A stretch of 64,000 bases of DNA, taken from contig JAWQFM010000007.1 in assembly GCA_033442325.1 (NCBI GenBank), forward strand, positions 2,165,638-2,229,637. Reading direction: 5' to 3'. The stretch's first letter is position 1. Every line of letters begins with the position of its first letter. The translations under genes were made by a program, and so were the position numbers. The notes beneath the pieces are model-generated. The model did not search any database. It had not been told where the DNA came from and was given only the letters and a program-made list of their open reading frames with translations. This stretch comes from Salpingoeca rosetta (taxonomy: Eukaryota > Protista > Choanoflagellata). Below are positions 1 to 64,000 of this stretch, piece by piece.

Positions 1-154
1 GTTGCGAAGCGTGCACACGATCTTTGGGTTATTGTATGCTTTGCAAGCACACGCTGTTTTGGGCTTGTGCTTGCGCCCTACTCATGTCTCGCATCACACT
101 GCGCTGCCTTCTCGCGCTTTTCCGTTGCAAACCATACCATCATCGCGTCTGCAG

Positions 155-770
155 ATGTGAACGTGCTGCCCAGCCCGCACTCCCGGGTGAATCTGGGAAA
201 AGTCGGCTCCGACCACACATCGACAGTACGTTGCTTGTGTTGTCCTGTGTGTGTGTGTGTGCGGTTGTGTTCGTCTGCCTGTCTGTCTGCCTGTATGTCT
301 GTCTCTGTCTTTGTCTCTGCCTTGTGTGTCTGTGTGTGTGCGATCTGAGCAATGGCACTCCGCTGCGTTCGATGTCACATCAACACCACCATTTTACTCC
401 GCTTTGTTTTGCCTCTGATGTGCAACTGACTTGCCCCGGCGTCTTCATTTGCACACGACGATGGCGTATGTGACATCGTGCTGATATTGGTTTGCAGTAC
501 ATCAACGCCAACTTTGTCACCGGTTACAACCATGCCGAGAACACATACATCGCCGCACAAGGCCCAAAGGCCAACACCATCTGGGACTTCTGGTGCGTGT
601 GCCTGTGTGTGTGTGTGTGTGTCTGTTTGTTTGGGGGTATGTCTGCCTTGCATGTCTGTGTGTCTGTGAGCGTGCGTGTCTGCGTGCGTGTTTGTCTTCC
701 TGTGCACGACTGTGCTTGCGTGTGTGCAAGCTGACAGGCTTGCTAACTCAATTGATTTACCTCTTGTCCC

Positions 771-807
<37 letters not shown>

Positions 808-1335
808 GGTTTCCTATGTGTTGTTTTGCAGGCGCATGATCTGGGAGCACAAGTGCAGGATAATTGTGATGATGACGGGGCTGAGGGAGAACGGCCGTGC
901 AAAATGCGACAAGTACTGGCCAGATATTGGGGAGACCATGACAGACAAGACCACGTTCACAGTACGCACGCACATGGAGCTCGTGTGTGTTTGTGCGTGT
1001 GTTTGTGCGTGTGCGTATGTGTGTGTGTATGTGTGTATGTGTGTGTGTGAATGTTTACATGTGTTTACATATGTGTTTACATGTGTGTATGAATGTTTAC
1101 ATACATGTGTGATTGTTTACGCGTGTGAATGTGCAAGCGCGGTCGTTGGTCCGTCCTGTTCCTATGGACCGCCGAGCTCGCTGCTTGATTGTGACGTGTG
1201 TGCCTGTGCTCTCCCATCCCGCGATGTGGCAACAGGTGCGGACGGTGGAGGACGTGGACTGTGAGGACTACGTGCTGACGACGTTCAGCCTGCAGCACAT
1301 CCCCTCGGGCGAAACCGTCAACATCTCCCACTACT

Positions 1336-1371
<36 letters not shown>

Positions 1372-1476
1372 GCGCACGTTCGCTTTGGGGAACATGGCGA
1401 GGGAGGTTGGCCATCGCAAGGGAATGTCGGAGGAGAATTGATGTCTTGTTTGCACGCCTGAAGACTCAACACACGT

Positions 1477-1510
<34 letters not shown>

Positions 1511-1951
1511 TATCGGCTTGTGCCACTGCCTCGTCCGCCATCGCAGGTTCACCAGCTGGCCCGACCACGGTGTGCCTGACGAGACGTGGCCTGTGCTTGA
1601 CTTTGTGGGCGCCGTTCGCAAGCACGCGAACCATTCGCACGACGCCGCGCCCATTGTTGTCCACTGTAGCGCAGGCATCGGCCGCACAGGTCCGACTTGT
1701 GCGTATGTGTGCATGTATGTATGTATGTGTGTGCACATGTTTTTCGATTGGGGCATGCACTGTTTTGCTACGTTGAGTCGTTTGATTGACGTCGTCATCA
1801 CACACACACACACACATGCACACGTGAGCAGGCACCTTCATGTGTTTGGACATCTGCATGCAAGAGTTGCAGAGCGAATGGCGGTGCGTTGTCTGTCGAC
1901 ACCGTCTGATCGCCAGTGCATGTACTGCTTCCCTGTAGCTCAAACGCGCCT

Positions 1952-2047
<96 letters not shown>

Positions 2048-3178
2048 CGAGTAACCTCTGATCACACGCACACACACACATACACGCACACACATGCCGT
2101 GTGATGATGGCACTGGCGTGCAGGGTGTGCGATGTGTTTGGCACCGTGTACCGCATGCGTCAGGAACGCGGTGGTGCTGTTCAGACAGGCGTCCAGTACA
2201 CATTCATCCACAAGGTCCACATGCCCATCTTGTTTCCGTGTGTGCCCCGTTGTATCTCCCTCCTTGCCCGCCCTGTTTCCTCTCAATCCCCAGCAGCCGG
2301 GATCTGTGCTCACACTGTGCTGGCTGTATCCCCCCGCCACTCTGCGTGGCCTTTGAATGCGCCCTGGACACCATGCGAGCAGGCGTTGTATGATTACGTC
2401 ACGCCTGGCCACCCAAAGTCCATGTTTGGAAGCAACATGCCAAGGTGTGCGTGTGTGCGCGTGTATTGTGTGCGTACGCGCACATGTGTGTGTTCATGCT
2501 TGACTGGTCGTCCATTCATCCTCCGCTCTTCTTCATACTGCATGCTTCTGCTGCTGCAATCCTCACCTCCGCCTCCGTCCATCACCACGCTCTCTCCTCT
2601 TCGTTCTCCCTTTGTTTCCTCTTCGTTCCTCTTCGTTCCTCCCTTCCCCCGGCTGCCAGGGACGTTGGGCTGATCAAGCCGTCTGGCGGCAGCTTTGGCT
2701 TCACCCTCCGCGGGTCCTGCCCGCCGTTTGTTGTCAAGCTCGACAAGCACGGCATCGCAAAGGCAAACGTACGCTCCTCTCCTTTATTTTGTGTGTGTGT
2801 GTGTGTGTGCGTGTGTGCGTGTGTGTGTGTCTATGTGTGTGTGCAGACGATCACGCTGGCTCAGATGCCGCCCCTGCGTCCAGTGCCATGGAACCACGCT
2901 CGTACCTTGCCCCTTTTTCTCTTCACTACACAGCACGCACGTGCACACATTAGCACACCATGTGCGCGTTCAACATCCACGCCCGCATATTGTTGAATCC
3001 TCACGCTGTGTCTTTTCGTTGCGTGCGGGTGTGGCAGGGCATCAAGCTTGCCGATCATTTGCTCGCCGTGAACCAGCAAGACACCAGCACAATGGAGCAC
3101 ACGCAGGTGGTGGAGCTGATCCGAAACTCAGGCGATGTCGTCACCCTCACCGTCATCTCAAAGGCCCCAATCGCATAG
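155..3178 (+). CDS. Classical protein tyrosine phosphatase with C-terminal PDZ domain (5' end lies outside the window; spliced)
   Basis: Exons at about 155-225, 498-592, 832-961, 1236-1336, 1547-1689, 1832-1883, 2124-2214, 2383-2444, 2660-2768 and 3038-3178 join in frame at GT-AG sites. PTP motifs: [55 protein letters not shown] motifs: GSFGFTLRG and [12 protein letters not shown]...HTQVVELIR. Confidence 0.93.
1954..2043. repeat. (CT)n microsatellite, intronic
   Basis: About 90-bp perfect dinucleotide run in a PTP intron. Confidence 0.95.
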
Positions 3179-3196
3179 CCCTATCGTGTCACTCCC

Positions 3197-3234
<38 letters not shown>

Positions 3235-3946
3235 TTTGTCTTTCACATGGGTTTGCTTGTGCGTTTACGTGTTCATTTGGCAGTTTGAATTTTTTCTTGT
3301 ATGTATGTTTGTTTGAGAGTTGCGCGCCTGTACCCCGCCATCGTGTGTGCTTCATCTTCGCTCTTATCTGGCTCGTTCAACAGACATGTTCTTGCTCTTG
3401 CACTTGGTTTACTCCGGCTTGCCGTGCTTGCTTGGTTGTATCGTTATCGGTGCATCCCACAAGATTCCGACCACGCCTTCTTGCTGTTTCCGCTGGGTTT
3501 TGCATGTGTTGTTCATCTCGTCGCCTGTTGCCGCGTTGCTTGTGTTATGTTACATTACACACATGACTGTCTCGTTCTCAGTACAAGGTATCGCCGACCT
3601 GGTGTCACGGGTCACCACTGTGACGTGTCTTTGAACGCCCTTGCACATATTGTACGTGAACCTGCAAGCCAAACAACGACCTCCTCCGTCAATACACGTG
3701 CGTGCACGCCCACGTTGGTTTTACGTGGCATGCCTGCAGCCACCGTTGTGCGAAACGGGCCCGCACACGTTTATCTGAATTCAAGCCCTTTTGTGGGCCT
3801 TTGCTGACCCCGCACGTAGTACCCATGCCGTTCGCCCCGGTATTTAAACGACTTACAACACGGGAGCAAAGTGCAATCAAATCAAATTTTCATTCGTAAG
3901 ACGTGGCGAATATTCGCTGGCGTTCATGGATTTCCGGTGGATGACG

Positions 3947-4058
<112 letters not shown>

Positions 4059-4213
4059 TGTGCACGCTATGTATGCGTGTGCATTATGTGCGCGTTGAAC
4101 GCGGCATTTTCTTTGTCCCTCTCAGACACAGCACGTCCCTCCTAGCTGTGTGACACGACAGCCCGATTTCGTCGACGGCGAGCGACCACACGACAACGCC
4201 CACGAAACCGACC

Positions 4214-7200
4214 ATGTCCATCCCGGCGGCCTTGCTTATGGAGGGCAGCCTCAAGGCGATCAGCGTCAGTGAGACATGTCCCACGCTCAGGTGAAGAAAG
4301 ATCCAACACAGAATTTGCCAGCTAACTTGATGTTCCGAGGTCTTTAGCCAGATCACCAGAGCATATGCAACCAGCTCAACTCGACTCGCACATGGCGATT
4401 GGCGCATGCATCGTAACTCGCCTCTTCCTTCCTGCTTACCTGACAAACGCTTCTCTGCCTCTTTCACCCTACTGCCACTGCCCAACCACACACATGAAGG
4501 CTGACCAGCCTTGAACCTGGATCCGAGGTGCGCTTGAAGCAAGCGCTGGCTCGAAACACAAGTTTGGTCGCCCTCATGTAAGTGGAGGCCATCAAGGCCT
4601 ATTGGCACATCACCAAGACACTCTGAACGCATTTGTCGCTGGTGTGTATATGTGTGCGTGCGCGTGCGTGCGTGCGAGTGCGTGTGTGTGGCTGATCAAC
4701 ATACCTACATATCTATGTGTGTGATGGTGCCTCTGCCTTGCAGAATTGAAACAGAAAGGCGGCTACCTGGGCTCGGAGCGGCGCTTGCTCACGCTCTGAT
4801 TTTCAACACCACACTTCAGACCCTCGAGTAAGCTGTGGGGCGTGTATTGCTTTGTGGATACCACTGTCTCTTGTAGTACATACCGCGTTTGGTCTTTCTG
4901 AACCATTTACCAAATCACACACACGCTCACATTCACACGATGTGGGGTCCACAGCATTACCGGTGCACACTGCGAAGGCAAGGCCGTTTCTCTGCTTGCT
5001 GAAACCCTCAAGAAGAACAGGAGCCTCACGTCTCTGCTGTCAGTACCACGCTCTCATACTGTTGTTTGTTGAGACAATGCACCTGAGGCATACACACACA
5101 CACGCACACACGCACACGCATACGTGAGTCAGTGCCTTTGCCTTGATTTCGTCCTACGTTTTGTTGGAGTCCAATCAAACGCCCTCACAAAGTCGTCATA
5201 CATCCGAATGGTTCTGTCTTCTCACCTTCACCAGGCTGAGAACCTGCGACTCAGATGGACTGCTTGCGCTCGCGGACGCCCTCACGCAAAATGATACGCT
5301 CAGCACTTTGACGTGAGCCTCGAGATGCGCGTGCGTGTTGGCTTGTATGTTGACGAGGAACAGCGTGTGCTGTTCTTGATGGCACGTGGTTTGCTTTCCT
5401 TGAAAGCACGGCCATTATTATCCTCCCTCCCTCCTCCACCGCCCTCTCTTCCTTTCCCCTTCTCCCATCTCTGCTTGGTTTAGCTCTGTGTTGTGTCTGC
5501 TCACGTGACTGTTGTGATGTGACTTACTGGCCGCGCTTGTGCAAATGCGTCTTCCCTGCAGACTCGGCGAAGGCATCATCAGCGAAGAGGCCGCACTCGC
5601 GTTTGCTCACACGATACAGGCAAACAAGGCCCTGACCGTCCTCAGGTACAAGTTTTGGCTGAGGGGCGTGCAGGGTTCCTGTGCGTGTTGCATTATGCAG
5701 TTCATGCCCGACCTTCCATTCCCCGACACTAAGCGTCCTGGCACAGCCACAATGTTTGTATGACGGGAACCTTTCATGGCACGGATAACTTCTCCAGCCT
5801 TTCAATCACTGTGACGACGGCCCAAAGCGCACACGCACTCATACGTGCTTGTCAAATGAATGACTCCCTGGAGCAGCTCATGTGAGTACAACAGGTTGCA
5901 CACCTGTCACCTGGCTTGCTTGTGATCACTTGGTCTGTTGTTGGTTCGCATCTGTTGGTGCACACATGCACACGTGCATGCAATATGCATACGAACACGT
6001 GTGCAAGCACTCACTCACTCACACACACACACACACTCTCTCTCTCATATGTACTTTGGGTTGCTGTCATGCACACACACACGTGCATGCCCGCCGCTCA
6101 CACTCCCAATCCCTTCATGTCCCCCGCACCATCACACCAATCACCACTCGCAGGCTATCCACGAGCATCTGTCACACTGCAAAACCAGGCGCGCTGGAGC
6201 AGCTTCTCAGGGACAACTCAACGCTGCAGCGCCTCGAGTATGTCAATACCACCCGACCAAATACACACATACACACACACACACCACACCACACCACACC
6301 ACACCACACCACACCACACACCACACCACACACACACACCCGTGCTGCGGATGGCTGTCGCAAGGGAACCACCCCCTCCGTGTAGACACATGCACACTGT
6401 TCATGCGGATGCATGCATTCTATGTAATCTCCATCAGGCTCGATAGCGTTGATTCGCGGGAGGCAAGTGCACTGGCCTCTGGACTGCGGAACAATGAGGT
6501 GCTGGAAAAGCTTGTTATCAAGAAGCAAGTGGGCGGCACGGACGGCAGCTGGGCACTCGCGCACATTCTTGTCAACAACATTGGACTCCAGACATTTGTG
6601 TAAGTTGATCGCGTGTATATGGTTGTCATCGAGTCGGGGAGGGTGGGAAAGGGGGGGGGGGGCGGCTCGTGTGTGCACGTAAGTCTGCCCCTGCGTTTGC
6701 GATCAACAATTGCACGAACAATTCGTCTTAGTGCCCCACCATAGGTGTGCACTCACATCCACATCTGCATGCCCTATCGTACACACACACACTTCCGCAC
6801 ACACACGCATTCACTCACACACACTCTCTCTCCTTCGCTTCCACTGCCGTTTGACCAATTGACAGGCTGGGCCATGACAACAGTGAGAACGGACAATCTT
6901 GGCCGCTCGCGCGCGCACTGCGAACCAATAGCACCCTCACCTCCCTCACGTAAAGATTTGTTTTGTTGTTGGCTGGTTGCCGTTGCTCCATTCAGCGTGA
7001 CGCACAGCGCTGATACTGCTGCTGCTGCTTTTGTTGCTCTTGTACAACCTTGTTACCTTTGTGCGCTTCGCAAACATGCATCATTCCTCACGCGCTCCGC
7101 CATTGATGCCACTCCACAATGCACACAAACATGATGCACTCACATTTACAATTGATGCGTACGCAGGCTATTTGGTCCAATCTTATCTGATGCAGCTTGT

Positions 7201-10200
7201 GCACTGGCGGGTGCGCTTGCCAGTAACACTTCTCTCCGATCGCTTGTGTAAGCAGCACATAGATACACCATCAACACACACGCCTGCACTCACCAATGTG
7301 TGCGGATGCAAGGCGCTGCCTGTGCTTATTTATCAGCCTTGCAGCCATGTTCCCAAACATAACACACGCACACACACGCACGCACACACACACACACGCA
7401 CGATCGTCACCGCATTCCTTGCTTGCTTTTCATTCTGCTGCCCAGGATCCTTGAAAATGAGCTGGACGAAGCAGGCGCATGGACACTAGCCAACGCCATC
7501 AAGAAGAACAAGTCGCTCCACAACGTTTCGTGAGTCGGCAGGCGTCCCTTGCACAAACTCTTTCATGCATCGTCGTTGAGTGTCATGCATACACATGCAC
7601 ACACACATACACACGCGCACGCACGCACAAACACAAGAGGCGACGCCTTGTCTTCACACCACTGTCATCTTAAACAAGCCTGACTGTGCTTGCTTGCTCG
7701 CTTGTTCGCTTGTTCGCTTGTTGCATGACGGACTAGATTGTCAAACGGAACTGTGGGCGACGCCGGCGCCAAAGCATTTGCAGGGGTCATTGCACACAAC
7801 ACGTCCCTGCAATACCTCGAGTACGTGTTCAGCTGCTTGATGAGGGCAGAGGCTGTGGGTTGAGAGGGAGGGGGGTGGGGTGGCAATCGCTCCCCATTGT
7901 GCGATCTGTTCCTGTGTGTTTTCCACGTTTCCACGCCAATTCGGTTCACTCAGAACACTGTCGATAGCTACTCACACTCACGTTACCTTGCCAACACCCA
8001 ACTGGGGGTTCTGTTTGCACTGCTACGATGGCTTGGCCCCTCCGCCCTCCCGAATGCTTCTCCTTGCATGTGCCCAGCCTCAGCAATAACGGCATCAGCG
8101 GCGAAGGCATTTTGGACATTGTTCACGCTCTGGCATGGAACACCCAGCTCATCACCCTTGAGTATGTACAGGGCATCACATCAGTCAACTTTTTGATGAT
8201 TTGATGTCACACCTTGCGTGATTAGCATGATGAGTCAAGCGTTGCGTGCGATAGTCATTTCTCTTACTGATGCGTGCCCATGGTGTAGTTTGACGGGGAA
8301 TGCAAATGACCGAGCACTGGGCGAAGAAGCCGCCAAGATGCTGTGTACCGTTCTGTAAGTTGTGTGTCTGCCTTGCCTTGGTCCAGAATGTACTCTGCAA
8401 CAGTTTCATACCATGGTGCACACGTCTGGGTCCCTGTGTTGCTCCTTGCCGAGTGCTGTTGAGCTTTCGCCCAAGGAGCAAGCGGTTGAGTGCTTGGGTG
8501 CTTGCTGGGGTGGGGACCCACGAATTGTTGCCCTGACTCGCTTTTCGTGCGACTTGTGTGCAGGTTCGATGGCGAAGCAAAGCTTGGATACAACATTCAA
8601 CGAATCACGCGCACTTCTTCCGTGCAAGTACGTGTGTTGTGTTGTGTGTTGGATGTGTGTGTGTGTGTGGATGTGAATGTGGGCGCTTTCGCAACGCACC
8701 GAATATTGCGTCGCGACGAGGAATCGCAAGTGCTTTCAAACCACAATCCCACATGCCACCTCTCTTGCATTTTCGTGTGAGGCTCTGTAGCACCGCTCTT
8801 CGTCGTCCTCAAGCAGCGACGTCGGCTCCATCAGCCGCGTGAGTGAACTGGAGACAAAACTTGACGCCATCAAACGCGAACTGTTCCACAAAGGTACAGA
8901 CTCACAGACATGAGGGAAGGTGCACAGGTGAATGTGACACCGGGACTTTTATCCCTCGCGCGCTACTTTACCCATTGCCCCTGTTGTGTATGTTGTGCAC
9001 ACCTGGCTGTTAGGCTCACAGCACTGCCTTTGCACTTGCATTACCGTGCCACGTTGTTCGCTGGTGTCCAGATGAAGAGATCAACGCGCTGCGCAGGCAG
9101 TTGCGGCGAGAGAAGCGCAGAAGCATGCCTCGATATGACGAGCGTGCCAACTGGAGGTCCCGCGAAGCGGAAGTTGGTGAGTGTGTTGGAAAAACCTGAC
9201 ACGTGTCCATGCGCGAGTGCTCGTGCACACACCGAAGCGCCCGCCTTTCTTGCTCGCTCAACGTCGCTCAACTGCGCACGTTCAGCGACCTGCACCCATA
9301 CACGCACAACATGTACAACGCACGCATGTGCGCACTCACACACTCACACAACACCCACCTACAACAAACACACGCACACCTGTGTGCACTAACACATGAC
9401 ACACAACGTGCACACACACACATTACGCACACACTCGCGCGCTCCATTGCGCCGTCGTGAATGCGCGCATGACAGAGGCACTGTTGCACTTGCGGATGGA
9501 CGTGTCGTTTGTGGACAACTGGCGCAGGGCAGAGGACATGCGCCACCGTCCCATCGTGGGTGCTGCGGGCAACCTGTTCAAGGGGACGTATGCTGGCCAG
9601 ATGGTGGCCCTGAAGCAAGTGCTGTTAGATCGCGCGCCGTCGCTGACAGCGCTGATCCAAGGCAAGCACAGCAACCGCAACCACAGCCTGTTGCTCGAGG
9701 TGAAGATCCTCCTCACCATGCGGCACCCGCATATTGTTCCGTTCTTGGGCCTGTGCTACGACCAAGCGGACCCCGGCGTGGTGTACCTCATGATGACCTG
9801 GGCCAGCGGCGGATCTCTGTACGAGTACCTGCACACCAGCAAGGCAGCGCCTTCCCGAGCAGAACGGAGTCGCATGCTGATGGAGATGGCGAGCGCAATG
9901 GAGTACTTGCATGCACACGGCGTTGTGCACCGCGACTTCAAGTCGCCCAACGTCTTGCTTACGGCCAGCTTGTCCACGCAGATTTGTGACTTTGGGCTGA
10001 GCAGCGTCAGCGAGCAGAGCTCGCACGTGTCTGCTCGCTTGGGTACGGAGCTCTGGGCCAGCCCCGAGCAGTTCGCCGGCGACCTCTTGACACGGGAGAC
10101 CGATGTGTTCTCCTTTGGCTGCGTCGCGTGGGAGATGGTGTTTGGGCTCCGGCCCTGGCATCACCTTGAGTTTATGACGCATCAGCGGCGTATCAAGTAC

Positions 10201-11695
10201 ATTGCCCACTGCTATGAGCGCCACGTGTTCATGGCCGTAGACAAGGAGATCAACGGACGCACCGCCTCTCCGGAGATGCAAGACATCATCTCGGGCTGCT
10301 TGCAGCCCATTGGCCAGCGTTATGACTTTGGGCAGCTGTACAAGGCGTTCTTGATCCAGTGGGAGGCTGCGAAGCAAGGCGGGCCCGTGAACCTGGACTT
10401 GCACGAGGAGATCCTGTTTGGCGCGGATGACGCCGTGTGGAAGCTGAGCCAGGACGTGGTTGACCAGATTGACACGCTTCTCGCGCCGCTACCTGATGCA
10501 CCGTCCACCCTTGTTGCTCCACTCAGGCTCTCGCTTGCCGAGCACCAGGAGCTCTTACATCAGGTGTCGTGTCGTGTGTGCGTGTGCATGTATGTGTGTG
10601 CGTTTGCGTGTGCGTTTGCGTTTGCGTGTGTGTATGTGTGTGCGTGTGCGTGTGTGCGTGTGCGTGTGTTGTGTGTGCGTGTGCGTGTGTGTGCGTGTGC
10701 GTGTGTTGTGTTGTTTGTTATCACTTGTGTTTGTGTCAGCGACTGCGAGTGACTGCTCGTGAGCAGTGAGGGACCTTTTCTTGTGCTGGTCAGTTTGTTC
10801 GTGGTGCATCTGTTGATACAGCCTCGATGTTTACATGAGGGCATGCCTTGTTCTTGCTCGTACACCCTTTCAGGTGCTGCGAAAGGCGCTGGCTGGGCCA
10901 CGATCCATGGATCCCGTCCTGAGCCGTCTCCGCGACGCTGCGTTGGTCATTTCTCACGTGAAGAATGCTGCGTTCAATGGCGCAGTCATGCGCAATCGCA
11001 TCATGGTGCGCTGCAAGTGCGACGGCCAACGGGAAGATCTGCCCCGCCCATTTCCGGTGCAAGACATGGCGTCGGAGCACCACAGCTCGCCACAGGAGAT
11101 TGCGCTGCTCAGCTACGCAACGATGCACCCGCACGCGCTGAACAGCCCGTACCACTTCCTCTGCGTCCCCTCCCCGAACGACGCGCTTCATGTGAACTTG
11201 CGCATCCAGCGCGCATTTTGTGGGCTGCCGTCGTTCGAGGCGGCAGTGGCCATTCTCAGTGGTGACATGAGCCACCTAGTGCCAAAAGATGGTGGCTGGA
11301 TGGGCCACGGGTTCTACGTGACACCTGACTTAGACTTTGCTCTGGAGTCGGCCGTGCCCATCGCTGTGAAGGACAGAGACCTGCCGCGTACTCTGGAGAG
11401 GTGGCGGCTGTCCCGCTTCCCCTGCTGCCAACTGGTGCTGCTGTGCGATGTGGTGTACACCAACCCCTTCCCGATGCTGTCGGAGGCGCAAGTTGACGGG
11501 GAGAAGCTGATGCCTGGACACGACGCCCACGTTGCTGTGGTAAACATGGCGACCAAACCGGCCAGCAACGCTCGGCCTTTCGCGTCGGTTGAGGATTGGC
11601 AAGCCGAGGGCGGTTGTCCGGCTGTGCAGCTCGTGTTGCATGACGGCGCTTCCGTTCTCCCGCACGCTCTGCTTGTGTTTGAACCAGGTCCTTGA
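4214..11695 (+). CDS. RNI/NLRC3-type LRR array + coiled coil + TKL-like protein kinase + C-terminal PARP/ADP-ribosyltransferase-like domain (spliced)
   Basis: ATG at 4214. About 14 LRR units, mostly in 84-nt phase-2 exons (4744-4827, 4955-5038, 5562-5645, 5798-5881, 6154-6237, 6866-6949, 7446-7529, 7737-7820, 8078-8161), with consensus ALAxALxxNxxLxxL. Coiled-coil exons at about 8790-9175. Kinase exon 9476-10563 (VALK, LLEVKIL, HRDFKSPNVLL, DFG, WASPE, DVFSFG). Last exon 10874-11695 is PARP-like (AFCG, GWMGHGFY, LVLLCDV, QLVLHDGASVLP). The junction near 8387-8563 is uncertain. Confidence 0.85.
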
Positions 11696-12092
11696 CATCA
11701 GTATCAGACGAGACTGTCAATAGATGTGTATGTTGTGTGTGTATGTGTGCACGTGTGTGTTCGTGTGTGTTCTGGGGAGGGTAAGGGCGAACGGAGAGAG
11801 CGAGCGGACTCGTGAGTGTTCTTGCTGTGTGTAGATGTGGATGGTGAAGTCGTGTAAGTGTTCTTGCTGTGCGCATTGTATTTTGTGTAAATGGCTCAGC
11901 TACTCCTACCTCGTATCCGAGATTTACTGTTACAGTTTACATGTTTCGTCGCTTCGTGTTTGCTTTGCACACACTGTAGTGGTGGCGTTGTTACATTACA
12001 TAGTTACATTATGTAGCCTGTTCGTACAACCCATCTTGTCCATCCCATGTTGGGTACAAAAAGCGACATGACAAATTGCATTCCCAGAAGCA

Positions 12093-12682
12093 ATGGCGGC
12101 GGCGTTGGTGGTGGTCGTGTTTGCGGTCGTGGTGCTCGCGGGTTCACCCGCACTCGCACAAGATACCACAACCCCTGTCGAGGTGTGTTGGAGTGCGCGT
12201 GCGTGTGTGTATTTGTGTGTGCGTGTGTGTACTGGTGTGTGCGTGTATTGGTGTGTGTGTGTGTGTGTGTGCGTGTGTGTGCAAGTGCGTGATGCAGTAG
12301 GGTCTATATCTGTGTGTATGTAGTTTTGCTGCTTTCCATGTTGTTCAATATCAGAGTCACGGCATCGCTCTCATTGCGCTGTGGACGGGCGTTGTCATTT
12401 TGTTTGCCGGTTCTGGAATGTATGCAGGCAAGTTCAGGTTCTCCCTCTCCCGGATCGAGCGGTCAGCAAGATTACACGGCGCGGACGTTGGCGGTGATTG
12501 CGCTTATTGTTGCGTTACTCAGCTTCTTGGGCTTCGTTTACGTCTTCAAGCAGATGCGCAGGCAGCGACACACTGTGAACCGCATTCAGGTGCGTGCGCG
12601 CGTTTCAAAAGCGCGCCGCTTTGTTGTTGCTGAGCTCACCGAAGCACACGCACACGCGCGCATGTCTCTCTCACTCTGTCTG

Positions 12683-12745
<63 letters not shown>

Positions 12746-12885
12746 CTCTCTCTCTCTCTCTCTCTTGCACACGATCTCACTCTCACACCCTCTCTCTCTC
12801 TCTCTCTTGCACACGATCTCACTCTCACACACCCTCTTGGTTTTGTTGGCAGGAGATGGGGGACATACGTTTCATATCCGTGTGA
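12093..12885 (+). CDS. Small (~94 aa) type I single-pass membrane protein
   Basis: Exons 12093-12182, 12428-12589 and 12853-12885, all phase 0. Signal peptide MAAALVVVVFAVVVLAGSPALA, S/T-rich stub, TM segment LAVIALIVALLSFLGFVYVF, basic stop-transfer KQMRRQR, C-terminus RFISV. Confidence 0.65.
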
Positions 12886-13200
12886 AGCTGGGCGCTAAAA
12901 CCTCGTGCATGCGTGCATGTGCTAGTGGCGCGACACATGCATGCGTGCGAGAGTCTTTCGCTGCCAGCGGCTTCGTTTGGACATGCGCTGCGATGATTTT
13001 CATATGAACGGTGTACTGTTGGAAGGGAGCAAACTTGTTACACAACTATTACAGTGGTTAGGCACACTTCAAAGACAGCCTTTGGAATGGCAGCACGACA
13101 CGAGAGCGCAAAACAGCATGGTGGTTGGCAGACGGCCAGGGAGTAGAGCAAAGGCGTATGCATGTGTGTGTATGTGTGTGTATGTGTGTGTATGTGTGGT

Positions 13201-13776
13201 TTAGCGACGGCGGCGATAGTCGTCAAAGTCATCGTCGTCACGGTGGCGGGAGGATCGGGATCCGCGGCGGTCGTAGTCCCTGTTGGTGAGAATGCCAGAG
13301 CAACAAACGTGAGTGGCCTGAAGCACAGAGAAAAAAACATAAGCAAAGAGCAAACGGGGGGAGGGGGGATGGACTTAACAGCACCGCAGCCAAGCGATCA
13401 GCTTACCGTCGGTCATATCGGTCATATCGGTCATATCGGTCATATCGATCATATCGGTCCCTGCGGTCGTAGCGGTCCCTGTTGCTGCCGCGACGATCAC
13501 GATCCCGGGAACGAGAGCGATCACGGGAACGGCGGCGGTCACGGTCACGGTCACGGGAGCGGCTGTGGCGGCTGCGGCGGCGGTCGTCACGGTCATGCGA
13601 ACGATCGCGGCCGCGGTCACGGGACCTGACGCACGTATGGGCAACGTCAGCGCGGTGAAAGCAAAGCGGTGAGAGGGGTAAGGAACGGCAAAACGAGGGC
13701 CAACGGGCATGCGTGCAACGAGCATGCGTGTGTGAGAGTAATGTATGAGAGGGAGGGAGAGAGAGAGAGAGAGAGA

Positions 13777-13816
<40 letters not shown>

Positions 13817-13890
13817 CAGTGTGTGCGTGTGTGTGTGTGTGTGTGTGAGTGAGTGAGTGAGTGAGTGAGTGAGTGAGTGAGTGTGCGTGC

Positions 13891-13953
<63 letters not shown>

Positions 13954-14137
13954 GTACGATGAGCGTGGTGGCGGGGCGTCCTTGAGCTGCTCCTGCAGTT
14001 GCTTCAGGTGCTCCCTGATCTTCAAATACCCGAGATGAAGCTTCCCACCAAAGTGGTCCGCCAGTCTGACAGGTGTTACACAAGTTCATGCACGAGCGTT
14101 TGTGGCCGATGGAGTGAGTGAGTGAGTGAGTGAGTGA

Positions 14138-14182
<45 letters not shown>

Positions 14183-14459
14183 TGTGTGTGTGTGTGTAGG
14201 GTGCAGCACAAAGGCGCGTTGTCGGTTGGGGGTGGTGGCACTGACGCACCGGCGGTCGTTGTCGAAGATGGAGAGGAAACAACCACAGATTTCACACACA
14301 CGCAGCTTCTGCTGCGTTTGCTTGCCGGTTGATGGGAACATGGCCTTGAACTCGTTCTGTTGGGATGTGGGGGAAGGCGTAGGAGTGAGTGGTGTAAAAG
14401 AGGAAGAAGAAGAATTCCAACAAATCACTGGGCGTAAGTTGAGTTGGTCATTGGTATCC

Positions 14460-14500
<41 letters not shown>

Positions 14501-14593
14501 GGTGGACACACCTGAAGCTCTTCGTGCTTGGCCTTGAGCTCGTTGACCTTCTCCATGAGCTTCTTGGACGCTTCGACCTGGCCATCCTCAGCT

Positions 14594-14640
<47 letters not shown>

Positions 14641-14735
14641 CAAATCAGAAGAATTGTTGTGCGATGGGGGTGAACAGCACGAAAGGCGGAGGAAATGCCA
14701 GAAGCTAAGGGAATATGTGGAGAAAACAGACACGT

Positions 14736-14813
<78 letters not shown>

Positions 14814-15697
14814 ACAGGAAGATAGGGGCTGGCTGGGGGTTCGACACGCAACTGACGGGAGAAGCGGGAAAAAGCGGGAAGAAGCAGCAGGCGTGGAAGC
14901 GCATGCCGTGTGATGATGACCGGCTCGAATATCACGCACACGTGTGACCCGCTCCGCTTCAAGCACACACGATCACAGCTCTTTGGTTGCTGTTGTTGCT
15001 AAGCTGTTGTGGTTGTTGCTGCTGCTGCTACTTCAGAAGCTGGGCAAACGCTCATGGCACGCGCACGAAGCGTGTTGCAGCCCTCGATACAAGAGGTTCG
15101 GGTTGGATGATGGCTGCTGCTGTTGGTGCGGGATGAATCAGCGGGTAGAGCGGCTCAGCGACGACAGCAGCAACAACAAATGGCAACGGCGCTCGCCTAT
15201 GCCCATGCTACTCATGGAACTGACGCGCCAACGAACTGTGTGTGTGGAGATGACGACACTCAGACTTACCTAGCCGCTGCGCCTCGGCGAGTGTCTTGCC
15301 AACCTCCTCCGCAATGTCCTCCACAAGCTTGGCCTGCGCGCCGACAACAACAGAGTTTGTTTGTTTGTTTGTTTGTTTGTTTGTTTGTTTGTTTGAGTGA
15401 GTGTGTACAAGTGAGGGAGGAAATGGGAGCAACCACACTGTGTGCGTGTGTGCGTCTATGTATTTTATTAGTTTGGGTGAGTACGAAAAAAAGGTGAGGG
15501 CTTGCACGTACCTTGGCTGTTGTCTCTGCATCGTACTGCTGCTCCCGCTCCAGCCGAACCCTGTCAGCAACGGGCAAAGGAACATGTGAGTTGCGCGCAT
15601 GTTGACGATAGGCAAGCAGCGTGGACAGCGACAATAGCTCTTTTCACCCTTCCAAGCACACCAGTAACGAACCAAAGCACACACACAGACACAGACG

Positions 15698-15773
<76 letters not shown>

Positions 15774-15977
15774 CTCCCCAAGGCCTCCATGCGCATGTGG
15801 TTGGCTGTGAGCTTACTGCTGCTGGCGAATTTTGTGCTCGGCTTCGTCCACAATCTTCTGCAGCTCCTTCATGAGGTCGTATTCGCATCCAAACGACCTG
15901 CCTTCCTTCAGGCGCTTGGCATACTCTTCCTGCATCTCTGGGATGTGCTGTTTCTCGCAAGGGCCCAGGTCCATTTT

Positions 15978-16016
<39 letters not shown>

Positions 16017-16552
16017 TGCGTTGCGGGTTGCACCGTGAGCGTGGTCGTGTGCTTTAGTGCGGTTTGTGCGTGTGTGTATGTGTACTAGTGTGTGTCAGAA
16101 CAACATGATTTTGACAACATGACACACACACACACACATACACACATACACGTACCGTGGAGCTGAACACTTCATGTGGGCAAAGCCCAGCCAGGTAGAA
16201 CCTGCAGTTCCGCTCATCATCCACGTCCTTCACGCTCGTGCCTTTCATACAGAAAGGGAGGGAGAAGGGGGTGGTGCGAGTGTGCGCGCGTGTGAGAGTG
16301 ATTGTAGTTGTGTGCGCTGACACGAGTGTTTGCGAACAGCAATAGACAGACGCACACACACACGCACACGCACGCATGCACACGCGCATGCACACACACA
16401 CACAGACACACACAGACACACACACACACACATACACACACAGATGCGCGCACACACACACACACATACAGGCAGGCAGACTCACCTGTTCCCATGGCCT
16501 CAGCGCCCATGAGCTCCTCGAGCTGCTGTCGGATGATGTCGCGCGCGCTCAT
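13201..16552 (-). CDS. LUC7: LUC7-like U1 snRNP-associated splicing factor (spliced)
   Basis: N-terminus MSARDIIRQQLEELMG. Zinc finger 1: CRFYLAGLCPHEVF...MDLGPCEKQH. Zinc finger 2: KLRVCEICGCFLSIFDNDRRLADHFGGKLHLGY. RS/RD-rich C-terminus ending at TAA 13201. Confidence 0.95.
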
Positions 16553-16887
16553 ATTGGGTGTTGTGCTGTTGTGTTGCTGGAAGTTTCTCGGCAAAATTGA
16601 CTTTGTGTCAAAAGTCAAAATTGACTTTAATGGCAGCTTGTGTTGGTGTTCTTGTACTGTCTGTTGGTTGTTGGTTGGTTTGTTGACCACCAGTCAACAC
16701 GGAGGGATCACGATGGTTTGAGCAAGAGAAGCAAGCAAGGAAGACAAGCAAGGAAGACAAGCAAGGAAGACCATCAAGGAAGACAATCAAGTAAGGAATC
16801 ACAGCAGCCAATCAACAGAGTTTCAATGTAAATGAGAACAGGGTGCGTGTGTGTGCGTGGTGGTCCTGTGATTAGACGACACGACGC

Positions 16888-19069
16888 TCAAGGCATGTAT
16901 GCGCGCAGGACATCCGTGACAGGAGCACGGCAGCACGGGCACGCGTGACCATCCGCCTAAGGAGGGGGAGTAGGAGGAGTAGGGGAAGGAGTGGTATCGG
17001 TGGTGGTGGTGGTGGTGGTGATGGTAGTGAGAAAACGGGTGGGGACGCACACGTGGCAGATGTACAGAAACAACCGCAAGCATGCATGAGACAAGCGCAA
17101 GCACGCACGGGCACATCCAGTGCACACCGATGACTCACCAGGATCTTCGTGGCGCAGCTGTTGCAGGCGCAGAGGTGTCCGCAGCGGTACATGATGGTGT
17201 CCGCCTGGTCCTGCAGGCAGACAACACACCTGTTGCCCTGAGCGGGACGGGACGCGGCTTGCGGGGGGTTGCCGTGCAGGGCTGCCGCCACCTCCTGGCG
17301 AAGCGAGCGCTCCATGGTGAGCTGGCTCTGGTAGGTTGTCTGCACCAGCGCCACGAGGTCCGCCATCTGCCGCGTGAGGTCGTCCACGCGCCGGGCCAGC
17401 AGCGCTGCACTCCCGCCACCGGCCGCGCTGGAGGAGGAACGGGTTGGCGGGGGGGGGGGGAGTGTGTGTCGACTTGATGAGGTGTCGCATTGACGCGTGA
17501 TTATTTGGTGTGATGAGGATATGGGAACACAAGCCTGTCGTGCTTGTGGTGCGAGGTGTTCCCGCAGCCACACTTGCACTTGCACTCATGCCACACAGAC
17601 AATACAACACATTGAAAATGCTTACGGGGAGGGGCGACGGACAGGCTCAGCCGGCTGTTGCTGTTGCTGCTGCTGCTGTTCTTGCTGTTGCTGCTGTTGC
17701 TGTTGGCGTGGACGCCAGGCTGTGCGGGTGCGAGGGGTGGCTTGGTCTGCCTGGTTCTGGCGGCGGAGACGGGCGTTGCGCAGATGGAGCTCAAGCACCG
17801 TGCGGAAGTTACCTAGACAAGGGTGAAAGCAAGTGGAGGAAGCGCGGAGGTGAGAGGACAACGAACAGTACAGTCATCTGCTGGACGACTTGTGAGCGAC
17901 AGTTGCGACGCAACGTGTTGCGTACGCATGTCATGGGCAACATGTGCAGACACGCACACGCACCTTGCAGCATGTTCTGGACGAGATGGGACGCAAGCAG
18001 CTGCGACAGCTCGTGCTGTGGTCACGACAAGAAGCAGAGCAAAAGCATCAGTAGGCTGACGAAACCCGCAATGCAGCCACCAATACAGACTGGGAATGCA
18101 GCACGAGCACACGCATGCAATAAACATGCGCACGAGCATCGACAAGCGTGTGCTACACAAATACAGTAAAGCAAACATGCAACGCCACATACAACCAAAC
18201 AACCCCATACATCATCAACATCGCCATCGCACCGTCATCTCCGTGTTGCGCGCCCCTGGGCGACGCTGTGGGGCGCGTGCGTGTGCATCTTGCAGGCGAA
18301 CATTTCGCTGTTGTGGGATTGGCGCGCGAACACCGCTGCCAGCATGGCCATCATCGCCGCCGCGGTGTGCCGGTGTGGCTGCTGCCTGACGCTGATGCTC
18401 CTCAGGCTGCGGCCGGCTTTGCGGCAGCGGAAGTGGCGGACGCTGCTGCCGTTGTGGCTGCTGTTGTGGCTGCTGTTGTGGCTGCTGTGGCTGCTGCTGT
18501 GAAGTCTGCGCCGGTTGTGGCTGCTGACTGCCTCCACGGCGGCTGTTGATGGTGTGCGTGATCTGACGCCAGACATCGTAACGTTGGGGCCCGAGGTTGT
18601 GGCTGGCAGTGGCCAGGGAAGCATTGACGTTGGTGATGAAGAAGCGACGCCGAAGCATGCGCGACACCACGCCCTGGCCCCGCAACTCAGCCAGCTCGGG
18701 GTTGCCGCTGGCACCGTCGTCATCACTTCCGTCCTCCTCCTCCTCCTCCGCATGTGCTGCAGTCGACTGCTGCTGCTGAGGGTTGACAGTCCTGCGCACG
18801 CGTGGACGGACCGGCGGTGGGGGGCCGCGACGCGTCGTGGTGGTGGTGGATGAGGACGACGACGAAGATAACGGTGACGGCTCTGGTGCGGCGAACAGCG
18901 CTTCGAGCGCAGCGCGGCGCTCACCTGTCAACACCTCTCGCACCCGGGACTGGAATGGCACAAGGAGGGTTGAGGAAAGAGGAGGAGGGATGGTTGAGCT
19001 GCGGGTAGTGGCGGGGAACAAGCGCAAACACAAACACAAACACAAGCAGATGCCCTGAAAATGTCGCTC

Positions 19070-19113
<44 letters not shown>

Positions 19114-19127
19114 AAGGGTGCAGACAC

Positions 19128-19177
<50 letters not shown>

Positions 19178-19691
19178 TCACATATACATGTGCTGCTCAC
19201 CTGTGTGGCCATGGCTGCGACGTCGTTGAGACGGGCGGTGCGATCGGCCTCGGCCATCTGCGCGTGCGTCTGCGGCGTGACTGCGCCGTGCACCGTGCCG
19301 CCGAAGATGCTGGCCAGCTCCGATGTCCCGTCCTCGCTGCCCGTGTCTGTTTCGCTGCCGTCGTCGCCACTGCCGGCATGGCGGCGCACCGTGCCGGGGC
19401 TGCTGCTCAGCGAGCCCACGGGGGAGTCACCGCCATAGGCGCTGCCGCCGCTGCTGCCGTTGTTGCTGCCGCTGTTGCTGAGCAGCAATTCCTGGAAGAG
19501 GTCAAAGGCCCAGTCTGAGGAAGAGGTGGACGGCTGTGATGAGTGCCTGCTCTGCGGCATGGTGTGGAGCAGCGTGTCAGCGTCCTCATCACCCCCAGCG
19601 CCATCGTGGTGGGCTGCGCTGATGGGTGCAGAGGCAGTGGAGAGCCGTTCATCGTCCTCGTCCTCGTCGTGCTCCTCGGACGCTGACGCGC

Positions 19692-19724
<33 letters not shown>

Positions 19725-20598
19725 GTGTTTGCATGTTGGAAGGCACCCGCAGTAAGCCACAGCTTGGGGAAGTGCAGTCTTGCATTGCAAACTCAATCGC
19801 ACACACGAACATACACACACACACGCACACGCACACACAGACACGGCGTAGGAAACAATGCAAACTGGTTTGCGTACAGGCGTCGCTGGAGGTTCGCCTG
19901 CACGACGCGACGGGCCTCATCCGCAGCGGTGACGCGATGCTGGTGCATGACAAACCGCAGCTCAAACATCTGCGACCTATGCAGTGCAACAATACGAGGG
20001 AAAACACGAAGTTGTGACGGTTCGAGTGAGGTCATGTGGTCATGATTCCCATGCACAGCAGCATGTACTTTCACACACACACAGCACAGACACACAGACA
20101 CACAGACACACAGACACACAGACACACACGCACGCATGCACACCTGTATGCAAGTTGCACGCACTCTGACACGAATACTTACGTCTTGCCGTGCATGACG
20201 AGGCGATGCAAGAGCTCTGGGCTACTCATACGAACCGTGCCAGGACCCCGAGCACCGACGACATCATGACGGTAGCCTTCCTGGTGTGCATAATCCTCGT
20301 TGTCCTCCTCCTCCTCGTCGTCCTCGTGTTCCTCTTGGAGAAACTCGGGGTCGTGGTCTTGGTATTCCTCCTCCTGCTCCTGCTCCTCATCCATGGCAGC
20401 GCGCCGTCCTGCCTCGGTGTCCTCGTCCTCCTGGGCCAGCGTCTTGCTCTGCTTTGGCAACGGGGACCCGCTGTCGTTGTTGTGGCCTTCGTCTTGGCAG
20501 GGGGATTGCGACGGCGTCTCCATGGCGGTGGCTTGTGCCTGGTCCTGTCCTTGTTCGTGTGCTTGAGGCGGAGGCGGGGACGTGTGCATCGACTCCAT
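16888..20598 (-). CDS. RING-HC (C3HC4, neuralized/MGRN1-like) E3 ubiquitin ligase with long low-complexity N-terminus (spliced)
   Basis: C-terminus ERSLRQEVAAALH...CVVCLQDQADTIMYRCGHLCACNSCATKIL|ADGHACPCCRAPVTDVLRAYMP*. Upstream acidic and Q/S-rich exons extend to ATG 20598 (MESMHTS). Confidence 0.85.
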
Positions 20599-21342
20599 CT
20601 TGGCTGTTGGCGTCGCTTGTTGTTGTGCGGTTGCTTTTTGGATTCGGCGGACAGCCTGATTGTCGATCAAAGGGAAGGGTGATGGTCAAGGGGCTGGCGC
20701 GAGCGAGGAGAAAATGAACGCTGCTGCCCGTGCTCCCTCCTTACCTTTCCCTTTCCATCGTCGCCATCTGCTCTCATCTCATCTCACCAAACCAAACGAA
20801 GCAGAGCAGCAGCAGCGACCAGCGAGCGGTGCGCATTGTCCGTTGTCCGCCTTCAAAAACGGGCAAGTCTATTTTTAACTCGGCGCAAGCCAGCCACGCC
20901 CTCAAAGACCAAAACGTGTTCTTCTTGTTTTCGTGTGTGCACCTGTCGTGCTTGCGTCATGGAGGAGTGTGCAGGTTGATTGCTTCATGGTGCGTTGCGC
21001 CAGTGCGCAAGCAAGTTGTTGCTGCGGGAAGGTTTTGTTTTGGTTTCGATGCCTCCACGATTGCTTCTGCAGTAGTGCCTTGCTTGCATTCACATTGCTG
21101 CTCTTGCCTTCCCTGATCCAATCTCCTTCTCCTGTTCACTTTCCCAACCTCTCCTTGCACCTCACCCAGCCTGTGAAACAGCCAACCAAGCAGACCCATC
21201 AACCCAGCCAGCCAAAGAACCAAGCAAACGCACGGCCGAATTGTGAATCACAACATCACATCCTTCCCTTCGATCACCCGCATACGCCCGCACGTCGCAC
21301 ACAAGTCACCACACAGCCCACAAGTCGCCAATACCAACAGCC

Positions 21343-23622
21343 ATGTCTCTTCCAGAAGGCGTGACGGAGCTCTACAACGAGTTCTTTGAGCTGACTCAGC
21401 TCACCGTGCTGCCAAAGCCCGCACTCGGCAAAGTGGTCACCGTGACCGCGGACATGTCCGTGCGCGATGCCACACGCCTGCTCGCCCAACACAACATCCT
21501 CAGTGCCCCCGTGGCAAAGCCAGACGCCAAGGAAGACGAGAGCTGGCTTGACAAATACGTCGTACGTTGACTCGTGTGTGTGTATGTGTATGTGTGTGTG
21601 TGTGTGCTCTCCGTGAATTGTGGCTGTGGGTGAGCATTTCGGGTTTGTGTGTGTGTGTGCATTGTGCATGTGTTTTTGCTTGCTTTGTGCATGTTTGCTT
21701 GCTTTGTGCGAGGGTTGTTTCATCTCTGACTTGCTGCCTCGTTCTCACGCATGCTCACACGCTCACTGCACCATCAACTCCAACAACAACAACAACAACA
21801 CTTTCCTTGATTCACAGGGCACCATTGATGCGGTGAACCTGATGTACTGGATGCTGGACCAAGTGGACGGCGTGCCACCAGAGAGTGTGGAGGACCTCCT
21901 CCGCCAAGAGTTCACCACCAGCCCCATCTCAGAGGTCATGGACGCCGATCCAAGTACGTTGAATGCCATGATGCACCCTCACTCACACCCTGTTTTTGCT
22001 TCGCCGCCTGTGTGTATATGTGTCTGTGTGTCTGTGTGTGTCTGTGTGTCTGTGCGTGTCTATGTGTGTCTGTGTGTCTCGAACTTTCCCGTGTCCTTTT
22101 CTCACTACGGTGCATTTGCTTCGTTGTGTTTGCTTGCATGCAGACACGAGCCGGTTCTCGCCGTTTGTGCCGCTGGATGAGGAGCGCAGCACCATGCTCG
22201 ACGTCATGCTGCTCCTTGGCAAATACGCCCTCCACCGCGCATACATCGTTCACACCTGTCAGTGTCGCGCCAATTGGATGCGTGCGTGCATGCGTGCATG
22301 CATGCGTGTGTGTGTGTCCATATGTGTGCATACATGTGTGTGTGTGAGAACAGTCAGAGTTGCAGTTTGTTCCGTGCATTGTGTTGCTTGCACGTTCTTC
22401 CTTTCTTTCACCATCCCACGTAAACCACCCTCTCCCACCCACCCACAATCCTGTGCACGCCAACTCACCACCACACAACACTGAACACTTCGCATCGCCC
22501 ATGCAGGCGGGGACATCACCAACGTCATCACGCAGAGCGCTGTTGTCAAGTTCCTGCATGAGCACAAGGAGCGCATGGCGTCCACCATGAACCGCACCCT
22601 GAAGCAGCTTGGCCTTGGCCAGAAGGCGCCCGTCACCGTCACTACGGACGACACCTTCTGGACAGCATTCAAGCTCATGCGCGAGAAGGTGCGTGCTTCT
22701 TTTGTATGATTGTGTGTGTATGACTGTGCGTTTATGATTGCGTGTGCATGATTGTGTGTGTATGATAGTGTGTGTGTGTGTATGCTTGTATGACTCTGTG
22801 TGTCCCTCCCTGTGTCTGTCGCCTTGTGTGTGTGTGTGTCATTGTGTGTTCCCGCGCCCTGTTCTCCCACGTGGTCGCTCACACGCCCCTTCTTTCAACC
22901 CCCCTTCCTTCAAAATCCACCCTGCTTGCCAACAGTGCGTGAGTGCGCTGCCTGTTGTGGACGACACGGGCGTGAACGTCGGTGTTGTGTCCTCGCGTGA
23001 CGCGCGCCTGATGATTGTCCGTCCAACCCGCCTTCGCTTCGTCAACCAGCCCCTCAGCCTCTTCAACGACCTCCACGTCGCCCCATTCGACGTCGAGGTG
23101 CGTTCGTGCCGTCGTGTGTTGTGACGTTGTGATCTGCTGCGGCGCTGGGAGTGAGGATGTTGAAAGTGTGTGCTTGCGTGGTTTGTGGTGCGATACACCA
23201 CTTTCCTCTTTGTCTTTGTCTTGTCTGTTGCTCGTTTGTTGCTCGTTTGTTGCTCGTTTGTTGCTCGTTTGTTGCTTCTCTGTTGCTTGTCCTCAGATCT
23301 CTCATCACGTCCCCCCTCCCCCTCGCGCCCTTCTCCACCACCACCCTTCAGACGGTGTGCTGCACGCTTGAGTCGACGCTGGGCGATGTGGTCGACCGCC
23401 TCATTAGCACACAGGTGCACCGCGTGTTTGTTGTTGACGACAAGAAGCACCCCGTTGGCGTTGTTGCCCTTCGCGATGTCATTGCCTGCCTCTGCAAGGA
23501 GCCAAAGGGCAGCGCCATTGCAGACTACTTTGTCGAGCGCTCTGTACGTTCCAACACCCGTGTTTGTGCGTGTTTGTGTTTGTGCGTGTTTGTTTGTGCG
23601 TGTTTGTTTGTGCGTGCATGTG

Positions 23623-23699
<77 letters not shown>

Positions 23700-23817
23700 T
23701 GACTGATGTAATGTGAGAGGTGCCGTATCTACGGGTGCGTTGCTGCGATTGTGGAGCTCAAACACTCATTTGTACTTTTCTCCCTTCTCCTTCGTTACAT
23801 GTGCACAGCCCGCATGA
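21343..23817 (+). CDS. Four-CBS-domain protein, SNF4/AMPK-gamma superfamily, most like plant KING1 (spliced)
   Basis: CBS motifs: LLAQHNILSAPVAKPDAKEDESWLDKYVGTID, MLDVMLLLGKYALHRAYIV, ITNVITQSAVVKFL, VSALPVVDDTGVNVGVVSSRD, VHRVFVVDDKKHPVGVVALRDVI. Short last exon 23809-23817. Confidence 0.88.
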
Positions 23818-24380
23818 ACCATCGACGTCTTCATCGCCATGAACAGCCCTGCATCAGGAGCGGCACACCCAAACAAGCGCGGCGATAAACGTGCTGTTGT
23901 TTGTGCGCACCTTTTCTTAGTTCCCCTTGCTCGACTGCATTGCACCACTTGCTTTTCGTTGAATTCAACAAATCCCTCATGTCGTCACGCCAATGCATGT
24001 GCACAGCACTCTTCGTTGAGACCACTTTGCGCCTGCCCTCTGTCTGTCAGTCTCTGATTTTCTCCGTGCCTCTCTGATGCTTTCATCAACCAACGTGCCA
24101 CACCAACACTTGTGTTTTTCTTGTGTCATCTTGCTCGTTGTATTCACGCGTGCGCACATGTGGTTACCACCCAATGAAGAGGGCCGACAACTTGAGTGGT
24201 GGCGTTCGAATCGTGAACTTGACATGATACGACAGGTGGGAAGCTTATGAGAAACATTGAGAAGGAAGACAGGGGATGGCGAGTGGTGACACAAGAAAGA
24301 TGTGGAAGCATGGCAAGCAGGGCAAGCATGCATTTTCATCGTGTGCTTGTGGTCGCGTGGTGCGGTGCGCACACACGCGT

Positions 24381-24787
24381 TCAGAAGTTTGCGACGTAGT
24401 AGTCCACAAACTCGGCAAAGGTGATGGTGCCATCCCTGTTGGTGTCCAGGATATCATACACCGCGCACGCGTCCGCCTGTTGTCACGAGCAGAATGTAAG
24501 CGGCGTTTGTGTATCGGGGTGTGCGTGCATGTGTGTGTGTGTGCATGTTAAGGAGGGCGTGAGAGTCACTGAAGCCGGTATGACAATGCACAGACAGAGG
24601 CAGACAGACAAGACAGCCACACAACGACACAAAACCACAGCACACAGGCACGCGTCTTACCCAGGAGAGGGATGCGCCCAGGTAGTTGAGTGCCTGGTAA
24701 AACTCGTTGCGGTCGATGGTTCCGGAACGGTCACGATCGTACATCTGGAAGGCACGTGCAGCCGCGCCGCGCTTTTCCCTAACATTC

Positions 24788-24840
<53 letters not shown>

Positions 24841-25788
24841 ACACGCACACAACAGTAAGAGCCAATGGTGATAAGAAGGAAGGACGAGGAAGAGGGAGAG
24901 GAGGGCAGCGTGGTCACGTGCATCGCACACGGCACACGGCACACGACACGGCACAGGTCTAGAAGCAACCGTGGTGTCACAGCCGTGGTGTTGCACACGT
25001 GTGGTGCAAGGCGCAAGCGAACAAAACAGCAAACAAGCCCTCACCACACACCCACCCACACCCACACCCACACCCACACCCACACCCACACACCCACACC
25101 CACACCCACACCCACACCCACACACACACACACACACATCACCGGCGTGGTCATCACCATCAATCTCAATAGCAACAGCACATGCAGCAATCAGTACATA
25201 CGCTGTGGGCACGCGGTGGAGGCCACCAGCAGACGGCTGCTGTGCTTGCGGATACCCTTGTGGTGGCGGGGCACCGGGCTGTGGAGGATATCCATAAGCC
25301 TGCTGCTGCTGCGGCTGCTGATACGGCTGCTGCTGGTACGACTGGTGCGGCTGGTGCGGGTATGGCTGCTGTGCTGGTGGCGGGTATGAGGATGAGGCCG
25401 GCGGTGCATATGAGCTACCTGGGGCGCTTGGATACCCCTGCTGTTGCGGTGGCTGCTGCACATACGGCGCTTGCTGTGGTGGGTATTGCTGGTGCGGCTG
25501 CTGTTGGTGTGGTGGCGGCGGGCCACCTGGATATGCGCTCTGCTGGTACTGGCTCGGATATGACGAGGATCCGGACGGCTGTGGTGGCGCGTGTGAGCCC
25601 GGGTACTGCGACTGTGGTGGCTGCATTGGCAGGTGCGGGGGCTGGCTGGAGGACGCCGGGGGTGTTGGCATGGGCAGGTGTGGGGCTGCCGGTGGGCGCG
25701 CAGGCTGCTGGGGCGGCTGCTGCTGCTGCTGCTGGTAAGGAGAAGCAACCGGGTAAGGTGTACTTGCAGGTGCTGGGGAAACATGGCG

Positions 25789-25854
<66 letters not shown>

Positions 25855-26282
25855 TTGATGGTGGTGGTGGTGATAGATGGACGTGCGTGTGTTGTGTGTT
25901 TGCGTGTGGGGTTTGTTTGTTTTTGTGTTCATGTATGGGTGTGTGTCGTATCGTGGTGTGTGTGTGTGTGTGTTCGTGTTGTATTTATGTATGTATGTGT
26001 GTGTGTGTTCGTGTTGTATTTATGTGTGTGTTCGTGTTGTATTTATGTGTGTGTGTGTGTTGTTGTGTGTGTCGTGTATCGTTGTGTGGTTCATGAATGT
26101 AATGGTGTGTGCATGCGTTGTGTGCGTGCGTGGGTGCGTGGTATGTGCATGTGATATAAACGAAACAATGAAATTCATTGGCAAGGGTTGGTGGATTGAA
26201 TGGGTGCATTGTTGATGTGGGGTGTGACTGTAGTCTCCATGACTTAATGTGCTGCTTCCTCCTCTATGGACAGCACAACGTG

Positions 26283-26361
<79 letters not shown>

Positions 26362-26666
26362 AGTGTTTTTGGTGGGCTGCGGGTGCGCGCGGCTTACGTT
26401 GTTGGCGTGGATCGTCGTACGTTGTGCGACGCAGGTTGTGGTCCACAAAGTATGGCCGTCCGTTGCCATCATACCGCATCTCCCACCCCTGAGTGTTGTC
26501 GTGGTGATGTTGACATTCAAAACCAAGCGTGGACATGGTGAGTTGTGGCACAAGGCAGCTAATGAGGCAGTCGGCGAGGTAGCACACGTGTAACAAAGCA
26601 AACGTGCACCACCGCTCATCAGGCAACTCCCACACTCACAGGGGGGAGGGCCTGTTGCGACGACAT
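24381..26666 (-). CDS. WW domain + Pro/Gln/Tyr-rich linker + EF-hand pair protein (spliced)
   Basis: WW domain: MSSQQALPP|GWEMRYDGNGRPYFVDHNLRRTTYDDPR. P/Q/Y-rich exon 25202-25772. Canonical EF-hand loops DRDRSGTIDRNE and DTNRDGTITFAE. Stop at 24381. Confidence 0.88.
25788..25852. repeat. (TTG)n microsatellite
   Basis: Perfect trinucleotide run in an intron of the WW/EF-hand gene. Confidence 0.9.
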
Positions 26667-27111
26667 GGGTTTCTTCTTTGGGTGCGTGTGTGCGTGCGTG
26701 CGTGTGGTGTGTGGGCGTTGGCGAAAAGTGGTGCGTGGTATTGGCACAAGGACGCGGGATCGTTTAATTGATGAGTCATCACCATCGCAACCAAAACAAA
26801 AACGCACAACTCTTCGTTCTCTCGAAGGCTCTTGTTTGGATGCTCCACTCTCACATCCTACACCCTGCCTCTCTCTCTCCCTCTTACCCACGCCAAACCC
26901 CTCTTCCTCACACTCTCGCTCACTCATACTCACTTTTGCTCGCCCAATCACACCCACACCCACTTCCAGCACAGAAAAACAGGGCAAGGCGCAACAAAAC
27001 ATGAAACCAGAGCCGCCTCCGCCTCCTCCTCCTCCTCATCACCATCACCTGAAACAAGAGTGTGTTGTAACAACATCAAATTCACATCAGCACATCCGCA
27101 CGGCCATGGCA

Positions 27112-27372
27112 TCAGGCAAACTCGTCCACGTTCTGGTATTCGACCTCCTTCTGGTCCAGCACGCTGCTGCCGCCCTCGTTTGCCTGCTGCGCCTGCAGGG
27201 TTCGCAGCTGGTCCACGCTCGCATACTGTGTGTCCTCCTGCGGCCGCTGCCCGCGCACCGTCTCCCGGAACGCCCCGCCACTGATGCCACCAGATGCAGC
27301 GGTCCCGGTACCGGTCTGGTCAATGCCACCTTCCGCAGACCCTTGCACGAACTTGAGGTCTGCGTAGATGAG

Positions 27373-27463
<91 letters not shown>

Positions 27464-27568
27464 GGCGAAAGGGGGTGGGGAACGGATTGTGTCAGTGAGA
27501 GGGTGAGCGTTGGGTCACGGCCACAAGGAGGCGCACGGAGACAGACACACACACACATGCACACGCAT

Positions 27569-27601
<33 letters not shown>

Positions 27602-27856
27602 TAAAGACACACACACACACACACAAATAAAGACACACACGCACATACACACACACACAAACAAAACCCACCCCATCTGGGTGTTCTGGCTTCTTTGTCT
27701 TGACGGGGACGGAGTAGAGCGCAGAGGGGTCTTCGATGGCGGATCCGTAGATGTCCATTCCTTCGTGCCGCCCACCAGCTGCTTGCGGCTGAACCAAGCG
27801 GTGCACAGTGGCGAAGATGAGCAGGTCGGCTGGGCGTGAGGGGATGATACAAGGCG

Positions 27857-27931
<75 letters not shown>

Positions 27932-30900
27932 TTAACACACCCATACACACAGACAAACAGACGGAAGCATCGTTGTTTCAGTACCACGTCGGCTTGCTGG
28001 TCGACGCTTGCGTAGATGCTGGATGTGTCCTGGCCACCGGCACGCGGCGCCTGCCCGATTGTAACCACAAACCGCAAACAACATCAACAGCACAAGAGGG
28101 CAGCGGTAATCGTGTGCCTCAAACGTGAGGTACAACCGGAACAGACATGAGCAGCAAGGGGATGCGCGACGTGCAAGAACAAAACATTGCAACGAAGGGC
28201 ACAAGTCCAAGACGAAAGACGAGAGATAATGGTTGAGACAAGTGGGGGGGGGGGCTGCCATTCGTAAAACGTACCCGGCCGTCTGGGCGAACGGACGAGT
28301 ACATGTTCTCGGATGCAGGCTTGTCAAGTTCCTCATACATGCCGCCGCCACCCATGCTCTGTTGTGGAGGGCGCACACGTACACGATGGAATGCGGGAAG
28401 GTGGGGGGGGGGGGAAGGGAGGGAGGTCAGGACATCACACAACACGCAAGGACAGCAGCGCAGGCAAGAGAGGGTTGTCACACTCAAAACCACAAACACA
28501 CAAAGGTAAACACGCACAAGCACACACAAACACACACAGAGGCAGACGCAGAGGTAAACATGCACAAGCGCACACACACAAACACAGACAAACAGACACA
28601 CACACACATACAAACAAACACACACACACACAAACACACACACAGACAGACAGACACAGACACACAGACACACACCGTCTGTTGGATGCGTGGCGTGTCT
28701 GCGTACTCGTATTGCACTTGTTCTTGTTGTTGTTGCTGCTGCTGCTGCTGGGAGGAGTTCTCGTAAAAGGGTCGCTGCCGGTCGAAGTTGTGGCTGCTGG
28801 TCATGGCAATCCTGTCCCCTGCCTTGTTCGACCCGCGCCGCTTGCGAGCGATGACGAGGCCAACCAGCGCGCTCACCAGGATGAGCCCAACCCCGACGCC
28901 TGCGCCGACAGGGAGGTAGTCTGTGCCGCTGCCGGATGTGGATGCGGTGCTGCCGCCGGTCGACTGCTGCGTGCCGCCGGGACACGTCTCGTCCGTCGCG
29001 GTGCACGTGCACCCGGCCGAGCACTGCTGGCACACGCGGTCCGAGGTGGCCGTGGGCGCAGCGCGCTCGTACGTGCCGCTGCTGCACGGGTTGTGGGGCA
29101 CGCAAGCCGGCTGGCGAGGGCCGATGCTGAAGTGGCCACCAGCGCACGGCTGGCACGCGCCGCCGACACGCTCCTCCCCGGGCGGACACCCAACGGGGAC
29201 GCACAGGCCCGCCACAAGGGTGGCACCGGCCTGGCAGGCAACCAGAGAGCAGGGGCCCGCGTGACCCACCACAAACTCGTTGCACAACACGCACGGAGTC
29301 GACGCATCGTAATCGTCGTCGGTGGTGTTGCCCGCGCACGCCACACACGTTGATGTTGAGCCCGTGGTCACAATCTCGCTGCCAGCATCGCACACGCGGC
29401 ACGCCGTGCTGGGGTCGCTATCGTGGTCGTACGTGCTGGAGGGGCAGGTGTACATGTCGCACGTGCCGTAGAAGCTGCCAGTGGTCGGGATCTCGTGTCC
29501 GGGCCCACAGCTGGTGCAGGTGCTGTCTGGGGCGAAGAAGTGCTCCTTGATCTCCCCGGCGGCGCACCCTTCCGGGACACACGTGACCGTATCCACCGTG
29601 TCGTTGATGAACCGCACGCACGGGCCCGCGCAGTCGCACGTGCGGATCTCGCTTGTGGTGCCGTTCACGGCACGCACCTCGTATTCGTTTGCGGCGAGTG
29701 GCACGCAGGCCTCTGCGTCGGCATCGTAGCGCATGCCCTGCTGGCACTGCCGGCACACGGCCGGGTTGGCCGGGTCCCGCATGGTGCCGTTGTCGCAGGG
29801 GAGCAGCGCGCTGCAGATGCGGTCGCTCGTTGCTGTCGGCGCCGTCAGCTCAAACTCAGCCTGCTCATCGCACGTGGTGACCGGCGTGCACTCCCGGTCC
29901 GAGGTGGCTGTGGGCGCCGCGCTCTCGTACTCGTCGTCCATGGTGCACGTGCGCGGTTGCATGCAGGCACCGGCAGTGGTGTTGAGGAACGTGCCCTGCT
30001 CGCACGCCGACGTGCACGTGCCGTCGAGGGCAAGGTAGGTGAACCCGTTTCCGCTGTACACGTGTGCATCCGCATACGCATCGGGAGAGGCGAGCGTGGC
30101 CGGGTTGAAGCACGCCGCGCACGTGACGCCGTCTTGCTTGCAGGCAACGCAGCCGGGGATGTCGCAGGGGCGAGCGGCAACGGCGGTGAAGCGAACGGCC
30201 GTCGGGGTGGCGGTGTTGCCGCAATCGATGGACTGAAGACGGAGGGCGGTGGTGCTGCTGTTGACGGCGATGTCCGCATACAGCGACGCATCCACGGTCC
30301 ACACGCGCGTCGTGTTCTCAAAGCGCAGCGCACACGAGGGGGTCCGGTCAACCATAAACTCGAGGTCAAGGTGCACCCGAATGCTGTAGTTGGGGTAAGG
30401 TGGGGGTTGGGAGAGGGCAGTGAGGGTATTGTGGCGGTCTTTACGAGTAGATGTGTGTGTGTGTTTGTGCGTGGTGTAAACGTCTCTTGTGTGTGGTGTG
30501 TGTTTGTGTGTGGCGTAAACGTCTCTTGTGTGTGGTGTGTGAATGTGCGCATGTACGCCTTTCATTGTGTCGGCATAGTTCTTTGAGTGTTCGTTTGTGT
30601 GTGCTTTGTGGATGTGTGATTGTTCACGACAGGGTCGTACGTTGCGTAGTTTGCGACGTCGATCAGCGGCGTTGCGTCTGGCTGCGCGTGGCAGAGGCAT
30701 GCAGTGGTGGCGGTGCTGATCCACTGCTCGCTGGCCAGGAACGCAACCGCTGCGGGCGCCGCCTCAGACACCTGATGCGGTGCAACGTACAGGCGGGTGA
30801 GCAGATGAGGGTGTGCTTTTTTTTTTTGGGGGGGGGGGGGGGAGGGGTTGTGCAACTGGGAAGAGCAACTGGGAAGAGAAAGGGGTATGGGCGCAAAATG

Positions 30901-31004
30901 GGAGCCAACAGACACGCATAGACACAAAGCAGACGCACACGCACACACACGGATACAAGCATTTGCACACACACACACACACGCACACGCACGCACACAC
31001 ATGT

Positions 31005-31050
<46 letters not shown>

Positions 31051-31672
31051 CGCAATGGCTCTGCCAGCTGGGGAGTAGAAGGTGACGCTCTGTGTTGTGT
31101 TGGCGCCTGTGAGGATCATGTTGTTCCTGAACTGCACGTGGACCTCGTCGGCGGTCGCAGGCGCGCCTGTATCCAGATCAATGCGTTCGTTGATAAAGTC
31201 GTTGACGCTGCTGACTTGCACCGCTACCAGCACAGATGTGCTTGGCCGCAGCGACACGGGGCACGCGCGGCTCCCTGTCAGACGAGGGGAAGGAAGAAAG
31301 GGGAGGGGCATGTGTTTGTGCCAGATGGAGGGACAGAGGAGCAAAGGCGCAGAGGGGCAGAGGGGCAGAGAGAGAGAGAGACAGGAACAAGAACAACAAG
31401 AACAACAAGGACAACAAGAACAAGAACAGGAACAAGAGCAAGAACAACAAGAACAACAAGAACAACAAGAACAACAAGAACAACAAGAACAACAAGAACA
31501 ACAAGAACAACAAGAACAACAACAACGACGACGACGATGACGACGACGACGACGACAGAAGCAGCAGCGACCGCGTACATTCGCAGGCGGAGTCCTGAGC
31601 GGTGACAGCTGAGGTGAGTCCGAGGATGACGGCGGCAATCGACGCCACCGTCGCGAAAGCACTCAACCGCAT
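27112..31672 (-). CDS. Type I receptor-like protein: Cys-rich (TNFR/GCC-like) ectodomain, TM, non-catalytic multi-tyrosine tail (spliced)
   Basis: Signal peptide [25 protein letters not shown]. Large exon about 28676-30385 has repeated PTATSDRxC and CxxCxxG motifs and the TM segment [25 protein letters not shown]. Four further tail exons end in EYQNVDEFA*. Confidence 0.85.
31385..31556. repeat. (GAACAACAA)n followed by (GAC)n tandem repeat
   Basis: 9-bp unit array in intron 1 of the Cys-rich receptor gene. Confidence 0.9.
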
Positions 31673-32313
31673 CACTGATGAGCGTTGGGACTTGCTGTTC
31701 GCCTGCCACAACGTGATGAAGACAAGCCCAAGAACAAGAGCAAGAATCACAGGAAGCAGAAGGCAAGGGACAATAAACAAGAGAAGGACACAAAAGGCAT
31801 GGTGTCCGCAAGTGTGAGCGAAGCGAGGGTGATGCACAACGTGTGTTTGTACACACAAGAAGGGAAGAGGTAACAGACCACAATCAACACAGTCACACGC
31901 ACATGGCGAATATCCAATGACACAATACACAAGACTCCGCCAAACACATGACGGCGGATCGTGATTTGGCCACGCTACAGGCAAAACACACCTAGCATGT
32001 GAGGACAAAACAACACACACCCAACAATCCACACCAAATAGCACACACCAAACAACACCCAACCGCTCATACACACAGCGATCACAACAGCGCCATACAC
32101 ATAGCATTCACACACCTTTGTGTGCGTGCTTCCAGCTCAACTGCAGCAGGACGAACAGCGACAACACGCGCGGCCACAAGAAGCGGAAGAGGAAGGGGCG
32201 TGTTGTTGTGCGGCGGCGGTAGGCGCTGTCGAGTTGGATGCGCGTTGGTGAGGCGACAGCATAAAATGTAGCGACGACTGCCAACACCGCCAACAACGAC
32301 TGTCACACCTTCA

Positions 32314-32427
<114 letters not shown>

Positions 32428-32452
32428 ACACAGACACAGACAGACACACGGG

Positions 32453-33047
32453 ATGTTTCGGCAGATCCTGATTGCGCGAGCGGACGATGGGTTGCCGTTG
32501 GCAGAGAGCTTGGAGGAGGATCCCTCCCTGCGCCCATTCAAGGTGCAGGCAAAGAAGATCCTGAGGAAAATCACACAGCCAAGCAACCCACAGCGATGCA
32601 CCATCGACACCAACTCGCCGTTTGTTTTCCAGTGAGTCGGCCGTTATCCGTGTTGTCGTCCTCAAGCGTGCGCATGCGCGTGTGGAGCTTGGAGGAGGAT
32701 GGGAAAGAGTGTGCATGTTTGAATGTGTATGGAGCTGGGGGATGAGAGAGTGAGTGCGGGTGTAAATGTAAGAGATTGTGTGTAGAAGAGAGAGAGAGAG
32801 TGTGTGTGTGTGCGTGCGTGCGTGCGTGTGTGTGCTCGTGCGAGTGAGAATGTTGTTGTGGCTGTGGGGAAGTAACCTCAAGTGCACAACGAAGACCATC
32901 CACACCTTCTCAAACCCACGGGCATGCCACTTGCCTTTGACAACAGCTACTATGTTGAGAATGGCGTGTGCTACATGGTGCTTTGTGACAAAGACTTTTC
33001 AAAGAAGATGGCATTTGCCTTTCTGGAGACACTTCACAAAGAGTTTG

Positions 33048-33117
<70 letters not shown>

Positions 33118-34345
33118 ACGTACATGATTGCGCATGCGTATCCTGCGTCCGCTTTTTTTTTTTGGCCAAGTGTGCCCTTGCACGTGTAGACACGTACTCG
33201 TGTGCTCGTACGTGCATCTGCGTTTGCCCAACCTGTTGTTGGCCCCTTCTCTCAAACGGACGCCTTCGCTGCCTTGGTTTACGCCACGCTCATGTGTTCA
33301 CGTTCTTGTGCGGTGTTCAGGAGGAATATGGTGCGCAAGTGGCGACGGCAACGCGTCCATACAAGTTCATCGGATTTGGTATGAGGGTCCGACTATGATG
33401 TACACATACACAAGTGTGTGTGTGTGTGTGCATGTGCCGTGGCGGGACGTTTGTGCATCATCTCCACCGTCTGCACTGGCACTGACGTGTCTCCTTTGCG
33501 GGTAATGACAGAATCTCGGATGCAGAAGCTGCGGCGGTCGTATGAGGACTCAAGAACAGCGCACCGCAACCTCGCGCGCATCAACAACGAACTCCAAGAT
33601 GTCCAGGTCAGTCAGCGCGTGCATGCATTTTATGTGTGGATGTGTGTGCGGAAGTGTGTGTGTGTGTGTGTGGATGTGTGTGTGTGTGTGTGTGCAGATG
33701 AGCATGTGCGTGTATGGAGATGTGCATGCATGTGTGTGTGCTTCAAATGGATGCCATTGCAAGCCATTGCCATTCATTCCTCGCACCGCCTCCGTCTGCC
33801 GTGTTGTCCCGATGCCGACTGTGACATCGTGTGCATCAGCGCATCATGCGTCGCAACATCGACGAAGTTCTGGACAGGGGCGAGCGGCTCGATGGTCCGT
33901 CTGATGTGTGCGCGCATACGTGTGTGTTTGTATGTCTGTATGTATGTATGTCTGTATGTATGTATGTATGTATGTATGTATGTATGTATGTATGTATGTA
34001 TGTATGTATGTATGTATGTATGTATGTATGTATGTATGTATGTATGTATGCATGCATGTCTGTATGTATGTATGTATGCATGTATGTCTGTATGTATGTG
34101 TGTTGCTTGGTGAGGTGGGACAAGCACTGAACGGTGACACCACTTGGGCACGCATCACCTCAGCTGTGTCGCTTCCGCAACTCATATTCATGTGCATGTG
34201 CGGTTGCGAGTGCAGATTTGTCTGACAGGGCGGACTCGCTCAAGGGGAAATCGCAGAAGTACCGCCGGGTACGTTGCGCTGCGTGGTCGTTCGTTTGCAC
34301 GCTTGCACTGTCATGTCAACACACACACCATGTGGTTTACACCTC

Positions 34346-34381
<36 letters not shown>

Positions 34382-34572
34382 ACATGTGTTTTGCACCTCC
34401 TAACACCACCACCACCACCATGACCGCCATCTCCACACCCCCCCCCCTCATCTTCGTCTCGTGCCAGTCTGCGGAGGAGCTCAAGTGGCGGGCACTGATG
34501 GCGAAGCTTTGGCCCGTCATCGCCGTCGCTGTCGTTGTTCTCGTCTTCCTCTACTTCTACTTTGCATGGTGA
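32453..34572 (+). CDS. SEC22: Vesicle-trafficking longin R-SNARE SEC22 (spliced)
   Basis: Longin domain LIARADDGLPLAES, VCYMVLCDKDFSKKMAFAFLE, RPYKFIGF. SNARE motif INNELQDVQRIMRRNIDEVLDRGERLD. C-terminal TM helix. Confidence 0.96.
33930..34098. repeat. (TATG)n tetranucleotide microsatellite
   Basis: Long, mostly perfect run in a SEC22 intron. Confidence 0.95.
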
Positions 34573-34996
34573 TCCATCGCTTCCTGTCTCCTCATGACCA
34601 TGTGGTGGTGGTGGTGCTGGTGGTGGGCGAGATGTGCCGTGTGTAGCGGTGTGGGTGGGCTGCACACATATGGCTGTTAGGGCCGAGTCTGGTACATGTT
34701 ATATCTCTCTCTCTTTTCTCTTTTCGATTGTGTTGATGGTGGTGGTGGTGGCGGCGGTGACTGTACACACGTGGAACACAAGATACGTGGGGGGGGGGTG
34801 CGTTCAACCCTCAAAAAAGGCGAGGTGGCTGACTTCATGCAGCGAGTGGCTTGTTGTTGCTTCCGTCTGTCTGTATTGGCTGACGAGAGCACGCAACACA
34901 GAGATGGGTAGACAAAGCAGAGAACCACGAGAAGAACCAAAGCAAAGCAGAGCAGAGTAGAGAGCAGGGCAGACAATGGATGCTTATGTGCATAAG

Positions 34997-35034
<38 letters not shown>

Positions 35035-35057
35035 TAGTGAGCAAGGTAAGATGCAAG

Positions 35058-35275
35058 TTAGCGAGCACCCTGCTTTCTGAGGGTGTTGTCGTCCTTGCAG
35101 TGCTCCTTTCCGCGTTTCCTCCAGTGGTACTTGTCTGATGCGTCAAAGTCTGCAGAGGTCTTGGGCGCTTCCGCCAGTGACCACAGCCATTCCGGGTACT
35201 GTGTCGTGCAGAAAGGTAAAGAGGGCGGGGGAGGGAGGGAGAAGACGAGCATGGGTGGGATTGTGAGGGTCAGCC

Positions 35276-35368
<93 letters not shown>

Positions 35369-35603
35369 ACGCTTCTCTTGGAGTAAAGAAGGGCACCTGG
35401 TCGTCGGGCTTCAGCTCTGGATCCTCGCCTCCTTCGTTGATGTTGGCGCCGGGGCACGTGGTAGGCAACGCTGCACACAGAACAAGGGAGAACGAAGTGC
35501 AAAGAGGTGGGGTGTGAGATTGAATGAAAACAAGAGACAAGGGGAAATGTACACAGGCAGAACGCACGACAATGAGAGGGGCGCAGGGATGTTGCGGCCT
35601 TGT

Positions 35604-35694
<91 letters not shown>

Positions 35695-35876
35695 CAGAGA
35701 GAGAGAGACAGACACAGAGAGAGAGAGACAGACACAGAGAGAGAGAGACAGACAGAAACAGAGAGAGAGATACACAGACAGAAACAGAGAGAGAGATACA
35801 CAGACAGAAACAGAGAGAGAGATACACAGACAGACAGACACAGACACACACATAGAGACAGACAGACAGACAGACA

Positions 35877-35909
<33 letters not shown>

Positions 35910-36073
35910 CAGACACACACATAGAGACAGACAGACAGACACACACACACGCACACACGCACACACACACACACACACTGCTGACCTTTGGCAGCCATTG
36001 TCCTGCGGGCGTGCTGCCAGAGCAACGGGCGAGCAAGGGTCACCCGCATCCGCCTCAGCAACATCATCGCCAT
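35058..36073 (-). CDS. MRPL54: Mitochondrial large-subunit ribosomal protein mL54 (yeast MRPL37) (spliced)
   Basis: Arg-rich presequence [16 protein letters not shown]. Family motif [28 protein letters not shown], then KYHWRK. Confidence 0.88.
35606..35977. repeat. Compound (GA)n/(GACA)n/(CA)n microsatellite
   Basis: Fills most of intron 1 of mL54. Confidence 0.9.
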
Positions 36074-36264
36074 CGTCTTGTCTCTCGTCTTGAACGCAAA
36101 ATCGCACACAAACAAAAAGACGTGTGCACGTGTTGCTGCTTGCTGTGGACCTGTGTTCTCTGCTCGACGTGGTTGTGGCTCTCCTCCCATCTCTCTCTCT
36201 CTCTCCCTCCTCCCATCTCCCTTTCCTCGCCTTCTCGTCGGTCCACCTAGCCAAGCTATACATC
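36074..36264. promoter_or_regulatory. Probable bidirectional promoter between mL54 and RPA49
   Basis: Head-to-head start codons only about 190 bp apart, with a CT-rich tract between them. Confidence 0.55.
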
Positions 36265-36798
36265 ATGGCTGACGCTGTGAAAGTGAAAGTGGACACCAAA
36301 GTGCCGTCCACCCCACTGCGTGAGTGATGCGCACGTGTGAAGGTTGAGTGTGATGTGATGTGTGGATGTGTGTGGATGTGTGATGTGTGTGTGTGTGTGT
36401 GCATATGTGTGTGTATGTGTGTGTGTGTGTGTGTGTTTGTGTGTGTGTGGTGCAGTTCCACAACTTCACAACTGCATCACTTCACAAGTCCACGCTCAAC
36501 CCATTGGCTTCTCTCCCTCCCCTCCCCCCTGCACCTCCTTTCTGGAATCACAGTGCAATTCAAGCACGCAGACCTGAATGTCAAGAGCGCCAACAAGCAG
36601 CTCCTCTTCACATCGGTGCGTTGCATGTGTGTGCAGGTGATGGACGCCCGCCTTGCGTTTGGATATGCCTACGCTCTCCGCACTCATGCCTCTTCTGCTC
36701 TTGTTGCTCACCCGTGCTCTGCTTGCACCTGGTCTAGCGCCGCAACTATGGCAAATCCTCATCAAGCAACGAACCCCTCGAAGTGGTACGACGCCAGC

Positions 36799-36852
<54 letters not shown>

Positions 36853-36990
36853 GCCGTTTGTTGTTCACTACTGCTTGACAAACGTTTATTCGCTGCAGCG
36901 CGCACACGCCGACGCCATTGACTACGTGTCCATGCCAAGCTCGCGATACACAAAGTAAGCGGGCCTTCATTTGCTGAGTGCGATTCCTGC

Positions 36991-37030
<40 letters not shown>

Positions 37031-37628
37031 TCTGTGCTTCTTGTGTCACAGCTCATATGCAGCATGCCCGTTTGTTGTGTGCACAGCTACATGGTCGGGG
37101 TACGAAAAGCCGGCACAAACGAACTGCAGCTTATCCCAGCAACGCTTCTTGAAATGACTCCACGCCTCTCCAGTAAGGCCCGCGTGTCTACGTGTGTGCG
37201 CGCGTGCGTGCGTGTGTGTGCATTTGTGTGCATTTTTGTGCGCCTTTGTGATGTTGTGCCGTGCTGTATGTGTGGCCGATGCTGGTGAGTGTGATTTGTA
37301 CTCGGGTGATTGGCCTACATTTTGACCGCCCTCGTCCTCCTCCATATGCCCCTCACATGCACGAATCACATGTGCTTATCCGTCCCCGTTTGTGTCATGC
37401 ACGTGCTTGCCCCTGCGTGGCGCCAACGCCCTGCAGCTGAGGCGAACCAGGCGCGAAACCCGACGCTGGACACTCCGGAGAAGCGGCAGCAGGCCCGCGC
37501 ACATCTTGTCGAGTCGTTTGGTGGCAAGAAGCAGAAGCGCGTCCTGCACTCCCGTACACGATACATGTACGTGTGTATGTGTGACACCGGCGCATGCAGC
37601 GTGACACGTACACAGACACACTTGCACA

Positions 37629-37715
<87 letters not shown>

Positions 37716-38372
37716 GCGCGCGCATACAGATGCACACCTCGCCAAGCGTCACACTCACGCGTGCGTCTCCATGTGCAGGCTCTCTGACGAAGCGCTGGAG
37801 ACTGTGGCGTCGACCATGGCCGATGCAGTGACGCCCGGCAGCAGCAGCAGCAGCAGCAGCAGCGCCGATGGCGATGATGGTGGCGATGTGGAGGGCGGGA
37901 AAGGTCGCATGCTTCCACCGAACAACCTCAAGTCCAAGGATGCAGCAGGGGTGTACCCGCTCGATGGACGTAAGCGAGCCGCTCATGCTTGTCTGTGCTG
38001 GTGTGTCATGTGGTGTGCTTGTAATGTTTTGGTGCCTTGTGTTTAATCTGCTGTGTTGCAATGGCTGGTGTGTGTGTGTGTGTGTGTTTTGTGGCATACT
38101 TGTCGTTTATGCCGCGTGTCGCTTCATGCCATCGACTTGCTTGCACGTGCGTGTGTGCTCTGCAGTTGTGCTGTCCAACGAGCGTGCTGCCCTCAAGGGC
38201 ATGTATCCATCTTTCCACAAGGTGAGAACACGGCCATTTGACTAGCGGAGCTTTTGCTGCTGGGTGGTGGTCTCATGTTGCCCCACTTTGGGTGTTGTTT
38301 ACGCCTCATTTGCTGCTGTTGCTTGCTGTTGCTCGTCACTTTCTCACGCAACTACTGCCTCTGCGTACACAA

Positions 38373-38454
<82 letters not shown>

Positions 38455-39216
38455 GCGCACACACATACGCGCGCGCGCACGCGCACACACATACGCGCGC
38501 GCGCACATACACAATCACACCCACAATCACACAATCTCTGTGCACCACCAGCCAAAGGAGGAAGAGCTTACTGCCTGGCGCGGGCAGAACAGGTTCATGC
38601 CGTTTGTCATCGACGTCCTCGAACGCGACATCATGATTTCCGCAAAGGGCAAGCAGCGCGAGGCCAGGGTGAGACGCATGGTGGTGGTGGTGGTGGTGAT
38701 GGTGGTTGTGCTGCGCTTGATGGTACCTGGCAGTTCGTTGCAACGAGGTTTTTGTTCTGTCACGTCACTATAACATCCCCCGATCCCCTTGGTGTTCGTG
38801 CGTGCTCGGTGCAGATCCTCGCCCTGAAGTATCTCGCTGAGCTGCTCAAGTTCCACAACTGCGCCGTCGTGCGCCGCCTCCCGCGCAAACGCAGCGACCT
38901 CGTCAAGACCCTCAAGGTCGCACACCTGTGTGTGTGTGTGTGTTTGTGTTTGTGTATGTGTATGTGTGTGTGTGTGTTTGTGTTTGTGTTTGTGTGTGTG
39001 GTTCTTTGCACGTGCTTCATGTTTTCCAGCTGTCTTTTCACACACACACACCCTCCCATTGCCCTTGCATGTGGTCTGCTCACACCTGCGCTTGCATCCA
39101 ACTGCACAGAGCACACCCGATGCTGTCATTGACGGGTTCATCAACAAATTCCTCATTGACACCGACGACTCGTCGTCCTCTCCAAAGTGCGCACACGCAG
39201 AGGTGTTGCTGTGCGA

Positions 39217-39248
<32 letters not shown>

Positions 39249-40009
39249 TGCTGTGTGATGCTGTGTGATGCTGTGTGTATGATTGTTTGTGTGTTTGTGT
39301 GTTTGTGTGTGTGTGTGTGCGTGTGCGTGTGCGTGTGCGTGTGCGTGCGCGTGTGCGTATGTTCGTGTTGGTGCGGTGTTGGTGGTCCTGCTGCACCTTG
39401 GTTGTGCTGCGCCTTGGTTGTGCTGCCCTCACGGTGTTTGGGGTCTTGCGGCTTGTGAATGGCGCAGGTTGTTCCTGAGCAAACAGAAGCAGCACTTGCT
39501 TCTCATGTACATCCTCACTATTGCTCTCCACGCCTGCAAATACAAGTTTGTACTTGCCTTGCCTTGTGTGTGTGTCGGGTGCAACTTGGCTGCTTCGTGC
39601 TTTGTCTGATACTGCTGTGTCTCGACTGGGGAAACAATCCTTTTTCTGGCGTGTTGCCTCGCTTGCCGCATTGTCTGTGTGCTGTGCCGTGTGTCATTCC
39701 ACTGCTTTGGTTGCTCATATCGGTTGTTGGCGTGCAGGAATCTGCCCCTGGACGCCTTTGCAACGGAGCTCAAGACACCCCTCAAAGAGTGCGTTGGTTG
39801 TACCTTGTGCGTCGTGCGTTGAGTGTGTGTGTGTGTTTGCGTGTGGTGTGTGGTGGTGTGTGGTGTGTGAGTGTGTGTGCGTGGTGTGTGCGTGGTGTGT
39901 GCGTGGTGTGTGTGTGTTTGTGTATGTGCTTGCACGTTGGCATAGGCATGAGTGTATGTGGGTGCGTATCGCTGTCCCGAGCGTATTAGCTGCAACTGCT
40001 CCCCTCAAA

Positions 40010-40089
<80 letters not shown>

Positions 40090-40454
40090 GTCCTCGTTCG
40101 CTCATGCCATGACACGACGGATGATCTCACAGGGTTGAGAATGTTGCGCGTGCGCTCGGGTGCATCGTGAAGAAGTCAACCACATCCGTTGATTTCGAGG
40201 ACAGTGAAGGCAATCCATCAAAGAGGTGCGCTGCGCAATACATTGGTGTGGGTTGGTTTGCCTTGGATTGGATGGTGCTGTGCTGTGTTGGATTGGATGG
40301 TGCTGTGCTGTGTTGGATTGGATTGTGTTGGTTTGTCTTCGTTGGGACTCATTGTATCCCGTTTCGGCACGATTTGTGCAGGGCAAAGACCAACACGCTG
40401 ATTTCGCTCAAGCTGCCGCTGGTGTTCCGCACGCGCCGCGGCCGCGCCAAGTGA
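36265..40454 (+). CDS. RPA49: RNA polymerase I subunit A49 / PAF53 (spliced)
   Basis: YMVGV, ARAHLVESFGGKKQKR, LPPNNLKSKDAAGVYPLD, TPDAVIDGFINKF, LLLMYILTIALH, ARALGC, and C-terminal SLKLPLVFRTRRGRAK*. Confidence 0.9.
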
Positions 40455-40525
40455 CGCCGACCGCTGTAGTTCGTTCGACATGCACCGTGATCTTGGTGAT
40501 GGTCGTGGGGGAGGATGCTGTTGCT

Positions 40526-40652
40526 GAAGAAGAAGAAGAAGAAGAAGAAGAAGAAGAAGAAGAAGAAGAAGAAGAAGAAGAAGAAGAAGAAGAAGAAGAA
40601 GAAGAAGAAGAAGAAGAAGAAGAAGAAGAAGAAGAAGAAGAAGAAGAAGAAG
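40526..40652. repeat. (GAA)n trinucleotide repeat, about 42 units
   Basis: Perfect run about 70 bp downstream of the RPA49 stop codon. Confidence 0.95.
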
Positions 40653-40783
40653 AGGGAAAAGAAGTCGACGAGGATGAGGAGGAGGAGGAGGAGGAGGAGA
40701 ATGGTGGTGGTGATGTGGCTGTACGCTTCATAAAAGCATGCACGGATGTGATGTCAATTGCGCTCTGCCGTCACGCACACGCA

Positions 40784-40822
<39 letters not shown>

Positions 40823-40827
40823 ACACA

Positions 40828-40908
<81 letters not shown>

Positions 40909-41077
40909 CACACACACACACACACACACAACATGACAAAACGGAGCCAATTCTGATGAACCTGAAATAAGGGTCCAGTTTCCACCACCCAATACAGCCA
41001 AGCAGCAAGAAGCGAGGAAGCAAAACACTCACACGCCAACAAACCCACCTGACCCAGACACAACAAGCAAGGGAACG

Positions 41078-53271: not shown

Positions 53272-53371
53272 NNNNNNNNNNNNNNNNNNNNNNNNNNNNN
53301 NNNNNNNNNNNNNNNNNNNNNNNNNNNNNNNNNNNNNNNNNNNNNNNNNNNNNNNNNNNNNNNNNNNNNNN
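53272..53371. other. Assembly gap (100 N)
   Basis: Run of exactly 100 N, the usual placeholder for a gap of unknown size. Confidence 0.99.
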
Positions 53372-54084
53372 CCGGAGCAGCGACGCGTTCCGCCCGCACA
53401 AACAAGAAATACCTCGTCACCTTCAGGTCCGTGCATGCGTGCGTGTTGTGACGTGGTGCGATGTGGGGTTCGATGTTCACTGCTGCTGCTGCTGGGTTTT
53501 GAGGGGTTGGTGTCGCTCACTGCACCACCGCTCCCCCTTCTTGTGCCGCTACAACCTAACTCCAAACCTGTTGTGGTGCCGCTGCTTGACGTGTGTCTTC
53601 TTTCCCTGTTGCACAGGGGCACCACCAAGTCTGCTCGTTCTTGATGCCATGCGCAACCACCTCCCCAAGCTGCACAATGGCAGGTGTGTCGTGCTGTGCG
53701 TGCGATGTGTCGGTGTAATGTGTTGTGTGTTCTTGTGTTCCGTGCGTGTGTATCGTGTTTTGCCTCAGAGTCCACTGGTTTTGGTGCTGTGTGCGTGTCT
53801 GTCTGGCTCCACCTCACGCACACACACACACACACACACATCGCCTGTGTTTGCGCGCACGTTGCAGAGTCATTGTGTTGGTGTGCGCGTGCCAATGGTT
53901 TGGCGAAGAGCGCATGAGTCGTGAGGGGGAAGGTTGGATATGACCCGTCGTGCAAGCAGGCAGAGGAAGAGTTCAACCAGTACACGTACACAGAGCTGGC
54001 GCTGGAGACCAAGTTTGGGCCCATCGTGGAAGGATTTGGCGACCACTCCTTCAGGTGTGTGTGTGTGTGCGTGTGCGTGTGCGT

Positions 54085-54118
<34 letters not shown>

Positions 54119-54265
54119 TGCAGACGATTTCGGTCCTATTTGTGCTCTTACCCACCTTCCATCTCCTGTCACCCACTTTCATGCCTCATAGATCATGGCT
54201 GCGGGCGCCATCCCCGTCATTGTCGTCGACCACAACGTGCTGGTGCGTATGGATGGATGCCACTT

Positions 54266-54324
<59 letters not shown>

Positions 54325-54602
54325 GTGTGTGTGTGTGTGTTTTGTGTGTCACATCACTGTGCGGATGTGCCCCTCCCGTCGCTCACGGTGCTGTGACGTG
54401 ATATTATGGCGTTTGCTTTTTGCGCGCTTGCAGCTCTACCAGGACCTGCTCGACTGGGAGACGTTCAGCATTCGCATTCCCGAGCACAGGCTCCTCGAGG
54501 TGTGGTGACAGATCGGTGACATGGGCATGTGAAGCGATGCGTGAGGGGTGATGTGGGTTTTGATGGGGATTGTGTTTGGTCAAAGCTTGTATGCCACGTC
54601 GC

Positions 54603-54671
<69 letters not shown>

Positions 54672-55033
54672 CACACACACACACACACGCACACACACAC
54701 ACAAGACTGCGTTCAGCTTCCGAGGATCCTGCGGTCGATCCCTGATGAGGTGGTGGAGATGATGCAGAGACGCGTTGTGTTTGTGTTTGAGTAGTTCTTC
54801 AAGTCCCTCTCCATCCAAGTGCACACAGGTGAGGGAGCGTGTCATTGGCACAGGGAGTTGTCGAGTGAGTGTGGTGAGTACGGTGTGGTGTGTGCGTTGC
54901 TCGCTTGTTGGCGTGTCCATTCAACCACTCTCACCACCTGCCCACTCGTGTGTCATGTCCGTGCTATTTGCTGCTGTCAGCGCTGGAGTCTGCCAAGATC
55001 AACCTGTTCAGCGGCGACAACGCCTGGCAGGTG

Positions 55034-55114
<81 letters not shown>

Positions 55115-55347
55115 GGGATCGTGCGCAGGGGTGCGAATCAGCGCGGTCACCTCACATAACATCTTGCTGCCACCACCAACACCTTCATGCGCACAAACAC
55201 GCAAATGCTCGCAGGGGGAAGATGCAAGTGGAAGGGCTGGCGTACGACACGCCCAATGAGACGCCACACGATGTGATGCAGGAGTCTGTATGGTGCAACA
55301 CCCCCGCCCACCGACGAAAGGCGGCCAAGGATAATGCCCCCATGTGA
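53372..55347 (+). pseudogene. Exostosin (EXT1-like, GT47) pseudogene, copy 2
   Basis: Same exon series as copy 1, continuing through LDWETFSIRIPEHRLLE and LPRILRSIPDEVVEMMQRRVVFVFE*FFKS (in-frame TAG 54792-54794) to ALESAKINLF. Shares frameshifts with copy 1 at about 53641 and 53929. Confidence 0.8.
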
Positions 55348-55535
55348 TGTGTTTGCGACGACGATGAGGGTGAGGAGAGGATGAGAAGGAGGAGGAGGAG
55401 GAGGAGAAGGACGATGTCTAACAGCGCCGCCAAGATCAGCTTTGTCACTAGTTCGATAGTTCAGCCCACCTGTTTGTGGTTACTCTGCGTCAGTACATGG
55501 AAGTAAACGCGTTGAGATGACACGATGTCAGGCAA

Positions 55536-55575
<40 letters not shown>

Positions 55576-55803
55576 GCAAAGCAACGCTACAGTCAAGCAA
55601 CAAGAGAGAGAGAGATGAGCCAACACACGCCACCACCTCTTCACCCCACGAAGTGGAAGCAAGCACGTCAGCAAGCAAAGAAAAAGAAGTAAACCGAACC
55701 AAGCAACAAGCCAAGAGGAGAGGGAAGTGAAGGAGAGACACCACCACAGCAGCAACACAGCAACAGCAACCACAGCAGCGACAGCACCCCATATGGGAGA
55801 GAG

Positions 55804-55812
55804 AAAAAAAAA
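55804..55812 (-). terminator. RNA polymerase III oligo-T terminator of the 5S gene
   Basis: T9 run on the minus strand a few bases past the 5S 3' end. Confidence 0.8.
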
Positions 55813-55818
55813 GGGAGA

Positions 55819-55937
55819 GAGCAACATCACCCGTGATTCCCGCCTGGTCACCCACGGCAATACTGAACGGGCCCAAACGGGCTTAGCTTCCGCGATCGGA
55901 CGAGAGCGGGCGTGATCCCGTTGGTATGAACGTTGCC
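55819..55937 (-). rRNA. 5S ribosomal RNA
   Basis: Minus strand reads GGCAACGTTCATACC...CTCGTCCGATC..GAAGCTAAGC...GGGC...AGTA...GGGTGACC...GGGAAT...GGTGATGTTGCT, about 119 nt. The eukaryotic 5S conserved boxes are present and the helices pair (CCAACGGG/CCCGTTTGG; CCCGT/ACGGG). Confidence 0.93.
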
Positions 55938-58900
55938 GACGCCTAAGCAAGACAAGCAATTTATCAAGGCAGAGCCAGCAAGCAGCAAGCAAGAAGAAGA
56001 GGAAGAGAAAAATCGCACGCAAACCAGCAGAAGCAAGCAGAAGAAACGAGCAAACAACCGATTCCAACCAACCAACCAACCCATCCACTCGCCGTTGCTT
56101 CATTCTTCTTCTTCTGCGCAGCAGCTCTGTGTGTGTGTGATGGTGGTGGGAATGGTGATGGTGATCATGGTCGTCGTCATCGCTGACAGGCAGGTGAGAT
56201 GAGATGACGTGAGGTGGGGTGAGGCAAGGTGGGAGGTGAGGTGGGAATGTGTCATTGGTTCCTGCACACACACACACACATTAGTGGTTGTGCGTGCCAC
56301 GTTCCTTCCTTCCTTCCTTTCTTCCTTCCCATCGTCGTCGCTGACGCATTCACACACGCACACACGCACATGCACACATTCATGTGCAGGGAGGGTGTGC
56401 GCACCGTCTCTCCCCTTCTTCCTTCCTTCCATCCATCCATCCTTCCATCCATCCATCGTTGTCCATTTCCTTCTCCTGTGATGAACCACGCACAACCAAC
56501 CAACCAACGAACCAACCAACGACCACATGAATGACCCATCCATCGACAGGTGAGGGTGAGATTGAGTGCACCCACTTCTTCCTCCCACTTAGTTCTCCTC
56601 CTCTTCTTCTTCTCCCTGCACACTGCGCACAGCAACAACCACCCACCATCAACAACAACAACACAGCGTACGCTGTCATCATGCACACACAGCCACGCAC
56701 ACACACACAGGTGGACCACCATCAATCAATCCTCACACGGGTGGTTGGATCACAACCAACACACCACTGCGTGTGGCGCTCACAAATACACACTCACACT
56801 CACACACTCACACACTTGCTCACCGTTGTGTGGTGACAGAACAACTGCCATCAGCCACCGTCATGCAGTGGGCGACCCTGAGAATGGATCATGCTTCCTC
56901 TCAACCAGTGAGCAGCACACACACGACAGTGGGGGAAATGACATCAACCAACATCACAGCCAATGTATGTGTGTGTGTGTGTGTGTGTGTGCACGGGGTT
57001 GCGTTCCTTCTCATCCTCCTCCTCCTTTCTCCTCCTTCTGTCTGTGACATTCTGCTCACTGCTGCCGTTGCTTGCTTGTTTGTGGTGGTGCGTGCAGATG
57101 GATGTATTCCATCATCAGCAGGAGCAGCAGCAGCAGCAGCAGCAGCAGGTGCTGGCTGATGCGTGAGGCAGTGGGCGACCCCCACCAACCAACAAATGAC
57201 TACATGCTGACGGATGAATGGTGATCAAACCACTGCATCACCCAGACAGGTGTGTGTGTGTGTATGTGTTTGTGTGTGTGTGTGTGTCTATGTGTGTGTT
57301 CTCTTCACCCACCCACTCACACGCCATCATCACCACCTCTCATTTTCTTGTGTCGTTGCTCACATCCTTCCATTCCCACTCTCAACACCACTATCATCAC
57401 CACCCTCCACACGTGCTCGTTTCCCCTTCCTTCTTTCTGCTGTCGCCACACATAGGGCCCTTGAGCCAGCAGCTGTCACCCCTTCCCCCTCCACCAACCA
57501 ACTCCGCTCTGGTGGGATGAACAGACGGCGCTGCCATGCGATGACCATCCAGCCACGCCTGTGCGGCTGTGGAAGCAGCAACACCAACACACACCACAAA
57601 GCAAGCAAGCGATGAGCAACGTGAGTGCACCACTGCACGTATGTGTGTGTATGCTGCGCACAACACCAGTGTGCGTGTTTTGTGGTCGTTGTCTTTGTTG
57701 CTCCTGTCTCCCCTTGTTGGCCCACATCAATGTGCATGCATGTGCGTCGTGCGGCTGCCTGTTTTGCCTTGCTTGATGCGCTCTCACTTTTCGTTGTCAC
57801 ACACAACTGCCTGCACACCTGCACATTCTCCACCTTGCAGTCGCTGCTTATATTCCCCCCTCTTTCTCGCCCTCCCTGGCGGCCATCACAACAACAACAA
57901 CAACAGCAGCAGCAGCCAACACCCCCTCCACCGCCGATGCACCAGCAAGCAGCAGCAGCGCCAGCATCACTTGCTGCTGAACACATCCCTCCAACCAACC
58001 AACCAGCCAACCAACCAACCCATCGCACTGCTGCTGGCGGAAGCTGGCTGTTTGCAGCTGGGAACAGGTGGCGACAGCACAAGTTGCATTTTCGGTTGGA
58101 AGCAGCAGCAGCAGAGGTGAGGGCGAGAAGAAGATGGAAAACGGAGAGGATGTGTGTTGGATGGATGGATGGATGGATGGGATGGGGGATGCTGGGTGAG
58201 TGTGGTGTGGTGTGGTGTGGCGTGGCTGGTGACAGAGGATGGTGGTGTGTGGTGTGAGGAAGAGGGATGGATGGATGGATGGGGTGCAGCATGTCTTGTT
58301 CGCCCCCTTCTGTTTTCTGTTTTCTCTCTCTTCCCTTTCTTCTTCTTCACACGCATGCATGCACAGCATTAGCAGCAGTGGCAGCAGCGGTGTAGCTGCG
58401 CACATATCCATGCCCCCTACCTTCCCACTCACTCACTCACCATGCTGGTGCTCGCACACAACCACACTTGTAGGTGATGTTCTCGCACAAGCAGGATGAG
58501 GGAAATGTCAAGGATACTTGCTACGCGTGCCAGCTGCACTCGCCTCACACATGGTATGTGGGTGGTGATGAGTGGTTGGTTGGTTGGTTGTGTGATGGAG
58601 TGTGGGGACGGGGGTGTGGTGATGGGGTGAAGCGAACAAGGGGAAGAAGGGTTCATGGGGGATCATGATCACGCACACTGACACACACACACACACATAC
58701 ACGCACACACACACACGTGGTGCGTGCGATGTCACTGACTCGTTCTGCTGTGCTGACATGATGGCCTGCTCTGTGCTTGTTTGTGTTCTGTTCCCAACCA
58801 CGTTCCCTGCAACCACACACACACACACACACGCACAGGTGGTGAGGTAGCAGCACACATCAGGATGTCGATGGAAGCGGGCTCGCATGCCGGCTGCTGC

Positions 58901-60846
58901 TGCTGCAACTCCCCCGATTCGGCTGCCGCTGCTGTGCTCATGCAGTATTCCTACATGTGAGCAAGGTGAGCCCATCATGCATGCTTTGGTTGCCACATGG
59001 TGCATGTGTTGGTGTTGCTGCTGTGGGTGCTTGGTGTTGCCGCTGCTGTGCTTCATGCAGCAGTGTACCTGTGCAGCTCACATGCCATGAGTATGTGTGT
59101 GTATGTTTGTGGCTGCAGCGGCGACTGTGTGAGGATCGTTTGAGGATGATGGGTGGTGCACACATGATGGAATGGGAGGAGCAGCTGTGGGCACGCACGT
59201 CCATGGTCATGGTGGGCACATCCAACAACAGCGACGCAGCTATGCGCAGGTGTGTGTGTGTGTGTGTGTGCGGTATCGTGGGGCGAGGAGGAGGAAAGCA
59301 GAGGAGGGTCAGGAAGGTGAACACGTCTGCTGTGCTCGCATGCCATACCTGTGTGTTGTGTGTGATGATGTCGTTGTGTCTTGTCGTTGTGTGTTGGTTG
59401 CATGCGCACCAGGGCCACATCAGAAGAGGGCAAGGAAGCCGCCATGAACGACCCATCAGCATCATCATCCACCTTTCCCATTTCTCTCTCCTTTTTCGTT
59501 CTTCCACCTCAGCTTGGCGGTTACCATCACCACCATCACCATCGACCGCACAGCCGACATCACACTCCGGCCGACACCAGCTCCAATCTGTCATGAGGCA
59601 GACATTGCACATGTCAGTCGCTCTGACGATGAGGTGAGCAATGTGTGTGCGTGTGTGTGCAAGGTGGTGATGGTGAGTGGGTGTGGATGTGTATGTCAAT
59701 GCGGGTGGTTGGATGGGCTGGCGTGTGGTTGATGATGCTTCGCTGTCAACCTCACCACCTTGCATTCTCTCCCATCTTGTGTTTGTGCACACACATTTCA
59801 CAGCGTTGAGGGGGCGCATGAAGCGGTGGAACCAACGACGATGACGATGACGAGTGATGAAGGTGAGAGGGCGACTGAGATGTGTGTGTGTGTGTGGTTG
59901 ACATGTTGTGCTTCCTTCTTCGCCTCCCACTTTCCTTGTCTGTTCTGTTCACTCATGTGTCTTTTGTTCTTCTCCCCCTTTTTTCGATTGATTTGGACAC
60001 AAGGCCATGCATCACGTCTCCATCCAACCGACCAAGCAAGCAGCCGAGCGAGCGAGCAAAGGACACGGCGTGGCAAGGGGCCGTTTGTTTTCCCCGTTTC
60101 CACCACCAGCAGCAACAGCAACAACCGATGTATGGCTGCATTTTGGATGAGCTGGCTTCTTCCGTCTCTCGTCCATCTCCTCCTCCTCATCGTCTTCGTC
60201 GTCATTGGTTACCAACAGCAGCGGCTGCGGCCGTAGATGTGGAGGTGAGATGAATGGCGGCGGTGGCGGTGGTCATGTGTGATGTGTTGGGTGTGAACAT
60301 CAGCATGTATGTGTGTGATTGTGAAGCGCTGGTTGGATGTCGTTGAGCCTGTTGGTGCTGGCAATGGATGTTGTTGTCGTTGACAGCCTGATTCTGTGCC
60401 AACTTACCTCTTTCTCCACGCGCACACGTACAGGGTGTGATGTACGTCGATGTGCCGTTGCCTCGCATGACGATGACGATGATGGTGGTGAGTGACTTGT
60501 GGTGGATGTACACGGCGCACGCACACGCATATGCGGGTGTGCTGCTTGTGGCGGTGGTGGTGTTGGTGTCTGTGTGGGGATGTGACATGTGCATGCACAG
60601 GTGATGATGTGAGTGATGTGAATGAGGCACAAGGATGTGGATGTGGTTTGTTTCTGCCATGCTGGCTCACTGCGTGGTGTCATTCTTGCTGATTTGGTTG
60701 TTTGTGCTTGCACATGTGTACATGTGTGTGATTTGCACAGGACGGTGGCCGATCTCTTCCCAGGCCCTCATGACACGAGCAGGGCGATACACGCACACAC
60801 GAATGTGCGAGAAAAGAAGGCGCAAGGTGAGACGCTGCCGCTGTGT

Positions 60847-60877
<31 letters not shown>

Positions 60878-63145
60878 GTGATAGCGTGGTATGATACATT
60901 CGCACGCACATACGCACGCACGCGTGCATGTACGCATGTGTGCCAACGCACCAAAGCAGTCATTGGCTGTGGGGTGGTTGCACTGACGTGTGTCTCACAT
61001 GAATCAATCACACAACTCAATGTGTGTGTGCGTGTGTGCGTGGCTGCAGGCGGACGTTGTGCGGGTTTCCCCAACCGATTTCCCTTCCTCCTTTCCCAAC
61101 CAATCGCCTCTACTCTGTGTCATCATCATCATCAGCCTTCCCCATGCGATGTGCAGCTGTTGAGGCGTGATCGAGACAACAGCCAACACAGGTATTGCAG
61201 CAGCTGTAGTGGATGTGGATGTGGTGGTATCGTGGTGTGCCTGCTTGCTTGCTTGCTTGGCTGCTTGTTGGGTGCTTGCTTCGTTGTTCTTGTGTGTAGG
61301 TGATGCACCCCACCCACAACATGCTGCAATATTCCCATGCGTGGTCCCTTGTGTCCCTCCTTTCATGTCCTCACCACCACCGGTCATCGTTGTTCGTCTT
61401 TGGTTGGTTTCTTCTTGCCTCACAGGCAGGGTAGCTCGCTGCTGCCACTGGTGCTGCTGTGATGATGGCCGTGCGTGTGCATGCGCGCTGTGCACCGTGT
61501 TTGGGGCTGCGCCGATGAAGACAAGGAAGGACACGGCCCGTGCCCGCCACTCTTCCCTCTTCGTCTTCTCTTTCTGCTCCATCAGCGATGACGATGGTGG
61601 CCGTGGCATGTGGTTGCGGTTCCCTTGTTTGGCTTCGCTGTGGCCCATCCGCTGGCTGGCTGGCTGCATCAGGCACAGGTGAGGATGATCGTTGATGGTT
61701 GGTTGGTTGGTGGGCTGTGTTGTGTCGAGCGGTGAGAAGCGGGGGAAGCAGGGAAGTAACACGGCAGGTGGTGGTGCGACGTGGGAGTGGTGGTGCGACG
61801 TGGGAGTGCAGAGCGAAAGGAGGGAGAGGGAGGGAAGTGATAGGAGGGCGATGATGTTGGTTGGGGGATGGGGGTGCGCGTGCACATGCACGTGAAATCG
61901 TGTGGTGGTGGTATCACATGACAGTGACACACACATCAGTGGCTCATTCCTTTTCCTTGCACCTGTGTGCGTGTGATTGTGGTGATGACTGCAGCAGGCA
62001 ACACACGGCGGTGGATGCTGGATTGGATTGGCTGGGGTTGACTGGCCGTTGTGTCGTGTCGCCCATATCTCTCTCCCTCCGTTGCTCATCTCAACTGGGA
62101 ACACACACGGCCGTGTGTGCGTGCGTGTGTGTGTGTGTGCGTCGCCATCAACCACGCCGACAGCGACACGATGCACGAGGTGAGGGCACGCAATGGTGTG
62201 TGTTTGGTGGAAGGGGGTTGAGGGGAAGGGGTTGAGGGGAGGTGAGGAGAAAGGCGTTCATCATGGCCATTATCACCACCACGGCTGTGCACCTGGTCAT
62301 GTGACCGTGCATTTGGGGGATGGAGATGGGGAGAGAGATGCTGTCGTTGTGGTGGTTGTGACGGTTGTGGTTGCATTGCTGTGCATGCGTGTGCATGGTG
62401 CACCGTCTCACTCTGCAATGCCATGTGTGACTCTATGTGTGTGTGTGATTGCAGATGTGTGTGTGTGTGTGCGCGTGTGCCAGGCACATGCGTTGATCGA
62501 CGACGAGGTGTGTGTGATTGTGTGTGGTTGGGGTTGGGGTTGACCTTTGTGTCCTTGTGCCATCACACACAACGCACAACACCAAGTACATCATCATCAT
62601 TCCACCTCGTGTGTAGTTGTTGTTCACTCATGCATGGCATGCTCACATCCACCCCCTTCCCTTGCTTCTTCTCCCTCTTCCTCCTCTCCTGCTGCTGCTG
62701 CCACCCCTTCCACTGTTTCCCTCCAACCCTTCCTTTTCACACACACGCAGAGAGAGGAGCCCATCCACATCCAACACCCATGCCCACGCATCCAGGCATG
62801 ACACGCCATGGCGAGCTGTGCCACCTCAACCAACCCAACTCAACCCAGGCCAAGGAAAGGAAGAGGGGAAGCAAGGACAGAAGACGTTATGCTCCCAACA
62901 GATGTGTGTTTGTGTGTGTTGATGTTGATGAACGGTGTTCCCCTCCCCCCCCCCTCCATCGCCTCGCCTCTTGCTTCCATGGCGACCTGGCTGGGTGGCT
63001 GTTGCCCCCTCCCTTGTTTGTTTTCTCTTCCAGCCCTTTGTGGCTGTTGGTTGTCTGTTGTGACTGTGAGAAGAAGGAGGAGAAGGAGGAGGAAGCGAAG
63101 AAGAGGAGAGAAGGGAGGAGAGGGGAGGGATGCATGCTGTCCACA

Positions 63146-63187
<42 letters not shown>

Positions 63188-64000
63188 GTTCTTCTTCTTT
63201 TCCATCCCCCCTTTCTTCTCCCCTTCTCTTCTTCCCTTCTCTTCTCCCTCCTCAGCCTGCAAGGCCTGTGAGCCTGCGTTGCATTCACACACACAGTGCT
63301 GTTCCCCCCTTCCCCTTCTTCTCCTCCTTGTCTCATTGAAACCAACCAACCAAGCAAGCAAGCAAGCCAACCAACCAAGCAAGTCCGCCCTTCAACAAGC
63401 AAACGCAGAAAGCAAACAGCAGTTGCCGCACAAACGCAGCAGTGGGCGATTATTTGTGGCATCTTCCACAAATCGCACAAACACGAACCAACAAGACCAA
63501 ACACACACAAACAAGCGAAGCGACAGGCGAAACGCGAATCAAGGTGAGTGTGTGTTTGAGTGGGTGGTGGTGGCTTGCGTTGTTCGTGTGCGTGGCTCGC
63601 GCAGGGTTGGCGGAGAGGAGGGAGAGGGTGCGCGTTGTGACGGGCACTCACTGGCGGTTCTGTTGTGGGTGGTCTCGTTTGGTTGCATGGACTGTGTGGG
63701 GTGTGGTGGGTGATGATGTGATGGTGAACAGGAGCAAGCAGAAAACACGCACAGCAGCGCCCACACCATGGATGTGTGCAGGGTCAAAGGCATGCAAGGC
63801 GTTGCCCACGGTCGGTGAGGCTGACATATGTGCTGCAAAGGCCCATGGCACGCTGGCACCGTGAGTTTGGGTGAGTTCTGTCAATTGGTTTGACTGCTGT
63901 GTGAGTGCGTGTGTGTGTGTTTGTGAAGGAGGGAGAGGTGGACGTGGCTGTGGTGGGTGTTGTGATCTCACACACACTCCTGCTGCTGTGGATGCATTTG

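Follow-up and report, generated by a model that had tools for sequence, protein, structure and literature searches.

We analysed a 64,000-nucleotide window of the genome of the choanoflagellate Salpingoeca rosetta, and found that positions 4214 to 11695 on its plus strand hold a single gene of 20 exons. The public S. rosetta model (XP_004995602.1, EGD83238.1 or F2U5M2; 1176 aa), which carries the name "TKL protein kinase", maps to 20 plus-strand exons with 100% identity; its coding sequence of 3531 nt begins with the ATG at 4214 and ends with the stop codon at 11693–11695. This public protein was the query in all whole-protein searches. When the splice boundaries were compared with it, all 19 introns were GT-AG, each with only one GT-AG placement that yields the protein, and all 19 were phase-compatible. 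A sequence-only reading of this DNA had proposed that leucine-rich repeats (LRRs), a coiled linker, a kinase and an ADP-ribosyltransferase (ART)-like fold lie in one polypeptide, joined by in-phase splice sites, and the public gene model agrees with it on both counts. Open reading frames on the minus strand beneath the gene gave no Pfam match and were set aside as antisense shadows. The exons, all on the plus strand, are as follows.

4214..4290, +, exon 1: residues 1–26 of XP_004995602.1, ATG at 4214; donor CAG|gtgaag
4500..4577, +, exon 2: LRR 1, 78 nt
4744..4827, +, exon 3: LRR 2, 84 nt, phase 2
4955..5038, +, exon 4: LRR 3, 84 nt
5235..5312, +, exon 5: LRR 4, 78 nt
5562..5645, +, exon 6: LRR 5, 84 nt
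5747..5881, +, exon 7: LRR 6; the public model has 135 nt, and use of an in-phase acceptor at 5798 instead would shorten the exon to 84 nt
6154..6237, +, exon 8: LRR 7, 84 nt
6438..6599, +, exon 9: LRRs 8 and 9, 162 nt
6866..6949, +, exon 10: LRR 10, 84 nt
7167..7247, +, exon 11: LRR 11, 81 nt
7446..7529, +, exon 12: LRR 12, 84 nt
7737..7820, +, exon 13: LRR 13, 84 nt; the best Pfam LRR_6 stretch starts at its end
8078..8161, +, exon 14: LRR 14, 84 nt; the best LRR_6 stretch continues here
8289..8354, +, exon 15: final LRR, incomplete, 66 nt; unspliced read-through meets a TAA at once
8564..8627, +, exon 16: linker of 64 nt, resembling nothing in the paralog loci
8791..8893, +, exon 17: Ser-rich stretch plus one half, the first, of a putative coiled coil (heptad-like spacing by eye)
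9072..9176, +, exon 18: basic; holds the other half of the putative coiled coil
9476..10563, +, exon 19: TKL Ser/Thr kinase (Pfam kinase domain at about 9559–10308) and C-terminal extension
10874..11695, +, exon 20: PARP-fold domain, probably a pseudo-ART, and stop codon

Exons 2 to 15 (4500–8354) encode 15 ribonuclease inhibitor (RI)-type LRRs of about 28 residues each, which follow the 28–29-residue RI consensus. These exons are mostly 84 nt long, mostly carry one repeat each and all run from phase 2 to phase 2. The RI class had been recognized in the sequence-only reading, which counted about 14 repeats. Pfam LRR_6 scores 22.9 bits over the whole protein (cutoff 23.4, which paralogs exceed), and its best stretch covers residues 392–413. 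A profile of the repeats, searched against the PDB, matched LRRC34 best (5e-15), followed by NOD2 (4e-8) and then by tropomodulin, DRC5, CARMIL, RNH1 and NLRPs. We can only infer a sensor role for the LRRs, because their resemblance to NOD/NLR proteins is no closer than that to LRRC34, tropomodulin and DRC5. In the linker, hydrophobic residues are spaced by 3 and 4 over about 35 residues of exons 17 and 18 (judged by eye), which makes a coiled coil plausible; it would be short and probably dimerizing.

A Pfam scan of the protein detected no NACHT/NB-ARC, Roc, COR, TIR, Death, CARD or PYD domain. Accordingly, TIR and Death domains were rejected, as was a hidden NACHT or Roc-COR between LRRs and kinase, where only 1.1 kb with three short exons is available. 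The Kyte-Doolittle profile peaks within the LRRs, and none of its 19-residue windows goes above 1.6. Thus, the absence of a transmembrane segment and of a NACHT domain, as already read from the sequence, was corroborated, and the protein is probably cytosolic because no membrane segment was detected.

The kinase domain matches Pfam Pkinase at 3e-41. Its motifs are intact (VALK at 9604–9615, HRD at 9928–9936, DFG at 9988–9996 and SPE at 10060–10068), with the catalytic Lys, the HRD Asp, the Asn, DFG and (A/S)PE all present, and the catalytic loop is of the Ser/Thr type, HRD-x-K-x-x-N. The glycine loop lacks its first Gly, a trait common to the whole family, so the intact motifs and the atypical loop noted earlier both hold. 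Among solved kinases, the nearest included CTR1 (9e-28), DLK (1e-23), TAK1 (1.5e-22) and RAF (8e-21); with 2.8e-29 over two stretches combined, an EGFR chain ranked first, and AMPK and MARK scored alike. The TKL kinases CTR1, DLK/MAP3K12, TAK1/MAP3K7 and RAF are therefore among the closest kinase domains (E between 1e-20 and 9e-28), but their flanking domains differ from those of XP_004995602.1 and the missing first Gly sets the whole family apart. From these motifs and matches, the domain is predicted to be a catalytically competent TKL Ser/Thr kinase of the MLK/Raf/TAK1-like kind.

By itself, exon 20 had no match in Pfam, among PDB sequences or in a word-index protein search, and the ART domain was resolved only after paralogs had been gathered from the S. 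rosetta genome. With 21 paralogs as input, AF2 reached a pLDDT of only 56; the model used here was built from 39 sequences (pLDDT 83.8, pTM 0.85). When this model was compared with 48,161 chains, the top 17 structural matches were all eukaryotic PARP or pseudo-PARP domains (Z 13.8–8.4; rmsd 2.8–4.2 Å over 127–163 residues), while diphtheria-type toxins reached Z of 6.5 or less. Foldseek returned 244 matches at E<=0.001, and among the matches listed all were PARPs. The family's ART profile matched 35 PARP chains in the PDB at E<=0.01, with the antiviral-type PARP13 (2.2e-8) and PARP12 as its best sequence matches. Pfam PARP (PF00644), and no other Pfam family, is matched by 25 of the 39 family members (best 2.4e-14), though not by the XP_004995602.1 copy; one relative exceeds the PF00644 cutoff (34 bits). 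Modelling and profiles together confirm that the C-terminal domain has a PARP-clade ADP-ribosyltransferase fold of the H-Y-E (diphtheria-toxin-like) clade. The proposed ART-like fold was to be given up if the last exon lacked such similarity; the similarity was found, in the AF2 model, the structure search, Foldseek and the family profile.

The catalytic residues of this fold are another matter. According to the family alignment, on which the residue assignments depend, the His position is occupied by Cys (11219–11221), the first pocket Tyr is kept (11315–11317), the second pocket Tyr position is occupied by Ser (11348–11350) and the catalytic Glu position by Gln (11627–11629). The domain thus reads C-Y-S-Q in place of H-Y-Y-E, or C-Y-Q in place of the H-Y-E triad, and does not fit the His-Tyr-hydrophobic form of the triad either. 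Of the 20 other aligned S. rosetta copies, 19 have H-Y-E, and only XP_004995602.1 among the 21 has C, S and Q at the His, second Tyr and Glu positions. It also has the longest ART branch among the S. rosetta copies (1.47, compared to a median of 0.67 over all tree rows) and the lowest identity to paralogs in both the kinase and ART domains. Because the NAD-binding His, the second pocket Tyr and the catalytic Glu are all replaced, the ART domain is probably inactive; the loss of His and Glu predicts, without proving, a loss of NAD binding. The description of the protein's end as a PARP-like effector consequently does not stand as written, and a pseudo-PARP is the most likely identity of the domain.

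Other pseudo-PARPs combine the PARP-clade fold with replaced catalytic residues in the same manner, including plant RCD1 and SRO1, human PARP13/ZAP and TASOR (Z against the ART model of 13.1, 12.2, 12.1 and 11.1, respectively). However, they are not fused to a kinase or to LRRs, their substitutions differ from C-Y-Q, and their identity to the XP_004995602.1 domain is 12–17%, which does not imply orthology.

We found at least 22 copies of the ART-like domain in the S. rosetta genome, mostly fused to the same kinase; some of the copies are loosely grouped on contigs C4, C11, C21, C23 and C26. The constant part of these proteins is a cassette of kinase and PARP-like domain, or of Roc-COR and PARP-like domain, placed behind swappable repeats; within S. 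rosetta the N-terminal module is LRR_6 or ankyrin, and across protists WD40, TPR, MORN, thioredoxin-like and SidE-PDE modules are found. Outside S. rosetta, cassettes of kinase and PARP-like domain are found in further choanoflagellates and in distant protists. One S. rosetta paralog, PTSG_11903 (P0010), has the order LRR-Roc-COR-TIR-PARP-like. Others, such as XP_004990804.1 (P0009), share the order LRR_6 or ankyrin, TKL kinase and PARP-like domain with XP_004995602.1, and are 32–42% identical to it in both the kinase and ART domains. They have retained H-Y-E, and a few score weakly against Pfam PARP, whereas XP_004995602.1 has C-Y-Q; it also has more LRRs, as a profile of its own repeats detects 11 in it, compared to 0–2 in the paralog proteins. 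Within this expanded S. rosetta family, no member diverges more than this gene.

Standard domain scans miss this family because its PARP-like domain scores under the Pfam threshold. A literature search on accession numbers and on kinase-PARP or LRR-kinase-PARP architectures found no characterized protein or paper, and two PARP surveys list no kinase fusion (PMC2964712, PMC4245714). The earlier statement that no characterized protein has this architecture is upheld to that extent, but the gene is already annotated, it belongs to the family described above, and relatives of it occur in other protists. Linking repeat "sensors" to a TKL kinase and a PARP-type domain, as in this family of about 20 genes, would amount to a receptor-effector design specific to the lineage, and would widen the known range of PARP architectures.

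Taken together, the measurements favour a protein that consists of a 15-LRR solenoid, a coiled linker, a competent TKL kinase and a pseudo-PARP domain, and that is a divergent member of its family; we assign this reading a probability of about 0.62. Under this mechanism, the LRRs would bind a ligand or partner, the kinase would be the sole enzymatic output, and the dead PARP domain would act as a regulatory or docking module. Such a role for the domain is proposed purely by analogy with PARP13/ZAP, RCD1/SRO and TASOR; it could autoinhibit, recognize a ligand related to ADP-ribose or form pairs with paralogs that are active. As a natural "dead-ART" variant, XP_004995602.1 offers a ready control for the contribution of the PARP-like domain to the kinase.

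The protein may additionally be a cytosolic pattern-recognition or defence receptor with NLR- or ROCO-like logic, which we regard as unlikely, though a serious possibility. A dead ART would fit this reading too, for instance if the protein served active paralogs as a decoy or regulatory partner. The size of the family, the loose grouping of some of its copies, the swapping of repeat modules within the genome and across protists, the TIR-containing paralog and the antiviral-type PARPs that head the ART-profile matches are all in its favour. So is the finding that choanoflagellates fuse LRR/TIR receptors directly to kinases, in their "Kinase TLRs" and "Kinase TIRs" (Richter et al. 2018, PMC6040629). 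These proteins share with XP_004995602.1 a choanoflagellate-specific combination of an LRR part, a kinase and an effector-type domain, but they contain a transmembrane segment, a TIR domain or both (PMC6040629), while XP_004995602.1 has neither and ends in a PARP fold. ROCO/LRRK proteins provide a second parallel, as LRRK also has N-terminal LRRs and a TKL-type kinase, and the S. rosetta Roc-COR branch (PTSG_11903) carries the same PARP-like C-terminal domain; XP_004995602.1, however, lacks both the Roc GTPase and COR. Animal NLRs (NOD2, NLRC3 and NLRPs) likewise have RI-type LRRs with mostly one repeat per exon, and beside NOD2 several NLRPs match the repeat profile weakly. Yet their LRRs are C-terminal and accompanied by NACHT and by CARD, PYD or Death domains, whereas those of XP_004995602.1 are N-terminal and have none of these beside them. 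Against a defence role, ciliary and cytoskeletal proteins also have RI-type LRRs, with LRRC34, DRC5, tropomodulin and CARMIL ranking level with NOD2 or above it, and the Pfam scan found no NACHT, TIR, Death or CARD.

A broader version, which we consider improbable, holds that the kinase and PARP-like cassette would be the shared output of a large, undescribed class of NLR/ROCO-like cytosolic receptors in choanoflagellates and other protists, with LRR, ankyrin, WD40, TPR or Roc-COR-TIR front ends. The C-Y-Q copy would then be a dead decoy or regulatory partner of its H-Y-E paralogs.

An active ADP-ribosyltransferase effector, in a protein that both phosphorylates and ADP-ribosylates after sensing by its LRRs, is decidedly improbable. 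The PARP-like fold would permit it, the domain retains the first pocket Tyr, the adjoining Gly-x-Gly and the His-Asp pair (HDAH stretch) that is invariant in the family, and the H-Y-E of the paralogs suggests that the family is probably enzymatic. This copy, however, lacks His, Glu and the second Tyr together, and is the most diverged ART domain in its family. The His is likewise missing from PARP13 and the SRO/RCD1 proteins, which are considered inactive or non-canonical. In human PARP9, neither His nor Glu remains, although some PARPs without the Glu are active mono-ADP-ribosyltransferases (PMC2964712).

It is very unlikely that the gene model is an artefact that joins an LRR-only gene to a second, kinase-ART gene starting from the ATG at 9469. 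The junction between kinase and ART (10563|10874) is in phase 0, and is colinear both with paralogs that have the two domains in one unbroken frame (L005:124-2229, 702 aa; L002:1501-3219) and with transcript-derived Microstomoeca roanoka proteins. The placing of the LRR exons and the kinase exon in one polypeptide depends on gene prediction and on three short linker exons, and a search of the paralog loci found no homologs of these or of the N-terminal exon. If intron 15 were not spliced, the LRR frame would end at the TAA at 8356–8358; an in-frame ATG (9469–9471) lies just upstream of the kinase exon, and the pyrimidine tract before the 9475|9476 acceptor is weak. Nevertheless, all introns are canonical and phase-compatible, the last LRR exon is only 1.1 kb from the kinase exon, and five paralog models (P0001, P0005, P0006, P0007 and P0009) also run from LRR_6 through kinase to an ART-like domain. 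Full-length, transcript-derived Microstomoeca kinase proteins (P0015 and P0023) have ankyrin repeats before the kinase, and P0023 also has a coiled coil there.

Finally, that the gene is a paralog decaying into a pseudogene, as the loss of ART catalytic residues in the copy most divergent in both domains might suggest, is hardly credible when the 3531-nt frame runs over 20 exons without a stop or frameshift, every splice site is canonical and every kinase motif is intact.

The gene under study encodes P0013, in which several domains are joined and no membrane segment was detected: its kinase is intact, and its PARP fold has lost the catalytic residues. The sequence-only reading had described a single LRR–kinase–PARP-like gene working as a sensor and effector; the observation was confirmed in gene model, domains and fold, while the interpretation was borne out only in part.

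We found P0013 by profile search; the translated kinase exon and last exon match it at 100% identity. It is a public prediction of 1176 aa (XP_004995602.1 / EGD83238.1 / UniRef F2U5M2, "TKL protein kinase [Salpingoeca rosetta]"), and it served as the query wherever a whole protein was searched. Mapped onto the window, it occupies 20 exons on the + strand, from the ATG at 4214 to the stop at 11693-11695, with a CDS of 3531 nt and introns of 101-310 nt. When neighbouring exons were joined to test the junctions, exactly one GT-AG pair at each of the 19 introns reproduced P0013, and the gene model proposed earlier is identical to the public one. G+C is ~53-59% across the gene and many introns contain CA/TG microsatellites, marking the window as eukaryotic. 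In 12 of the 19 introns (4291-10873) these dinucleotide repeats extend over 8-16 nt or form longer, degenerate tracts; their in-frame translation accounts for the long Cys-Val and His-Thr 'ORFs' in mechanical ORF lists. The encoded parts are:

4500-8354, + strand: exons 2-15, 15 LRR units of ~28 residues each
8564-8627, 8791-8893 and 9072-9176, + strand: linker exons 16-18, a Ser-rich stretch and a segment of ~35 residues, many of them charged, whose hydrophobic positions follow a 3-4 spacing
9476-10563, + strand: exon 19, kinase (Pfam Pkinase, 3e-41)
10874-11695, + strand: exon 20, PARP-like domain

All 14 LRR exons are in phase 2, beginning one base ahead of a codon and finishing two bases past one, and nine are exactly 84 nt long. 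The public acceptor of exon 7 (5747-5881), at 5746|5747, yields 135 nt whose initial 17 codons fall out of the LRR period, while an in-phase alternative at 5797|5798 yields the canonical 84-nt exon; the longer form may reflect an annotation error or alternative splicing. Pfam LRR_6 scores 22.9 bits in P0013 (threshold 23.4) and exceeds the threshold in paralogs. Against solved structures, a profile of the 15 units matched only RI-like LRR proteins: LRRC34 (5e-15) and NOD2 (4e-8) were best, followed by tropomodulin and leiomodin, DRC5, CARMIL, ribonuclease inhibitor and several NLRPs. These matches show that the earlier "RNI-type" label was correct, and this class occurs in ciliary and cytoskeletal proteins no less than in immune sensors. 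The short coiled coil claimed for the linker is plausible from its hydrophobic spacing. Counterparts of exons 16-18 were sought in the paralog loci and none was detectable.

The VALK, HRD, DFG and SPE motifs of exon 19 were verified at their coordinates, with HRD in a Ser/Thr-type HRD-x-K-x-x-N loop. The atypical glycine loop lacks its first Gly, as it does in the whole family. Among solved kinases an EGFR chain ranked first (two summed stretches), then CTR1, DLK, TAK1 and RAF, with AMPK and MARK kinases scoring similarly to RAF; this ranking fits the TKL group.

Searched alone against Pfam, PDB sequences and a word-index protein search, the last exon had no match. In the organism's own genome (55.4 Mb, 68 contigs), searched in six frames, at least 22 further copies turned up, with identities of 32-41%. 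A profile built from 21 copies placed only PARPs at the top ranks of the PDB, weakly (PARP13 0.029, then PARP16). Once widened with short distant relatives from a 1.84-billion-protein search (417 hits, E<=0.001), the profile reached E<=0.01 with 35 distinct PARP chains, the best being PARP13/ZAP (2.2e-8). Pfam PARP, and no other family, was matched by 25 of 39 aligned sequences. An AF2 model built from this 39-sequence alignment (mean pLDDT 83.8, pTM 0.85) was compared with 48,161 representative chains by a non-Foldseek structure search. Each of the top 17 was a PARP or pseudo-PARP domain from a eukaryote (tankyrase, PARP10, RCD1, PARP15, PARP4, SRO1, PARP13, PARP1-3, TASOR, PARP16; Z 13.8-8.4, rmsd 2.8-4.2 A over 127-163 residues), and diphtheria-type toxins ranked below them (Z <=6.5). 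A Foldseek search was concordant. Profiles and predicted structure identify the last exon as encoding a PARP fold, which standard scans miss. An ADP-ribosyltransferase-like fold had been proposed here, with its absence from the last exon named beforehand as a refutation; the similarity was found.

We retrieved 22 copies from 21 loci together with ~9 kb of upstream sequence per locus; two of the copies are in tandem on contig C4. A family kinase lies directly upstream of the PARP-like domain at 17 of these loci, and one more, L020, carries a weak kinase-like remnant. At two paralog loci (L005:124-2229, 702 aa; L002:1501-3219) the kinase and C-terminal domain share a single uninterrupted frame with weak Pfam PARP matches, which proves the fusion without relying on splice prediction. 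The window junction 10563|10874 (CAG|gt...cag|G, phase 0) is colinear with both and with a transcript-derived Microstomoeca roanoka protein.

Six S. rosetta proteins combine LRR_6, kinase and PARP-like domains: P0001, P0005, P0006, P0007, P0009 and P0013 (LRR_6 sub-threshold). P0010 (PTSG_11903; L019, G000:C4:885018-895017, - strand) reads LRR_6, Roc, COR-A, TIR and PARP-like (H-Y-E) without a kinase, and is a ROCO protein carrying two NAD-linked effector-type domains. L020 (G000:C25:881452-891451, - strand) holds a stop-free frame of 2846 aa (1461-9998), without Pfam match or internal repeats, that ends in the kinase-like remnant (own HMM, 1.3e-10) and then the PARP-like domain; it looks like a giant family member whose N-terminal region has no recognised domain. 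At L028 (G000:C29:415394-425393), a kinase and PARP-like paralog is preceded, at ~1 kb, by a 1366-aa frame (2233-6330) that encodes a RING finger and a zinc finger of the RZ type known from RNF213 and ZNFX1; this frame may belong to the same gene or to a neighbour. The tandem domains at L018 (G000:C4:1048656-1058655) are ~2 kb apart with LRR exons upstream and no kinase detected at the locus; in one of them Asp replaces the catalytic Glu.

Relatives from public and transcript-derived sequences show a modular pattern. In M. roanoka, ankyrin repeats accompany kinase and PARP-like domains in P0015 and P0023, the latter with a long coiled coil before the kinase, and the PARP-like domain in P0014, where no kinase was detected. 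P0003 and P0004 (~70% identity to S. rosetta loci) join weak coiled-coil-type matches to both domains. Didymoeca costata has MORN-kinase-, TPR- and COR-containing forms; Paulinella chromatophora P0029 carries a SidE-type phosphodiesterase (SidE-PDE), kinase and a PARP exceeding the Pfam cutoff. WD40 (Apiculatamorpha) and thioredoxin-like (a Logan assembly contig) domains precede the pair elsewhere, and further relatives occur in Cryptomonas paramecium and Tara metatranscriptomes. One of these, P0123 (Tara Oceans, ERR1712137), has the permuted order kinase, PARP-like, LRRs. A family-like kinase was found in 38 of 158 proteins (150 hits listed plus 8 members of their clusters). Judged by these sequences, uncultured and distant protists widely carry the kinase-PARP cassette.

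Family expansion, module swapping and the TIR/Roc-COR paralog suggest a possible role in defence, for which the choanoflagellate "Kinase TLRs/TIRs" (PMC6040629) are a precedent. Neither kinase-PARP nor LRR-kinase-PARP architectures appear in two PARP surveys (PMC2964712, PMC4245714) or the choanoflagellate gene-family survey (PMC6040629). Searches by accession and keyword found nothing on P0013 or its architecture in a library that is incomplete, where absence is not proof. The gene is annotated yet uncharacterised, and its LRR–kinase–PARP-like architecture is a new variation on known domains.

The family consensus retains the PARP signature: a Phe-His-Gly strand, Gly-x-Gly-x-Tyr-Phe, another Tyr 9-11 residues on, and a Glu where the last strand pair begins. 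When the profiles are aligned, the motifs of the His and the first Tyr match their PARP13 and PARP16 counterparts, and the strand after the Glu aligns weakly with PARP13. We compared 21 S. rosetta copies column by column. Of the 20 others, 19 have H / Y / Y-or-F / E and one replaces Glu with Asp; the window copy alone has C / Y / S / Q. In the ART tree, no other S. rosetta copy has a terminal branch as long as that of the window copy (1.47 versus a median of 0.67, all rows). Its mean ART identity to paralogs is the lowest (36%; others 48-63%), as is the mean kinase identity of its gene (39%; others 43-58%). PARP13 and the SRO/RCD1 proteins, in which the His is also lost, are regarded as inactive or non-canonical. 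Joint loss of the NAD-contacting His and the Glu, as in the window copy, is reported for PARP9 (PMC2964712). The description of this domain as a PARP-like effector is not supported, its catalytic residues being gone; it is probably not an enzyme, and probably a pseudo-enzyme member of the S. rosetta PARP-like family.

In the mechanism we propose, a ligand or partner would bind to the LRR solenoid, the coiled linker would bring about dimerisation, and enzymatic output would come from the kinase alone. The probably inactive PARP domain could have a regulatory or docking function, perhaps paired with active paralogs. In P0023, HRR replaces HRD in the kinase, which hence lacks the catalytic Asp, and the ART motif is R-Y-E, showing that degenerate members arise in the sister species too, with different losses.
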